Shown here one piece after another: positions 1 through 64,000 of a stretch of DNA of 64,000 bases (position 1 is its first letter; the number at the start of each line of letters is the position of its first letter). The notes beneath the pieces are model-generated. The model was not told the DNA's origin. It saw nothing but the letters and a program-made list of their open reading frames with translations, and did no database searches. Position numbers and translations under genes: made by a program. The DNA is taken from assembly GCA_005223125.1 (NCBI GenBank), contig NJBH01000006.1:1-64000 (forward strand), in the 5' to 3' direction. This DNA is from Promethearchaeota archaeon Loki_b32 (lineage in GTDB: Archaea; Asgardarchaeota; Lokiarchaeia; Sigyniarchaeales; SOKP01).

Positions 1-1480
1 AATAAAAAATAAATTGGATAATAAAATAATTATTATGGTTTCTGGTAGAATTATTCCGAAATTTTATCCAATTTTAGTCTATTTAGGAATAGATTTAATT
101 GATTGTTCTTATTCCATGTTTTTATCCGCCGAAAACTTCTATGATACAATAGAATATCTATTACCAATATATAAGGTTAAATATCTCCCATGTTCCTGTG
201 TAGCTTGTAAGGGTAAATTAAATTATCTATTTAATAAGAAACATTCTGGTGAAAAAATTGATTTATTGAGTTTACACAATTTAATTACAGCATCAAACTA
301 TATGAAAAAGATCAAACAATATTTAAATTATGAAGATTATCGAGTTTTTGTAGAAAAATCATCTTTGGATGAAACAAATTTAATTTCGATTTTAAAGATA
401 TTAGATAAAAAATATTTTAATTATCTTAAATATGAAACACCGATAATACAAAAAAGTAAAAATATAAGATGTCTTGGTCCTTCTTCATATAATAGGCCAG
501 ATTTCCAGCATTTCAGGGAAAATGCTATTAAAAATTTTGAACCTGAATCATGGACAAGATTAATTATTTTATTACCATGTTCTTCTAAAAAACCTTATTC
601 AAAATCAAAATCACATAAAGCATTTTATAATGTTATAAGAAAATTTTCAGAGTTTCCAGATTTTCAAGAGTTTATTTTAACATCACCATTAGGAGTCATA
701 CCAAGACAATTAGAGAATATTTATCCGGCGAATTCTTATGATATATCCGTAACGGGTGAATGGGATAATGAAGAAATAAATATTACCGCAGAAATGCTTA
801 TTAGAATGGTAGAAAAATACGAACCTGAGATTCCAATTCTATGTCATTTAAAAGATGGATATCTTGAAATTGCAAAGAAGGCTTCTTCTAAATTACCTCA
901 TAATTTTGTGTTCTCCGAAATTCAAGATAAAACAACTTCTATGGAATCACTCCAATCTCTAGAGAACTTAATTAAAGAAAATATAAACAAATTCCAAGTG
1001 AAAAGCGATAAAATTGAAAATATATCGAAATCTTGGATTAGGAAATTTGTTAAGATTTTAGATTATCAATTTGGTATTGGTTCGGGCACTAAAGTTATTC
1101 CTAATGGACTAAAACCGATTCGAGTTAGAGGTAATGATCAGATTGATTTAAAGGATTTAGAAACTCAAGAAAAATTAGGGGTATTTAAGTATTCAACAGG
1201 TCAAATTGTTTTAACCCTTCCAGGACTTAAAAGATTAATTCAAACGCCAAATTCTATTAATTCAAACTATATTGTTTTTAATGGAGAAGAAATACGTGGA
1301 AATACTTTATTTCGAAAGGGTGTTTTAGATTATAGCTTGGATCTTATCCCGAACAGTCAGGTAGTGATAGTTGACGAAGCAAAGAAAAAGATAATTGGCA
1401 GTGGAGAGTTAATTGTAGGTTCTAATTTTATAAAAAATTCTAAAAGCGGGAGAATTGCAAAAATTTATGAATGGAAATAA
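1..1480 (+). CDS. arcS: Archaeosine synthase alpha subunit (ArcS/TgtA2), probably 5'-truncated by the window edge
   Basis: TGT-like Zn motif CSCVAC..HNL, LLPCSxKKPYSxSxSH, TSPLGVIPRQLE, YDISVTGEW and a C-terminal PUA-like domain. The frame is open to the window start and the gene overlaps RaSEA. Confidence 0.9.
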   Translation, partial: IKNKLDNKIIIMVSGRIIPKFYPILVYLGIDLIDCSYSMFLSAENFYDTIEYLLPIYKVKYLPCSCVACKGKLNYLFNKKHSGEKIDLLSLHNLITASNYMKKIKQYLNYEDYRVFVEKSSLDETNLISILKILDKKYFNYLKYETPIIQKSKNIRCLGPSSYNRPDFQHFRENAIKNFEPESWTRLIILLPCSSKKPYSKSKSHKAFYNVIRKFSEFPDFQEFILTSPLGVIPRQLENIYPANSYDISVTGEWDNEEINITAEMLIRMVEKYEPEIPILCHLKDGYLEIAKKASSKLPHNFVFSEIQDKTTSMESLQSLENLIKENINKFQVKSDKIENISKSWIRKFVKILDYQFGIGSGTKVIPNGLKPIRVRGNDQIDLKDLETQEKLGVFKYSTGQIVLTLPGLKRLIQTPNSINSNYIVFNGEEIRGNTLFRKGVLDYSLDLIPNSQVVIVDEAKKKIIGSGELIVGSNFIKNSKSGRIAKIYEWK

Positions 1481-2567
1481 GGATCTATTGGTAGATCGTA
1501 CATCTCTGATTGAGAAAATTTATTCAATTAAACAAAATGCTCAAAAAAGGAGAACTAATTATAGGGAAGGACAATTAAATCGTCCAGTTAGTTTTTGGAT
1601 AAAAGAAGATAGACTTATAAGTGAAATAGGAAAGGATTTCACAATTATTTTACGAACTAGAGGATGTAGTTGGGCATTAAGTGAACACGGAGGGTGTTCT
1701 ATGTGTGGTTATTATCTAGATGCCAACAAAAAAGATGTATCAGCTACTCAAATAATAAATCAGTTTGATCATGCTTTTGATGATAAGATAAATGAAATCA
1801 CACAAGATTCCAACAATTTTATACTTAAAATATTCAACTCTGGAAGCTTTTTGGATGAAATTGAAATACCTAAAAACGTTCGAAATTACATCCTTGAAAA
1901 AATCTCAAAAGTAGAAAAAATTAAGGAGATTGTTATTGAATCTCGAGTTGAGTACATAACTTCGGAAAAATTAGTAGAAATAAATCAATTTCTTGACAAC
2001 AAACATATTGAAATTGCTGTTGGGCTTGAAACTGTAAATGATTATATTAGAAATTGTTATATAAATAAAGGAGTTTTATTTAAAGATTTTAAAAATGTTT
2101 TAAATCTATGTAAAGACCATGGTGTTGGTGTAAAAGTATATCTATTATTTAAACCGCTTTTTTTAAATGAACAAGCGGCAATTGATGATTGTATCAATTC
2201 TATACAAACATTAATAAGTTTAGGAGTGAATTCAATATCAATCAATCCAATGAATATTCAAAAAGGAACTCTTGTAGAACAATTATGGTCCCAGAATAGA
2301 TACAAACCACCATGGTTTTATTCACTTTTTAAATGTTTAAAAAAATCAGTCAATGGAAAAGACTTAGAAAAAACACGACTTTTGTGTGATCCTTCTGGAG
2401 CCGGTACAAAAAGAGGAATTCATAATTGCTTGAAGAGGGAATGTGAAAGTTCAGCAAAAGAAAGACTTAAACATTTTGTTCTCTCTCAGGATTTGAGCGA
2501 GTTAGATCGAAATGGATATGAATGTACCTGTAAGAAAAAGTATACCTTGAAGAAAGTTTTTTACTGA
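1455..2567 (+). CDS. Radical SAM enzyme for archaeosine formation (RaSEA)
   Basis: TRGCSW-x5-GCSMC, KIFNSGSFLD, IESR, GLET, YxPPW and RGIHNC motifs; adjacent to arcS. Confidence 0.9.
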   Translation: MQKFMNGNKDLLVDRTSLIEKIYSIKQNAQKRRTNYREGQLNRPVSFWIKEDRLISEIGKDFTIILRTRGCSWALSEHGGCSMCGYYLDANKKDVSATQIINQFDHAFDDKINEITQDSNNFILKIFNSGSFLDEIEIPKNVRNYILEKISKVEKIKEIVIESRVEYITSEKLVEINQFLDNKHIEIAVGLETVNDYIRNCYINKGVLFKDFKNVLNLCKDHGVGVKVYLLFKPLFLNEQAAIDDCINSIQTLISLGVNSISINPMNIQKGTLVEQLWSQNRYKPPWFYSLFKCLKKSVNGKDLEKTRLLCDPSGAGTKRGIHNCLKRECESSAKERLKHFVLSQDLSELDRNGYECTCKKKYTLKKVFY

Positions 2568-2643
2568 AAAGTTATGCATGAGAAATGAAAATCTCAAAAG
2601 TATATGGGGTGTATTATATTGATTCTTATTATTCAATAATGAG

Positions 2644-2705
2644 TAACTTTGGAAGGATTCGAACCTCCGACCAAAGCAATGCTCTACTAACTAAGCAACA
2701 AAGAC
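2644..2705 (-). pseudogene. tRNA-like element or pseudo-tRNA lacking an anticodon arm
   Basis: Minus strand reads GTCTTTG TT GCTT-AGTTAGTA-GAGC A TTGCTTT GGTC GGAGG-TTCGAAT-CCTTC CAAAGTT A, giving a D arm, a T arm and an imperfect acceptor stem. Confidence 0.65.
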
Positions 2706-2926
2706 TTTGATTAAAAAATAGAATATAAGAAATATTTATATTAAAAAACTGATCAGATTTATTAAATTGAACATTCTAGATTAAATCTTGAAAAATGAAA
2801 TCTAATTATACTCCATATCATGGGAACCAATGAATCAGGGATCTTGAATCAATCCATCCTCCCGATTGCCACAAGATCAGCAACTTATAGGATGACGATG
2901 ATAATGGAAAAAAAACCTATAGGATT

Positions 2927-3424
2927 TTATCTTGAAGGTTTCTTTAGCTTTCTACTTAGAATCATTGAGATTAAGCAAATAATGCTGATTAAAAGGAATA
3001 GATTATATCCGAAAATAGTAGGTTCGCCTTTTTTAGGATTTTCTATGACGATCTTTATATAATTAGAAATACTTTGCCCATAATTATTACGAGCAACAAC
3101 TATAAAATAATAGGTACCTATAGGATAATCCGTTAATGCAAGCGAACGATCCTTGGTTTCATTTAATAGTAGAGTTAGACTACCATTTATGACAGTTATT
3201 TCCTCAGAATGTTGATAAACAGAATAATTTGAGGCTCTATCAGCAATAGTCCAAGTTAAAATAAAATTTCCATCTGTATCTAGATTTCCCGCATTAGATG
3301 ATAACACAAAAGGATCAGGAGGTTGAGTCTTTACAGAAAGTTCATAATTCTGAATACGAGCAATCAACGGATAATAGTCAAGATAAAAAATAATGTTAAA
3401 TGAGATTAAAAATCTTAATATCAA
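2927..3424 (-). CDS. Surface protein (possibly a fragment) with a beta-sandwich/Fn3-like domain and a Loki-CTERM-like sorting tail
   Basis: LTW..YSVY..GTYYFIVVARNNYG, then IFGY + hydrophobic helix + basic tail. Confidence 0.65.
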   Translation of the reverse strand: MILRFLISFNIIFYLDYYPLIARIQNYELSVKTQPPDPFVLSSNAGNLDTDGNFILTWTIADRASNYSVYQHSEEITVINGSLTLLLNETKDRSLALTDYPIGTYYFIVVARNNYGQSISNYIKIVIENPKKGEPTIFGYNLFLLISIICLISMILSRKLKKPSR

Positions 3425-3723
3425 GCCAGATTCCTTCTTTATTTTATGTCTTTTTATCTACATATTTGTACCATAATGTTTTCAAGAAATAACCTCAAAT
3501 GTCAGATAGTCATATTAAAAGATGCAGATGATCTCCTTAAAAATACCAATTACAAAAAAATTACTCATAGTAATCTTTTTCAGGGAATTTTTCCAAAAAA
3601 ACTCTTTTTAGATTATTAGTCCCTTAATTTACCTTTTTGTAACAATGGGAAATAAAAACCATTATATTTAAATATTAGCAACCATCATTTATTTTAATTT
3701 CATCCACTCAGCAAGGGGATCTC

Positions 3724-3978
3724 TTGAAAAAGAACTGGGTTAAATTGAATCTATTCTATATTGGACAATCAACAAAGAAACATCAAATCTTTAGAGCAAA
3801 ACAATGGAATAAGAGCTTAGAAAAGATTTTTAAAAACATAATTTATAATGAAAAATACGAAAAAATTGGATTTATTAAAGATATATTTGGTCCTATAAAT
3901 TTTCCCTTTATCTCTATAAAAATCTTACCTAATCAATCCTTTAACCCTAATGATAAATTCTTCACTAAGGTAGCCTAG
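3724..3978 (+). CDS. gar1: H/ACA RNP subunit Gar1/Naf1 family
   Basis: IGFIKDIFGPINFPFISIK motif; gar1 upstream of tfb is a common archaeal arrangement. Confidence 0.75.
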   Translation: MKKNWVKLNLFYIGQSTKKHQIFRAKQWNKSLEKIFKNIIYNEKYEKIGFIKDIFGPINFPFISIKILPNQSFNPNDKFFTKVA

Positions 3979-4023
3979 TATTTTTAAAAGCTTTTTAAAT
4001 TAAAAAAATATTTTAAAAAAAAG

Positions 4024-5001
4024 GTGTGTTTTATTTCAAGTTGGAAAGAAGTGAGTCCAGAATTAGATGAACAGCTAAATTCTGAAAGCAATATATGTAC
4101 CGAATGCGGGGAAGATATTTTTTTTGATGAAAATAGAGGATTAATAGTCTGTGAAGAATGTGGTTTAGTTCATTCAGAAAAACATATTGATCGTGGACCA
4201 GAATGGAGAGCTTTTGATGCTGAACAGAAAAAGAAGAGAACACGCACTGGTGCTCCGATGACTTATATGATACATGATAAAGGGCTTAGTACAATGATAG
4301 ATTGGAAAAATCGAGATATCTTTGGCAAGGAAATACCCGCAAAATTAAGAGGACAAATATATAGACTTCGTAAATGGCAAAGCCGTATTAGAGTATCTGA
4401 CGCAACTGAAAGGAATCTTACATTTGCTTTGAGTGAACTTGATCGTATGGCTTCAAATTTAGATCTCCAAAAAAATTTGCGAGAATGCTCAGCTAAAATA
4501 TATCGAGATGCCGTTAAAGCCCATTTAATTCGTGGTAGAAGTATAGAAGGGGTTGCTGCTGCTAGTTTATATGCCGCTTGCAGAATGTATAAAGTCCCAC
4601 GCACTTTAAACGAGATAGCTGAAGTAGCTCGTGTAGATAAGAAGGAAATTGGGCGATCTTTTAGATTTATTTCAAATAAATTAGAATTAAACTTAAATCC
4701 TACAAAACCTTTGGATTTTCTTACAAGATTTATATCAGAATTAGAGTTAACTAATAAATGCCAAAAAATGGCAAAAGTAATAATTAGAATGGCAGAAGAA
4801 AGAGGTTTAACTTCTGGAAGAGGTCCAACTGGAGTTTGTGCTGCGGCTATTTATGCTTCGTCTATTTTAACAAATGAAAGGAGAACTCAAAGGAAAATAG
4901 CACGTATAAGCTGTGTAACTGAAGTAACAGTTCGCAATCGTTTCAGTGAACTTGTGGAAAATCTTAACTTGGAATCTCATTTAAAAAAAAGCCATAAATG
5001 A
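4024..5001 (+). CDS. tfb: Transcription initiation factor IIB
   Basis: Zn ribbon CxxC..CxxCG, GPEWRAF, HDKGLST, two cyclin repeats ([18 protein letters not shown]). Confidence 0.98.
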
Positions 5002-5179
5002 CTAAACATGATATTTTTTTACATTTTACAGGAAGACTAAATCATCATATTATTTGGAATTTTTTTCATAATATCTTAGTAATATTGGCGATATGTCTTA
5101 TTTTGCTAAAATTCATGCGTTCTTTAACGATAGAATGATATCATCTTCATATTATAGCATTTAATGATATTTTATCAAC

Positions 5180-5557
5180 ATGATCATATTAGATCATATT
5201 AATGGATTAGGTGTTGTAATATTGGATAATCTAATTAACGAGAGTGAAGTAAAGTATTTCTTATACAGGATAGAAAAAAACTTTCCTAATTTTGTTGCGG
5301 GGATAATTACTGATAGACATGGGTTCCCTGTTGCTTCAAAAATCTCAAATAAATTGTGGATTCTTGAAAACACTTTAGCTTTATCCGCGATTACTAAAAA
5401 TAAAGTGTTTATAGAAGACTCTAAGCTAGTACAAATTAAACGAGATTTAGATAAATCAAAAAATTACAAGTTGTTGATATTATTACAAAAGTCTAAGGAA
5501 TATAAGAGTCGTTTAAAACCGTTAAAATCTTTAATTAAATCGCAGGATCTTTTCTAA
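5180..5557 (+). CDS. Divergent roadblock/LAMTOR-like protein
   Basis: GIITDRHGFPVAS motif. Confidence 0.5.
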   Translation: MIILDHINGLGVVILDNLINESEVKYFLYRIEKNFPNFVAGIITDRHGFPVASKISNKLWILENTLALSAITKNKVFIEDSKLVQIKRDLDKSKNYKLLILLQKSKEYKSRLKPLKSLIKSQDLF

Positions 5558-5764
5558 GAATAATATTTACTGAAAAGAATTTAAAATTATTCTTTATCGC
5601 GAACCGTAGAAAAATAACTAGTTTACTTAAATTTTTATATTTAGAATTTCTTCATTATCTAAAGTAGGTGTAAGGTAAAAATATAAAGATAAGTTTAAAT
5701 AAATATTTTTTAACCTTAAAGAAACTGTCAATAAAAGATAATAAATTAATAGGTTGACTACTAT

Positions 5765-6235
5765 TTGAATTATTCCGAGGACGAGCTTAGATTAAAGAAG
5801 ATTTTAACTACAATTATCAATAGTACACTAGGACTAAAATATGCTCTTTTGACTGATGATACAGGAATAACTATTTTAAGTCAATCTAAATTTAAATTTT
5901 CTGAAGATAATGGGACTTCCGTAGAGAAAATTGGCGCCATTGGAGGTGCTGTTTTTGTAGCTGGCGAAGAACAGGGTCATATTTTAGGATATGGATCCAT
6001 CAATCTCCAAATAACCGAATATTTTGAGGGAATGATTTTTTCAATGAAAGTTGGTAAAGGAGTGTTGTGTATTGTGGCGGACAAGAATGCACAAATAGGA
6101 TTTATCAGAGCAATTATGAAAAAATGGGGACCCTTAATCGGTGAAATTTTAGGCAGATATCTTCAAGCCGATCAGGCAGAACTCGGAAAAGAAATGAAAG
6201 AACTATTTAGATCTGATTCTATGGGTATGTTATAG
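5765..6235 (+). CDS. Roadblock/LC7 (MglB/LAMTOR2-like) protein
   Basis: ALLTDDTGITILS, IGAIGGAVF, EYFEG, LCIVADKNAQIGFI pattern. Confidence 0.8.
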   Translation: MNYSEDELRLKKILTTIINSTLGLKYALLTDDTGITILSQSKFKFSEDNGTSVEKIGAIGGAVFVAGEEQGHILGYGSINLQITEYFEGMIFSMKVGKGVLCIVADKNAQIGFIRAIMKKWGPLIGEILGRYLQADQAELGKEMKELFRSDSMGML

Positions 6236-6339
6236 AACAAGTCTGTCTTTTTAAAAGCAGATTCTGTAATTGACTTAATTTTTTCAAGAGAAAAATGGCA
6301 ATAATAACATTTTTATTTTCAATACTCTATTATAATACT

Positions 6340-6638
6340 GGGAAAGCGATGATGGAATAACCGCTTCTTCGAGGACTCATATGAATAAAAAATGATTATG
6401 CAGTGCAAAACGATGCGAATATTCGGAGTTTAATAATCAATAAATGCAAAATTAAAATGGGCTTTTTACTGAGCAATGGTAAAAACCACAGCAATGAAGC
6501 TAAAGTCAGCAACCCAGATTGCAGACATGATTATGTCCCAAAGTCAAATGCCTGACACGAGAGAACGTCTTTGATCTAAAGGGAAGATTTCCTTAAAATG
6601 AAAAAGACCGTGTTAGTGTTTCAGGCGACATACTTCCC
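6340..6638 (+). ncRNA. Candidate structured RNA with K-turn hairpins followed by ACA (H/ACA-like)
   Basis: Hairpins 6445-6523 and 6550-6626 each contain UGA...AAUGA K-turn geometry and are each followed by gACA (6525-27, 6628-30). GGGAAAG/CTTCCC could close the ends. Confidence 0.45.
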
Positions 6639-6862
6639 TAAATTATTAAAAAATGATTAAGTTATAAATTAACTTAAAAACCTATCCATATCCCCAACCC
6701 CACGTTTTACTGAATTAGTCAGTGATTTATAAAAATAACCTTTATATGGTAATCTGATTCCAGTGTTGTTGGTTTTGGTTAGCCTGTTATTAATCGTTTC
6801 GACAATTATTTTATTATTTGCAGTCTAACATTTTTGGAGAAATAATGGCATCAAAACTGTTT

Positions 6863-7357
6863 TTAAGAGAAAGGAAAAGGATCTTTTTTATTTACACCTT
6901 TAATTCTATCTTCGATTCTTGATATCAAACTAGTTAAACAATCAAAGAGAATTTTTCTTATTTGTTCATAAGTAATATCGATTTCTATATCATTACTATT
7001 ACGAAAATCGTCATCTTTATAAAGTGATTTAAATACATTTTTAGTTTTAAGGATTTTATAAGAGCTATCTACTATAAACGCATACATGCTTTCACTTTCA
7101 TATTCTTTTTTCATTATTAGTGAAAGCATGACAAATTCTTTTTTCCCACGTGCCCATTCAGAAGGGATCTCGAAATTAAAATTGATGATTTTCTTTTTTT
7201 TAGTAATGAGAACAATTTCAAAAAAGGTTTCATCAATTTCCAAATCGAAAAACTTCAATAATCTATTTATAATGTCTTCTTCAAGTTTTTCATTAGGATA
7301 TGACATCAATACACTTGGACCTTTAATTTGATGAAAATAAGTAAGGACTAAGTGCAT
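6863..7357 (-). CDS. Longin/uDENN-like domain protein
   Basis: N-terminal LVLTYFHQIKGPSVL motif and FEIPSEWARG, typical of Asgard longin-like proteins. Confidence 0.55.
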   Translation of the reverse strand: MHLVLTYFHQIKGPSVLMSYPNEKLEEDIINRLLKFFDLEIDETFFEIVLITKKKKIINFNFEIPSEWARGKKEFVMLSLIMKKEYESESMYAFIVDSSYKILKTKNVFKSLYKDDDFRNSNDIEIDITYEQIRKILFDCLTSLISRIEDRIKGVNKKDPFPFS

Positions 7358-7438
7358 AATTTTTTACCAAAAGTTTATTAAAATATAAATTTAGAAAATT
7401 TAAAATTAATTTAATAGAAAAGGATTTAATTGAATTTA

Positions 7439-8194
7439 CTAATAATATTTTTTTATTAATAATAGAATATCATCATATGATCCTAGCAATTGCTTAACAT
7501 TTGAATTTCCTAATCCTTTACGAGGTGCACCACCAAAAATAATCCGCCCATTTTCAAGCATAAGCATTTTTTTTGCCCAATGTTCAATGAAAAATAAATT
7601 ATGAGATGTAAAGAGTATTGTTATCCCATTTTCTTTTCTTAGATTCTCTAGGATTTTAAGATGATTGTAAATTGATTTAAAGTCAAGATTTGCAAAAGGT
7701 TCATCTAATATTAACAATCTAGGTTTCATTGCTAACAAACCGGCCAAAGCTGCTCTTTTTCTTTGACCCCAAGAAAGATTAAATGGGGAATAATTTTTAA
7801 ATTCTGATAATTGTACTGCTTCTAAAGCCCAATCAACTCTTCTTTTAACTTCTTTCTCATCAAGCTTTAAATTTCTTGCTCCAAAACTAATATCTTCTTC
7901 AATAGTTGGAGCAAATAATTGGTTATCAGGATTTTGGAATAAAAAACCAATTGATTTTCTAATCTCCCATAATTCTTGTTTATCTCTTGTAAGCGTATTA
8001 TTAAAAATCTTAACTTTTCCCGTTTGAGGTTTTAATAATCCAACTAATAACCTTAATAAAGTTGTTTTTCCTGAACCATTGTTTCCAGTAAGTCCACAAA
8101 TGACTTTTTCCTCTAGTTTAAAAGATATATTTTGTATTTTAAAACCCGAATTATAACTAAAATTCAAATTTTCTACTTCTACGGCATAATTAAT
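7439..8194 (-). CDS. cbiO: ECF transporter ATPase (CbiO); probable ATT start at 8194
   Basis: GNNGSGKT, FQNPDNQLF, LSWGQ, LDEP; the frame extends to (M)NYAVEVENLNFSY. Confidence 0.92.
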   Translation of the reverse strand: MNYAVEVENLNFSYNSGFKIQNISFKLEEKVICGLTGNNGSGKTTLLRLLVGLLKPQTGKVKIFNNTLTRDKQELWEIRKSIGFLFQNPDNQLFAPTIEEDISFGARNLKLDEKEVKRRVDWALEAVQLSEFKNYSPFNLSWGQRKRAALAGLLAMKPRLLILDEPFANLDFKSIYNHLKILENLRKENGITILFTSHNLFFIEHWAKKMLMLENGRIIFGGAPRKGLGNSNVKQLLGSYDDILLLIKKYY

Positions 8195-8982
8195 GTAAAT
8201 ACACCTTGATAAATTGATTCTAAATTAATTATAAAAATAAAACTAATGATCATGAATACGAATAAAACTAATAGCCCAACATCAGTTGCTTTCAATTTTT
8301 TTGGAGCAAATGTAATTTTACCAGAAAAACCTCGCATCTTTAGGCTTTCATATAGTTTTTCACTTCTTTCCATATTCATTATAATACTCTTGCCCATTAT
8401 ATAAGCGTGAGTCTTTAATTTTTGCCAATAAGAAGTGATTTTTTTACCTCTCATTTCTTGTGCTTCTAATATCTTTTTATTAGATCCTGCTAAGATAGGG
8501 ATATAATGTAACATTATTATTAAAGATCCTACAAAAAAAGATGGAATTCTTAATTTTGTTAAGGCTTCTATAAATTCTGAATAAGTTAAAGAAGAAAAAA
8601 ATGACATAAAAACAAATAAAGAGCAAAAAGCTCTTAGAAAAATAAGAGAAGCAAGATATAATCCTTCTTTATAAATTGTTATACTAATTCCAATATTAAA
8701 ATTATAAAAAACAGTCCCCCCCACGTATAATGGAATGAATACTGTCATTAAAAAAATAAAAGGGATAACTACTTTTAGTCTTGAAACAATTTCTATAATA
8801 TTTAATCGAAATAATAAATCAAAGGTTAAAATAACTAAGAAAATGGTAAATATTAGATAAAAATCTTTTATAACTAGAAAGGGTATTACTAAAATAAATG
8901 GTAAAATTAACCGAATTAATGGATGAATCTTATTTAAAGAATTTTTTGCTTCTTCATGTCTAAATGGTAATATTGTTTTCAA
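8179..8982 (-). CDS. cbiQ: ECF transporter T component (CbiQ)
   Basis: TM helices plus AQEMRG and SLKMRG motifs. Confidence 0.9.
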   Translation of the reverse strand: MKTILPFRHEEAKNSLNKIHPLIRLILPFILVIPFLVIKDFYLIFTIFLVILTFDLLFRLNIIEIVSRLKVVIPFIFLMTVFIPLYVGGTVFYNFNIGISITIYKEGLYLASLIFLRAFCSLFVFMSFFSSLTYSEFIEALTKLRIPSFFVGSLIIMLHYIPILAGSNKKILEAQEMRGKKITSYWQKLKTHAYIMGKSIIMNMERSEKLYESLKMRGFSGKITFAPKKLKATDVGLLVLFVFMIISFIFIINLESIYQGVFTLIMP

Positions 8983-9141
8983 CTTATTAGACCTCTTTGA
9001 TTTTGTGTTTTGAAATAATTTAATTAAGTTTCATACTAGATTCTAATTTTTTCATATTATTTAATAATGATACTAAATTATGAAAAAATATTATTTATTC
9101 CAAAAAAATTAATCGATAATAAAATAAAGGTTAAAAAAAAA

Positions 9142-10137
9142 ATGCATATACCAGATGGATTATTGGATCCAGCTACTATAATTATCCTTTGGATCATAGT
9201 CATAGCTGTTATGATTCTTGGATATTTTAAGATGGGAAAATTTTTTGAGAAAGAGGATTCTGACAAATTAATTCCTTACATCGGAGTTTTGGCAGCAGTA
9301 ATTTTTGCTTTTCAATTTGTAAATTATCCTGTCCCTGGAGGGACTTCTGGTCATTTAATTGGAGGAACTCTTGTCGCAGTTATATTAGGTCCATGGGCAT
9401 CAGTAATTATTCTCTTTTTAGTTTTAATTGTTCAAAGTTTATTCGGAGATGGAGGGATATTGGCTTTAGGAGCAAACGCATTCAACATGGGCATAATTGG
9501 AGGAATGATTGGATTTTATATTGTAGTATTTATAGTAAAAATCCTAAAGAAAACATCTATTAGAAAAGAAATGAAAGTTACGATTGCAACAGCTATCGGT
9601 TCTTATATTTCTATTGTTTTAGCCTCTTTTATTTGTGGTATTGAAATCAGCATTTCGGGAGCAGTTCCTGTTGAGATTGCCATTCCTGCTATGGTTTACT
9701 GGCACCTTTTAATAGGTATTGGCGAAGCTATTATTTCTGCTTTAATTGTATTTTATATTTACAAAGTAAAACCAGAGATTATTATGACAGAATCAACAAT
9801 GACAGAAAAAGTCATAACTATTAATATATCAAAGTATAAAAAACCGATAATTTCTATATTTGCAGTTATTGCAGTACTAATGTTGATGATAGCAGTAGGA
9901 TTTACGATTGGAATTTTATCAGATGCCCCAGATGGATTAGAACGTGTATTGATCGACCAAAATAGCGAATCTTGGCTTGAAAGTTTAGTATCTCCCTGGG
10001 AACCTATATTTAGTTGGATAACAAGTGATTATGGAGCAGCAATTTTGGGTATTGCTGTGTCTGTTATTTTGATGTCTTCTGCTTTTTATTTAATTATTCG
10101 TTATAAAAAGAAGAATTCAATAAGTATTGTTCAATAA
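9142..10137 (+). CDS. cbiM: Co/Ni ECF S component CbiM/NikM fused to a PDGLE (N) domain
   Basis: MHIPDG metal-binding N-terminus fixes the start at 9142; GTSGHLIGG, GDGG, C-terminal APDGLE. Confidence 0.93.
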   Translation: MHIPDGLLDPATIIILWIIVIAVMILGYFKMGKFFEKEDSDKLIPYIGVLAAVIFAFQFVNYPVPGGTSGHLIGGTLVAVILGPWASVIILFLVLIVQSLFGDGGILALGANAFNMGIIGGMIGFYIVVFIVKILKKTSIRKEMKVTIATAIGSYISIVLASFICGIEISISGAVPVEIAIPAMVYWHLLIGIGEAIISALIVFYIYKVKPEIIMTESTMTEKVITINISKYKKPIISIFAVIAVLMLMIAVGFTIGILSDAPDGLERVLIDQNSESWLESLVSPWEPIFSWITSDYGAAILGIAVSVILMSSAFYLIIRYKKKNSISIVQ

Positions 10138-10282
10138 AAAATAAAATTTTTTTTATTTTTAAATCATTAATATAGTAAGAAATAATTAAAGACTCTTACA
10201 ATTCCCTATTTATTTCCGAATACATACAAACAATTTAAAAGCAAAATAATCAAACTACTAACAAAAAGAAAAAGAAATTTTC

Positions 10283-10879
10283 ATGAATTTAATATTTTTT
10301 ATTAAATCTACGACAGTAAATATTGATAACTATACGATTAAGGATATACCTGGTTCTTCTGGTCGATTAGATGTAATTTCAAGGTGTGTTCTTTCAGCAA
10401 TATTAGGTAGAGATAGTTTTGAAAAAAACATTCAGATATGGGTATTCTTAGATCGTTATGGTACTTTTATTTTTAATCCAGAATTTATTGATTATGAAAT
10501 TTTTCCTAAAAATGAATTGCTCTTTTCAGACTATTTTGTTAAATTTCTACAGAAGCATAGTGTTAATGAAGAACATCCTCCAAATATATTAAATTCTATA
10601 AAAGTTTCAAAAATGAGGATAATAGAAGCAATTATGCACTTTCAAACATTGAATTATAAATTATATGTTTTATGTGAACAAGGTAAGGATTTCTTCAAGC
10701 TATTAAGTGGTATTAAAGAAAATGAAAATATAGTTTTCATATTAGGCAGTCAAGAAGATGAATATATTGACTCAAAGGAATTACTAGCATTAAAGATTCC
10801 CGTTATAAGTATCGGAAATCAATCCTATTTAGCGTCTTCTGTTATTCGATTATTGAAATTACACTTATTAGCATTATAA
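10283..10879 (+). CDS. trmY: tRNA (pseudouridine54-N1)-methyltransferase, SPOUT family
   Basis: DIPGSSGRLDVISRC, FILG, ISIG-xxSYLAS. Confidence 0.8.
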   Translation: MNLIFFIKSTTVNIDNYTIKDIPGSSGRLDVISRCVLSAILGRDSFEKNIQIWVFLDRYGTFIFNPEFIDYEIFPKNELLFSDYFVKFLQKHSVNEEHPPNILNSIKVSKMRIIEAIMHFQTLNYKLYVLCEQGKDFFKLLSGIKENENIVFILGSQEDEYIDSKELLALKIPVISIGNQSYLASSVIRLLKLHLLAL

Positions 10880-10946
10880 TAAATTTTTTATTCTAAAGAA
10901 ATTTTAAGATTATTAATCGTATGGGATTTCAGGATTTATAAAGGAA

Positions 10947-11666
10947 TTGAATGAGATAGAAGACATAGATAAAAGAGCTCGACAGAGAGAATTTTCATAT
11001 AGATTTATAGATCGCCCGGTAGAATTTTTAATTAGACATAATTTTACACCTAATAAGATTTCTTATATAGGATTCGTATGCACGTTAGTTGCATCATTAA
11101 TAATTGCAATATATGGATTGTTTTTTTCTATATGGCTCTCATGGATTATTCCCGCTATTATAGGAATAGCTGGTGCTATGGATCTATTTGATGGGGAAGT
11201 AGCTAGAAGAACAAATAAAGAAACTCAAGCAGGGGCATTCTTGGATTCAAATTTAGACAGACTTTCTGATGCTATTTTTATTTTAGGTTTAATTTATGGA
11301 GGTTTAGTAAATTATTTAATAGGCTATATTATCTTGTTTTTAGTTATAATGATTTCTTATACACGTTCAAGAGCAGAAAATGAAGGTGTTAATATGGAGG
11401 GAATTGGATTCATGGAAAGAGCTGAGCGAATTCTTTTTTTGCTTTTTGTTATAATTATAGAATTAATACTATATTTTTCGACGTTTCTCTTGTTAAATGA
11501 ACCATTAACCATTTTTATCCCATTTATTACTAGTATTCCAGTAACACCAGTCTTTCTCATTAGCATTTTAATTTATATTTTTACTTTAATTTATACTATT
11601 CTGCAAAGATTAAACTATACCTTTAAAACTTTAAAAAATCATAATGCAAATTTAGAGGAAAAATAA
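10947..11666 (+). CDS. CDP-alcohol phosphatidyltransferase (archaetidylinositol-phosphate synthase-like)
   Basis: DLFDGEVAR..GAFLDSNLDRLSD, SYTRSRAE, ERAER. Confidence 0.9.
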   Translation: MNEIEDIDKRARQREFSYRFIDRPVEFLIRHNFTPNKISYIGFVCTLVASLIIAIYGLFFSIWLSWIIPAIIGIAGAMDLFDGEVARRTNKETQAGAFLDSNLDRLSDAIFILGLIYGGLVNYLIGYIILFLVIMISYTRSRAENEGVNMEGIGFMERAERILFLLFVIIIELILYFSTFLLLNEPLTIFIPFITSIPVTPVFLISILIYIFTLIYTILQRLNYTFKTLKNHNANLEEK

Positions 11667-11804
11667 TCAGTTTATAAAATAAGCCCTATTAATATCTATT
11701 TATATAATTTACTACGCCTAAAGATAAATTTTTTAAGTTTTATATAATTCATTCTTTAGAGGTAACAAAATATATCAATAAAAATAGAAAATTGCTGATT
11801 CCTT

Positions 11805-12077
11805 ATTCCTAAAAAAAGAAAAAGTGGTGGAAAGAGTGGTTCTAAAAAAGGGCATTATGCTAGAGTTCAATGCTCAAAATGCGGACGTATGGTTGCTAGA
11901 AGTAAAGCAAAAGCCGTGACAAGAAGAACATCTTTAGTTGATGGTAGAATGTATGCTGAACTGAAAAAGACTGGTACTATTATTCAAACTCCAAGCACGA
12001 AAAAATATTACTGTATTAGTTGTAGTATCCACTCAAGGAATATCGCCCAGCGTGCTAAATCAGAGAGGAGAACTTAG
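11805..12077 (+). CDS. rps26e: Small-subunit ribosomal protein eS26, ATT start
   Basis: (M)PKKRKSGG..VQCSKCGR..KAK..YYCISCSIH; in-frame TGA at 11796 and no ATG/GTG/TTG before the conserved N-terminus. Confidence 0.92.
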   Translation: MPKKRKSGGKSGSKKGHYARVQCSKCGRMVARSKAKAVTRRTSLVDGRMYAELKKTGTIIQTPSTKKYYCISCSIHSRNIAQRAKSERRT

Positions 12078-12321
12078 ATTTAGTCACTTCGGCAATGTAT
12101 AATACTGCTACAGCACAACATATAAAGTCACCATGTAGTGAATCTTTTTTCTTTAAATATAAACAAGTTTATTCTATATTTAACGATGTTAATATAGTTG
12201 TTGTCAAACCTACAATTATAAATAAGAAAATAAAATAAGTGAAATAATATAATGGAACCAGAAATTTCTATAGAAAAGCGGATGTTAATGCATCTCTTAT
12301 GATGTGATGTTAACAAATTGG

Positions 12322-12363
12322 AAATTATTTTAAATCCTTGAGTGCTGAATTTTTCTGAGGTTT
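12322..12363 (+). repeat. 42-bp direct repeat, copy A
   Basis: AAATTATTTTAAATCCTTGAGTGCTGAATTTTTCTGAGGTTT; 40/42 identical to 19864-19905. Confidence 0.92.
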
Positions 12364-12384
12364 ATTTTATTATACAATAAAGAT

Positions 12385-12546
12385 GTTCAATCCTTTTTCG
12401 TGCGGATAATATTTGACAATTGCAAGAGTGATGTGAATGATGTGGATCAATCTTTATTTGCATGGATAATATAAAAGGTGATTCGAAAAATGTCTCAAAA
12501 GATTCATGTGGATCAATCCTTGTTCATGTGGATATTATATAAATAA
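12385..12546 (-). repeat. Three degenerate ~28-36 bp repeats (period 60 and 66), CRISPR-repeat-like
   Basis: + strand units GTTCAATCCTTTTTCGTGCGGATAATAT, GATCAATCTTTATTTGCATGGATAATAT and GATCAATCCTTGTTCATGTGGATATTAT. Confidence 0.6.
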
Positions 12547-12554
12547 ATATTATT

Positions 12555-15554
12555 TTAATTTGACTTAATATTTCGAAGAAATTCAAGTGCACATTCTCTA
12601 TAATACTTTCGATGTAGAGATAAGCCAATTTTTACATTCTCTTCATTGATTTTAAAACCACATGATTTGTTATTTATATTTTGTAATTGCTTTCTCTCTG
12701 TCTCTGGTAATTTCCAAGCCATATTCACCTTTAATTTTTCATCTATAACCTTTAGAGAGATCGATTTCATGATATTATCGGCATATTTTCTCTGTGCAAA
12801 GTAATAGGCAAATTCATTTTTTAGATTTTTATCTCGTTCTGTCATGTATTTCTCCCAATCCTCTTCCCACCATCTCATGCGGATAGCTGGGTATGTACGG
12901 GGTTTTATATTGAGTTTGTTAGATAAAATCTTGTTTTTTTCTACCCACGCAGGCGCTTTTAAAAATAAACCTATACTTTTATAATGTTCATAGTTTTCAT
13001 TTCGCAATTCATTCATATGTTCATAGTGAAAGCTTATTTTGACTATATTATGAATAATTTTATTTAGAACCAATAAACAATCAAAAAAATGAGTTAGCTG
13101 TTTTAACATATGTTTAACTTCTGACGAGTAATATCCAAAGATTATGTACTGAAGGAATTTTTCGAACTCATAAAAAAAGTCATTAATATAATTCTTAGCT
13201 TCACAACCAAAATCTTCTGGGGAAAACAAATCAATTCTTTCCTCCAGGAGAATTCTTATTTCGTTTAATCTTTCAATGAAGTTTTTAGGTGGTGTGAATT
13301 CTTTATCTTTTAATATGACTTTCAAGTCTTCAAACAAACTAATATCTGAAATATCTTTTATTACAGAAAGAAGATCCATTATAGACTCATTTTGATGCCC
13401 TAGAATTTTCATTATATCGTTATATTTTTTAATTTTTGAAGAATCTTCAAAGTCTTGACCATCTTGAAAACATAGAAAGATTTCTTTCTTAATAGGCTCG
13501 GTTAGTCTCGTATTTATCTTTTGTATAATATCAAGGTCTAACTTTTCATAAGCCATGAATAGGAACATAATTATATTATCGTGTACATTTGTCCATGGAT
13601 TTTCCGGAATATAGGTTTTAACAAGTCTATTTATTAGGTCATATTCAGGACTTTCAAATATTTGGCAAATTTGATCTTTATCATATATTTTAAAAAATTC
13701 TTTTAGGAACTCATAACTCCAATCTCCATATTCATAGTATTTATCGTTTAAAATGACGTTTTTTATGAAGGGAGCAATCATATCACTTCCCATTTCTCTC
13801 ATTATTTTAAATATATAATCTAGATAATCACGTTTTTGAGTGAATTTAAAAATAAGATCTCCACCTTCCGGACCCATTTTACTTAGAAAGTACTCGAGAT
13901 AAGTGGGTGGATATTCTTCGTTGAAAATCTTGTTAATAATGTTTAGAAAATTATGTCCTGAATTTTTTGATATCTTAATTACATCACTTTTATTTAATAG
14001 TTTGACAATTTCTGTATTAAACAGGTTTACAATAGCTTCATAGGAATTAGCTTGAAACGATGCTAATAAACATTCTATTATTAAAATCTTTAAGTTTTCT
14101 TTATTATCCTTTACAATATTAGTCGTAAGTTTACCAATTTCGTCCCTATACTCAAAATTATACTCATATTTATTATATATAATAACGTTAAGTAGTATTT
14201 TTAAACCAAGTTCTCCTAATTTTTCAATATTTTGCTTACTAGGAACGTAATTTCCAGAACTTACAATCTGTGAAAATTCTATAAGATCTAATTGTTCATA
14301 CTTTTTTTTCAAAGATTTCATCAAAAATTCGGGTGATTCTTTGTATATGATAAAAGTGGTCATGATCCAGCATTTTTCTTCACTATTCAAATCATCATAA
14401 TGTTTTGAAAGGAATTCACGTAAGATTCTTGAATTATTTTCGAGGAGAATCCCAAAAAGATAGAAACGAATCCGTTCCTGACGATTTTTATAAGCTAAAA
14501 TAGTTCTTTCTAGAATTTTTTTAATCTCCTCTGAAACGATACTTAGGAAAGGTATATCATATTTTTCAAGTAAATCTATGGTATTTTCGTTTAATTTAAA
14601 GTCTTTTTTATCTATTCCAGAAGCGTGTGAAGTATTATCAAGTATAATGAATGAAATTTTTCTCCAATCTAAATTCTTTAGGTTTTTCTGTATCTTTTCG
14701 AATATTAATTGATCAATTTTGTTTTGATCAAATAATAAATATGAAATCAATGCAACTTTTTGATCTTTGTTTAAAATGGAATACATTCTCTGAAAAAAAT
14801 TTACTATACTTTTAGAATTGCGAAAAATTAATATTTTGCTTACTTTTTGAAAGCTCTTGAATTTTTCTCTTAAATGATGATTCCATTCGATATACCAATC
14901 AAGTTCTTTTTTCAGTAATTTGAAAAGGGCATCATCCAACTTTTTCAAATCAAAGTCTTGAAATTCTTCTTCTGAAAAGGCATCAAATAAATCTTCTCGA
15001 AGAATGTCTCTAAAAATCTCAAAATTTTCTGATTTTAAATAATAATTAATGTCATTTTTTAGCACTAGTTTGGCAAAATCTTCATCAAATTTAATTAATC
15101 TCTTAAAATTGTATGGATATATTATACCCCCTGATAAAATATTAAGGTTCCTCTTATCAAATAGCTTACCTAAATCTTCTTCACTAAACAGATTCAAATA
15201 GCGATTCCCTAAAATAAAATTAACCACATCTGATTCACCACTTAAAAACCCCTTCAATACATCTCTTTTAAAAACTTTTTTAGCAATCGGTTCTCTTGAA
15301 TCAGATAATCTTTCCAATAATTGAAACGCAATATCATAAGGTAGGAGTGTTTTATCATATTCACTCTCTACCCATTTTTGTATAGATGAGCATCGGTTAT
15401 TGAATTCTTCCTCAGTATTGTCCTCATTACGTTCATTAATTGGGATTGAAGAATGCCAATGTACCAAAGTGTGTGTTTCCATATGGATTTCTGTAATAGA
15501 CATAACACCCTCTTGTTTTAGAGTAATATACTTATTAACCTTGAATTCTTTCAT
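12555..15554 (-). CDS. Large hypothetical helical protein with a degenerate Loki-type N-terminal domain
   Basis: 999-aa ORF; N-terminus MKEFKVNKYITLK..EEF..CSSIQKWVESEYD..LL..IAF is paralogous to the next gene. Confidence 0.8.
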   Translation of the reverse strand: MKEFKVNKYITLKQEGVMSITEIHMETHTLVHWHSSIPINERNEDNTEEEFNNRCSSIQKWVESEYDKTLLPYDIAFQLLERLSDSREPIAKKVFKRDVLKGFLSGESDVVNFILGNRYLNLFSEEDLGKLFDKRNLNILSGGIIYPYNFKRLIKFDEDFAKLVLKNDINYYLKSENFEIFRDILREDLFDAFSEEEFQDFDLKKLDDALFKLLKKELDWYIEWNHHLREKFKSFQKVSKILIFRNSKSIVNFFQRMYSILNKDQKVALISYLLFDQNKIDQLIFEKIQKNLKNLDWRKISFIILDNTSHASGIDKKDFKLNENTIDLLEKYDIPFLSIVSEEIKKILERTILAYKNRQERIRFYLFGILLENNSRILREFLSKHYDDLNSEEKCWIMTTFIIYKESPEFLMKSLKKKYEQLDLIEFSQIVSSGNYVPSKQNIEKLGELGLKILLNVIIYNKYEYNFEYRDEIGKLTTNIVKDNKENLKILIIECLLASFQANSYEAIVNLFNTEIVKLLNKSDVIKISKNSGHNFLNIINKIFNEEYPPTYLEYFLSKMGPEGGDLIFKFTQKRDYLDYIFKIMREMGSDMIAPFIKNVILNDKYYEYGDWSYEFLKEFFKIYDKDQICQIFESPEYDLINRLVKTYIPENPWTNVHDNIIMFLFMAYEKLDLDIIQKINTRLTEPIKKEIFLCFQDGQDFEDSSKIKKYNDIMKILGHQNESIMDLLSVIKDISDISLFEDLKVILKDKEFTPPKNFIERLNEIRILLEERIDLFSPEDFGCEAKNYINDFFYEFEKFLQYIIFGYYSSEVKHMLKQLTHFFDCLLVLNKIIHNIVKISFHYEHMNELRNENYEHYKSIGLFLKAPAWVEKNKILSNKLNIKPRTYPAIRMRWWEEDWEKYMTERDKNLKNEFAYYFAQRKYADNIMKSISLKVIDEKLKVNMAWKLPETERKQLQNINNKSCGFKINEENVKIGLSLHRKYYRECALEFLRNIKSN

Positions 15555-15569
15555 TAAGAACCATCCTCT

Positions 15570-18500
15570 TTAAAAAATAAATGTATCATCTGGATCGAAG
15601 TCAAATTCCTTAATTTCAAAATTAAATTTATATTCCAGTAATTTTTCTTTAGGAATATTATTTTTACCTAATACTAAGACTTTTAATTCTTTTAGATGCT
15701 CCAATCCTTTTATTTCAGATATTTCATTGCTGTATAAGTTGAGATATTTCAATTTTTTAAGACTATTTAAGTTTTCAATTTCCGAAATTTTATTGATACT
15801 TATATCGAGAAATTCTAAATTAATGAGATTGTCTAAACCATTGATTTTAGTTATTTTATTTCTGTTTAACTTTAACTTTTTTAAATTTTTTAGAGAATCT
15901 AACCCTTTTATTTCAATTAAAGTTTGATTATAGTTGATATTTAGAATTTCTAAGTTGTTAAGTTTCTCTAATCCTTTTATTTCAGAAATCCTATTCTGAG
16001 CTAAATCGAGTATTTTCAGCTTTTGTTGATTTTCGAGATTTTTAATTTCTCGAATGTTGTTTTTACGAAGAAAAATGGCTTCAAGATCAGTCAAGCTTTC
16101 TAATCTTTTTATTTCGTCAAAAGATCCAATGCTAAAATTAGTCAAATCTAATGCTTTATTCCAAATATAAAATTTTTTTCCATATACGAGTACAGATTCA
16201 GTATTTTCTTTAGGTATCAATTTTTGGCGACAATATTCCACAAAATTACGAGGATTTTTAGCCAAGTAAGGCCAACTTTTTGTCTCAACACTTCCCAATT
16301 CCTCAAAAAGTTGGTGATCTATTGGATTACCTCCAATACTTAAGCGATTTAATTTTGGAAGATCTTCTAAACCCTTTATCTCTGAAATATTGTTATTACA
16401 GAGTTCTAACATAGTAATATTATACAGACTCTTCAGTCCTTTAATCTCCTTAATCTTATTAAATCCAAGATCTAAGCGGAATAACTTTTTTAGGTTTTCT
16501 AACCCCTTAATTTCGGTAATTTGATTACTCGCAAGATCCAAATCTCGCAAGTTTGCAAGTTCAGATAATTGTCTGGGGATTTCTTTTAGGTTTAGATTTT
16601 TAAAATTTATGGTTGCAAGTGATTTTAGTCCACTAAACCAATTTGGGAATTCTTTTATCTTTGAAGATGATAAATCCAGTTCCACCAGATTTTTCAGGTT
16701 TTTCAACGATTTGGGTAGAGATTCGATTCTTGTGTTTGAAAGCTTTAAATACCTTAACTTTTTTAATCGTCCAAACGAATCTGGTAAAGTTTCAAGCTTA
16801 CACCCGAATGCATTAAAGGATTCAAGCGATTTTAAATCCCCTATTGATTCTGGTAAGGTTTTAATTGTATTTTTATGGTTATTTGATATATCTAAAGATT
16901 TTAAAGACTCCAACCCTCCAATGCTTTCGGGAAGAGATTCTAAGAGATTTTCAAACATTCTTATTGACTGAAGATTTTTAAGATTCCCAATGGATTCGGG
17001 GAGGTATTTGATGGGATTCCCGTTCAAATCTAATTTTTTCAGAGATTTTAATTCCCCGATGAACTCGGGGAGTGTAGTAAAATTATTGTAACTTAAATTC
17101 AGTTCTTCGAGCGAAGTTAACTTTGCAAAGGATGTGGGCAGATTTGACAAGGGTGAGTAACATATGTTTAATCTTTTTAAACTTGTGAGTTCCCCGATAG
17201 TTTTAGGTAATTGCTGCAAGTTGACTCCGTTTTCGTCCCAAATTGATAACTCCTCTACTTTTCCATTAGCAATAATAAAACCTGATCCCTGGGGTTCCTC
17301 ATCATTGTTATGTATAAATAAATCACTGTCAATTTCATTCTCAATTTCCATAAGAACCTCTTTTCCAGAAGAAATTAATTTCCAAAAATCTTCTCGATTC
17401 AAATCATTAACATAATCTCTAATGTGATAGCTAAACTTATCCTCATCATAACTGTGTCTTTCCATGAACCAAAATATACTACTAACAAAATCTCTTGGAA
17501 AAAAATCTCGAATATCAATCAGGATTTTGTCAATAATTTCATCATATTCCCACTGAAGCTTTTTGTATATTTGATAGTCAAGTGATAGTAGCAGTTCATT
17601 AATGCCCTTTGGAGCGATGCAAAGAAATTTTACTGCTAGAATGTCAAATCCAAAATCCCAATTATCTTTATCCTGGAGTTCTAACAATTGCTCTAAAATC
17701 AGATTCAAGATATTATTAGGTCGTCTTTTCAATTCAGTGGTCATCATCGTAGTGTTAGAAACTAACAAGGCCCTCAATTCGAGTAGAAGTGGTTCATTTA
17801 AGAAACTTTGATTAAATTCAGATTCTGTATCTTGAATGATGGTCGTAAGGAAAAAATCTAGTATGTCAAGAGCGTAAGAATTCTTATTTACTGCATAGAG
17901 CTTGAAGATTTTCAAATTAAACCGCCTATCGCTTCGCATAACGTTCAAACACTCCTCTTCTAAAGTAGTTTCGATATGGGTGAGAAATTCTTCAATATCA
18001 TCAATCCTTATATATTTGAATAAATATTGAAAATTGATTAAATCCCTAAATAGGTCTATATCATCAGTTTTTAATCGTTCCAGTAAAGCCTTCCTAATAT
18101 CTTGTATCTCACTAAAATCTTCGTCTTTTATGAAGAAACTAATGCGGTTTAATAAATTAACCAGTGGTCTTCTAGAAGAATAGCTTTTTGTGAAATACTT
18201 GAAATTGTTGTTCTTTAGCATGTTAATTAGCAAGAGAACCTTGATGTTATTAAAAAATCTATCCTCAAATATACCAAATCTTGGGATATTAATCAAACCC
18301 TTAACAAGTTCTTCTTGATTCATGATATTTTTGAGGATCAAGGAGGTCTCTTCATCATCAAGGACACTTTTTATCACTTTAAAAATAACAATACCTTTAG
18401 GATCTTTTTTTCTCACCAGATCAACTATGATTTTAACGAGCTGTTCCCTTTTATCCTCTGACATGTTTTTAATAAATTCTTCGAACTGTGGAAGTTTTTT

Positions 18501-19808
18501 TATCATAAGAATCATGTTTTTCGGAGATATATCTCCATGAATAAACGTTTGGAGGAGATTCACAATGACATTCTTATTTTGTAAGGAATCTATTGCTTGC
18601 TTGTTTAAATACCTCGTCAAATCATTAAGCTTAAATAATTCTAGGAGGTTATGCTCATCCTTACTACAAATAAGTTCGATGATTTTAGCAGTGATCTCGC
18701 GATCATTTACAAGTTCAAGGGTTCGTGAGGAGTATATGAAATCAGATTCTTTTTCATTAAGTAAAAAACGAGTTATTATCTCTTCTTTGAGTAATTTATT
18801 TGCAACATCATCACCTTTTTTAATGAGGTATCTCAAAAATGTGGAAAACATAATGGTGCGAATATCACTTGTTTCTAGAAAAGCTTTAATAGTTTCTTTT
18901 AAGGTATTACTGTTTTTACAAAAGAGATGTTCCACTCCAGATTCCTCTAGGTATTGAATGACTAATCGTCCTAACCAATATTCAAATGCTATTGGAAATC
19001 TTGGAAATTTTTTAACAAATTCACGAACCTTACCATCCTTACGTTTATTCACGTAGGCTCGGAGCATCGCATTATGCATTCCTGGATCAAGCTGTATATC
19101 CCTGTTAGAACGAAAATAAATACCTTCTGGCCTAAAAACTCCCGTATACAGCATTATTGCCCCAGATGTCTCCTCATTTAAATCTTCAAAGACTTGTTTC
19201 CAGTTTTCATCTTGAAAAGAATCCATTAGTCGAAACAGGTTTATAAACCTAAAAATCGAATCATCCCCCGCTTCGATTCTCTTTAGTGTTTGATCCAATA
19301 TCCGAGGATAAGGTGCAAGAAACATGTTTTCACGGATGTTTTTATCTAGATATTCTAGATATCCATTTTGGAAAAGATATGAAACGACTGGTAAATACCA
19401 AGATTTCAAACGTTTCATTATTTCTTCTTTGAGGGCGCGTTTAGCAATTGGATCTCCAATGAGAGACAGTTTTTTAAGCAAGGGAAAAGCTAAATTCGAA
19501 TGGAGTAACCGAGTATCGTATTCATGTTCCACCCATACTTGCATATTCGAACAATGCCCCCAAAATTCTGTCTCTGGTGGGATTCTTGATGCAACCATAT
19601 CCATTCGCTCGAGAGAGCGATCTAATTTTTCAGCAGCTTCATCGATAGATTCAATCTCATCAAAAGTGCTAATTTTATCAACAGGAATATTCAGCAATAA
19701 AAACTTACATTGATTAAACAATTGTTCTTTAACATAAATGTTGGTCTTTTCCCCTTCCAGCTTTAACGTGATGTACTCATTAACCTTGAATTCTTTCTGT
19801 GTAGGCAA
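15570..19808 (-). CDS. Leucine-rich repeat protein with Loki-type N-terminal domain
   Basis: KEFKVNEYITLKLE..QCKFLLLNIP..EFWGHCSN..LAFPLLKKL N-domain; LPESIGxL-type and ISEIKGLE (SDS22-like) LRRs in the C-terminal part. Confidence 0.92.
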   Translation of the reverse strand: MPTQKEFKVNEYITLKLEGEKTNIYVKEQLFNQCKFLLLNIPVDKISTFDEIESIDEAAEKLDRSLERMDMVASRIPPETEFWGHCSNMQVWVEHEYDTRLLHSNLAFPLLKKLSLIGDPIAKRALKEEIMKRLKSWYLPVVSYLFQNGYLEYLDKNIRENMFLAPYPRILDQTLKRIEAGDDSIFRFINLFRLMDSFQDENWKQVFEDLNEETSGAIMLYTGVFRPEGIYFRSNRDIQLDPGMHNAMLRAYVNKRKDGKVREFVKKFPRFPIAFEYWLGRLVIQYLEESGVEHLFCKNSNTLKETIKAFLETSDIRTIMFSTFLRYLIKKGDDVANKLLKEEIITRFLLNEKESDFIYSSRTLELVNDREITAKIIELICSKDEHNLLELFKLNDLTRYLNKQAIDSLQNKNVIVNLLQTFIHGDISPKNMILMIKKLPQFEEFIKNMSEDKREQLVKIIVDLVRKKDPKGIVIFKVIKSVLDDEETSLILKNIMNQEELVKGLINIPRFGIFEDRFFNNIKVLLLINMLKNNNFKYFTKSYSSRRPLVNLLNRISFFIKDEDFSEIQDIRKALLERLKTDDIDLFRDLINFQYLFKYIRIDDIEEFLTHIETTLEEECLNVMRSDRRFNLKIFKLYAVNKNSYALDILDFFLTTIIQDTESEFNQSFLNEPLLLELRALLVSNTTMMTTELKRRPNNILNLILEQLLELQDKDNWDFGFDILAVKFLCIAPKGINELLLSLDYQIYKKLQWEYDEIIDKILIDIRDFFPRDFVSSIFWFMERHSYDEDKFSYHIRDYVNDLNREDFWKLISSGKEVLMEIENEIDSDLFIHNNDEEPQGSGFIIANGKVEELSIWDENGVNLQQLPKTIGELTSLKRLNICYSPLSNLPTSFAKLTSLEELNLSYNNFTTLPEFIGELKSLKKLDLNGNPIKYLPESIGNLKNLQSIRMFENLLESLPESIGGLESLKSLDISNNHKNTIKTLPESIGDLKSLESFNAFGCKLETLPDSFGRLKKLRYLKLSNTRIESLPKSLKNLKNLVELDLSSSKIKEFPNWFSGLKSLATINFKNLNLKEIPRQLSELANLRDLDLASNQITEIKGLENLKKLFRLDLGFNKIKEIKGLKSLYNITMLELCNNNISEIKGLEDLPKLNRLSIGGNPIDHQLFEELGSVETKSWPYLAKNPRNFVEYCRQKLIPKENTESVLVYGKKFYIWNKALDLTNFSIGSFDEIKRLESLTDLEAIFLRKNNIREIKNLENQQKLKILDLAQNRISEIKGLEKLNNLEILNINYNQTLIEIKGLDSLKNLKKLKLNRNKITKINGLDNLINLEFLDISINKISEIENLNSLKKLKYLNLYSNEISEIKGLEHLKELKVLVLGKNNIPKEKLLEYKFNFEIKEFDFDPDDTFIF

Positions 19809-19863
19809 TTTTATGGTTTTTTCATATTTTTGTCTTATAATTGGATAAGATACTTATAAATAA

Positions 19864-19905
19864 AAATTATTTTAATTCCTTGAGTGCTGAATTTTTCTGA
19901 TGTTT
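19864..19905 (+). repeat. 42-bp direct repeat, copy B, just upstream of the LRR gene TATA-like box
   Basis: 40/42 identical to 12322-12363. Confidence 0.92.
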
Positions 19906-20031
19906 TGATGATTTTCGCTAGACTTTTTCTTTAAATAGTTTCAAACACACAATAATAAAAACCGTAATTTTCAATAAAATATTTGAGGAGAAGATAAAGG
20001 CCTCCCTTAACCATGGCTCCTGTCAGACACC

Positions 20032-20093
20032 CTGGATTTTTGTCTTTTGATCGTGTAGTAGGTTACACGATGTTTTCGCCCTCCTCCCCCTAT
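20032..20093. repeat. 62-bp dispersed element, copy 1
   Basis: 49/62 ungapped identity to 63565-63626; ATCGTGTA-N6-TACACGAT palindrome; invariant TTCGCCCTCCTCCCCCTAT. Confidence 0.85.
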
Positions 20094-20523
20094 TTGAGTT
20101 GATGACCTTCTGTTTAGGTCGAGCTGGCAGGAGTCACTTTTAAAATAATCATAATCGACAACCCTCATATACTTTATATTTTTGTAATTATATTTTGAGA
20201 GTGTAATGTATGAAAAGAGCGAAGCAGTAAAACAAGTGAGAGGGGAGCTAATTCAACAAACTCTGGATAAAATTTATGAGACTCTGGATTTTAGTGATCT
20301 TAGAACAAACACATATGGATGATAAAAGAGTAACTGTAGATAATCCTCAAAAGGAATTAATTGAAGAAGCTGAAAAATATATTAATGAAGCAGAATTGAA
20401 GTTAAAGAATAAAAGATAATCATACTCCAGAGTTTTTCCGGATTTCATCTTCTTTAATTCTAAAAATCTAGGATTTTTTATTTATAAATATAGAACAAGA
20501 TATACAACTAAAACATCTTTAGG

Positions 20524-20988
20524 TTGAAAAATGTGAAAATCATAAAGGAAGATAGAGATCAAGGTACAGTGACTTCCATAGAATTCTTTAAAGAACATTA
20601 TAAAGAATTAGGAGAGATTAGATATCTCATTCTTTATTATGCTGAGAGAGAATGGAGCATAAACCATAACTTACAGCATCAGTACACGATCTTTATTGGG
20701 GAGAATGCTCAATTATGGTTATTTGGTATAGCATGGGGGTATTATGGACAAGAACCTTCTGGTTTGCATGAGATAATAGGTATGATTGATCCTGAGATTA
20801 CTTATAAGCAAATTGTAGATTTAGAGTGGATGGCGGAAGAACCGATAATGTTTGAAATTGGTGAAAGCAAATTTATTTTGAAACATATAACTGAAAATGT
20901 TAAGGAAATACTTCGCAATGGAAATAGATTTTTACCATGGGATATACGAAATGTAAGCCAACGAGATAAGAGTGAAAGAAGAACTTAA
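20524..20988 (+). CDS. Hypothetical protein ending in an eS26-like C-terminal peptide
   Basis: 154-aa ORF with a WGYYGxEPxGL motif; ends RNVSQRDKSERRT. Confidence 0.7.
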   Translation: MKNVKIIKEDRDQGTVTSIEFFKEHYKELGEIRYLILYYAEREWSINHNLQHQYTIFIGENAQLWLFGIAWGYYGQEPSGLHEIIGMIDPEITYKQIVDLEWMAEEPIMFEIGESKFILKHITENVKEILRNGNRFLPWDIRNVSQRDKSERRT

Positions 20989-21041
20989 AGTCTACTCTTT
21001 ATATGTTATTACTTTCTTATCATATTTTTATAAATGAAGAA

Positions 21042-23027
21042 TCATAGATTTAATTGTTTAAAGAAAGCTGGAAGATTATAAATTATTTTGACCATATCTT
21101 TTGTTGTAGTCTCTATAATAGCCCTAATTAAGAAATCGTTCTTTAAATCTTCTTCAGGTTCATAAATTTTCACCTTAGCTGTTGATTTAATTTTAAGAGT
21201 ATAATTTTCAGCAATTCCGGTAACATTTTCACTAGTTTTCAATTTAATTCCCAATAAACCTAATTCATAATGGGAAACAATAAAAAGAATTTGTTCTGGG
21301 ATTTTTTTGGATTTTTCGAAATACACAACTTCGAAGTAATCATCTTGAAGTTCCTTTGGAAGTTTTGAGAAGGGAATTGTTTTTTTTTTTCCTGTAATAT
21401 ACGGAAATGGGGTATAAAACAAGAGATTAAAACTTGAGATTTTTTTAATTTGTTCATTATATTTTTCAACATCCTTAATTGAGTAAGCTTTATCTAATAA
21501 AACATCTAATTTATCGACCATATCTTCCGCTGAATATCCGGCCAAAACCGTTGCAATATAAGATCTTTTAAGCTTTTCTATTAAGGTTTCACTTTTGTAT
21601 GTTAATTTATAGTCAATTGAGATTTCCAATGCTTGATTGTAAAGATTTACAGCAATTTGAGAATGTCCTAATGCCAAGAAATAATCCCCTAATTCACTAA
21701 ATACTATTATCGCATCGAGAAAATTTTCTTCGAAATCAATTTTTGAGATTTCATCCATGATATTCATTGCTGTATTCTTATCTTCACCTTGAATATAGAT
21801 TGCTATAGCTTTACCGATTAAAGATTTAAGACGTAACTTATCATCTCCATAAATATCGGCTAATTCTTCAGTAAAATTATATTGTTTAATAGCATTTTCA
21901 TAAAGTCCATGAAATAGATATATTAAGGCTTTGATATAATTTAGAGTTAAACAAGTCTTATGATTATGGATTATGATGGAAAACAATGCAGCTCTTTCAA
22001 GTGAATCTATAGCTGCGTTAATCCGGCCAAGCGAAACTAATAAATACGCCCGCAAAAATTCCATCTTGCTAATTTCAGAACATATCAACTGCTCCACAAT
22101 CTCATAATCCTTGATATTTGTTAACTGCCCCGATGCGACTTGAAGTAACGATACTAAAAAACCATTACCTGTTTTTAAATATTTTACAGCATCCTTTGTT
22201 TCACTTTTTATTATCGCTTCTCGAGCCCGGATTACATATTCCCTTGAAATTTTTAAATTTTCAAGAAATTTTACTATTCTAATTATTTGATCCTCTTCAC
22301 TTTGAGGGAGATCCTGATTAGATATATACTTCTCAGCAATGTTAATTTCATCTGCATATTTTGTAGCGCCGATCTCAAATTTAACACCAGTATCGGGATT
22401 TTCTAACTCAACATCTTGAGATAATATCGATGTTTCTGTAACTGCAATCGCTTTTTCAATCAACCAGGTTATTTTTTGTTCAGCGGGATATATTTTAGAG
22501 CGTTCAATCATATATGATAATGTATAATTTAAACTTCTTTTCCAAAGTTCTTTAAAATATTTTCTCATCTGAGATTTAGCAATTGTTCTCTGTATTTTCA
22601 ACAAAAAACTTGAAAGTGATAATATATTAATTTTTCCCTTGTAGAGTAAATTTGTATTCTTTGCTAATTTAAAATCATCGGTTACTAGGTGAACAGGCAA
22701 AGCACTATTTTCATCCATTAATTTCTTTCCAATGCAGACAAGTGTTAAATCAGGATCTTGAGCAGGAAATCTAATATTAAATTGATTTAAATCGTCTTTA
22801 ATAGCATCTATTTCTCTTGGGAGTACTTTTTCTACATTAATTATGTTTTTTAGCTTGTCTTTATATGTATGTGGTGCTTTTATTTCATCAAACACGACTT
22901 GAGAAATATAATATTCATATCCTAAATCTTCAGCGACAATTTCTAAATTTTTTAGAACATTACGGGCTTTAATTTGGAGCAGACAAATGAAATAATTAGC
23001 ATCAAATATGATTCGCTGTTTAGGCAT
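21042..23027 (-). CDS. PIN-domain (Nob1/VapC-like) + TPR-repeat protein
   Basis: IIFDANYF, VFDEI, DPDLTL and LVTDDFKLA acidic PIN motifs; TPR-like helices such as ELGDYFLALGHSQIAVNLYNQALEI. Confidence 0.75.
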   Translation of the reverse strand: MPKQRIIFDANYFICLLQIKARNVLKNLEIVAEDLGYEYYISQVVFDEIKAPHTYKDKLKNIINVEKVLPREIDAIKDDLNQFNIRFPAQDPDLTLVCIGKKLMDENSALPVHLVTDDFKLAKNTNLLYKGKINILSLSSFLLKIQRTIAKSQMRKYFKELWKRSLNYTLSYMIERSKIYPAEQKITWLIEKAIAVTETSILSQDVELENPDTGVKFEIGATKYADEINIAEKYISNQDLPQSEEDQIIRIVKFLENLKISREYVIRAREAIIKSETKDAVKYLKTGNGFLVSLLQVASGQLTNIKDYEIVEQLICSEISKMEFLRAYLLVSLGRINAAIDSLERAALFSIIIHNHKTCLTLNYIKALIYLFHGLYENAIKQYNFTEELADIYGDDKLRLKSLIGKAIAIYIQGEDKNTAMNIMDEISKIDFEENFLDAIIVFSELGDYFLALGHSQIAVNLYNQALEISIDYKLTYKSETLIEKLKRSYIATVLAGYSAEDMVDKLDVLLDKAYSIKDVEKYNEQIKKISSFNLLFYTPFPYITGKKKTIPFSKLPKELQDDYFEVVYFEKSKKIPEQILFIVSHYELGLLGIKLKTSENVTGIAENYTLKIKSTAKVKIYEPEEDLKNDFLIRAIIETTTKDMVKIIYNLPAFFKQLNL

Positions 23028-23201
23028 TAGAAAACGAAATTTTTTTGAATCCTATAGAAAAATTTTATTTAAATATATTAAATTGCAATCTATTTAATTT
23101 TTTTTTATTTAAACAAACAAATGAAAATAGAAAAAGAATCCGAAATATTTTAAGATATAAATTTTAGAAGTACTTAAGCAAATAAATAATAGTAACTAAG
23201 A

Positions 23202-23717
23202 GTGATTCTCATTCGAATAATAGACGTCATTGGATATTCAGGTTCAGGAAAGACATGCTTTATTGTAAATGCTATAAAACTACTTAAAAATAATTTTAAT
23301 TATAATGTTGCAGTGATAAAAAATGTAAAACATCACTCTGTTGATGAAAAAGGAAAAGACTCTTATAATTTTACTAAAGCTGGAGCATCTTATTCCGTGA
23401 TTCAAAATATAAAGAATGAGACTGCTATTTTTGTGGATAGTAAAGAGTTAAAAAATAATGTTCTTATAAAATGGATAAATAATGGCCCATATAAAATAGA
23501 TGTACTATTTACCGAAGGTTTTAGGAATTTAAACAATCCAACTGTATTATGCATTTCGAATTTAAGTGAAATTGAAGAGCAATTGACAAAAAATGTTAAA
23601 ATGATTTCTGGGATAATCTGTGTCGGAAATTTAAAGGAAAAAGAGATTTTTAATTTACCAATAATAGATATTGAAAATGAATTTTCAAAATTTGTAAATA
23701 TTTTTAACCTAAATTAA
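23202..23717 (+). CDS. mobB: Molybdopterin-guanine dinucleotide biosynthesis protein B
   Basis: GYSGSGKT, VAVIK, DEKGKDS, AGA, TEGF. Confidence 0.88.
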   Translation: MILIRIIDVIGYSGSGKTCFIVNAIKLLKNNFNYNVAVIKNVKHHSVDEKGKDSYNFTKAGASYSVIQNIKNETAIFVDSKELKNNVLIKWINNGPYKIDVLFTEGFRNLNNPTVLCISNLSEIEEQLTKNVKMISGIICVGNLKEKEIFNLPIIDIENEFSKFVNIFNLN

Positions 23718-23729
23718 TTTAATAAAAAT

Positions 23730-25652
23730 TTAATCAAGATTTTTCCAAAATGGGGCAAAATTTTGGCATAGAAATTTAAAATCTTTTATGATTTTCTCAT
23801 CTTCAATATCTAGAAGTAGAATTTCACTCAATTTTTCATAAACTTTAATTTCATTTTCAGGATCCTTAACAGAATTTCGAACATCCTGTATTAAATTATT
23901 TAGCGGAATTATGATCTCATATATTAACCATTCTTCGAAAAAGGGTTGATCAGAAAAAGAGTGAATATTATAGGTAATCATGATTTGTAATAATTCTTCG
24001 ACACTGTAAAACTTTTTTTCCGGAATAGTTATGTTAAATTTTTTCATTTCTCCCTTAAGTTGCTCTCTGTTTAAACTAATTATATAATCTGGCCACACAT
24101 CATCAGAATAGTTTATATCTTGAAATACAAATAGTTCTAAAACCCTCAAAGCAATATTTTTTCCAATATAACGACTGCGTGGATCTATAAAATTTTTAGA
24201 GGCATCATCTGGGGAAGATCTCATAAAAATTTTATCAATAATTACATAGAGAATTCTACATATATGATCAACAACTATATTGAATGTAAATGGTGTATTT
24301 TGTGGATCTTCAGAAAGAGATTTATTTTCTTGAGTAATAATTTGGGAAAAATTTGAACCTAAACTTTTTAGGAATGTTCTGAAAAACCCATAATTTAATT
24401 GAGATATATTTTTGTTAAATATCCTCTGAAAAAAGAGATCAATGTTCTTAATATTTGATAAAGCAGAGAGGAAATTTAAAAATTCTTTTACATTTTTAAT
24501 AGAATTTGCTCCTATTACTTCTTCTACATCCTTATTATGTTGATTTAGTGTATCTTTGAAAACTTTTGGTAAAAATAGTAAATCTCCTACTTCTAACGCT
24601 TCTAAACCACTCCCAAAATAATACTTCATGTATAATAAAAAAAGATTTAGTTGAGATTTTGGAGATGGTAGATTGTTTGCCTGGAAAGTTGAGTATAAGG
24701 TTGATTTCTTATCAAGATAATCAAAAAATACAATGATAGAATTTTTCTTCTCGGGTGAATAGTCAAGGTTAATTAAAAATTCTTTTTTAATAATATCCCA
24801 TTTAGAAAATATAGAATCTTCTACTCTCGCTCCTACAAAATTAAAAAAATCTAATAACGGGGAGAAGCTTTGTAATAAATTGCATTTCTTATAAAAATAA
24901 TAAAGTAAATCAACTAGTTTTTCTTTTGAAGAAGAATATTCTTTTAAAGCAATTTGATATAATTTTTCTCTTCCTTCAAGTAATTTTGCAAAATAATCTT
25001 CTGGAATACCTTTAATTTGTCTCAAGAAATAATATAAAACCATATTATAATAATAATTGAAAGTTTTATCTTTACTGTCTTTAACTATAATCATAAAATT
25101 CAAATTTTTGTTTACATCTGTATTTTTGACTATAACAGCATCAAGTAATATATAAATCCTTTTCTGGATCACTTTTCTAATCACAATTCCTAAAAAGCGA
25201 ACAAGGAAATAGAGATACCACGTTATAAGGGAAAATCCATATAAAATTTCAACTTGGAAATCATCTGAAATTTTAGCAAATTGTTCTTCTTCATTTGGAT
25301 TGAGAAGATAATTATATTCAAAGAAGGTTATTTTTTCAGAAATTTTTTCCTTGTTAAATAAATTGAGGGAATTTTTTTTAAAGCTAAAAAACTCTTCTAA
25401 GAAGTAACTGAATAAATCATGAAAATTTTCATAGAAAAATGATGTAAATGTTTTCTTAATTACTCGATTTTGATTTTTTTTTTCAAATTCTTCCCATTTT
25501 AATTGAATATTATTTTTAAATTCTTCAAATTTAATACCATTCTTTTTCAAAACTTCAAATAACACGCTATTCATTTTTTTAATACTAAAATCTAGCATGT
25601 TAGCTCTATCTTGAAGATTTTCGACAATATATTTTAATTCTTTAAAGGCCAC
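23730..25652 (-). CDS. Hypothetical protein
   Basis: 640-aa ORF, no recognised motif. Confidence 0.8.
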   Translation of the reverse strand: MAFKELKYIVENLQDRANMLDFSIKKMNSVLFEVLKKNGIKFEEFKNNIQLKWEEFEKKNQNRVIKKTFTSFFYENFHDLFSYFLEEFFSFKKNSLNLFNKEKISEKITFFEYNYLLNPNEEEQFAKISDDFQVEILYGFSLITWYLYFLVRFLGIVIRKVIQKRIYILLDAVIVKNTDVNKNLNFMIIVKDSKDKTFNYYYNMVLYYFLRQIKGIPEDYFAKLLEGREKLYQIALKEYSSSKEKLVDLLYYFYKKCNLLQSFSPLLDFFNFVGARVEDSIFSKWDIIKKEFLINLDYSPEKKNSIIVFFDYLDKKSTLYSTFQANNLPSPKSQLNLFLLYMKYYFGSGLEALEVGDLLFLPKVFKDTLNQHNKDVEEVIGANSIKNVKEFLNFLSALSNIKNIDLFFQRIFNKNISQLNYGFFRTFLKSLGSNFSQIITQENKSLSEDPQNTPFTFNIVVDHICRILYVIIDKIFMRSSPDDASKNFIDPRSRYIGKNIALRVLELFVFQDINYSDDVWPDYIISLNREQLKGEMKKFNITIPEKKFYSVEELLQIMITYNIHSFSDQPFFEEWLIYEIIIPLNNLIQDVRNSVKDPENEIKVYEKLSEILLLDIEDEKIIKDFKFLCQNFAPFWKNLD

Positions 25653-25834
25653 ATTTAATCAAATATTTAATCAGTTTATCTTTTTAATCAGTATTTATCA
25701 AACCTAAGAAATAAATGCTATATATATTATAACATAAAATTTTGAAAATAAAAATCTTAGTTAAATGAGGAAAAATATGGTGACTTCAATATTAAGGTAT
25801 ATCTTAAAGAAATTAAAAGATAATATTAGCAAAA

Positions 25835-26863
25835 TTAAAATAATTTTGTAATTTCGTCAGTTTCTGTGTATTTAAGTGGTTCCTTTCTTCCATCTTCTTT
25901 TTTAACCACTAATCCTTTATCTCTAGGGGTAAATTTACCTATTTGTTCTGTAAATACTTGATTATCTCTAAGTAGCTCAATTAAATCTGATGAATCTTCT
26001 TGGTTTACAGCAATTAATAAGGATCCAGATGATAAAGTATTATATGGATTAAGATGAAATATTTCACTTAAAATTTTCGATTCTGGTAAAATTTGGATTT
26101 TACTTTCTTCAATTTCCACGCCTGTATTTGAAGCAATCGTCATTTCAGCTACACCTGTGTAAACACCACCTTCGGTAGGATCATGTATAGATTTTATTTT
26201 AAAATGGTTATTTGCCAAGAGAGCCTCGTTAAAAACACTTATTCCCGGGTTATAAAGGTAATCCTTGCATTTTTTTATAAAGTCATGACTGAACTTTTTA
26301 TTTATCAGTTCATTTTCTTTTTCACGTCCAATTATAGACGTACCTTCAATAAAAATACCTTTTGTTAGTATAAGTGCATCTCCGGGTTTTGCTCCCGATG
26401 TAAGTACAAGTTTTTTCTTCTCAACCTCTCCAATCAAAGACCCAACTATTATTGGTCTGTCAAGCCCAGGTGTAACTTCTGTATGACCACCTACTACAGT
26501 TATCTCCATTGATTTACATGTATCATGGATACTTTTAAAGATATTTTCGACAACTTCACTCGTAGTTATACTTTCCGGCAATAAAATTGTAGATTGAAAC
26601 CATTTTGGTTTAGCTCCTGTGCATACAAGATCATTTACATTCACAATTACTGCATAATAGCCAATCTCCTCAGTTGCAAAAGTAATTGGGTCTGTTTTAG
26701 CTACTAAATAATTAGGTCCTGGTATATCTATAACTGCGGCATCTTCACCGATTTTAGAACCCATAATTACCCTATTATCTTTTATTTCTATATTTGAGAG
26801 CAATTGAGCTAAAAAGTCGTGTTTAAGCTTTCCAAGATTAAATTTTTCATTAACTCTATTCAT
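25835..26863 (-). CDS. AIR synthase-related (PurM/HypE superfamily) protein
   Basis: GEDAAV, KTDPIT, NVNDL, GGHTE, HDPTEGG, SSGSLL. Confidence 0.88.
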   Translation of the reverse strand: MNRVNEKFNLGKLKHDFLAQLLSNIEIKDNRVIMGSKIGEDAAVIDIPGPNYLVAKTDPITFATEEIGYYAVIVNVNDLVCTGAKPKWFQSTILLPESITTSEVVENIFKSIHDTCKSMEITVVGGHTEVTPGLDRPIIVGSLIGEVEKKKLVLTSGAKPGDALILTKGIFIEGTSIIGREKENELINKKFSHDFIKKCKDYLYNPGISVFNEALLANNHFKIKSIHDPTEGGVYTGVAEMTIASNTGVEIEESKIQILPESKILSEIFHLNPYNTLSSGSLLIAVNQEDSSDLIELLRDNQVFTEQIGKFTPRDKGLVVKKEDGRKEPLKYTETDEITKLF

Positions 26864-27148
26864 TGTTATAGTCTTTTTAGGGTTTCATGATTTATTAAAA
26901 TTTTGAGCAATTTATTAGTCAATTACCACTTTATAACATTTTTATTGAGTATTGGAATAAAATGGTTTTAATTTAGAATTATAATATGAATATGAATAAA
27001 TGCATCCATCATAATACTATAGGAACTAAAACAAATCTTCAACAAAAGCATGTAATTTAATTTATTTACACCCGAAAATTTAAAATCTAGTTCTTCCTTG
27101 AAAATAATAAGAAATAATCATTCACTTATAAAAAAGAGTGTAAGTAAA

Positions 27149-27676
27149 ATGGGATTTGGTAAAGCATTTTTATTGAGTATAGTTGCTTTTGTTGGATTAA
27201 ATTTTATTTTTACAATAATTTATTTTGCTCTTGGTGATGGATTTGATGTTTTGTTCGATAACATTCAAGAGGCTCAACTAAGAATTCTATATTATTTATT
27301 TGGTTCAATTGTTAGTGCCCCATTTTTTATTTTTAATGTAACAATAGTGCAACCCTTTTTGGGAACTTTCGTTCTAGAGACTTTTATTTTTTGGTTAGGA
27401 TATTTGATTGCTCCTATCATTGCAGCGATTCTTGCAGGAAGGTTTGGTGAAAGTAAAATCCAATGTTTTGGCGGTTGGGCCTTAACAGCAATAATAAGTA
27501 CAGTATCAGTAATTATCGCAGCGTTTTTAAGCCCTATAACTGAAACCGAACTATTGAATTTGTACTTTTTGCTTGATTTTGATCACCTTCTTATCTTTGC
27601 AATCACAGGTTGCGTAATAAACATATTTTTCTATGGTTTCTTCGCTCTCCTTGTTTCTAAAATAGAGTATTACTAG
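27149..27676 (+). CDS. Hypothetical membrane protein
   Basis: Several hydrophobic helices; likely start at MGFGKAF. Confidence 0.75.
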   Translation: MGFGKAFLLSIVAFVGLNFIFTIIYFALGDGFDVLFDNIQEAQLRILYYLFGSIVSAPFFIFNVTIVQPFLGTFVLETFIFWLGYLIAPIIAAILAGRFGESKIQCFGGWALTAIISTVSVIIAAFLSPITETELLNLYFLLDFDHLLIFAITGCVINIFFYGFFALLVSKIEYY

Positions 27677-28059
27677 TTTTAAGTTATAATTACTGAATTT
27701 CTCCTTTTTTTTATTTTTTCTACTTAAATAATATAAAGTCTGAAAATTAAGTTAATTCCTTAATTTTTAAATTAAATGATAAAAAAATTTGTTTTATTTT
27801 TAAAGTTTAATTTAAATGTAATATTAGGAAGGGAAACAAAATTTTCAATCTTACATTGGATTTCGCCTTTAATAATCTTTTTTTTATAGAAAATTTGAAT
27901 TTTGTTATCCTTGTCCTCTCCTTTTTATTGTACTATTCTGAAAAATTCATACTCCACATTTTATACTTATATTAATGCGTTAATAGGATTCCCGCTCTTA
28001 AATTAATATAAGTAAAATAATAGTATTAGTAAAATTTAAGATATAAGGTCATTAATAGG

Positions 28060-28395
28060 ATGAGTTCAGGAAAAATAGAGGGAAATTATTTTAAGAATGT
28101 TCAAAATAGTTTAATATCTGATGAATTAGCTATTTTTACTGACTGTATTTTACAAAAAAGTACTAATTTTGAATCTGAATCTTATAAAAAAGCATTAAAA
28201 AATGATTTTGATCTTGATTTAGAAAAGAAGGATGAGTATTTCATAGATAGTCATTTTAATATGATAAAGGAAATACATTTTATTTTAAAGAATTCAGCAG
28301 ATCTTACTCAAAATCAGAAATTTGCTTATTGTAATAGTCAGAGGTTTTTTATGAAATTGTATTTACAAAGAATTTCGAAAAAAATAGAAATATAA
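28060..28395 (+). CDS. Hypothetical protein
   Basis: 111-aa ATG ORF. Confidence 0.6.
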   Translation: MSSGKIEGNYFKNVQNSLISDELAIFTDCILQKSTNFESESYKKALKNDFDLDLEKKDEYFIDSHFNMIKEIHFILKNSADLTQNQKFAYCNSQRFFMKLYLQRISKKIEI

Positions 28396-28400
28396 TTGAA

Positions 28401-29849
28401 TTATATTTTTCTATTAGGGGAATTATGAGATTTTAAAAATTCCAAATAATCACATAAAAGGGAGAAGCTTTTTGCAGCATCCCTTAAAGAAAAGAAATAT
28501 AAAACTCTTTTTTTATGCAATAATTTTTTAGCAGAATTAAACCTTTTTGCGAGAGCACTGTCGTCAGCAATATTGGGTAAACAAAATGCATAAGGTTTTA
28601 AAGTTGATTCAAAAATTTTTATCATTCTATTAAAAACATGTCGATAGATATGATCTGGCCAAAGAGGTATCATAATTATATTTATATTTGGATCTTTAAC
28701 TACAATTTCAATACATTTAGTAAAAATATTTAAAATAAATCCAGATGCACCCAAATCAACAGGATTTTTAATATTTACGTTAACATATGGTAATACTTCA
28801 GCAATTTTGGATTGTGATTCAGGAGTCAACTCTGGAATTTTAAGATTTTGAGAAGCAAATAGATCTGTAATATTAACAGATGATCCTCCTCCAGGAGTAA
28901 TTATCCCTATATTTCTTCCTTTTGGAGAATATTTTGGATATAATAATTCGAAAGTTTTAATAGTATTCCAAAATTCTTCATTATCTTTAACAAGAATTGT
29001 TCCTGTTTGCTTAGCCATAGATTTCCATAACCTATCATTTGAAGCTATCGCTCCAGTATGGGAATATGCTGCTCGAGATCCGTCTTTCGTGTATCCTCCC
29101 TTCCATAATACTACTGGTTTAGATTTTGTTACTTTTCTCAGTTCTAAAAAAAATTCATGACCTGTTGCTGAACCAAAAGATTCTAAATAAGCTGCAATAA
29201 GAGTTGTTTTTGAATGTTGATGATAATGTCTTATTAAATCAACGCAATTTAGGTCAATTTGATTACCGAAACTAATACCATATCGTAATCTGATGTCTCG
29301 TTTATAACCTACATTAACTAATTGAGTAAAATGTCCTCCAGATTGTGACATAAATGAGACACCTCCATATTCCCCATTTTGTAAAGCAAATGTGAAAGCC
29401 ATCCCCGTTTCTGCATTTAATGGACCTAAACAATTTGGACCAATTATTCTTGTATTCGAATCTTTGATAATCTTTAAAAGCTCTAATTCTAATTGTTTTC
29501 CTTCAGGATCACCCGTCTCAGAAAATCCTGAAGCAAAGATGATAACCCATTTTATTCCTTTTTCTACACATTCTTTTAAAACATTTGGAATGAACTTTAT
29601 TTTTAAGGAAAGGTATGCAATATCGATGGGATTCGGAACATTTAAAACTGAAGGATAACACTTCCAGCCCAATATTTTATCGTACTTAGGATTTATGGGA
29701 TAAAAAGTTTCAGACCATATAGAATCCCTAAAAGCTGGTAAATACATCATTGATCCAAGCCTTGAGCTTTCTGATGCTCCAATAAATGCGATATGTTTAG
29801 GATAAAATAAGGAGTTAAGTTCTTCAAATCCAATTTGTTGCTTAGCCAT
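28401..29849 (-). CDS. acdA: ADP-forming acyl-CoA synthetase, alpha subunit
   Basis: YPINP, SGFSETG, IGPNCLG, SQSG, SFGNQ, SHTG phospho-His, NPVD. Confidence 0.9.
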   Translation of the reverse strand: MAKQQIGFEELNSLFYPKHIAFIGASESSRLGSMMYLPAFRDSIWSETFYPINPKYDKILGWKCYPSVLNVPNPIDIAYLSLKIKFIPNVLKECVEKGIKWVIIFASGFSETGDPEGKQLELELLKIIKDSNTRIIGPNCLGPLNAETGMAFTFALQNGEYGGVSFMSQSGGHFTQLVNVGYKRDIRLRYGISFGNQIDLNCVDLIRHYHQHSKTTLIAAYLESFGSATGHEFFLELRKVTKSKPVVLWKGGYTKDGSRAAYSHTGAIASNDRLWKSMAKQTGTILVKDNEEFWNTIKTFELLYPKYSPKGRNIGIITPGGGSSVNITDLFASQNLKIPELTPESQSKIAEVLPYVNVNIKNPVDLGASGFILNIFTKCIEIVVKDPNINIIMIPLWPDHIYRHVFNRMIKIFESTLKPYAFCLPNIADDSALAKRFNSAKKLLHKKRVLYFFSLRDAAKSFSLLCDYLEFLKSHNSPNRKI

Positions 29850-30031
29850 TAACTAAATAAAATAATGAAATTTTTAAAAATTTTCTAAAGACTTAAAAAA
29901 TTAAAGCCAGATAAAAAGAGTTGGAGTCATATTTGTTTTGAAAAACCAAATTTTTAATTCAATTTACAACTAGACTACACATACTTAGTGAATATTTTCT
30001 ATAGAAAAAAAAAGAATTTGGAGAAATTGAA

Positions 30032-31486
30032 ATGGCTAGACCAAGTCCGTTAGAGATTTACGCCCTTTTGGATAAGTCAAATTGTAAAGATTGCGGTTAT
30101 GATACATGTATGGCTTTTGCGACGGATACATTGGAAAGAAAGGTAAAAGCTCAAGATTGTCCACATTTAATGCAGGATCCAAAACAATCAAAAAATAGAG
30201 AAAAGCTCATTAAACTTTTAACGCCTCCTCAAAAACCAGTTACTATTGGTATCGGAGAGAGAGCAGTTACAATTGGAGGAGAAGAAGTTTTAATGAGGCA
30301 TCAATTAACATTTTATAATCAAACGGCTCTTTTTGTTGAAATAGCAGATGATGATCCAGATTTAGGAGATCTTGTCAAATACCTTTCAGAACTTAAAATA
30401 GAGAGGATGGGAGATGTTCTTACTCTTAATGGAATTGCTTTAAGAAATGTATCTGGAGATAGAGATCAATTTAAATTAGCAGCTAAAAAGCTGACAGAAC
30501 TCTCAAATCTTCCAGTTATGTTGTGTAGCTTTAACACTGAAATATTATTAGCTGCTGCTGAAGAAATCAAGGATAAAAAACCTTTACTCTATGCTGTGAC
30601 AAAGAATACATGGGAACAGATAGGGAAGTTTGCGATACAAAATAACTTACCTGTTGTTATTGTATCTAGTAATTTAGATGAATTAATGTCTTTAAGTGCT
30701 ACTATGCAGAAATATGGTGTAAAGGAGATTGTTTTAGATTCAGGAACTTATTTTGGACCTGGAAATCTTTCTGTAACTTATGATAATATTATGCAATTAA
30801 GAACAGGAGCAATAAATAAAGAAGATGTAAATGCTTGCTGGCCTGTTATGGGTGTTCCTGCTGCTTATTGGAATCAAGTAAAGATAGGAGATGAGAAAGA
30901 GCTATGGGAACACCAATATCAAGAAGTAATAATGGGTGCTGTTATGGAATCTATAGATATAAATTTGATAGTTTTACATACGGGTCAGAAAAAGGAAGAG
31001 ATCTGGGCACTTTTAGCTTTAATGACATTACGGCAAAGTTTATTCTCTGATCCAAGAATATACCCTGCTGTAGATGCTGGCATTTATAAAATCGGAGAGC
31101 CCGATGATATGGCACCGATATTCGTTACAAGCAATTATAGAATGACAAAAATCCCCGTTGAACAGGATTTACAAGGAGCAAATCAAAATTGTTGGCTTTT
31201 AGTAGTTGATACTGAAGGAATAGGAATTGAAAGTGCAGTTGCGGGAGGACAATTTAGTGCAGGGGGAATAGCAGAAGCCGTTAAGGAATTTAAAGTCTTT
31301 GATAATGTAAAACATCGAGTTCTTGTTCTTCCAGGAATGGCTGCTCGTTTGAGTGGTGCTTTAGAAGATGAAGCTGACGCGTTTGTAGTAGTAGGACCTC
31401 GAGATAGTTCTGGGATCCTTAAATTTATGGATACTCAATGGAAACCCGAAGAATTCATGAAGGAATATGAATCTTGGGAAAAATAG
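30032..31486 (+). CDS. cdhE: Corrinoid Fe-S protein large (gamma) subunit of ACDS
   Basis: NCKDCGYDTCMAFA..CP Fe-S motif, IGGEEV, DPR, TEGIG, PGMAARLSG, VGPRDS. Confidence 0.93.
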   Translation: MARPSPLEIYALLDKSNCKDCGYDTCMAFATDTLERKVKAQDCPHLMQDPKQSKNREKLIKLLTPPQKPVTIGIGERAVTIGGEEVLMRHQLTFYNQTALFVEIADDDPDLGDLVKYLSELKIERMGDVLTLNGIALRNVSGDRDQFKLAAKKLTELSNLPVMLCSFNTEILLAAAEEIKDKKPLLYAVTKNTWEQIGKFAIQNNLPVVIVSSNLDELMSLSATMQKYGVKEIVLDSGTYFGPGNLSVTYDNIMQLRTGAINKEDVNACWPVMGVPAAYWNQVKIGDEKELWEHQYQEVIMGAVMESIDINLIVLHTGQKKEEIWALLALMTLRQSLFSDPRIYPAVDAGIYKIGEPDDMAPIFVTSNYRMTKIPVEQDLQGANQNCWLLVVDTEGIGIESAVAGGQFSAGGIAEAVKEFKVFDNVKHRVLVLPGMAARLSGALEDEADAFVVVGPRDSSGILKFMDTQWKPEEFMKEYESWEK

Positions 31487-31528
31487 TACTTTTTTCTTTT
31501 TTCTCTTTTTTTAGAATGATTTCAATTC

Positions 31529-32191
31529 TTATATTAGAAAATATATTATATCAACAGTCAAATCATTCACCGAATTTATGATCACTACTTTTCCAGTTTT
31601 TATTTCGTATAATTGCTTAGCGGAATGGTGTCCTGTCAATACTCCAATGAATGGACAATTTAAGTTATTAGAAAGTCTTACATCTTTTGGATGGTCTCCA
31701 ATGATTATTACTCTATATCCCGGATAATTCTTTTCTAAAATTATCTTTAATTTAGGATCAAGTTTTCCTAATTCCTTTCTATCTTCTGTTTCTCCCAAGA
31801 CATAATCAAAGTATTTCTGGATTTGTAGAATTTCTATTATTTTCTTTGCCATTTCCTGCTTTTTTGAAGTAATTACCCCTAGAGTAAAGCCAACATTTTT
31901 AAATTCTTTCAGTTTTTTCTTAACTCCCGATAAAAGCTTAGATTGATAAATACCCTCAATTCCGTAATATTCTCGAAAGGCAGAAGATAACTCTGAGGGA
32001 TTTAAATTGGAAACTTTAGAAAACATTTCATCCAAAGGAGTTCCAATCATTGCTTCAATTTCTTCCCGATTCAACTCAGGGAGCGTAAATTTTCTTAAAG
32101 CATAATTAAAAGACTTTACGATCCCTTTCCTATTGTTAATTAGGGTATTATCTAAGTCAAAACTTAAAATAATCTTCACTGTTTTTTTCAT
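31529..32191 (-). CDS. HAD-superfamily hydrolase (phosphoglycolate phosphatase-like)
   Basis: FDLDNTL, ITSK, IGDHPKD. Confidence 0.9.
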   Translation of the reverse strand: MKKTVKIILSFDLDNTLINNRKGIVKSFNYALRKFTLPELNREEIEAMIGTPLDEMFSKVSNLNPSELSSAFREYYGIEGIYQSKLLSGVKKKLKEFKNVGFTLGVITSKKQEMAKKIIEILQIQKYFDYVLGETEDRKELGKLDPKLKIILEKNYPGYRVIIIGDHPKDVRLSNNLNCPFIGVLTGHHSAKQLYEIKTGKVVIINSVNDLTVDIIYFLI

Positions 32192-32277
32192 AATATAATA
32201 TGATCAGAAGAAATTGCTATATTTTAATTACTTGATTAAAAAGTATTGAAAAAAAAAGAAGATTGGGATTAAAAAAC

Positions 32278-33420
32278 TTACATTAATATCGTTAATAAGG
32301 GATCTCCTAGAAGAATCATTCCCATCGAATCAGGGTCACTTGGACCATGTAATGGATTCCAATACCATAATCTCATGGCTTCACCGAAGACCTTTCCTTG
32401 ATTTAATGGTGTATAAAAATAGCTATTCATTGTCATTCCACCTATCTTTGATGAGCCCACTATGGTCAAAGTATTATTAGAAAAGAGATATTGGGTTCCC
32501 AAATTATTTTGATATTCAAAATTAGCTGCTGAACATGCAAACAGATTGTAGAACAAAGCTTTAGTGTTAATATTTAGAACATCAGTATAATTTACTTTTC
32601 CTTCTGCACCATATCCACTTGGACCAAATAAATGCTCATATGGCCAAGAATGTGCAAAAACATGAATAAATTCATAAATATGTGTTAAACGAGTCTTATA
32701 ATCTGCTGCAGTTGTGCTGGTTAGTGAACTAATACAAGTTATGTTTGAATAAGCAGTCATATCACCAAGCCATTCGCTTGTCCATGCTGCCCAATCATCA
32801 TCAATATACACTAGTTGCGAATGAGGACGAGTAAGTTGACCCATTCGATAAGCATGATTTCGAGCAAAATAATCGCGATATGCTGTAAGATGATCAGTAT
32901 TATTCAAAGATTCAGGACATATTCTCCCTATCCAAATTTCAGGGTAAATATCGCCTGTACCATTATTATGAGTATCAAAAAGTTCATCAGTAGGATCATT
33001 ATCAACCAATTCACCATCCAAATCAGTCAAGTATAAATCGATTGGATAAGTCCTCCATAAAGTCCAAAAGCTATCGTAATACTGCATCATTGCTGAAGGA
33101 AGATCTCCAATTAACACAGCTCCAGCTAAACCCAGAGGTTGATTACTTGCATTTATTAAATCATATCTTAATGCAGTTACGTTGTTACTGGACCAATTTA
33201 TGATATCTACAGTGTATCCTTGATTAATAACGTCTTGTTTGTACTGTTCAATTTCAGAAGAGAGACTACTATAAATAGTTGAATTGACATAAAAATGAAT
33301 GTGAGTTTTTTGAGTAGAAGCTGGAGTTTTACTGAAAATAACCAATGAAAATGGAATAGTTACTCCTACAAATATTCCGCATAATATAACAACAAGAAGA
33401 TATTTTGTTTTTTTATTCAT
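32278..33420 (-). CDS. Membrane-anchored peptidase C25 (gingipain-like)
   Basis: N-terminal TM; LIGDLP, PEIWIGR, AHS and ACS dyad, LLGDP. Confidence 0.75.
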   Translation of the reverse strand: MNKKTKYLLVVILCGIFVGVTIPFSLVIFSKTPASTQKTHIHFYVNSTIYSSLSSEIEQYKQDVINQGYTVDIINWSSNNVTALRYDLINASNQPLGLAGAVLIGDLPSAMMQYYDSFWTLWRTYPIDLYLTDLDGELVDNDPTDELFDTHNNGTGDIYPEIWIGRICPESLNNTDHLTAYRDYFARNHAYRMGQLTRPHSQLVYIDDDWAAWTSEWLGDMTAYSNITCISSLTSTTAADYKTRLTHIYEFIHVFAHSWPYEHLFGPSGYGAEGKVNYTDVLNINTKALFYNLFACSAANFEYQNNLGTQYLFSNNTLTIVGSSKIGGMTMNSYFYTPLNQGKVFGEAMRLWYWNPLHGPSDPDSMGMILLGDPLLTILM

Positions 33421-33589
33421 TTTTCATTCCTTTTTGAAACTTTAAATTACTCAAAAGGTCCACTAGATTAATTTGAAATATTTCTCGACTGATATCTCAT
33501 TAGTAGACTTTTTATATTAACATAAAGGATTAGTTTTAAATATTTAAGTATTTAAGACCCGCGTAAGTAGTCTATACAAAAGTGTCTAT

Positions 33590-35242
33590 TTAGTTTATTT
33601 TAAATCCTTTAAATAATTTCAAAAGATACATTATTTCTTCAGAGTTTTCGATTAGTCTTCTTAAATTGTAAGGGAAAATGGCCAATCCTACTTCCTTCCC
33701 ATTGGAAACTTGTTCGATCATTATTTTTATAATTTCTTTAAATTTTCTAACAGTATCACCTTCAATTTCTATTTCAGAGATAATTTCCCATGCTTTATCC
33801 AATTTTCCATTTAATAAACATGAGATAGAGGCAAGAACATAACTCTGAACTATATGCGAATAACCAATTTTTTTGAGGTTAGCTGCCCTATAATAATAGC
33901 GATATAAATTGTTTACCATTTCTCTTAAGAGGTAATCTTTGGCGTTATCTAACTGTTCATAAAATTTAATACTTTCTAAAATAAGAGTAGCTGCAGTAAA
34001 AAATTGTTTGTTTTTTAAATCTTCTTCTGCAATTTTATTTAATCCTCTAATAATTTGATTGAAAATACCAAATCTATTAAATTCTAATTCTCCTTCAATC
34101 GCAATATCATAAGCATTTAAATAACTCTCTGTAGACTCATTTATACTTCCGATCTTCCAAAAATTATCTCCTGCTTTTACAAAATGTTTGTAACTCATTT
34201 CAAAATTATCCATTTCTTTAAAAACATTAGCCCCATCAAAAAAATTTATAGCTGCTTGGTTAAAATCTTCTATCTTCTCAGAAAAATTACCAGCTAGCAA
34301 AAAACAAGAAGCACATTCAATTAAATTATTTTTTATATCAAGATAACATAATCCAGCTCCTCGGTAATATCGAGAGATTTTATGAAAATTTTCTTGGTTC
34401 TTTTCTAATGTTTCTGCTAGATCTATATATGCACCAGCTTCTTTTTTAGAAAAATTAGTATACTGGTCTTTTTCATCTAAAATTTTGTAGAGATTTTTTA
34501 ATATCTGATAAATCTGAGCTAATGTTAGATTATCGCTTGTTTCTTCATATTTAGTCGCTAAATTTGAGAAAAATTCTACTCCCTCCAATATAATATCTTG
34601 TGATTTGTTGTAATCGTCGATTTCCTCATAACAGGATCCAATTTGTTGGTATGAATAGGATAGCATATCATAAAAGTAATGAATTTTTGAAATTTCGATA
34701 ACTTTCTCGTAAAATTTTATAGCCTTCTTGAAATTAGATAATTTTAGAAATAAATCCGCGATATTTTGATAATTTTGAGCTAGTTTTCTAGCTTCATTAA
34801 ACTCTTTTAGAAGTTCACTCTCTTGTTTTAAAAATTTTATACTATTTAAGATATTTTTTTTCTCAGATTCTGAATTAATAATTTTTTCGCTGTAAATATC
34901 TGCAATTCGTAAATACAATTCAGCGATTTCATGTAATTTGGCTTGAAGTTTATAATCAACAATTAATTTTTTATATAATTCAATAATCTGGTTATACAGT
35001 TCGAGAGCCTCCGAGAAATCAATGTTTTCTACAATCTCTGCAACCGAGAAAAGAAATTCTCCAGCTTCAAAATATTCTCCAGATTGAGCAATATCATTAG
35101 CAAAATTAATAGAACACGAAAGCATCTCTTTTATTTTTTTATTTTTTTCTATTGGATCTGTTAAGCTTTGAATTTTGGATTCATAATTACGTATCTTATC
35201 TAAAAATTCAGTGTAATCTATGAATTCTTCTTCTTCAATAAT
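33590..35242 (-). CDS. TPR / SNAP-like repeat protein; probable ATT start at 35242
   Basis: Repeats such as AAINFFDGANVFK..YKHFVKAGDNF..ESYLNA; frame open upstream of the 35125 ATG to a TGA at 35257. Confidence 0.75.
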   Translation of the reverse strand: MIEEEEFIDYTEFLDKIRNYESKIQSLTDPIEKNKKIKEMLSCSINFANDIAQSGEYFEAGEFLFSVAEIVENIDFSEALELYNQIIELYKKLIVDYKLQAKLHEIAELYLRIADIYSEKIINSESEKKNILNSIKFLKQESELLKEFNEARKLAQNYQNIADLFLKLSNFKKAIKFYEKVIEISKIHYFYDMLSYSYQQIGSCYEEIDDYNKSQDIILEGVEFFSNLATKYEETSDNLTLAQIYQILKNLYKILDEKDQYTNFSKKEAGAYIDLAETLEKNQENFHKISRYYRGAGLCYLDIKNNLIECASCFLLAGNFSEKIEDFNQAAINFFDGANVFKEMDNFEMSYKHFVKAGDNFWKIGSINESTESYLNAYDIAIEGELEFNRFGIFNQIIRGLNKIAEEDLKNKQFFTAATLILESIKFYEQLDNAKDYLLREMVNNLYRYYYRAANLKKIGYSHIVQSYVLASISCLLNGKLDKAWEIISEIEIEGDTVRKFKEIIKIMIEQVSNGKEVGLAIFPYNLRRLIENSEEIMYLLKLFKGFKIN

Positions 35243-35365
35243 TGTAAGATCTCCTCATAAAAAGTAAAACCTAAATATAGAAATTAATATAAAAATAAAA
35301 AAAATTGGATTTTTCTTGAAACTTAAAATTTGTATGCTTAATTATCTTAAATATGAAAATTTCTA

Positions 35366-35397
35366 ATGAGTTACTAAAATTTAACCTAGTAACTCAT
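35366..35397. promoter_or_regulatory. Perfect 11-bp inverted repeat, candidate operator
   Basis: ATGAGTTACTA-N10-TAGTAACTCAT in a divergent intergenic region. Confidence 0.5.
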
Positions 35398-35493
35398 CAA
35401 AAAGAAAAAATCACTGCGTTCTGAAACGAATAAAACTTAAGAAATAATATTAAATATTATAAAGATTATTTATTAAATAATTAAAAATATTAG

Positions 35494-35712
35494 GTGTTTA
35501 TTATAAAACAAATCTCAGAGTTATTAGATACTGGTTTATATGAAACTTTTACTCCAGATAAGTCTATGACAGTTGCAGATTTATTAAGAGAACTTAATTT
35601 GGAAGATAAGTATTTTGGTATCCTTGTAAATGGAAAAAAAGCAACACCAGAAACCAAAATTGGAACAGAGGATTCCATTATTATACTTCCACATATAGCG
35701 GGTGGATTTTAG
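35494..35712 (+). CDS. MoaD/ThiS ubiquitin-like protein
   Basis: TVADLL, ILVNG, IILPHIAGG(F). Confidence 0.88.
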   Translation: MFIIKQISELLDTGLYETFTPDKSMTVADLLRELNLEDKYFGILVNGKKATPETKIGTEDSIIILPHIAGGF

Positions 35713-36249
35713 ATTAACAAATCTTTTTTTTACTCTCTTTTTTAAATGGTTTCATTACTTCAATTTAATTCATAGTGATTATTAGGAATTGGAGTTCTTA
35801 AACTCAATTGTTTTAAAGATTGTTTTCAAAGAAACCACGCGTTATTTTAATAACTTGTTCAAGACATTCTTTTGAAGCCGTATAAAACGCATGAGGCTTA
35901 TCACGGAGTAATTTCGTGTTAAAAAGGTTAGGAAGGATTTTTTTCGCACGCTTTATAACGGATTTTCCCGGGAAAAGGATATCATTTTGAAACGCCAGTT
36001 GATGGTAAAATAGAGAAATACGAAATATCTTGGAGATATTTACGACATGAAGTTTCTTATTTAGAACGTAATAGAAGAATTCCTAAAATTTTAGATATTA
36101 ATAACATCCCCCTCTTCTAAAAATTTTTTTTCTTCAAGAAATAAAAAAAAGATAAGATTCGATAACAATCGCAGAACAAGGTCTTACTAATTACTACCTA
36201 CTACTTATTAAATATTATTATATTTTACTGATTTGTAACAAAAAGAAGC

Positions 36250-36504
36250 CTAATATCGAAAATCTCGAACTTGCGCAGGAGCGGCTTCAGTTACTACTAC
36301 CTTACTCGCAGCAGGGCCTTTATCACCTTGAGTGATCTCAAATTCTACTTTATCGCTTTCATGTAGGGTAGCAAATTCATCACCCTCCTTAACAATGGCA
36401 CTGTGATGAACGAATATATCTCCTTCTTCTTCAGTTGCTATAAATCCATAACCTTTACGGTTATCAAACCATTTAACTGTACCTTCGGTCAATTTTAAAA
36501 CCAA
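36250..36504 (-). CDS. csp: Cold-shock protein
   Basis: GTVKWF..KGYGFI..DIFVHHS..KGPAA. Confidence 0.95.
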
Positions 36505-36722
36505 TTTTTACATAAATTAAATTTTTTTATCAGTTCGTATTGAACTATTTAAGAAAATGAATGATGTTGTAAATATGTTATGTATTTCCAATGATTTATT
36601 GAAAAATTCATAGTGTTTATTTGATTTAAAAAATATAATCCAAAGGTCTTGTAGAATCTTAACCAAAATTAATCCCCTATTTAGATTTATAATATATATT
36701 ATGATTTCGTTCTAAAAAACTG

Positions 36723-37703
36723 TTACTTTAATGTAATTCGTAATAGATCTTTAGCTATTATAGTGTTAGGGAATATTTCTTTAGCTTCTTCTAGTAACAT
36801 TAAGGCATTTTCTTGATATCGTGCTGAAATATGAGTAAGAATCAATTGTTTTGCATTCATTTTTTTTGCATCTGTTGCTGCATCAACCGATGTAGAATGT
36901 TTCTTCTCCTCAGCAATTTCTGCAAGTGCTTTTGCGAACGTTGCCTCATGTATTAAAATATCTGAATTTATTCCTAAATTTATTAATGAATCACTAGGTT
37001 TTAAATCTCCTGAGTAGGTAATTTTTCTTCCTGGTTGTTTGGCACCAACAATTCCTTCCTTAACAGGATCAATAGTTGTTCCATTGAAATCAATGATTTG
37101 TCCTTCTTGTAGTTTTTTCCACAGATGACCTTCAGGAATACATAATTCTCTAGCACGGTCAGGATTGAATTTACCATATCGTGATTTTTCAATGAAAGCA
37201 TATGCGAAGGTGATGACAGAATGTTCTACTAGAGCATATTTTATTGAAAAGTATTTCGTATCTAACACTATGTTATTATTCATCTGGATTGTCTTCTTTG
37301 GTGTTTCAGAATCTAATCCTTCATACTCAATTAATTCTTGCGATTGATGATCGATTTCTATGATTTTAATATGATATTTAGCTTTCAATCCAAGAATTTT
37401 CTTATGGAGAAATAAATAAAGAAAGAGATTTCGGGGTCCAAAAATCATCATTGGTGCGGTTCTATCGTTTAAACTTAAACGAAATAAAAATCCAGGGAGG
37501 CCAATAATATGGTCTCCATGAAAATGAGATATAAATATTTTCATTGGTTTATTAAATTTTAATCCTGCTTCAGCAAATTTACGTTGGAAATCTTCTCCAC
37601 AATCAAAAAGGAAAATTTGATTTCTATATCTCAAAGCAATACTAGAGAGATTACGTTCTTTAATAGGAGTCGCTGCTGCGCTTCCTAATATAATTAGTTC
37701 CAT
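36723..37703 (-). CDS. rnz: Ribonuclease Z
   Basis: DCGE, HFHGDH, exosite, SGD, HEAT, HST, THIS. Confidence 0.95.
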   Translation of the reverse strand: MELIILGSAAATPIKERNLSSIALRYRNQIFLFDCGEDFQRKFAEAGLKFNKPMKIFISHFHGDHIIGLPGFLFRLSLNDRTAPMMIFGPRNLFLYLFLHKKILGLKAKYHIKIIEIDHQSQELIEYEGLDSETPKKTIQMNNNIVLDTKYFSIKYALVEHSVITFAYAFIEKSRYGKFNPDRARELCIPEGHLWKKLQEGQIIDFNGTTIDPVKEGIVGAKQPGRKITYSGDLKPSDSLINLGINSDILIHEATFAKALAEIAEEKKHSTSVDAATDAKKMNAKQLILTHISARYQENALMLLEEAKEIFPNTIIAKDLLRITLK

Positions 37704-37722
37704 AGCCTGACGTATGATAAAT

Positions 37723-39054
37723 TTATTTTCGTAACTGAGAGAGCTCTAATCTTTGTTCACTATTTAGTTTTTCCAGATTATTGATTTTATTTTTAAGTTC
37801 TCTAACTCTCAATGCTAAGTTAGGATCTTCTTTCTTAGGTTGAACCCGAGTTTGGAAATTTAAGCTGTCCAATTGACGTTGTAAATCACTGATTTTTTGA
37901 TCCTTTACTTTTACATCATTTTCTAAATGTCGATATTTTCTTTTTATCTGTACTGCCTCGTTTTTAATTGTTTCAATTTCTCCTTCTTTTGTTTCTAGTT
38001 GTTTTTGAAGAAATATTGCCATCTCTCTTTGCATCTTTAATTTACCTTCTAGCTCGTTTCGGTTTTCACTTGGTTCTGGTGATTTTGTCATTTGATCTTT
38101 CTTAATTTGTTCTTGAAGCGATTTTATTTGTAATTTAGCTCTATTTAATTTATTTTGTAAATCTTCTTTTAATCTTTTAATCATTTCACTAGAAGTAGCA
38201 TCATTTTGTTCAAAACTAGCTGCAATTTCGTTTTTTTGTAAAGAAATAAGATCTTTCTTTAATTCTTCAATTTCTTTATCCTTTATTCCAAGTAAGTCAT
38301 TTAACTCATTAATTTCTTTTTTAAAATCTTGTACTTTCGTAAGTTCTTTATTTTCCTTTTTACTTCTTTTTACTGCCTTCTCATGTTTTTGTTTTAATTC
38401 AGATATTTTTCTTTTAGATTTATTTAATTGTTGTTGGAGATCTTCTATTAATTTTTTCGCAATTGAATCACCTTTGTTATCATCAGAAGCAGTGCTAAAA
38501 TCTTTTATCTTTTGATTTAATTCAAAGATCTCTGACTTAAGACCTTGAATTTCTTCTTCTTTTTTTTTTAATTTTTCATCAAAATCTTCGCTAGCGCCTT
38601 TATAAGCTCTTAATTTCTTAATTAATGATTGTTGTTTGTTTATTTTTTCTTGTAAATCTTTTACTAACGCATTAAGAGGTGGTTTACTTCTTAAATCTTC
38701 GACTCTAATAACCTTTGATTCTTTACTTCTGGATTTTATTCTTTCTAATTTTTGCTGAAGTTGTACTTTCTCTTTTCTTAAAAAGCCCATACTATTTTTT
38801 AGAGTTCTAATTTGTTTATCTTTTGCATCGAGCTCAATAGCCATTTTTGAGTCTTCTGCTTGCTTCTTTTTACTTTTCTTTTTTGAGTCTTCTTCTGGGA
38901 TAAGAGCTTCTAATCTCATAATAGTTTCTTCGAGGTCTTCAATTTTATCAAGTAAATTATGAATTTCAGTATCTTTTTTCATAATTTCTGTTTCTAGAAC
39001 CTTGATATGTGTTTCTAGAACCTTGACACGAGTTTTTAATGTATCATCAGACAT
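37723..39054 (-). CDS. Long coiled-coil protein
   Basis: K/E/Q/L-rich heptads over ~440 aa. Confidence 0.8.
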   Translation of the reverse strand: MSDDTLKTRVKVLETHIKVLETEIMKKDTEIHNLLDKIEDLEETIMRLEALIPEEDSKKKSKKKQAEDSKMAIELDAKDKQIRTLKNSMGFLRKEKVQLQQKLERIKSRSKESKVIRVEDLRSKPPLNALVKDLQEKINKQQSLIKKLRAYKGASEDFDEKLKKKEEEIQGLKSEIFELNQKIKDFSTASDDNKGDSIAKKLIEDLQQQLNKSKRKISELKQKHEKAVKRSKKENKELTKVQDFKKEINELNDLLGIKDKEIEELKKDLISLQKNEIAASFEQNDATSSEMIKRLKEDLQNKLNRAKLQIKSLQEQIKKDQMTKSPEPSENRNELEGKLKMQREMAIFLQKQLETKEGEIETIKNEAVQIKRKYRHLENDVKVKDQKISDLQRQLDSLNFQTRVQPKKEDPNLALRVRELKNKINNLEKLNSEQRLELSQLRK

Positions 39055-39159
39055 TAAGAAGAATCACCTTTATATTAGTATAATACAATTTCAAAAATTA
39101 AAATTTAACTTATTAATATCTTTCCCATCTTTTTTCTAAATAATATTTTAATAAAAATC

Positions 39160-41070
39160 TTAATACATACTAAAATCTTTTATTGAAAAATTATTGATTT
39201 TCTTGAGTAATGGGAAGAGGCTCAAAAAATTAAAAATAATAAATATAAAAAATAAAAATAAAAACAAAACAAATGGAATATATAAAGGAGGCAAATAAAC
39301 TCGATCGAAAAGAAATAAAGAATTAATAATCATTCCTATTGCTAAACTTAAGAGTAAAGAGGGCATTAAAACAAAGGTTGACTCTAGGAAAAGAATCTTC
39401 TTTATAGATTTAGTTTTTGAACCTATGGCACGCATAATTAAAAAATCCTTCGCTTTCTCCATTATTCCTGCCTTTTGGTAATTATATAATGAAAAAATAG
39501 CAATTATAGAGATTATAATCATTAATAACATAGGATAGATAGATAAATTACCTAAATATTCCATATTATCTTGAAAGATATTATCTAATCTTAAATGTGT
39601 GAAATTTTCTCCAATTTTTTGAGTAATATTATCAAGTTCATCTTTTATCCCATTATACGCTCCAGAACTTAGCTTTAGCATTATAATATTAACCTCTTCA
39701 TTTGTAAGGTTTAAAATCTTCCTAGATTCTTCAATGCTTAGATAACCAGCCCATCCAGAATAAAAACTATCAATTATTACACCGGAAACATGAAATCTCC
39801 TATTAAAAGTAGTAAGTTCTAAACTTTGATCTAAAGCATATTCAAAAAAGTTATAAGCTAGTCCATCTCCAATAGTCATATTATCATAGGCATCCACTTC
39901 AGTAAAGAATCTTCCTTCGATCTCAAAATTTTGAATTAAATTTTCAGGATTGACTCCGATAATAGGGATAATACCTTTTCGATTTTGTCCGACAACAGTA
40001 TATGTACCATCACCAGAAATATGAATGCCTGGAATTTCTTCAACATTATAAAAATTTATTATACGTTCATCAATTTTTTCGATTTCTTCAATGTTATATA
40101 ATTCATTCATATCACTTAAGTTGAAAAGATAATGTGATTCTGTAAAATTTATGTTCTTCTCATCAATTAAAATAGTAGGATCAGAAAACATCTTATACAT
40201 TAAGGAGTAATTGGATACTACATCTTGATGTCCAATAATTACAATGTTTTCACTTTGGGATTTATGAATCCATTCTTGAGATGATATTCGTAGAACTAAT
40301 GCACCTAAACCTAATGTGAAGATCATCAATCCAATTATAGAGAATAAAATTAAATACCTCTTAAATTCGCCTGTTTTTCTCAATGTATTGACAGTAGCAA
40401 TTTTAAAATTAATTCCAATTGAAGTCAACCATCTTGGTACTAATTTTAATCGCTTAGAAGCATCATAGTTATAAGGAATATCCTTTGAGAAAGAACTTAT
40501 AATTTTCTGTTTTCCAATTTTTCGAATTGTATAACCAGTTATTAAAAAAATCCCAAATATACATGAGAAAAACAATATAGGCGTATACACTAAATCAATT
40601 ACCAATATAATTGGAAAATTAAAAATATTCATGATCCAGGCGAAAATTCCAAATATTATCAAACCCAAAACTAATCCTAATAGAAAACCAATAAAAAATA
40701 GTATGTAAGCTTCCAATAGATAAAAACTATATAATTTACGGGGGAGTGTACCTAAAGATTTCATAATGGCTATATCTCTTTTTTTAGAAATAACCAATGT
40801 AGTTGTAACAGAAAGAATTATAACAATCGCTAAAGAAAGAAATAAAATTTGAATTAAATTATTAAATTCTTTATAGATAAGATTGATTCCTCCAGAGAAA
40901 TAATATATATTTGTATATGTAGTTTGAGTAAGTATATTTATACCTAATGATGATGTGAAATATATTAAGAACTCTGTAAATGCGATTATTATTATAATTA
41001 TTAATAAAAATGGAAAATTAGAATGCCTTTTTCTGTAAAAATCTTTTAACGCAAAATCAAACGATGACAT
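39160..41070 (-). CDS. ABC transporter permease, FtsX/MacB-like
   Basis: RDIAIMKSLG and FLIMRAIG motifs, large extracytoplasmic domain. Confidence 0.85.
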   Translation of the reverse strand: MSSFDFALKDFYRKRHSNFPFLLIIIIIIAFTEFLIYFTSSLGINILTQTTYTNIYYFSGGINLIYKEFNNLIQILFLSLAIVIILSVTTTLVISKKRDIAIMKSLGTLPRKLYSFYLLEAYILFFIGFLLGLVLGLIIFGIFAWIMNIFNFPIILVIDLVYTPILFFSCIFGIFLITGYTIRKIGKQKIISSFSKDIPYNYDASKRLKLVPRWLTSIGINFKIATVNTLRKTGEFKRYLILFSIIGLMIFTLGLGALVLRISSQEWIHKSQSENIVIIGHQDVVSNYSLMYKMFSDPTILIDEKNINFTESHYLFNLSDMNELYNIEEIEKIDERIINFYNVEEIPGIHISGDGTYTVVGQNRKGIIPIIGVNPENLIQNFEIEGRFFTEVDAYDNMTIGDGLAYNFFEYALDQSLELTTFNRRFHVSGVIIDSFYSGWAGYLSIEESRKILNLTNEEVNIIMLKLSSGAYNGIKDELDNITQKIGENFTHLRLDNIFQDNMEYLGNLSIYPMLLMIIISIIAIFSLYNYQKAGIMEKAKDFLIMRAIGSKTKSIKKILFLESTFVLMPSLLLSLAIGMIINSLFLFDRVYLPPLYIPFVLFLFLFFIFIIFNFLSLFPLLKKINNFSIKDFSMY

Positions 41071-41085
41071 GACATATTTATTTTT

Positions 41086-41883
41086 CTAATTTTTAATATC
41101 ATTGATTATTTCTTCTTGTATTATTCTTCCATCCTCAAATGAAATAATTCTATCGGCTAAACTTATTATATAATCATCATGAGTAGCGATTATAATAGTT
41201 CTAATATTATTTTTTAATTCTTTAAAAAGATCTCTAATAAATTGACTAGTCTTCTTATCTAAATTTGCAGTTGGTTCATCAGCGATAATTAAAGGAGGAT
41301 CATTCGCTAATGCTCGTGCTATCGCTACTCTTTGCTGTTCTCCAGCAGATAATTGGAATGGTAAATGTTCTCTTCTATCACTAAGACCCATGTTTGCTAA
41401 TAATTTCATGGCGTGTTTCCTCTGATCTTTAAAATCCACTCCCGAAAGATTCATAGGAAACATAATGTTTTCCTCAGCAGTAAGAGTACTAATAAGATTG
41501 TAATTTTGAAATACAAATCCAGAATTTAATAATCTCCAAGTTGTTAATGATTCTTGTTCCATGTCTGAGATTTTCACACCAAAACTATATATAATTCCAC
41601 TGTTAGGTGTGTCTAATCCTCCTATTAAGTTTAGTAAAGATGTCTTACCTGCCCCACTAGGTCCCTTAATAACTAAAAATTCTCCATTATATATTGATAA
41701 TGATACATTATCCACTGCTCGAACAATATAATCTCCAATTTCAAAATCCTTAACTAAATCCTTACAATAAACTGCTGGTTTCTTTGTTAAATCTTTTAAT
41801 AAATCATTTTCTGATCTATCTTTATTATCTTCTAATGAACTTTTTCTCGTTTTATTGTCCGAAGAATTTTCTTTTTCTAGCAC
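41086..41883 (-). CDS. ABC transporter ATPase, LolD-like
   Basis: GPSGAGKT, LSAGEQQRVAIARAL, ADEPTANLD, ATHD. Confidence 0.93.
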   Translation of the reverse strand: MLEKENSSDNKTRKSSLEDNKDRSENDLLKDLTKKPAVYCKDLVKDFEIGDYIVRAVDNVSLSIYNGEFLVIKGPSGAGKTSLLNLIGGLDTPNSGIIYSFGVKISDMEQESLTTWRLLNSGFVFQNYNLISTLTAEENIMFPMNLSGVDFKDQRKHAMKLLANMGLSDRREHLPFQLSAGEQQRVAIARALANDPPLIIADEPTANLDKKTSQFIRDLFKELKNNIRTIIIATHDDYIISLADRIISFEDGRIIQEEIINDIKN

Positions 41884-42379
41884 GATGTTTATAATTATTA
41901 TTTATTTAAATTTTTAGTGTTGATTGTAGCTACTTACGATAATATTATAAAAATCATTCAATGCAATATCAGAAATTTCTGAAAAACTTGTATAAAATTA
42001 TTTAGATATTAATTTTTATGGAACCTACAATTCTCCAAATTTTAGTTTGAACATAAATTAAGTTTAAATACTAAAGTATCATATTTATACTCTAGAGGGA
42101 AGAATGAGAAAATACAAATAATATCCCCTAATTTCCTAATTAAACACTATGGCATTCTGCTAAGTGGATTATAATGGTAACTAATAACTAAATTTTAAAC
42201 AAAATCTTGGACATATAAGGTTTTGATTTTTTCTCATCCTCCCTCACTCTCTTTTTCGTATTTTTATAAGTTTGTACTGTTATGTAGTTCTTATTTTTAT
42301 TAAAATAAGATTTAAAGGATAAATTTAATTTACTTAAATAACATTTTGCGATTAAATACATAACAAGAAGTAGATTTTA

Positions 42380-43015
42380 ATGGATTTTGAAAAATTAACA
42401 GAACTGGTAATTGAATTAGAAGTAGATGATATTGCTGACGCTGTGAAAGAAGCTTTAAATGAAGGTAAAGATGCTTTTGAAATATTAAATTCTCTAACAA
42501 AAGGTATGGATGAAGTTGGACGCCGTTATGAAGAAAAAGAATATTATTTAACAGAACTTGTATTGGCAGGAGAAACAATGAAGGAAGCTTTTAATGTTTT
42601 AAAGCCTGCGTTAGCTGCAGCAGGTAAAGCAGAAGATAGTGTGAAAATAATTCTAGCTACAGTTAAAGGAGATAATCATGATATAGGAAAGAACATTTTA
42701 GGTTCTCTTCTTTTAAGTTCTGGTTTTGAGCTTTATGACTTAGGGATGGATGTTGATGAAAATACAATAATTGAAAAAGTAAAGGAAACTGGAGCAGATA
42801 TTATCGCTTTGAGTACTTTACTAACTATGACAGTGGAACACATAAAAGTTGTTCATGAAGCTTTACAAGCAGCAGGACTACGTGATAAGGTTAAATTAAT
42901 TGTGGGAGGAGCTCCTTTAAATATGGAACTTGCAAAAAGACTTGGAGCTGATGATTTTGCTGATGATGCCGTTGATGGTGTAAGGCACATAAAGCGACTT
43001 TCTGGTATTGAATAA
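42380..43015 (+). CDS. Methyltransferase corrinoid protein (MtbC/MttC-like)
   Basis: Cap domain + DNHDIGKN, STL, VGGAP B12-binding motifs. Confidence 0.92.
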   Translation: MDFEKLTELVIELEVDDIADAVKEALNEGKDAFEILNSLTKGMDEVGRRYEEKEYYLTELVLAGETMKEAFNVLKPALAAAGKAEDSVKIILATVKGDNHDIGKNILGSLLLSSGFELYDLGMDVDENTIIEKVKETGADIIALSTLLTMTVEHIKVVHEALQAAGLRDKVKLIVGGAPLNMELAKRLGADDFADDAVDGVRHIKRLSGIE

Positions 43016-43237
43016 GCCTTACAGATTGATTAAAATTTTTTTCTTTAATTTTGATTTTATACCATCTAAATTTAAAAGATTTATAATATATAAACCCCTT
43101 ATTCTAACTGTTTTATACGTTTTTCTTAGATTGTATTAATATTTATTAAATTATAATGAGAAGATTTATACTCTTTTTGAATCGTTTATATCTCAAGAAA
43201 TATGTTATGATAAAATCCTTTTTAGGAGGTTTTTAAA

Positions 43238-43492
43238 TTGAATAATAAACAAACTGAAGGATTTGAAATTGATAAAGAATTAGATACTCGTGGTTTATTT
43301 TGTCCCGAACCGTTATTTGAAGTGAGAAATTTAAGTGAAACTCTTAATGAAGGGCAATGTTTTAAAGTTATAGCTAATGATCCCGCTGCAGAAGAAGATC
43401 TTAAAAGATGGGCTAAAAGAACCGATACAAAGGTTGTAGAATTTAGTAAAGATGGTGATGATTTAATTTTTATTTTTAAGAAAACAAAATGA
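43238..43492 (+). CDS. tusA: TusA/SirA sulfurtransferase
   Basis: LDTRGLFCPEP, DPAAEED. Confidence 0.92.
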   Translation: MNNKQTEGFEIDKELDTRGLFCPEPLFEVRNLSETLNEGQCFKVIANDPAAEEDLKRWAKRTDTKVVEFSKDGDDLIFIFKKTK

Positions 43493-43508
43493 ATAAGGTG
43501 GGAAAAAT

Positions 43509-44702
43509 ATGAGTTTTTATTTAGACTATCAAGCGGCAAAACCTGTAGATGTGCGCGTTGTTTCAGAAATGACTATGTATTTAAATCAAAAATTTGCTAA
43601 TCCATCTTCATTGCATTGTGAAGGAGATGAAGCTACTGATGCTCTAAGTGATTCAAGACAAAAAGTAGCGGATTTTATAAATTCTCCAAATCCAGATTCT
43701 ATAATTTTTACATCGGGGGCTACAGAATCAAATAACTTAGCAATAATAGGAGCTGCAATGAGAAATCAAAAGAAAGGAAACCACATCATAATTTCAGAGA
43801 TAGAACATATATCAATTTTAAATATTGCAAAATATTTAGAACGTCAAGGCTTTAAAGTAAGTAGAGTTCCAGTTGATCAATATGGTATTGTGAGACTAGA
43901 TAAACTAGCACGATTAATTACTGATAAAACTATTTTAATTTCAATCTCAACTGCAAGTAATGAGGTAGGTTCTCTGCAACCAATAGGAAAAATCAGCGAT
44001 ATTGCTACAAAAAATAATATCTTATTTCATACTGATGCGGTGGCTAGTGAAAGTGTTATCCCATTAGATGTTCAAGAAATTCCATTTGACTTAGTAACGT
44101 TATCATCAAACGATATTTATGGTCCCAGAGGTGTAGGTGCTCTATACTTGAAAAAAGGAGTACGTGTAAATCCAATCATTATTGGAGGTGGACAAGAAAG
44201 AGGATTAAGATCTGGTTCTGAAAATGTACCTGGAATAGTGGGATTTGCAAAAGCGGCTGAAATTATGAAAGCAGAAATTAATAATGACGCAGAGAGATTA
44301 AAAATTTTAAGAGATAAAGTGATTAAAGGAATTTTAGAGTCAATTCCAAAATCTTATTTGAATGGTCATCCTGAATTAAGACTTCCTTATAATGCACATT
44401 TTAGATTTGATTATATCGAGGGTGAATCATTGATTCTTAGTCTAAAAGATGAAAATGTTGCCGTCGCAACAGGATCAGCATGTTCTTCAAAGACATTAGA
44501 ACCTTCACATACATTAATCGCAATGGGTTTACTACACGAAGAAGCTCACGGATCTCTTGTGGTAACTTTAGGTCGTTATACTCAAGAAAAAGATATTGAT
44601 AAACTTATAGAAGTCTTACCTAACATAGTAAAAAGATTACGATTATTATCCCCTTTAACGCCTCCTGATTTAATTAAAAAATATAATGAGGTGAATGAAT
44701 AA
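43509..44702 (+). CDS. iscS: IscS/NifS-family protein with Asp at the PLP-Lys position
   Basis: FANPSS, TSGATESNN, RSGSEN, GSACSS; SSNDIYGP instead of SxHKxYGP. Confidence 0.93.
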   Translation: MSFYLDYQAAKPVDVRVVSEMTMYLNQKFANPSSLHCEGDEATDALSDSRQKVADFINSPNPDSIIFTSGATESNNLAIIGAAMRNQKKGNHIIISEIEHISILNIAKYLERQGFKVSRVPVDQYGIVRLDKLARLITDKTILISISTASNEVGSLQPIGKISDIATKNNILFHTDAVASESVIPLDVQEIPFDLVTLSSNDIYGPRGVGALYLKKGVRVNPIIIGGGQERGLRSGSENVPGIVGFAKAAEIMKAEINNDAERLKILRDKVIKGILESIPKSYLNGHPELRLPYNAHFRFDYIEGESLILSLKDENVAVATGSACSSKTLEPSHTLIAMGLLHEEAHGSLVVTLGRYTQEKDIDKLIEVLPNIVKRLRLLSPLTPPDLIKKYNEVNE

Positions 44703-45507
44703 AATGAAATCAACTGAGTATACCGAAAAAGTTTTAGATCATTTTCGCAATCCGAGAAATGTAGGTGTCATAGAAAACCCTGATGGTTACGGAAAGGTTG
44801 GAAATCCTATTTGTGGTGATTTAATGTATATGTATATAAAGGTTGCCAAAAATAATAATGATGAAGAATATATTGAAGATATTAAATTTAAAACATTTGG
44901 CTGCGGCTCTGCGGTAGCAACTTCTTCTATGATCACAGAAATGGCTAAAGGAATTACACTAGATGAAGCTTATAAGATTACAAGACAAGATGTAGCTGAT
45001 GAATTAGAAGGACTTCCTCCAATTAAAATGCATTGTTCAAATCTCGCTGCTGATGCATTAAAAGCGGCTATTGACAATTATAGAACTGGCGCTGAACCTG
45101 AGGTTGAAGTAGCAACTTCATGCCAACTTGAAATTAGAGTTATCCTTGGTTTTGATGAGTTTCTTGGAAAGGGAGCATTTAGGGAAGCTCCAGAAAATTT
45201 AGAAGAACTTAGAGATAAAAGAATTTTGATAATTGATTCTGGTGACAATTCTTTAGAGCTTGCCTTACAATTAACAGAATATACAGGTAGAGTTATTGTT
45301 GTTACCTCTTCAAAAGGAGTACCAGGTAGGGAAGAAATTGCTAAAAATCTTAAAAAATCTGATGTGAAAATATTACATCAATCTGACCTTTTAGAAGTTA
45401 AAGGAGAACTCGATGAGGTAGAACGTGTAGTTTTACATGATTACGATGAAGACGAGAATTATGAGCTCTACGTAGATGTTGTTATTAAGCTAAATTATAG
45501 AGGTTAA
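44695..45507 (+). CDS. iscU: IscU/NifU scaffold fused to a degenerate thioredoxin-reductase NADPH-domain-like region
   Basis: DHFRNPRN, ICGD, FGCGS, LPPIKMHCS; C-terminal KRILIIDSGDNSLELALQL. Confidence 0.9.
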   Translation: MNKMKSTEYTEKVLDHFRNPRNVGVIENPDGYGKVGNPICGDLMYMYIKVAKNNNDEEYIEDIKFKTFGCGSAVATSSMITEMAKGITLDEAYKITRQDVADELEGLPPIKMHCSNLAADALKAAIDNYRTGAEPEVEVATSCQLEIRVILGFDEFLGKGAFREAPENLEELRDKRILIIDSGDNSLELALQLTEYTGRVIVVTSSKGVPGREEIAKNLKKSDVKILHQSDLLEVKGELDEVERVVLHDYDEDENYELYVDVVIKLNYRG

Positions 45508-45672
45508 TTTTTTTCTTTTTCTTATTGAGTATCTAATGAAATATTTATTTATCATTAATTTTTATTATTTTTATTCAGACATTAATCTCACTTTACTTGC
45601 TATATATCCCTCATTTTTGGAAAGATGTGAACAACCACTCTACTAGCATATCTTGATTATCTTGAAGTGTTA

Positions 45673-45943
45673 ATTGGCAAAAATCCAAATGTTGCTAAAA
45701 TAAAATAGGGGACCATTAGCGTTAGGTGGAGATAGAAATGGTGGACAAGAAATCACTATAAGAAGTTTTTTAGATTTTTTTCAATATAAACATGTTTTGA
45801 TTGTATCGGGGGGCATATTTTGAGTAAATTTAGGTACACGTTTATGGGTAAAAATTCAAGATTGAAAGGTATTGAATCTGAAAAAGACAGCTTAAGAACG
45901 ATTAGGAAAGTTATCAAAAGAATGACAGGAATTTAAAGATTAA
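45673..45943 (+). pseudogene. Degraded paralog of the 3' half of the iron-sulfur flavoprotein at 60316
   Basis: Fragments KNP, LALGGDRNGGQE, VSGG, LRTIRKVIKRM, with frameshifts and an in-frame TGA. Confidence 0.85.
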
Positions 45944-46035
45944 TATTTCAAGAAATTATAAGGGATTATAAATTTAGAAAAGTTAAAGAATATAATACAA
46001 TTTTCTTATGAAAATAGCATAATAATGAATATTAA

Positions 46036-46689
46036 ATGAAAGATAAAATAGATTGGGTTTGGAGAGATGATAATCATCCTGATTCCAAAAAGAAAGTTCC
46101 TAAAAAGAAAGACAAGAAAGACCCAAAAGTTACTTTCAAAAAAGGTGTAATTATCGCCATTTTATTACTTTCAATAGGAATAGCTCAGTTAATATTTGTC
46201 ATCTCAGTACGTTCAAAATTGATCTGGAGGTATAGTGGTGGACCAGTATCGGGTGAAGAAGTCATAAATGTCCCTCCTACTTATTTGTATCCAAATAGAT
46301 ATATAATCATGGCTATAGGATATTTTCCAATGATTATAGATGAAGATGTAGTTGGTAACATTACATTCATACATCAAAATTCAGGCAAAACTTACACTTT
46401 TAACTATACTATTATTGGATATTTAATGTATCAGAAAATGATATTTGATACAAGGATATGGTCTATGAACCCCGGTAAATATAATGTATCATGGGATAAT
46501 AATTATAACCGATATGAATACTATTTCACAACATATGGATTATTTAATTTTTTTCCTAATGAGGATAAATATCCTACTAATATGGAAACAATTATGTTAA
46601 TTGTTTCAATTTTTGGTTTAGTAGCGCTTTTAATTGGGGCAATAAAAAAATACCATAAAACAAAACGAGATTATGCTTACTATAAATAG
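46036..46689 (+). CDS. Hypothetical membrane protein (2 TM)
   Basis: Two hydrophobic helices flanking an extracellular region. Confidence 0.75.
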   Translation: MKDKIDWVWRDDNHPDSKKKVPKKKDKKDPKVTFKKGVIIAILLLSIGIAQLIFVISVRSKLIWRYSGGPVSGEEVINVPPTYLYPNRYIIMAIGYFPMIIDEDVVGNITFIHQNSGKTYTFNYTIIGYLMYQKMIFDTRIWSMNPGKYNVSWDNNYNRYEYYFTTYGLFNFFPNEDKYPTNMETIMLIVSIFGLVALLIGAIKKYHKTKRDYAYYK

Positions 46690-46728
46690 TTATTCTATAA
46701 TTGTTTTATTTAATTATTAAATAATTTT

Positions 46729-47862
46729 CTATTTTCTTATTGACTCTAAAATATAATCAGTTATATATTTACTTTCTTTGTCCATTTGATTCTTATAATT
46801 AACATATCTAAAATTAAAAACGCATAAAGGACAAGAGGACACAATTTCTTTTGTATCAATATTATTGAATAATTCTTTACCTATTTTAATACAAATGCTA
46901 CTATCAACACCTCTAATTCCGGAACCTGATCCACAACAAGGAGATTCTTCTGGATTTGTAGTTAATTCTTTAAATTCTAACCCACATTTCTTTAAAAGCT
47001 CTCGAGGTTCAGAGTAAAGAAGACCACTTTTATATTTTCTCCCAACTCGGCAAGGATCATGATAGGTAATTGGTTTATTCAACGGTTTTAAAGTAATTTT
47101 TCCTTCTTTTTCTAAATCATAAATAACATCAATAATATGTCTCACATTTACTTCAAAATCCTTAAAATATTTCCTGTAAACTTTGTAAAAGGCATATAAA
47201 CATCCACCACATGTAACAATTAAGTTCTTTACTCCGATTTTTTTAAAGAGTTCAATGTTTTCCTGAAAAATCTTTTTAGCAACATCAAGATTTCCAGCGG
47301 AATATACATATTCTCCACAACATGGTTCCTTTTCTAAAATTTTAAAGTTATAACCAGCAAGTATTAAAATTTTATAGGGAGTAAGAGCACTTTCTTTCAC
47401 ACGAAACGAAGACATGCATCCTAAAAATAACAGAGTATCTGAATCTTTCTTTTCAAATAATTCTTTTGTTTTATAACTTTCAGGTAACCAATTTAATCTC
47501 TCTTCTGGGTTTCCACCAACAGAGTTGTCTTTTTCTATAATTCCTCTTATGATTTTATTGTGTATTTCTAGTGGTGCTTTATTTTCTTCTACAAGTCTAA
47601 CTTTAGATGAATGAATAATTTCCGATATTTGAATTTCTTGTTGACAAGTTAAATCACATAATGCACATAATGTACAAGTATATAGACTAATGCGTTCTTC
47701 TTCTGAGATCTGATTATTAGAAAAAACTTTTTCAGCTATTTTTAATCTTCCGTTAGGTGATTTTAATTCATCGTTAGTAACCATGTAAGTGTCGCATATT
47801 TCCATACAATCCTTACAGTCTATACATGAATTTATTTCGGTTAATAATTTATTAACGTCCAT
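46729..47862 (-). CDS. Fe-S oxidoreductase with CCG domains (HdrD/GlcF-like)
   Basis: CIDCKDC..C, CTLCALC..C, PCCG, YHDPC, CCG, SCPLC. Confidence 0.9.
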   Translation of the reverse strand: MDVNKLLTEINSCIDCKDCMEICDTYMVTNDELKSPNGRLKIAEKVFSNNQISEEERISLYTCTLCALCDLTCQQEIQISEIIHSSKVRLVEENKAPLEIHNKIIRGIIEKDNSVGGNPEERLNWLPESYKTKELFEKKDSDTLLFLGCMSSFRVKESALTPYKILILAGYNFKILEKEPCCGEYVYSAGNLDVAKKIFQENIELFKKIGVKNLIVTCGGCLYAFYKVYRKYFKDFEVNVRHIIDVIYDLEKEGKITLKPLNKPITYHDPCRVGRKYKSGLLYSEPRELLKKCGLEFKELTTNPEESPCCGSGSGIRGVDSSICIKIGKELFNNIDTKEIVSSCPLCVFNFRYVNYKNQMDKESKYITDYILESIRK

Positions 47863-47991
47863 TTCAATATCATTTATCTTAATATTAGATTATATACTAA
47901 TTTTTCTAACTTATAATGACCAAATTTATATTAATCGCTTTATAAAAATAAGTAAATAGATTGAAAACATATAAATAATTCGGGAATTTTT

Positions 47992-50379
47992 ATGAAAAGG
48001 GTAGTAATAGTTGGAGGAGTTGCAGGCGGAGCTTCTGCAGCTGCTAGATTAAGACGTTTAAAGGAAGATTTTGAAATTATAATGTTGGATAAAGGTCCAT
48101 ATGTCTCATTTGCAAATTGTGGATTATCTTATTATGTGGGGAATATAATAAAGGATCGTGAGTCTTTAGAGTTAGTTACACCAGAAAGCTTTCTTGAAAG
48201 ATTCAATATTGATGTTAGGGTTAATAGTGAGGCCACTTTAATTGATAAAGTAAATAAACGAATCAAAGTAAAAGATTTAAGACAAAATAATGTGTACACT
48301 CTTGAATATGATTATTTAATCTTAGCAACAGGGTCAAAACCAATAGTACCTCCATTTGTAGGGCTTGAATATGTTCCTTATTTTACGGTATGGACTATTC
48401 CTGATGCTGTAAAAATAAGAGATTATGTTGAAAAATATCATATAAAAAACGCAGTTATCGTTGGTGGTGGTTTTATTGGATTAGAAATGGCAGAAAACTT
48501 AGTAGAGAAAGGAGTGAAAGTAAAAATTGTTGAAATGCGGAATCAAGTTATGCCTCCAATTGATAAAGAAATAGCACAATTTATTCATCAAGAATTATTA
48601 CTGAATGGAGTTTGTCTTGTTTTAGAAGATCCAGTAGATTCCTTCGGGAGGACAGAAAAAGATAAGCCGTTTGTTAAGACAAAAAGTGGTCGAATAATAG
48701 AAACAGATTTAATTATTTTATCTATTGGTATTAGACCAGAAAGTACTTTAGCTAAAAATACTGATTTAGACTTGACAGAGAGAGGATATGTTATTGTTAA
48801 TAACAAAATGCAGACTTCTGATCCGAATATTTATGCTGTAGGTGATATAGTTCAAGTTCAACATTTTCAAACTAAAAAGCCGATATCAATAGCTTTAGCA
48901 GGCCCAGCAAATAAACAAGGTAGAATAGCAGCAGATAATATTGCTGGAAGAAATTCTGAATATAAGGGTGTTATGGGAGCATCCGTTGTTAAGGTTTTCG
49001 ATGTAACAGTCGCGTCTGTGGGTTTAACAGAAAAACAATTAAAAAATTTAGAAATCAATTATAATAAAATATATATTCACCCTAATAATCATGCAGGGTA
49101 CTATCCTGGAGCTATCCCTATAACACTCAAATTAATTTTTGAAGTTCCTAGTGGTAAAATTCTTGGGGCTCAAGCTGTTGGAGGACCAGGTACAGAAAAA
49201 AGAATTGATGTCATCTCCGCTGTAATCAAATTTGATGGCACCGTATTTGATTTGGAAGAATTAGAATTAACTTATGCCCCTCCATATGGTTCTGCAAAAG
49301 ATCCGGTTAATATGGCTGGATTCGTTGCAGCTAATTATCTTAGAGAGGATATGCCCATTTGGCACTGGCATGAATTAACTAATGTGAAAACTAACGGTGC
49401 ACTTTTATTAGATGTTAGAACAAAAGAAGAATTTGCTGCTAGAACCATTGATGGCTCATTAAATATTCCAATTGAGGAACTCAGAAAGCGATTAGATGAA
49501 ATTCCTAAGGATCAATCAATATATGTTTACTGCGAAGTTGGATATAGGAGTTATTTAGCATTGAGAATTCTACTGCAAAGTGGGTTTAATGAAGTCTATG
49601 AATTAACTGGGGGGTTTAAAATTTTCGAGATGGCAAATGCTACTACAGAAGAAATAATGGCTGCCTGTGGTGGTTCCGAGTATGTTATTGAAGAATTTGT
49701 TCATGAAAAAGCTACTGAAAGTGAAGATTATATAGAAGTCGATGCGTGTGGATTATCTTGTCCAGGTCCTCTCAATGCATTAATTAAGTCTCTTGATACT
49801 TTACCTGAAAATAAAAAATTAAAGATTTACACCACTGACCCGGGATTTAAATCTAGTGTTGAGGCATATTCTAAACTAAATGATGCTGTAAAATTGTTAA
49901 GTTTAGGAAAAGAACGAGGCAAATTAGTCGCTACTTTAATAAAAATCCAACCCACAGTGGAAATAATAACACCTGTTAAAAAGAAATCCAGAAAAGAATT
50001 AAGATCTCCGGATGCACCTTCAATTTCAGATATTAACGCTGATGAACTATTTGAGCGCATTAGTACTGAGGATGAGCCACCACTTATGATTGATGTTCGA
50101 ACGCCTCAAGAATATAATGGGCAACATGGTTATATAAAAAATACGAAATTAATTCCTTTAGGTGAATTATTAAATAATCCAGATGCCATAAAAGATTATA
50201 AAAGTGAAGAAATCATAGCAATTTGTCACTCTGGTTCGCGTTCGATGATGGCAGCTCAAATTTTAGCTCAAGCGGGATTTAAAGATATTAGAAATTTAAC
50301 TGGTGGAATGATGGCGTGGCATAGAAAAGGTTTTCCTGTGGAGTTAAAAATAAGAGGAATGACAGAAACTTATTATTAA
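47992..50379 (+). CDS. CoA-disulfide/persulfide reductase fused to rhodanese, TusA and a second rhodanese
   Basis: GGVAGG, SFANCG, YAPP; VYCEVGYRS; DACGLSCPGP; ICHSGSRS. Confidence 0.92.
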   Translation: MKRVVIVGGVAGGASAAARLRRLKEDFEIIMLDKGPYVSFANCGLSYYVGNIIKDRESLELVTPESFLERFNIDVRVNSEATLIDKVNKRIKVKDLRQNNVYTLEYDYLILATGSKPIVPPFVGLEYVPYFTVWTIPDAVKIRDYVEKYHIKNAVIVGGGFIGLEMAENLVEKGVKVKIVEMRNQVMPPIDKEIAQFIHQELLLNGVCLVLEDPVDSFGRTEKDKPFVKTKSGRIIETDLIILSIGIRPESTLAKNTDLDLTERGYVIVNNKMQTSDPNIYAVGDIVQVQHFQTKKPISIALAGPANKQGRIAADNIAGRNSEYKGVMGASVVKVFDVTVASVGLTEKQLKNLEINYNKIYIHPNNHAGYYPGAIPITLKLIFEVPSGKILGAQAVGGPGTEKRIDVISAVIKFDGTVFDLEELELTYAPPYGSAKDPVNMAGFVAANYLREDMPIWHWHELTNVKTNGALLLDVRTKEEFAARTIDGSLNIPIEELRKRLDEIPKDQSIYVYCEVGYRSYLALRILLQSGFNEVYELTGGFKIFEMANATTEEIMAACGGSEYVIEEFVHEKATESEDYIEVDACGLSCPGPLNALIKSLDTLPENKKLKIYTTDPGFKSSVEAYSKLNDAVKLLSLGKERGKLVATLIKIQPTVEIITPVKKKSRKELRSPDAPSISDINADELFERISTEDEPPLMIDVRTPQEYNGQHGYIKNTKLIPLGELLNNPDAIKDYKSEEIIAICHSGSRSMMAAQILAQAGFKDIRNLTGGMMAWHRKGFPVELKIRGMTETYY

Positions 50380-50504
50380 TCTAATCTCCTTTAGATTTTT
50401 CTTTAAATTATAAGTAAAAAAGTTAAAAAAAAGGCGAAATAATATAAATCCAGATATATTCATATATAACGAATTTCCAATTTATAAAATGGAGGTTAAA
50501 AACT

Positions 50505-51095
50505 ATGAAAGAAACTGCTAAAAAATTATATACTGCATATGTTGGAGAATCACAAGCTAGAAATAGATACAATTATTTTTCTAAAATTGCTAAAAAAGAA
50601 GGATATGCAATTATATCTAAAATTTTTGACGAGACATCGGATCAAGAGAAAGAACATGGCAGCTGGTTTTATAAAATGCTACAACAGTTCAAAAAAGAAG
50701 AACCATTTGATGAAATGAAAGTACTTCCCGATGCAGCATTTCCAACAACCCATGGAACCACAATTGAAAATTTAAAATCTGCAATAGCAGGAGAAGACTT
50801 GGAATGGCAAACACTTTATCCTGATATCGCTGAAACGGCAGAAAAAGAGGGGTATCCTGATATTGCGACAAGAGTACGTGCAATCATGGTTGCTGAAAAA
50901 CATCATTCAGAACGATATGGGAAACTCTTGAAATTAGTTGGTGATGATGCATTCTTCAAACGTGGATCAAAAGTCGTTTGGATATGCATGGAATGTGGTT
51001 ATGAAGTAGAAATGGATGAATTACCCAAAGATTTTGTATGTCCAAGTTGTTCACATCCCCGAGCATATTACAAAAAGAAAAGTGAGGATTTCTAA
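50505..51095 (+). CDS. rbr: Rubrerythrin
   Basis: GESQARNRY, EKEH, EKHH, CxxC..CPxC. Confidence 0.95.
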   Translation: MKETAKKLYTAYVGESQARNRYNYFSKIAKKEGYAIISKIFDETSDQEKEHGSWFYKMLQQFKKEEPFDEMKVLPDAAFPTTHGTTIENLKSAIAGEDLEWQTLYPDIAETAEKEGYPDIATRVRAIMVAEKHHSERYGKLLKLVGDDAFFKRGSKVVWICMECGYEVEMDELPKDFVCPSCSHPRAYYKKKSEDF

Positions 51096-51186
51096 GAATA
51101 CCAATGAATTTTTAATTTAAAATCAAAATGATTAAATATTAAATTAAATGATTTAAAAAACAAAAAAATAGAATATGTGAAGAAAA

Positions 51187-51573
51187 ATGAAACAGAAAGA
51201 GATTTATAAATGCACAATATGCGGAAAGGTAATAGAAATATTGAATCCAGGTGTTCCCGAAACAATCTGTTGCGGTCAGCCAATGAAACTTATGGAGGAA
51301 CAAACTGCTGAATGGAAATCAGAGAAACATGTTCCCAAGATTACGATTGATGGTAATAAGGTTACTGTTGATGTTGGAATCTCAATGGGAACACCTCATC
51401 CTATGACTGATGAGCACTACATTATGTGGATTGAAATAATTTGTAAAGATGGATGTTACGAAAGAAGGTTTTTAAAGCCTGGAGCCGAACCTAAAGCAAC
51501 CTTTACTGTTGCTAGTCCAGAAGGACTCTGGGCACGAGAATATTGTAATCTCCACTTCTTATGGAAAAGTTAA
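51187..51573 (+). CDS. dfx: Desulfoferrodoxin (superoxide reductase)
   Basis: CxxCG..CCGQPM, EKHVP, HPM..H, YCNLH. Confidence 0.95.
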   Translation: MKQKEIYKCTICGKVIEILNPGVPETICCGQPMKLMEEQTAEWKSEKHVPKITIDGNKVTVDVGISMGTPHPMTDEHYIMWIEIICKDGCYERRFLKPGAEPKATFTVASPEGLWAREYCNLHFLWKS

Positions 51574-51696
51574 ATTTGAAATCAATTATTTTTCTTTTTT
51601 TTTTATTTATTTGCTTTAAAATAATGAAATTTTAAGAGTTTAAAACACATTTAGTAATATCAAAATCAATTAAACAATGCTTATTCAAAAGTAATA

Positions 51697-53052
51697 ATGA
51701 ATATCTTTTTACAATTATTTGTAATCTTCTGTTTTGGTATTGTTATTGTAGCACTTTTTCGTGAAAAGACTGATTTTTTAACTTATAGTGTAGTAGCTAT
51801 GCTAGCAGCAGCTACAGCTACATTCCTTTTTACTCCAGAGCCTTTTTCTATTGAAGAATTTATTTTAGCAATAGAATGGCCTGTTATTTTTTTCTTAATT
51901 TCTTTATTTACAATTGTTGTTATTTTAGAAGAACAGCTTATTTTTCAAGAAATTGCATTGAGAATAACAAAGAAATTCCATACAAACACCCGAAAGTTTT
52001 TTTGGGTAATTTGTTTAATTTCAACCTTAAGTGCGGCTTTTATTGAAGATGTTTCAGTGGCAATTATATTTATTCCTATGATTATTAGTACAAGTGAAAA
52101 AATGAGAATTAATCCTACACCAATACTTCTCGGAATGACAATATGTATTAATCTTGCCTCAACTCTGACCCCTTTTGGGTCAGCTGAGAATATTTTAATA
52201 GCAAATAGATTTAATCTTTCAGCAACCTGGTTTTTTAGGAATCTAGCAGTTTATTTTATTATCGGTACTTTACTAACTTTATTTCTTTTGGACTATTTTG
52301 TTCTCAGAAAGCATTTAAATGATATTTGGGTTCCCCATTGTGAGGAATATAATGAACCTCTAGAAAATCAACATATAGAAGAACATGAGTTAGTGATTCT
52401 TGAAGATTCAATTAATCATAAGGTTTTTTATCGTAATTTAGGGATGTTATTTATATTTTTTATATTGTTAATTATTATTCCAGATATCTTATTTGTTGGG
52501 CTTTTAGGAATGCTATTATTTGTATTTATTAATCCGCGTAGAGATGAAGCGGGTAAGAAGAAACCAGATATATCATATTATTTTACGAAAGTAGATTTTA
52601 AATTACCATTCTTTTTTATTAGTCTATTTGTTCTTGTATTTTGTTTTGAGAAAGTAGGTTTGATTAATATTATTGAACATTTCGTTATATCAATTACTCC
52701 AAGTAATCTGTTTTTATTAAGTATTTCAATATTAATTATTACATCACTTCTATCAGGCTTTCTCGATAATGTTCCAGTGACTGTTCTTTTCATACCGATT
52801 ATGCAAGTTTTAATAAGCACTGGTTTTTCATCAGTCCCGCTTTTAATTGCTTTCATTTTAGGGATAAATTTAGGTGGCAATTTTCTACCTCAGGGTAGTG
52901 CTGCAGATATGATGACATTAGATTTATCAACTAAATATTGTGTTGAAGGAATGAATTATAAGAAACTGTTAAAAATAGGAGGATTATTTGCCTTCTTGCA
53001 TATAATTTTAGGAATTGCATATCTTGCAATTATAATTTTTATATTCTTTTGA
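51697..53052 (+). CDS. ArsB/NhaD/SLC13-type permease
   Basis: Many TM helices; TPFGSAEN, DNVP, GGNFLPQGSAA. Confidence 0.85.
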   Translation: MNIFLQLFVIFCFGIVIVALFREKTDFLTYSVVAMLAAATATFLFTPEPFSIEEFILAIEWPVIFFLISLFTIVVILEEQLIFQEIALRITKKFHTNTRKFFWVICLISTLSAAFIEDVSVAIIFIPMIISTSEKMRINPTPILLGMTICINLASTLTPFGSAENILIANRFNLSATWFFRNLAVYFIIGTLLTLFLLDYFVLRKHLNDIWVPHCEEYNEPLENQHIEEHELVILEDSINHKVFYRNLGMLFIFFILLIIIPDILFVGLLGMLLFVFINPRRDEAGKKKPDISYYFTKVDFKLPFFFISLFVLVFCFEKVGLINIIEHFVISITPSNLFLLSISILIITSLLSGFLDNVPVTVLFIPIMQVLISTGFSSVPLLIAFILGINLGGNFLPQGSAADMMTLDLSTKYCVEGMNYKKLLKIGGLFAFLHIILGIAYLAIIIFIFF

Positions 53053-53096
53053 GTTTAAATTATCCCTAGATGAAAAAAGGGTGAGTTTAATAAAAA

Positions 53097-53645
53097 ATGA
53101 CCAAAAATAAAGCAATTATTTTGGATAGGGATGGTGTGTTAATTGAAGATAAAGATTACGCTTATAAGATTGAAGATTTTGAATTGTTACCTGGTGTAAT
53201 TGATGGGTTAAAATTACTTAATAAAAAATTTCTCTTTTTTATAGTAACAAATCAATCAGGTATAGGGAGAGGCTATTATACTATTGAAGATTTCCATAAT
53301 TTTAATAATTATTTAATAGAGATATTAAAACAGAAAAAAATTGAAATTCTAAAAACTTATTTTTGTCCTCATATAAGAGAGGATAACTGTGATTGTAGGA
53401 AACCAAAAACAAAATTTGTTGATGAAATTACTAAGGAATTTAATGTTGACATGAAAAGATCATGGATGATTGGTGATCATCCATCAGACATACAGTTTGG
53501 AATAAATGCAGGTTGTAAAACAATTTTTCTCACTACTGGGCACGGTGACAAACACATTGATGAATTAGAAACAGTGAAAATTAAGCCAACCATGATATGT
53601 AATAATTTCTTTATAGCAGCAAAAGAAATTATGAGAAGGCTATAA
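53097..53645 (+). CDS. HAD IIIA phosphatase (GmhB-like)
   Basis: LDRDGV, TNQSG, CPH..CDCRKP, MIGD. Confidence 0.9.
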   Translation: MTKNKAIILDRDGVLIEDKDYAYKIEDFELLPGVIDGLKLLNKKFLFFIVTNQSGIGRGYYTIEDFHNFNNYLIEILKQKKIEILKTYFCPHIREDNCDCRKPKTKFVDEITKEFNVDMKRSWMIGDHPSDIQFGINAGCKTIFLTTGHGDKHIDELETVKIKPTMICNNFFIAAKEIMRRL

Positions 53646-53795
53646 ATGAAGTAAATTTACTTTAGTGAATTGTTTGGTAATTAATTTTTATAATCGATAT
53701 TATAAAACTTACTATGACTTTCTAAACAAGAAAAAACAAAATCAGTTAATAATTAAAAAATAATAAGGAAAGAAAATTAAGATTGTTCTAAAATT

Positions 53796-54974
53796 TTAAG
53801 TACGTTTTTTTCCAAGGTAAGGCATTGCATGCTCATATCTTTTCATGACAAATCGAGAAATCACAATTCTTTGAATTTCACTTGTACCTTCATATATTTG
53901 GTATAATTTTGCATCTCTAAATAGTTTTTCAACAGGATATGTTCTCAAGTAACCATAGCCTCCAAAGATTTGTACTGCTTCTGTTGTAACGTTCATAGCA
54001 ACGTCCGAAGCAAAAGCTTTGGCTATTGCGGAACTCAAATTATTATCCATACCTTGATCAGCTTCCCAAGCTGCTTTATATGTTAATAAACGTGCGGCTT
54101 CAATATCTTTATACATATTGGCTATTTTTTCTTGAATTACTTGATAATTTCCAATTGGTCTTCCAAAAGTTTCTCTCTTTTGGGCATAATCGATAGAATA
54201 TTCCATTGCAGAACGAGCACATCCAACTGCAAATGCACCAATTGCTGGACGTGTGTGAGCAAAAGTTTGCATACCTAAGACAAATCCTCGTCCTGGTTTG
54301 GCAAGAACATTTTCTTTAGGGATTCTCACATCTTTTAAACCAATTGATACAGTATTTGATGATCTCTGACCTAATTTAGGAATATGCTTACCCAATTTTA
54401 CTCCTTCGTATTTAGTATCTACTATAAAAGCAGCAATCCCTTTATGTTTTTTCTCGGGATCAACCGTTGCAAATACAGTAATATAATCAGCATATCCCCC
54501 GTTAGTAATCCAAAACTTATTTCCATTTAATATGTATTCATCTCCATCTTTTTCTGCCTTACATTTCATTCCTGCGACGTCAGACCCCATCGTTGGTTCA
54601 GACGTTGCAAAAGCAATCAGTTTAAACTCATTAACTAATTCCGATAATATCCTTTGCTTTTGTTCTTCATTTCCACCAATAACTATTGGTTCAGCACCAA
54701 GATTATTATCAAAAATAGAAGTAGCAATACCTGGACATGCAGATGAGATTTCCTCAACGACAATACAGGAGTTTACTAAACCAAAACCAGGACCCCCATA
54801 CTGTTTAGGGATTCCTAAATTTAATAAATTTTCTTCCCAGGCTTTTTTTATAACAGGCAAAGGAAATTCTTCAGATTCATCATATTTCCTTGCAACTGGT
54901 AATACTTCTCTGATAGCAAACTCTCTTGCTTTTTTCTGTAGAGCCTTTTGTTCTTCTGAAAGTAAAAAATCCAT
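53796..54974 (-). CDS. Acyl-CoA dehydrogenase
   Basis: SEPxxGSD, LNGNKFWITNG, QIFGGYG, IYEGTSEIQR. Confidence 0.95.
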   Translation of the reverse strand: MDFLLSEEQKALQKKAREFAIREVLPVARKYDESEEFPLPVIKKAWEENLLNLGIPKQYGGPGFGLVNSCIVVEEISSACPGIATSIFDNNLGAEPIVIGGNEEQKQRILSELVNEFKLIAFATSEPTMGSDVAGMKCKAEKDGDEYILNGNKFWITNGGYADYITVFATVDPEKKHKGIAAFIVDTKYEGVKLGKHIPKLGQRSSNTVSIGLKDVRIPKENVLAKPGRGFVLGMQTFAHTRPAIGAFAVGCARSAMEYSIDYAQKRETFGRPIGNYQVIQEKIANMYKDIEAARLLTYKAAWEADQGMDNNLSSAIAKAFASDVAMNVTTEAVQIFGGYGYLRTYPVEKLFRDAKLYQIYEGTSEIQRIVISRFVMKRYEHAMPYLGKKRT

Positions 54975-54978
54975 AATT

Positions 54979-56184
54979 TTAACCCATTTTTTTAATTAAT
55001 TTATCTACAATTTCCTTAAAGTTTAAATCCTCTGGTTTAGGAACAAACTTAATTTCTATAGTTTCTTCCATAACATCTATCTTAGCGGCTTTCATTTGTT
55101 CAACAATTTCTTTTACCGCACCTCCGCCCCATCCAAATGAACCAAATGCTAAGCCAACCTTATTCATAGGTTTTAAGCCCTTTTGATAAGATAAATATTC
55201 TGCTACAGTTGGATATAACCCGTTATTTAGGGTAGGACTTCCCACTAAGATAGCTCTTGTCTTCATAGCTTCTGTTATTACATCTGAATAATCAGCACTA
55301 GTTAATCTATACCTTTTTACCGAAATTCCTCTATGTTTTATCTCTTCTGTTAAGGCTTTAGCAATTTTAGCGGTACTCTCCCACATTGTGTCATAAACAA
55401 TTAGAACACTATTCTCATCAATTTCTCCTTTACACCATTTAGTATATTTTTCAATTATTTCTGGAATATGACTTCTCCAGCATATGCCATGAGATGTACA
55501 AATGATTTCAATTGGTAACGCTCCAACCTTGGGTAATGTTTTTACTATTAATCCAGAAAGATGAAGTAGAATATTAGCATAATACTTTTCTGCTTCTTGA
55601 AAAACCTCAGTTAAATCATTTTCATCATCCCAACGCTTAGATGTTGCATAATGTTGTCCAAAAGCATCATTTGAAAATAAGACATTTTTACCATTATCAT
55701 CTGTCATAAAGGAAACCATCGAATCAGGCCAGTGAATCATCGGTATAGGCACAAACGTAAATTTTTTACCATTACCTATCTCTAAAGTATCTCCTTCATT
55801 AACAGCTCTAATTTTATTAAACAATTCTTCTTCAACTTCCCCATGATAATGGGCTTTTAAAATATCAACTCCTCTCTTCGAAGCAATTAATTCTGCATTT
55901 GGTAGATGTTTAAGAATTAATGGAAATGAACCAGAATGATCCATCTCAACATGATCCATAATTAAGTAATCAATCTCAAAAGGATCGCACACATCTTTAA
56001 TGCTTTTTAGAAAATATTCAAAGTATGGACGCTTAACTGTATCAATTAGCACGGTTTTCTCTCCTTTTACAATATATGCATTATAAGAACTACCTCGATT
56101 AGTCGAGTACCCATGGAAATTCCTTACTTCCCAATCCACATAGCCAACATAATAGATGTCTTTCATCAATTCTAAATGTGTCAT
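54979..56184 (-). CDS. fprA: Flavodiiron protein (O2/NO reductase)
   Basis: HVEMDHSG, HWPD, DAFGQH, SHG, flavodoxin domain. Confidence 0.95.
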   Translation of the reverse strand: MTHLELMKDIYYVGYVDWEVRNFHGYSTNRGSSYNAYIVKGEKTVLIDTVKRPYFEYFLKSIKDVCDPFEIDYLIMDHVEMDHSGSFPLILKHLPNAELIASKRGVDILKAHYHGEVEEELFNKIRAVNEGDTLEIGNGKKFTFVPIPMIHWPDSMVSFMTDDNGKNVLFSNDAFGQHYATSKRWDDENDLTEVFQEAEKYYANILLHLSGLIVKTLPKVGALPIEIICTSHGICWRSHIPEIIEKYTKWCKGEIDENSVLIVYDTMWESTAKIAKALTEEIKHRGISVKRYRLTSADYSDVITEAMKTRAILVGSPTLNNGLYPTVAEYLSYQKGLKPMNKVGLAFGSFGWGGGAVKEIVEQMKAAKIDVMEETIEIKFVPKPEDLNFKEIVDKLIKKMG

Positions 56185-56328
56185 TTCAATTTCACCTCTA
56201 TTTATTAGGATTTAATTATTTCGTAATATTAATATAAATCAAGTTAAAAACTTATATTCTATTTAATATAAAATTTCTCAGAAATTAAGCAATAAAAAAA
56301 AAATTAAAAAGAAGTAAAATTTTTTTAG

Positions 56329-56466
56329 TTATTCAATTTTTTCAAACATATCCTTTCCTACACCACAGACTGGACAAGTCCAATCATCCGGTAAATCTTC
56401 AAATTTAGTTCCCTCAGCTTCCTCATCGTAGATATATCCACACGCGGTGCATTCCCATTTTCCCAA
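56329..56466 (-). CDS. Rubredoxin (absent from the ORF track)
   Basis: TTG start; [45 protein letters not shown]. Confidence 0.95.
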
Positions 56467-56717
56467 ACTAAACACATCCTTATAATTTTAAATTGAAGTA
56501 ATTGACGTTATAGATTGAAATTGAAAATATATTAAATATATTAATTTAATATTTTATAAATTAATCCAATTAGATTTAAGAAGCAATGAACCAATTCAAA
56601 ATAATAATTAAAATCTGTTAAAAAAAATAAGGAATAAATAAAAAAAATTAGAGGTTAAGTTCTATAATTTTCTCTTGGTGTATCTTTTGCATCTATATAT
56701 TGAAAATTTTTATCAAC

Positions 56718-58070
56718 TTATTCATTATTTTTTTTCTTAAACTCTTCTTTAGGTCCTTTACAACCAGGACATTTGAAATCACCGGGTAGATCTTTAAAGA
56801 GGACTCCCATTTTAGATTCATCATATTCTTTTCCGCAATTGTTGCATATATAAGTATATAATTCTAATAACTTTTTCAACTCATCAATGTCTACATCTTG
56901 TTCCATCTTGCTGTATACATAAGACATAGCTTTATTTTCACCAAATAAGATAGCTCCTTTAAGTTTACTTTCTTTAAGAATTATTTTTTGATAACAACAA
57001 TCTTTTTTATCAGCTTTTTTCAAAATTTCCCAAGCGCCACCTTCTTCCTTTGAAGGATCTATAATCCCTATCGAAGTTAATTCTAATCCAACAATTTTGA
57101 GTGTACTTTTAGGAGTTGTTCCTTTATAATCAACTTTTTTTAATCCAAGTACAGAAGAAGCAACAATTTTTGATTGTTCCATACACGCTGGAATAATGCC
57201 CCAGATTTGATTTTTATATTCTATACAATCCCCAACAGCAAAGATATCTTTTTCGCTGGTTTCTAAAAATTTATTAACAATAATTCCCCTTTTTGTATCT
57301 AAATTTGCATCTTTAGCTAATTCATTCGTAGGCCTAATACCTGCTTGAATTAATATGATATCTCCTTTTATTATTTCCCCTCCTTTTAACATAATTCCAG
57401 ATACTGTTCCATTTCCTATTATCTCTTCAGTGGTAGCATCTAAAACAACTTTAATTCCTCTACTTTCAATTTCATTTCTTAACATTCCACCACATTCTAT
57501 ATCTAACTGTCTTGGCAATAAACGAGGGAAAAATTCTACAACTGTTGTGTTTAAATTGTTATTATTCATTTGATTTGCTAATTCTAACCCAAGCAATCCA
57601 CCACCAATTATGATTGCTTTTTTAGCATTTTTACTCTTAATAAAATCTTTTATCTCTAAAGCATCATCAATACTTCGTAAAGTAAATAAACCGGTCCTTT
57701 TATCTTTCATTTCAACAGCATTCTTAATAGGAGGAATATTGGGGGTACTTCCGAGAGCTAAAACAAGTTTATCATATGCAATAGGGTCATCTTTACCCTC
57801 AATTTGAATTGTTTTATTATTTGGATTGATTTTATTGATTTTTTTGTTTAAATGTAAATTTAACCGCTTGTTTTTATACCAATCTTCTTTAAAAACAATT
57901 AAATCATCAATAGTTACTTTTTCAGATATCAATTCTGGTAAATTGACTCTTGTATAGTAAGGATATTTCTCTTGTGTATATATATCGATTTTTACATCAT
58001 TATTGAGAGATCTTATATTTTGAGCAGTAAAAGTCCCAGCTACATTATTCCCTATTATTACAACTTTCAT
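56718..58070 (-). CDS. NAD(P)H:rubredoxin oxidoreductase-like flavoprotein with C-terminal rubredoxin
   Basis: FAD and NAD Rossmann motifs, AVGD; C-terminal CNNC..FKDLP..CPGC. Confidence 0.9.
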   Translation of the reverse strand: MKVVIIGNNVAGTFTAQNIRSLNNDVKIDIYTQEKYPYYTRVNLPELISEKVTIDDLIVFKEDWYKNKRLNLHLNKKINKINPNNKTIQIEGKDDPIAYDKLVLALGSTPNIPPIKNAVEMKDKRTGLFTLRSIDDALEIKDFIKSKNAKKAIIIGGGLLGLELANQMNNNNLNTTVVEFFPRLLPRQLDIECGGMLRNEIESRGIKVVLDATTEEIIGNGTVSGIMLKGGEIIKGDIILIQAGIRPTNELAKDANLDTKRGIIVNKFLETSEKDIFAVGDCIEYKNQIWGIIPACMEQSKIVASSVLGLKKVDYKGTTPKSTLKIVGLELTSIGIIDPSKEEGGAWEILKKADKKDCCYQKIILKESKLKGAILFGENKAMSYVYSKMEQDVDIDELKKLLELYTYICNNCGKEYDESKMGVLFKDLPGDFKCPGCKGPKEEFKKKNNE

Positions 58071-58266
58071 AGAATAACTAGTTTGTAGATCTTATTTTAA
58101 AGTTATTATTATATAATGTAATCTTTAAGGATAATCTCTATGTACCTGTACGAAATTATAATTATATTATAATCTATATACTCATTCATTGTAACAATAT
58201 CAAAAAAACAAAGGTTAAAAGTCCCTAAAATTAAGAAGTAATAAAAAAATAGAAATAATTAAAATT

Positions 58267-58653
58267 TTAATCAAGAAGTCTTTTTTCTCCTTTTAGAGTT
58301 TGTATTTTACTAATTTCTTGAGTTACTTCCAGTGTTCCTAAGTAATTTCCTTCACTATCTCTTACAGGAAAATATCGAATATATAAGAATAAATCGCCTA
58401 AAGGAATCCAAAACTCAGCAAAATCTCTTGTATTTTCTTTAAATCCCTTCAATATCTCATTTACCTTATCAAGGCTTTTAGGCGGATGACAATTTTGAAT
58501 TTTTTTTCCTATTACAGCTGGAGTTCGTTTAAAAATTCTCTTATCTCCTTTGCTATAATATTTTACTTTATCCTCTGCATCAATAAAAGACATTTCAAGA
58601 GGTAAAGTATCAATAATTAATTCTATTAACTCAATTGGTAAGTTTTCTAACAA
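58267..58653 (-). CDS. Stand-alone PAS-domain protein (DUF438/PAS_10-like)
   Basis: LPLEMSFID, CHPPKS, IRYFPVRD..GTLEVTQ. Confidence 0.85.
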   Translation of the reverse strand: MLENLPIELIELIIDTLPLEMSFIDAEDKVKYYSKGDKRIFKRTPAVIGKKIQNCHPPKSLDKVNEILKGFKENTRDFAEFWIPLGDLFLYIRYFPVRDSEGNYLGTLEVTQEISKIQTLKGEKRLLD

Positions 58654-58767
58654 TTCTTCTTCACTGGTATAATTATTAAGTTGATATAATTTAGTTTAGC
58701 ATTTTATATATTTTAAATGAACATGTTCGAAATTAAAATTATATAATCACTTCCATTTGATTTAATC

Positions 58768-59553
58768 ATGACTGAAGCAAAACAAAATAAAATAATAAAA
58801 AGAAAAATCATTGAGATTGATGAAGATCTTTGTACAGGATGCGGAAATTGTGTTGTAGATTGTGCAGAGGGAGCTTTAAAAGTAATCGATGGAAAAGCTA
58901 GGGTTGTAAATGAAGTTTTCTGCGATGGTCTCGGTGCTTGTATTTCTGGTTGCCCTGAAGGCGCACTTGAAATAATCGAAAGAGAAGCTTTAGAGTTTAA
59001 TGAGGAGGCTGTCGAGAAACATTTAGAGTCTATGAACCATAATGAACAGGTTGAAACGGAACAAATAAAGCAGATTGTTAATGAACATGCACATCAATGT
59101 GGGTGCCCTTCAGCTCAAACAATGATTTTTAATGAACCTGAGGTACAAACAGAAGTAGCGGGAAAGATTCCTTCAGCTCTACGACAGTGGCCTGTTCAAA
59201 TGCATTTAATCAATCCTCGAGCACCATATTATCAAGGGGCAGATGTATTGCTCGCGGCTGATTGTGTTGGTTTTTCCTATGGTGATTTTCATAGAGATTT
59301 CTTGAAAGAAAAGTCGATAGCGATTGCCTGTCCTAAACTTGACCAAGGGAAAGACATTTACATAGAAAAAATTAAATCCTTGATTGATGACGCGAAAATA
59401 AACACATTAACAGTTGTTATGATGGATGTTCCATGCTGTTCAGGCTTATTAGCTTTAGCTCAAGAAGGTGCAAAACGGGCAAGCAGAAAAGTTCCTATTA
59501 AATTCGTAGTTGTAGGCATACAAGGAAATATTATAAAAGAAGAATGGATATAA
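58768..59553 (+). CDS. 4Fe-4S dicluster protein
   Basis: CTGCGNC..C, CDGLGAC..CP, QWPVQ, ADC, ACPKLD, PCC. Confidence 0.88.
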   Translation: MTEAKQNKIIKRKIIEIDEDLCTGCGNCVVDCAEGALKVIDGKARVVNEVFCDGLGACISGCPEGALEIIEREALEFNEEAVEKHLESMNHNEQVETEQIKQIVNEHAHQCGCPSAQTMIFNEPEVQTEVAGKIPSALRQWPVQMHLINPRAPYYQGADVLLAADCVGFSYGDFHRDFLKEKSIAIACPKLDQGKDIYIEKIKSLIDDAKINTLTVVMMDVPCCSGLLALAQEGAKRASRKVPIKFVVVGIQGNIIKEEWI

Positions 59554-59575
59554 TTTTTTTATAATTTTTATTTAA

Positions 59576-60229
59576 TTATTTTTCGAATAAGACTTTCTTT
59601 TTAATGATTTTTCTAAGCATCACTGATAGTGCTGATTTAGATTTACCCATCTTGTTAGCTAATTCTTCTAGAGAAATTTTTCGAGGAATTTCAAAAAATC
59701 CTAAAGAGATTGCTTTATCAAGTATATTTGATTCATTATAAGTTAACTTGTTTTTATCATCTTCAATATTATATGGAGAAATTCCAATTCTGAGTAATTC
59801 AAATTTAATATTTTTCTGTTCAAAAATGGTTAATAATTGATCTATCCGATCTCTGCTTGATATTAACCTCCAATATGCAAATCCGTCTTCTACTCTTACT
59901 GGGAAGTCCACAAGAACTCCACATTTTATAATAGCATATAGCAAATAAGGATCTTTTGTTTTTACATTAAAAACTGCTTTATTTTCTTCCATTTCTAAAA
60001 TACTTAGCTCAAAAACAGAAGAATGATTTCTAATGACTTCTAATATAGAGTCTAAATTGTAATGTTTTATTTCAATTACGCTATTACCAATGGATCTCTC
60101 AAGATCATAGGGAAGAAAATGTGAAATTTCCATTTTTATATCAGGAAAGTGATTAAAAATTTCAGAGATCCATATTTGTTTTGGAAACTTAATCTTGATT
60201 CTTGCTAAACTCGCTTTACTTGAATCCAT
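59576..60229 (-). CDS. Transcription regulator with C-terminal Bat-type HTH
   Basis: LT..IL..A..GFFEIPRKISLEELA..GKSKS..LRK. Confidence 0.88.
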   Translation of the reverse strand: MDSSKASLARIKIKFPKQIWISEIFNHFPDIKMEISHFLPYDLERSIGNSVIEIKHYNLDSILEVIRNHSSVFELSILEMEENKAVFNVKTKDPYLLYAIIKCGVLVDFPVRVEDGFAYWRLISSRDRIDQLLTIFEQKNIKFELLRIGISPYNIEDDKNKLTYNESNILDKAISLGFFEIPRKISLEELANKMGKSKSALSVMLRKIIKKKVLFEK

Positions 60230-60315
60230 CTTTAAATATTAGTATTTTAGCCTTTAAAACTTTTTTTTATTCAATAATGATTAATTATTAATAAAAACAA
60301 GTTAAATGCATTATT

Positions 60316-60918
60316 ATGGTAGAAAGAAAGAATCTTTTACTTGGAATTTGTGGAAGTCCTAGAAAACAGGGAACTGAATATGCGGTTCAATATGCCTTGA
60401 ACTATGCAGCGGAAAAATTTGAATTTGATACTGAGTTTTGGAGTGTCAGAAATAAACAAATTAACTTTTGTCTTCATTGTGATTATTGCATTCGAGAAAA
60501 AAAAGGGTGTGTTAGTAAAGATGACATGGAGGAGCTTTATAGCAAATTGGAAGAAGCTAAATTTCTTCTTTTTGGTACCCCAATTTTTCAAGGTAATTTA
60601 TCGGGTCAACTGAAAACTTTAATGGATCGCTGTCGTGCTATGATTGCTAAGAATCCGGATGTATTTAAAAACAAAATCGGGGCAGCTCTGGCAATTGGGG
60701 GAGATCGAAGTGGAGGACAAGAAATTGGAATCAGAAGTATTTTAGATTTCTTTCAGCAAAATCATGTAATAACTGTATCTGGTGGTGCTTTTGGAGCTAA
60801 TCTTGGTGCAAGCTTATGGAGTAGAGATATGGGAAAACAAGGTATCGAAGAAGACGAAGATGGTTTGAGAACAATCCGAAAAGTAATAAAAAGAATGGTA
60901 GAATTTAAAAAAAATTAA
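60316..60918 (+). CDS. Iron-sulfur flavoprotein (flavodoxin family)
   Basis: GSPR, CLHCDYC..C, TPIF, MDR, GGQE. Confidence 0.9.
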   Translation: MVERKNLLLGICGSPRKQGTEYAVQYALNYAAEKFEFDTEFWSVRNKQINFCLHCDYCIREKKGCVSKDDMEELYSKLEEAKFLLFGTPIFQGNLSGQLKTLMDRCRAMIAKNPDVFKNKIGAALAIGGDRSGGQEIGIRSILDFFQQNHVITVSGGAFGANLGASLWSRDMGKQGIEEDEDGLRTIRKVIKRMVEFKKN

Positions 60919-60931
60919 ATTTTAGAAATAA

Positions 60932-61228
60932 CTATTTAACTCCAAATAATTTCTTTGCTTCTTTCTCTCTAAGTCCGGAGATACCCCAGAGCTCCTTAAA
61001 CCAGTATTTTCCTTTATGTATAACAACAGGGGTATTCACAATACAGCCATCAGCGTCACAGAATGTCTTTAAGAAATTATCATCATGTAATAGCTCGTGT
61101 ACAAATTCCTCATCATTTATATCTCGTTCAATGTATCTAACGTTGCGTTCATTTAACCATTCTTTTAGTTCGTGGCATCTGTGGCAATTCTCCTTTGTTA
61201 TCACTAAGGGAGTCTTTGATTCAGCCAA
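60932..61228 (-). CDS. Glutaredoxin-like protein
   Basis: CHRC motif, TP cis-Pro-like motif. Confidence 0.75.
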   Translation of the reverse strand: MAESKTPLVITKENCHRCHELKEWLNERNVRYIERDINDEEFVHELLHDDNFLKTFCDADGCIVNTPVVIHKGKYWFKELWGISGLREKEAKKLFGVK

Positions 61229-61383
61229 TTATTATCATCTCATTTTTATTGTTTCTTTAAAGGTTATCTTTAAAATAAATAAAAGGTATAAAAAATATTT
61301 AGATTCTAATTTATAAAAAAATTGATTATATTTTTTATTAGATATCTTAAAAAATTAATCAATGGTTTGATAATATAAAAAAA

Positions 61384-63473
61384 TTATTTGTAATTCTCTG
61401 GTCTTTTTCTCTTTAGACTATCCTTATATGAGAGTAACATTTGTTCAAACAATTCTGGACCCAAGAATAATTGATAACATGTTTTCCAAACCACCTTTTG
61501 GGTTTTCTTATCAATTTTTCTTTTTCTATTTATATTAATATTATTTGGGATCTGATAGAGATCAACAATTTCCTTCAAAAAGCATTTCTTTGTATTTAAA
61601 ATCTTGCCGACATACCTCCATGATGATTTCCATCCCCATCATAAAATCCCATTAAAAAATTCAATGCTAATCGCCCATCCTCTGTTAGTATTAATTTCCC
61701 ATCTGGATTTGCTTTTCTGGCTTGACTTATAAGATCTTTTATAATATATGGAACATGGCCTTTATACTTAAACTTAAGAATTCCAAGTTTTACTAAATCA
61801 AACCACATTGGCTTGCAGCCGAAAAAAACTCTTGAACTAAGTATGGTTCTTAACTCTCCATTTTCATCTTTATATAAGTAAGTTTCATCAAAAATTCGAT
61901 CCTGTTCATACCCTACAGCGGTAGCAAATTTTTCTACCACAATTCGATCTTTTCTTTTTAATTTAAGTTGTATTTGGTAATGTTTGTTGCCATATTGAGA
62001 AACCCATCCATCTGAGCACAACCATCCAAACCAATACATTATTTGAGGATCTTTGTTTATATCACTGAAGAAATTAGGTTTCGTTATAGTATATTTCTGG
62101 TTAGCATAATCTGGTATTTCAGGATTGCAATTTTCATATTTTTCAACTAATTTTATAACTTTTTTAGCTTTATTACCTAAAAATAATTTTAAATTATCTC
62201 TTATTATTGACAATCTTCTTTTCGTTAATATAAAATTTTTATTTCCTCGAATGTATCCCATCATTCGATATCCATATCCGAAAATTAAAGCAATATCTCC
62301 AAGTGTAGTTGTAACACTCTTAGAAATCTTTCCTAACTCATTTCGAAGTTTTTTGATAAGTAAATCAAGAGATATATGACATTCTTTATGAGAATTTATT
62401 AATTCATAACAGAAATTAGCTTTATTTCCAAATTTCTTTCTTATTTTTTTTTCCAATTCATTGAGATTTTTTTCAGGAAGGATGTATTTTGAGTTTTTCT
62501 TATGATATTGCAGTCTTTCTGAAACATATCCGTCATGGTGTCCCCATAATTTCGAGAGATCTTTCAAAGTAAATCCACTATGACCTCTTAAAACTCTATT
62601 TGGATTTAAATTATACATTTCTTTTGGATAATTATTTAATATATTCAACAATTCATCTATGAAATTTTTTACATTGTACTCCATAGAATCAATTTCTTCT
62701 TCAAATGGCAGACCATCTTCTCCCATTTTAATGTTTTTAGTGTCTTTACCATAATATAGTAAATAAAAAGGATAATGTTTTAGATCTTTTAGAATAGTTG
62801 CTTGAAATTTGGGAAGATTTTTCATTTCCCACATATCAGAGACTAACCTAAACACTAATTTTGTTAACCATAATAAATAGATTATAAAATGCTTTCGATA
62901 CTCTTGAATTGAACGTAATTTTGTTTGTAATAGTTTCAACCATTCCTCAAATTCCTCAGTTGTTAACTCATGTAGATTCTCTAAATAAGAACTATGTATT
63001 CGCTTGTCTATTATAGGTTTAACTTTTTTTGTAAGAGTGATGAGAATGGATTGCGTTAAACCTACTTGATGTATATTTACATCATTATCTTGCTCCCATT
63101 CTCTTATATTCTTATAAATTAAACGAGAAATTACAACAATTAAATTTTCTTTAAAGATTTTAGGGAAGCCTTTATCTCCCATAATCACATTTACAGAATA
63201 CTTTTTGGTTTTTGTCAGTTTACTGATACTTTTAACTATAGACTTTTTCTTTTTTTTAACTTTATCTTTAGAATTTGAGGTTCTCTCATAGTTCTCTTTA
63301 ATAATTCCCTCTTGAGGACTAATACTCGAAATATTAATCTCTATTCCACAGAATTCACAGACTGCAGATTCTTGTTCTTTAATTATTTTTTGAATAATAT
63401 CATTTTGAAATTCCCAACCACAATATTTACAAGAATTTGAAGGACTCTTCTGATTTTCAATCATATAAAACAA
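61384..63473 (-). pseudogene. Zn-ribbon / helical / LAGLIDADG-domain gene split by a -1 frameshift near 61602
   Basis: CKYC..CEFC; YWFGWLCSDG and FLMGFYDGDG; continues as ILNTKKCFLKEIV in the 61384-61578 frame. Confidence 0.75.
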
Positions 63474-63564
63474 TAAATCCTATTTATATTTAAATAAAAA
63501 ATGTCAAAATTGAATTCATAATAATTTTAAAATCTAGGTATTTAAAGCAAAAAGAAGAAGTACT

Positions 63565-63626
63565 CTGGATTTTTATCTTTTGTTAATGTATTGATCTACA
63601 CTGTATGTTCGCCCTCCTCCCCCTAT
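63565..63626. repeat. 62-bp dispersed element, copy 2
   Basis: 49/62 identity to 20032-20093; TGTA-N6-TACA core retained. Confidence 0.85.
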
Positions 63627-63819
63627 GTGAACTTACAAAAGAAAAACGATATCCAATGAAGATAAATTCTTATAAAAAATATTTTAAAATTATCTATGGA
63701 AACTATTGAAAATAAAAATAAAACACAACTTTTCACATTCCTTTTTACTTTATTTTCGGTAATTTTTAATAATTTATTATGATCAGATTCTTATTTTTTA
63801 TTCTTATTCTTATCTTAAG

Positions 63820-64000
63820 ATGGATCAAAAAACTCAAAATGAAGCATTTAATAGCTATGTAAAAATTCTATTTAATAGTTTGGGTTGGAAAGAGAGAGCT
63901 TTCGCTGCTCAAAATCTTGGTCAACTAAAAGAAGGGAGAGCAACTAACATTTTAGCTAGAGCTTTGAAATCGGAGAAAGATGATGTTGTTATTAACCGTA
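63820..64000 (+). CDS. HEAT-repeat protein, 3'-truncated by the window edge
   Basis: MDQKTQ..WKERAFAAQNLGQLKEGRATNILARALKSEKD. Confidence 0.7.
   Translation, partial: MDQKTQNEAFNSYVKILFNSLGWKERAFAAQNLGQLKEGRATNILARALKSEKDDVVINR

Follow-up and report, generated by a model that had tools for sequence, protein, structure and literature searches.

A conserved three-motif RNA gene of Lokiarchaeia, a predicted box H/ACA guide related to HgcG and Pab40

The window, a 64,000-nucleotide stretch of Lokiarchaeia DNA, contains an intergenic gap of 627 bp (6236-6862) between two genes that a preliminary description of this DNA had named roadblock and longin, the first of which gave a weak Pfam match to MAPKK1_Int (E 2.9e-5) and the second no Pfam match. 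That description had reported a gap of about 620 bp without open reading frames of 60 aa or more, and gar1 at 2.4 kb upstream; both statements proved accurate, the longest reading frame being 50 aa and the Pfam Gar1 gene lying at 2.36 kb, and every coordinate and motif that it listed was present in the sequence. It had proposed an H/ACA-like RNA of two or three hairpins from hairpins A and B, here designated motifs 2 and 3. The multi-hairpin reading was borne out by covarying helices and by an ANA box in every motif, though a further hairpin at 6362-6421, here motif 1, had been overlooked. The RNA region has a GC content of 37.5%, against 26% in its flanks, and the spacing of an upstream TTTATA/TTTTTA element is kept across 30 copies from the genus despite differing upstream genes (a sigma-70 scan is inapplicable to archaeal DNA). 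Elsewhere in the window, a tRNA-like Rfam match (2644-2705, minus strand, 34.6 bits) has a short anticodon arm and receives no call from ARAGORN, which reports only 15 tRNAs for the genome; it may be a tRNA that is split, carries an intron or has decayed.

Table 1. Features of the RNA locus and its surroundings in the window (K-turn, kink-turn; K-loop, kink-loop).
Feature	Position	Strand	Details
gar1	3724..3978	+	Pfam Gar1 above cut-off; RNP protein partner, linkage loose
TATA-like element	6310..6315	+	about 25-30 nt upstream of invariant GGGA; putative own promoter
Candidate three-motif box H/ACA guide RNA	6340..6633	+	predicted ends
5' arm GGGA	6340..6343	+	one strand of the helix closing motifs 1 and 2, opposite 6536-6539
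C-stem arm and box C-like strand GAUGAUG (6348-6354)	6344..6354	+	extra basal kink-turn; UGA invariant
Motif 1	6362..6421	+	lower stem, pocket UCGAGG 6369-6374 / GCAA 6405-6408, upper stem; ANA box 6419-6421
Motif 1 K-loop	GA 6383, GA 6394	+	motif 1 apex
50-aa GTG ORF	6403..6555	+	judged a non-gene
C-stem arm with box D-like CGGA strand	6424..6431	+	basal kink-turn; GA in 29/30 copies
UAAUCA arm	6434..6439	+	pairs with UGAUUA 6528-6533; encloses motif 2 and its ACA
Motif 2 (hairpin A)	6445..6527	+	pocket AUGGGC 6457-6462 / AACCCAG 6511-6517; ACA 6525-6527
Motif 2 K-turn	CUGA 6469 / AUGA 6494	+	hairpin A apex
3' arm UCCC	6536..6539	+	closing helix; pairs with GGGA 6340-6343
Motif 3 (hairpin B)	6550..6630	+	pocket GAGAG 6559-6563 / GUUAGU 6612-6617; ACA 6628-6630
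Motif 3 K-turn	GA 6573 / AUGA 6598-6601	+	hairpin B apex

BLAST searches recovered the whole element from 34 of 36 genomes of the same genus at 68-87% identity, the conserved block running from the invariant GGGA at 6340 to just past the last ACA, and the region occurs once in its own genome. A covariance model of motif 1 matched 114 of 126 genomes searched in this family, across 13 genera, nearly always as a single copy, and the three motifs were found in unchanged order in other Asgard families and orders. The closed genome G055 harbours a copy near 1,719,650-1,719,910 on the minus strand. Another closed genome, G044, yielded no copy by models, BLAST, synteny or patterns, though the models had initially missed the copies of G055 and G050 too. 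Amongst relatives the RNA gene lies near a roadblock-tfb-gar1 cluster, but its orientation and immediate neighbours vary; since it flips relative to gar1, it is not a gar1 co-transcript, and such mobility would be expected of a gene with its own promoter. Comparison of window positions 6236-7357 with 30 related loci (L001-L030) also revealed that, within one genus, the DNA surrounding the RNA gene has often been inverted locally, with the roadblock gene, a 164-aa gene and cobalt ABC genes arranged in several ways.

Covariation in orthologous intergenic regions, a check suggested in the preliminary description, was detected in the helices of all three motifs and in each case backs a hairpin of lower stem, pocket and upper stem. 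Paired cells amounted to 93.5, 92.2 and 89.6% for motifs 1, 2 and 3, respectively. Changes on both sides of a helix numbered 48, 36 and 78 cells where shuffles averaged 21.5, 12.0 and 25.7, the observed numbers being reached by 0 of 500 shuffles for each motif, though these counts lean upward as the structures came from the alignments on which they were counted and the sequences are related rather than independent. Slid controls gave far lower two-sided counts than the true helices, and single-sequence folding was weakly above shuffles (z -1.6). The lower stem of motif 2 is formed by TGCAA (6445-6449) and TTGCA (6519-6523), and that of motif 3 by GCCTGA (6550-6555) and TCAGGC (6621-6626), with GTCTTT/AAAGAC above it. 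Hairpins A and B do both begin with AATGC in the window, as had been pointed out, yet this is a coincidence of the window's clade, hairpin A of most relatives starting with UCCUG.

The features that characterize archaeal H/ACA motifs were found in each hairpin. Directly 3' of the lower stem, both A residues of the ANA box are kept in 30/30 copies of every motif, the box being AUA, ACA or AAA in motif 1, ACA (29) or AUA (1) in motif 2 and ACA (19) or AAA (11) in motif 3. The pockets of the window copy lie 14, 14, and 14 or 16 nt from the ANA box, for an H/ACA criterion of 14-16 nt, and the distance for motif 1 is 14 nt in 30/30 copies. In the window copy every motif has a K-turn or K-loop with tandem GA pairs, an element for which the H/ACA criterion is a position about 9-10 pairs above the pocket. 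In relatives this apical element is mostly canonical in motifs 1 and 3; the K-turn previously noted in hairpin A is real in the window, but both of its GA pairs (the canonical state) occur in only 7 of 30 genus copies. Genes for all four partner proteins, Cbf5, Nop10, Gar1 and L7Ae, are encoded in the genome. Judged from these sequence features, it is highly probable that window positions 6340-6633 (plus strand) constitute a conserved RNA gene of about 295 bases, a three-motif box H/ACA guide that would be the Lokiarchaeia-type relative of HgcG/Pab40/Pf7/Afu4.

Several elements beyond the three hairpins were also conserved. An additional kink-turn is formed beneath motif 1 by RUGAUG (6348-6354) and nnGA (6424-6427), and the helices flanking it covary, with changes on both sides. 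This basal kink-turn is present in the window's class and in the distant Asgard copies L115, L117, L118 and L124, and absent from L114, L116, L119, L121 and L122; no published description of it was found in a limited literature search. The GGGA/UCCC helix that closes around motifs 1 and 2 was paired in 29-30 of 30 copies by RNAalifold and displays no covariation because its sequence is almost invariant. The UAAUCA/UGAUUA helix has 98.9% of its cells paired and one compensatory change. The ACAUGA that follows motif 2 fits ANANNA, its UGA being situated in the closing helix. A further helix around motif 3, GCAUA/UAUGC, occurs in 23 of 30 copies and is absent from the clade of the window genome. 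The basal kink-turn is most likely an extra L7Ae site that would protect the 5' end.

HgcG, Pab40, Pf7, Pho40 and Afu4 (RF00064; PMC2377435, PMC4652768) likewise consist of tandem motifs, three each in Pab40, Pf7, Pho40 and Afu4 (PMC2377435), with K-turns or K-loops and ANA boxes. The HgcG consensus shares its pocket words, which read CGAGG/GCGA, AACCC and GUGUUA there, with the window RNA. The window RNA differs from this group in its basal C/D-like kink-turn and the helices enclosing its ACA boxes, neither of which the HgcG consensus has, in the mismatch and bulge of motif 2, in its AU-rich stems, and in the 5' guide strand of motif 3, which is GAGAG rather than GGGUUA. An Rfam scan of the window gave no relevant match in the gap at E values up to 10, and the window copy does not match RF00064 at its gathering threshold (77 bits). 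The HgcG model matched 14 of 151 Asgard genomes, all below the cut-off (best E 4e-13, best copy 51.9 bits), and none of 25 scanned genomes of the window's family. Our own models R1 and R2 match, with motifs 1 and 3, the same Asgard loci that HgcG matches, for instance L115, L117, L118 and L124; as the window copy has no direct HgcG match, homology rests on these bridging loci, and the RNA is filed as a putative divergent relative of RF00064 rather than as a member of that Rfam family. Pattern scans for the named Thermococcales HgcG loci returned nothing or chance matches. Some Asgard copies are reduced in modules: L124 (1540-1732) is a naturally two-hairpin RNA made up of motifs 1 and 3 alone, and in L120 and L125 a short pocket-less hairpin accompanies motif 3. 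In L114 and L116 (1363-1788), from two genomes, the HgcG-like RNA is followed at a distance of about 65 nt by a tRNA gene of the same orientation.

Candidate targets were sought in 16S and 23S rRNA, using the archaeal 23S gene of the window genome, G000 (contig C48, 89955-93418, L031) and the 16S of a congener, the genome's own 16S being split in the assembly. E. coli numbers were assigned through alignment spacing to the 23S gene L139, at a constant offset of 51 from the E. coli positions; P. abyssi numbers were converted from the papers, an offset of 92 placing 2588 at 2496. The preliminary description could assign no convincing target, but all three motifs have candidate sites in 23S rRNA, though the sites are too conserved to show covariation between guide and target. 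Candidates in 16S (GGGUAC-U and AACAC-U) and at 23S helix 89 and GUUCUC were tried and dropped, as they did not hold up in both subgroups or in the organism's own rRNA.

The GCAA and UCGAGG strands of motif 1 pair with 23S UUGC-UU-CCUCGA around U2742 (E. coli 2496) through ten Watson-Crick pairs in a canonical 4+6 arrangement, and an unbiased rRNA scan ranked this site first for the motif. If the RNA is a guide, motif 1 would very likely direct modification of the E. coli 2496 equivalent. The invariant GAGAG and GUUAG of motif 3 fit 23S helix 69, UAACUAUAACUCUC, with 4+5 pairs and three to five unpaired target bases, in either of two registers: one would expose U2139 (E. coli 1915) with five bases unpaired, the other U2141 (1917) with three. 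The unbiased scan did not list the helix 69 site for this motif. Unpaired UNN is functional in Pab19 (PMC2377435), and unpaired UNUN in Haloferax volcanii sR-h45, according to PMC7075261 and PMC2584109, offers a precedent for motif 3. The difference from HgcG in the 5' guide strand favours 1917 or the pair 1915 and 1917, and motif 3 would probably direct the 1915 and/or 1917 equivalents of helix 69. In motif 2, AACCCAG pairs with the CUGGGUU that precedes 23S U2863 (E. coli 2586), 14 nt from the ACA; its 5' guide strand contains one G-A mismatch and a 5-nt bulge, giving an atypical pairing of 7+3 or more with a mismatch, and the site was ranked fifth in the unbiased scan. Amongst the predicted targets this is the weakest, with about an even chance that motif 2 would direct the 2586 equivalent. 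Shuffled rRNA equalled the observed pairing in 1 of 300 sets for motif 1, 3 of 300 for motif 2 and 5-9 of 300 for motif 3, although pockets 2 and 3 were defined after their sites had been seen and their counts therefore overstate significance.

The predicted sites at 2496, 2586 and helix 69, in the functional core of the large ribosomal RNA, are the same, and in the same order, as those known or predicted for Pab40/Pf7/Afu4. Pab40 modifies P. abyssi 2588 through motif 1 and 2016 through motif 3; the site predicted for motif 2 of Afu4 and Pf7 is 2678, which is modified in H. marismortui and unmodified in P. abyssi itself (PMC2377435). According to PMC2584109, the E. coli equivalents are 1915 for P. 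abyssi 2016 and 2586 for the H. marismortui site. The two stem-loops of Haloferax volcanii sR-h45 are homologues of Pf7 stems II and III, have an H-type ANA box as well and guide the 2586, 1915 and 1917 equivalents; that RNA is without motif 1 and contains a spacer of 56 bases, and a basal kink-turn is not described in the accessible text of these two sources (PMC7075261, PMC2584109).

On this reading, L7Ae would bind the apical K-turn or K-loop of each motif, and Cbf5, Nop10 and Gar1 the lower stem and ANA box. Each pocket would then pair with both sides of a 23S uridine, which Cbf5 would isomerize to pseudouridine, whilst the basal kink-turn, together with the helices that enclose the ACA boxes, would most likely stabilize the RNA and, through a further L7Ae, protect its ends. 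Transcription, protein binding, modification and the role of the extra elements are all matters that we infer.

One modification of this scheme, compatible with it, is that motifs 1 and 3 are guides and motif 2 is degenerate or retargeted, serving as a spacer or for another RNA target; this is a serious possibility, somewhat short of even. Besides its atypical geometry, motif 2 has lost the ACCC guide strand in 5 of 30 copies, its K-turn is non-standard in most copies, L124 does without it, and the supposed target is not modified in P. abyssi. In the family f2 copies L113, L143 and L094 its pocket differs (GGGC / AGCAU, without ACCC), and no convincing rRNA target was found for that pocket. 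Nonetheless, 25 of 30 copies place AACCC or ACCC 13-14 nt from the ACA, and this word reappears across Asgard archaea; the window copy has seven contiguous pairs on the 3' side, which published work regards as the more important, and U1943, tried as an alternative target, fits poorly.

The resemblance of the basal kink-turn to box C/D elements raises a different question. It could be that the C/D-like kink-turn and the closing helices form a second protein platform in a subset of Asgard archaea, with extra L7Ae and possibly Nop5-fibrillarin, in a nested C/D-plus-H/ACA architecture undescribed in archaea; we regard this as improbable. Were it true, the RNA would represent an ancestor type whose splitting gave rise to snR46, the eukaryotic guide for 2496, and to snR191/U19, which serve helix 69. 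Composite RNAs have parallels, eukaryotic scaRNAs such as U85 holding C/D and H/ACA elements in one molecule. Pab21 (PMC2377435), in which an H/ACA motif is followed by a C/D motif, similarly unites the two kinds in one RNA; in the window RNA the C/D-like strands instead enclose one H/ACA motif, without a methylation guide.

Still less probable is a composite particle for methylation as well as pseudouridylation, in which the strands around motif 1 also recruit Nop5-fibrillarin. It would account for a conserved, covarying kink-turn of RUGAUG at the 5' end and nnGA after the ANA, found in distant Asgard copies too and lacking from the HgcG consensus. Set beside the C/D boxes RUGAUGA and CUGA of a terminal K-turn, this conserved K-turn has a box C-like strand that ends in G. 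Against the composite reading, the box D-like strand reads CUGA in no more than 4 of 30 copies, the element is missing from several Asgard copies, and upstream of any of the four D-like boxes the longest rRNA antisense match was 8 nt, with none of at least 9 nt conserved. A C/D methylation guide function was rejected, antisense of at least 10 nt being absent upstream of D/D'. An 8-nt match of motif 2 to 23S rRNA (16 of 30 copies) was also discarded as a C/D guide, being too short and within a stem.

Comparably remote is a structured RNA with an H/ACA fold that does not modify its target, acting as an rRNA chaperone or in processing like snR30. The ACA boxes do lie inside enclosing helices rather than on free tails, and the motif 3 pocket can be closed by CAC/GUG and AAC/GUU, 100% paired, but motif 1 is canonical in every respect and directed at a uridine that the related guide of Pyrococcus modifies, and conserved bases cluster at the pocket tops, as in guides. 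Conservation that followed the 50-aa GTG reading frame had been named beforehand as evidence against an RNA; the frame exists in this genome, but it is uncalled in public assemblies and intact in 1 of 30 orthologues (the others having stops, a lost start or frameshifts), an outcome that favours the RNA. Together with its own TATA-like box, the element changes orientation and neighbours as one block, and a small protein gene, or a leader that regulates an adjacent gene, has a negligible probability.

The preferred reading, a divergent three-motif guide, would extend a guide of Thermococcales, Archaeoglobus and Haloferax to the Asgard archaea and add to a whole family of Asgard archaea an unannotated RNA gene that Rfam missed; no report of Asgard H/ACA RNAs was found in a literature search that reached a minority of the subscription papers. 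A guide common to these groups would mean that guide and sites date to their common ancestor. The reading also predicts exact sites of pseudouridine in Asgard ribosomes, two or three of which are modified in yeast as well. Yeast snR191 and human U19 serve 25S 2258 and 2260 (yeast numbering), equivalent to E. coli 1915 and 1917, and yeast snR46 serves 25S 2865, equivalent to 2496 by an offset of 369; yeast U2955, the equivalent of 2586, is unmodified. snR191/U19 and snR46 are separate two-hairpin RNAs without K-turns. The sites are equivalent to those of the window RNA, but a common target does not show homology of the guides, and as 2496 and 1915/1917 are also guided in Pyrococcus or Haloferax, they are old common features. 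The relevance to the origin of two-hairpin snoRNAs suggested in the preliminary description found no support: archaeal H/ACA RNAs normally have between one and three hairpins, Pab40/Pf7/Afu4 and sR-h45 are published relatives, and in place of the eukaryotic layout (hairpin, H box hinge, hairpin and ACA tail, without K-turns) the window RNA has three motifs, each with a K-turn.

Several features of the rRNA sequences were noted. The reference L139 (NZ_AP027616.1), listed as a 'plasmid' of 2911 bp in an E. coli assembly, consists of a lone 23S gene unlike that of E. coli and is likely an assembly contaminant. G000 also encodes a second rRNA operon, of bacterial type (contig C68, 17319-23294, L032), with a 4029-nt 23S gene that lacks the CCUCGA target and with tRNA-Ile and tRNA-Ala upstream; it is probably a contaminant. 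The archaeal 23S gene L031 carries two insertions, one immediately past helix 69 and one following GUGAGA near 2880, both absent in G031, and G077 and G064 have other insertions. These are likely rRNA introns, one of which interrupts the sequence just beyond the motif 3 target.

Follow-up and report, generated by a model that had tools for sequence, protein, structure and literature searches.

An 8.9-kb island within the 3′ end of a lokiarchaeal rps26e gene, bounded by a foreign and a displaced native gene end

The ribosomal-protein gene rps26e (eS26) of Promethearchaeota archaeon Loki_b32 is interrupted within its 3′ end by an island of 8,936 bp (positions 12017–20952 of the window, i.e. the whole 64,000-nt stretch of contig NJBH01000006.1 that was analyzed), which supplied a foreign gene end and left the remnant of the native one on its far side. 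We favor, with a probability of roughly 55%, the reading that genes were gained here by tail-anchored capture, in which short homology anchors the incoming DNA in a conserved gene end and the far joint is illegitimate. The island is a base-resolved case of gene-end replacement and not a new class of element; new are the mobile tail lineage, the polymorphism within the population and a candidate second mini-intron site in relatives. In the literature that we searched there was no account of such a gene-end-replacement island in Asgard archaea. The large genomes of Asgard archaea contain many acquired genes, and the vehicles described for them are viruses, transposons and integrase elements. Here, a gene gain is resolved to the base, is polymorphic in the population and recurs at one ribosomal gene across the family. 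The features of the locus are as follows:

11805–12016, plus strand: host 5′ part of rps26e (eS26), through the first Cys of the second CxxC; 12016 is the last base common with the empty allele
12017–20952, no strand: island, missing in relatives and in some members of the same population; the joint of 12016 to 20953 occurs in sediment runs X1, X4 and X8
12017–12077, plus strand: foreign rps26e 3′ end of 61 nt, which keeps the fourth zinc ligand, has 7 amino acid changes and belongs to the island-type tail group
12322–12363, minus strand: stranded copy of a 42-bp upstream (promoter-like) element, 95% identical to 19864–19905
12555–15554, minus strand: 999-aa cargo protein with a common Lokiarchaeal N-terminal module, frameshifted in another strain; no Pfam match
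15570–19808, minus strand: 1412-aa leucine-rich-repeat (LRR) cargo protein with the same N-terminal module as the 999-aa protein (domain search and tblastn)
19864–19905, minus strand: 42-bp element upstream of the LRR gene (repeat comparison)
20011–20156, no strand: multi-copy intergenic element of ~140 nt, its ends inverted and its internal motifs conserved; at least five further copies in the genome
20524–20988, plus strand: ORF154, a small protein whose own end is cut off and which continues in frame into the native eS26 tail; the tail is missing from 19 homologs
20953–20988, plus strand: displaced native rps26e 3′ end, the last 11 codons and the stop; identical to G100 and to the empty alleles of three runs
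21042–23027, minus strand: PIN-TPR gene, the usual convergent neighbor of rps26e (locus comparison)

The gene (11805–12077) encodes 90 aa, matches PF01283 and begins with ATT, a start codon (11805–11807) that many relatives use as well. At every genus-level locus of the initial comparison, the convergent PIN-TPR gene comes immediately after rps26e. In contigs with an empty site from the public sediment runs X1, X4 and X8, which belong to three studies, 25 other bases separate 12016 from 20953; these 25 native bases were found at neither end of the island, and the last 36 native bases persist at 20953–20988. The empty joints of X4 and X8 could originate in related strains. Filled and empty forms coexist in the population: the X1 contigs have depths of ~30 in the flanks, 16 in the island and 8 at the empty joint, where contig depth does not equal the share of cells, and in X4 the island form is a small minority. 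Because the same island is carried by the independent MAG GCA_019057855.1, in which the 999-aa gene is split, and by X1 contigs, it is not an assembly artefact. The genome G100 is identical to the distal copy from 20953 through the stop and on into the spacer, and the empty-site tail of G001 matches the distal copy at 37 of 42 nt, compared with 22 of 42 for the attached copy. A first-pass annotation had proposed from the sequence that rps26e received its divergent tail through an insertion, on the far side of which the native tail remained, and had predicted empty sites at which rps26e adjoins PIN-TPR with a 3′ end closer to the distal copy; such sites were found in G001, G100 and the runs X1, X4 and X8. 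The PIN-TPR region (20953–22900) is 96–98% identical to G001, compared to a background of ~84% on both sides, which is possibly a recent recombination tract. An exact sequence look-up of PIN-TPR returned no matching record, and a representative search added nothing.

The earlier counts for the two tails were reproduced: they share 10 of 13 amino acids and 26 of 42 nt, 7 of the 10 shared residues are encoded by different codons, and GC3 amounts to 7/14 in the attached and 2/14 in the distal copy. Both copies lie where they had been placed, but the foreign part starts at 12017 rather than 12036 and the native remnant at 20953 rather than 20947. The distal ‘RN’ is not native, as empty alleles read H-Q at this point and relatives of ORF154 end in LPWDIR or LPWSIR unaided. 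The true overlap of the copies is 36 nt, with 22/36 nt and 8/11 amino acids identical. Altogether 61 native nt were exchanged for 61 foreign nt, of which 32 are identical (52%); this changes 7 amino acids and retains the Cys and the His. The attached tail had been called recoded; ‘from a divergent lineage’ describes it better, as 7 amino acids differ as well. Only these two tail copies occur in the 4.1-Mb genome (six-frame search, 4 mismatches allowed), and in a chance control, 5,498 gene ends were compared with the 13 aa ahead of other stops within 20 kb, where the best match was usually 4–5 of 13. The copies are not paralogs, since the 27 aa upstream of them share 0 residues. The alternative of the first-pass annotation, that ORF154 uses a tail mimicking eS26, was contradicted by its homologs, as 0 of 19 have the tail. 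The foreign tail with its post-stop bases is 80% identical in nt to the metagenome locus L147. A short post-stop motif ending in TTCGG is common to three island alleles (window 12078–12100, L147 and L224). The swapped eS26 presumably works in ribosomes, and eS26 would tolerate a swap inside its zinc knuckle.

Within the island, the N-terminal module of both minus-strand cargo proteins gave 21 tblastn matches in the genome. The 42-bp element, for which we infer a promoter-like role, has other copies upstream of genes on contigs C71 and C24; the gene belonging to the copy at 12322–12363 appears lost, and this stranded copy suggests an internal deletion in the island. As att sites the 42-bp repeats were ruled out, because of their position within the island and their further copies ahead of other genes. 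Three degenerate 42-nt repeats with a period of 60–66 bp are located just inside the island (12375–12542). Further copies of the element at 20011–20156 were found on contigs C26, C49 (twice), C64 (twice) and C44 (position 63562) of this genome, it is also present in relatives, and it is very deep in sediment contigs; it is a candidate structured RNA or MITE, and Rfam returned no match in the island, this element included, or in the intron loci described below. ORF154 was considered as a recombinase or nuclease and rejected, its predicted structure being a confident model without a PDB fold match and with unnamed Atlas clusters only. Some of its homologs lie in mobile-looking neighborhoods. The closest one (G018; 85% nt identity over 20454–20940) is followed by 11 nt that match the native site where the left breakpoint lies, a match noticed post hoc that occurs in 0.00085 of random 40-mers. 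The end of this homolog (L032:1477–1513) looks like a collapsed copy of the clade's native rps26e tail at an unrelated locus.

We surveyed the tail type at 106 distinct rps26e loci, outgroup families excluded. The ordinary tail C-A-[IV]-H was observed at 94 loci, 90 of which adjoin PIN-TPR within 300 bp and 4 lie further off, and the island-type tail C-S-[IV]-H-x5-QRAK at 12, of which 10 have no adjacent PIN-TPR gene, 1 is too short to tell and 1 adjoins it; as the loci are not mutually independent, the Fisher value for this association is overstated. Outgroup rps26e genes had the ordinary type in 20 of 20 cases. Wherever a close empty relative was available, the 5′ part of the filled gene matched that relative (112–119 of 120 nt) and switched within the YYCISC codons; the breakpoints fell within ~16 nt of these codons in every such case and are not identical between loci (L146 compared to L120). 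In a tree of the tails, the island-type sequences form one group (1 change, 98/87; 2 changes without the defining codon), and the island type requires 9 changes for 11 rows in a tree built from the 5′ part; the tail alignments are short (26–42 columns), seven metagenome loci and G145 were found by a pattern requiring the island-type motif, which favors the grouping, and some filled contigs belong to MAGs with 6–8% contamination. As judged from these alignments, the island-type tails group together despite scattered hosts. An identical tail was observed on different host alleles (L120 compared to L122/L149), and behind an identical tail the cargo turns over, with divergence setting in within about 250–270 bp. 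The only candidates for a donor lineage that has the island-type tail as its normal allele are L148/L151. At L148/L151 and L225, island-type or intermediate tails lie directly beside PIN-TPR, possibly as scars of lost islands or as donor lineages. At locus L224, other cargo is preceded by a foreign tail that belongs to the C-A type. In two genomes the same intergenic spot was entered from the PIN-TPR side, with the 3′ end of PIN-TPR duplicated around cargo (237 bp and 75 bp; L122 and L138). A free copy of the tail outside rps26e was found in none of the 161 genomes, the metagenomes or the viral contigs, and a DNA search for the left end of the island in 135 genomes yielded AT-rich noise only.

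Type and orientation of the cargo vary between filled sites, with LRR genes here and VirB4/HerA-like ATPases and giant proteins elsewhere. A complete 13.3-kb island in G120 (contig C67) encodes a TPR protein, VirB4-like and HerA (DUF87) ATPases and a 1,745-aa acidic protein and no integrase; ‘VirB4-like’ is a reading of the architecture, which has no Pfam match. Its native remnant is short by at least 26 nt, compared to the 25 bases lost here, and G145 has no clear remnant. ATPase modules are present in the islands of G120, G015 and G145, in the last in the opposite orientation to G120. The G015 contig C30 was considered as a free element and rejected, as the gene fragment on it is truncated where the contig ends and is of the chromosomal type seen in G145. 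A single ORF of 12,290 aa downstream of the filled rps26e site of G145 (C185:1928–38800; L159–L161) recalls the giant proteins of aloposons. The giant cargo proteins show, by eye, a nuclease-like C-terminal motif and have no Pfam nuclease match. A recurrent module that combines two ATPases, one VirB4-like and anchored in the membrane and one of the HerA/DUF87 kind, with a long acidic protein whose nuclease-like tip varies was also noticed at L140, L142, L143 and L144 (contigs C4, C64, C67 and C60 of the Loki_b32 genome) and at L122, L039 and L158; it may be a secretion or polymorphic-toxin system.

Similar scars were observed at other genes of this genome. In a genome scan, 33 of 3,134 ORFs of at least 150 aa had a copy of their 3′ end 0.3–20 kb downstream (median 111 bp, 83% identity, range 34–419 bp), i.e. 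~1% of the genes bear a similar scar; a reverse-order control gave 11 pairs, mostly paralogs, and a few of the 33 genes are paralog pairs too. Some scars are near-identical (95–99%). For each of six genes tested, at least one close relative is without the cargo. One of these scars is at the gene for uL2:

G000:C4:12640 and 14443 (L252), strand not given: uL2, with a foreign, synonymously divergent 123-bp end and the native end behind a 437-aa gene

The distal copy of uL2 is closer to relatives than the attached one (106 compared to 88 of 123 nt), the protein is unchanged over the last 40 aa, and the cargo is one unrelated 437-aa ORF. For genes on C10 and C32 it is likewise the distal copy that resembles the nearest relatives more; in the case of GyrA, SAH hydrolase and a gene on C18 the comparison with relatives fails to tell the copies apart or points in the opposite direction. 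Altogether, about 30 other genes of this genome, uL2 among them, appear to carry displaced 3′ ends. The recurrent hits at rps26e together with these ~30 scarred genes, without an integrase, point to a routine route of gene gain in these archaea. Such integrase-independent gene gain is testable by a simple genome scan, and caution is advisable with ribosomal marker genes (eS26, uL2), as their 3′ ends can be foreign.

At the rps26e island ends that were examined, no recombinase was found. Recombinase and transposase Pfam families were absent from the ORFs scanned in the islands, in agreement with the first-pass annotation, and the host tyrosine recombinases, which are encoded on other contigs than the island, matched none of 16 island or junction sequences; ~10 left and 3 right island ends were covered. 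There was no att direct-repeat core common to the junctions, and 25 nt of the target were lost. Terminal repeats (including terminal inverted repeats), Cas1, transposase and target-site duplication were not found in the island, Pfam and structure comparison gave no candidate nuclease in it, no intron-encoded nuclease was seen, and viral contigs had no match to the tail. An excision or circle joint was not listed in four contig sets, which drop rare forms. The target gene is restored by an element-borne end, as in tyrosine-recombinase integrative elements. On one side the crossover is in frame and in homologous DNA, as in 3′-end displacement; the far joint is non-homologous, with variable loss in the recipient (25 nt here, at least 26 nt in G120) and little or no microhomology. 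The earlier proposal of a mobile element that targeted the gene stands as to the insertion; att-type recombination by a dedicated element is not established, as native bases were lost, the island ends examined had no recombinase and ~30 unrelated genes are likewise scarred.

Several known systems resemble the island in part. Prophage e14 in icd of E. coli (icdA/icdC), as far as the account in PMC11148124 (citing Hill 1989) goes, likewise gives a housekeeping gene a diverged in-frame 3′ end and orphans the native end on the far side; e14 encodes an integrase and its duplicate is complete (165 bp, 12 changes), whereas the island has no integrase, 52% identity and lost 25 native bases. Streptococcal ICEs, IMEs and CIMEs likewise use ribosomal-protein genes recurrently (3′ ends of rpsI, rplL, rpmE and rpmG) and undergo decay and accretion (PMC5704250), but they have a tyrosine recombinase and near-identical direct repeats of 8–60 bp, and CIMEs keep attL and attR (PMC5704250); in the island the crossover has no matching repeat and the protein sequence is altered. 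C-terminal displacement of Rhs/T6SS modules, for which homology-facilitated illegitimate recombination has been proposed, resembles the island in doing without an integrase: homology anchors one side, the other is joined illegitimately and the former 3′ part ends up downstream (PMC5361080). There, however, the swapped 3′ module is the payload, a toxin tip (PMC5361080), whereas here the end of a core gene is a mere anchor for unrelated cargo, and many core genes serve as anchors. Insertion with long target duplication has inserts <20 kb, repeats >30 bp and no mobile-element genes, like the island, but its repeats hardly differ from the target and restriction-modification genes are carried (PMC2853133), while the attached copy of the island is foreign (32/61 nt). 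Family 1 casposons in aEF-2 of Nitrosopumilus are likewise mobile DNA of archaea and occupy the 3′ end of a gene essential for translation (PMC4046053), but they have Cas1, PolB and TIRs, none of which was seen in the island, and leave the target unchanged (PMC4046053). Asgard aloposons use tRNA sites, and the iMGE Yucahu-i has an integrase and an exact 11-bp att (PMC8813620, PMC11529989), none of which was seen here; the giant proteins in some rps26e islands are a likeness to these elements. Aloposons are defined by tandem genes of 3,000–6,000 aa, a tRNA site and a ParA-like ATPase, whereas the largest ORF of the island has 1,412 aa and its target is a protein gene.

On the recombination chemistry and the route of DNA entry, we infer the following. 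DNA from another island-bearing Lokiarchaeon, consisting of an rps26e 3′ end and its own cargo, would enter the cell, and its conserved YYCISC-coding stretch would pair with the host gene and cross over in frame. The far end would be joined illegitimately further along the host gene, here with deletion of 25 native bases and with the rest left as an orphan. Selection would retain only those events that rebuild a complete eS26, because the break falls between the two last zinc ligands. Over repeated events, a divergent lineage of eS26 tails could become a portable anchor between species, with changing cargo. Against anchoring, the breakpoints cluster more tightly than plain homologous recombination predicts, the tails form a single group (compared to 9 changes on the 5′ tree) without a clear donor lineage, and the G018 homolog has the 11-nt match that a conservative attR would leave; moreover, in experiments with bacteria homology-facilitated illegitimate recombination is a rare event (PMC5361080). 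The clustered breakpoints, the one tail group and the 11-nt match keep alive, as a possible though somewhat unlikely explanation, a family of site-specific integrative elements that target rps26e and bring their own tail, like e14 in icd, with the copies seen being grounded relics; the recombinase would act in trans or have been deleted together with the start of attR, and the other scars of the genome would come from a separate generic process. The identical tail on different hosts and the ATPase modules of three islands fit such elements. However, none of the island ends covered has a recombinase, the attR core is absent from both complete islands (possibly by later decay), no free tail exists outside rps26e in the sequences searched, ATPase modules also occur at unrelated places in this genome, and the breakpoints differ between loci.

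Considerably less probable is a homing-type spread, in which the ordinary YYCISCAVH-coding site would be cleaved by a nuclease and then repaired from a template with an island, so that the gene acquires a tail resistant to cleavage along with the cargo; mobile mini-introns at the site or the giant cargo proteins could be the source of such a nuclease. The Ala-to-Ser change and the lost bases fit cut-and-repair, the motif in the giant proteins would supply a nuclease, and a 29-nt hairpin insert in rps26e of other Lokiarchaeia lies 2 nt from the breakpoint, a coincidence of sites. However, conserved sites are favored by mobile DNAs anyway, no nuclease was found in the island, in the giants by Pfam or in the mini-introns, and the other scarred genes would be left unexplained. 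We also doubt, if less strongly, the broader idea that Lokiarchaeia harbor a hitherto undescribed kind of mobile island that has no integrase and nothing constant but an eS26 tail with an evolution of its own; by a shared site-directed cut, this tail would swap across genera at the codons that a mobile tRNA-type mini-intron occupies, so that eS26 tails would differ between ribosomes within a population. A local duplication of the gene end at insertion (a long target duplication) with later divergence in place is a known integrase-free mode (PMC2853133) and fits some of the 95–99% scars, but for rps26e we consider it, like mimicry by ORF154, highly improbable. Divergence in place is untenable, because 32/61 is too different while filled and empty alleles coexist; the overlapping copies are likewise only 22/36 identical, and the attached tail groups with tails of other hosts. 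The empty-site joints and the tail grouping, together with the tailless ORF154 homologs, largely refute both at this locus.

Finally, hairpin inserts were noticed in rps26e of relatives. In at least three lineages (L220:6063–6100, L221–L223, L231 and L233:409–438), the Ser codon of the CISC motif is split by an insert of 29 nt, at the position that corresponds to 12018/12019 of the window and thus 2 nt from the breakpoint of the island. It has bulge-helix-like ends and conserved exons on both sides, creates a stop or a frameshift unless removed, and by these features looks like a tRNA-type intron. A hairpin insert of ~29 nt is also found after codon 32 of rps26e (L119/L174, L138 and L139, in G092, G086 and G089), from which the insert in the CISC codon is distinct, and the latter is thus a candidate for a second mini-intron site in this gene.
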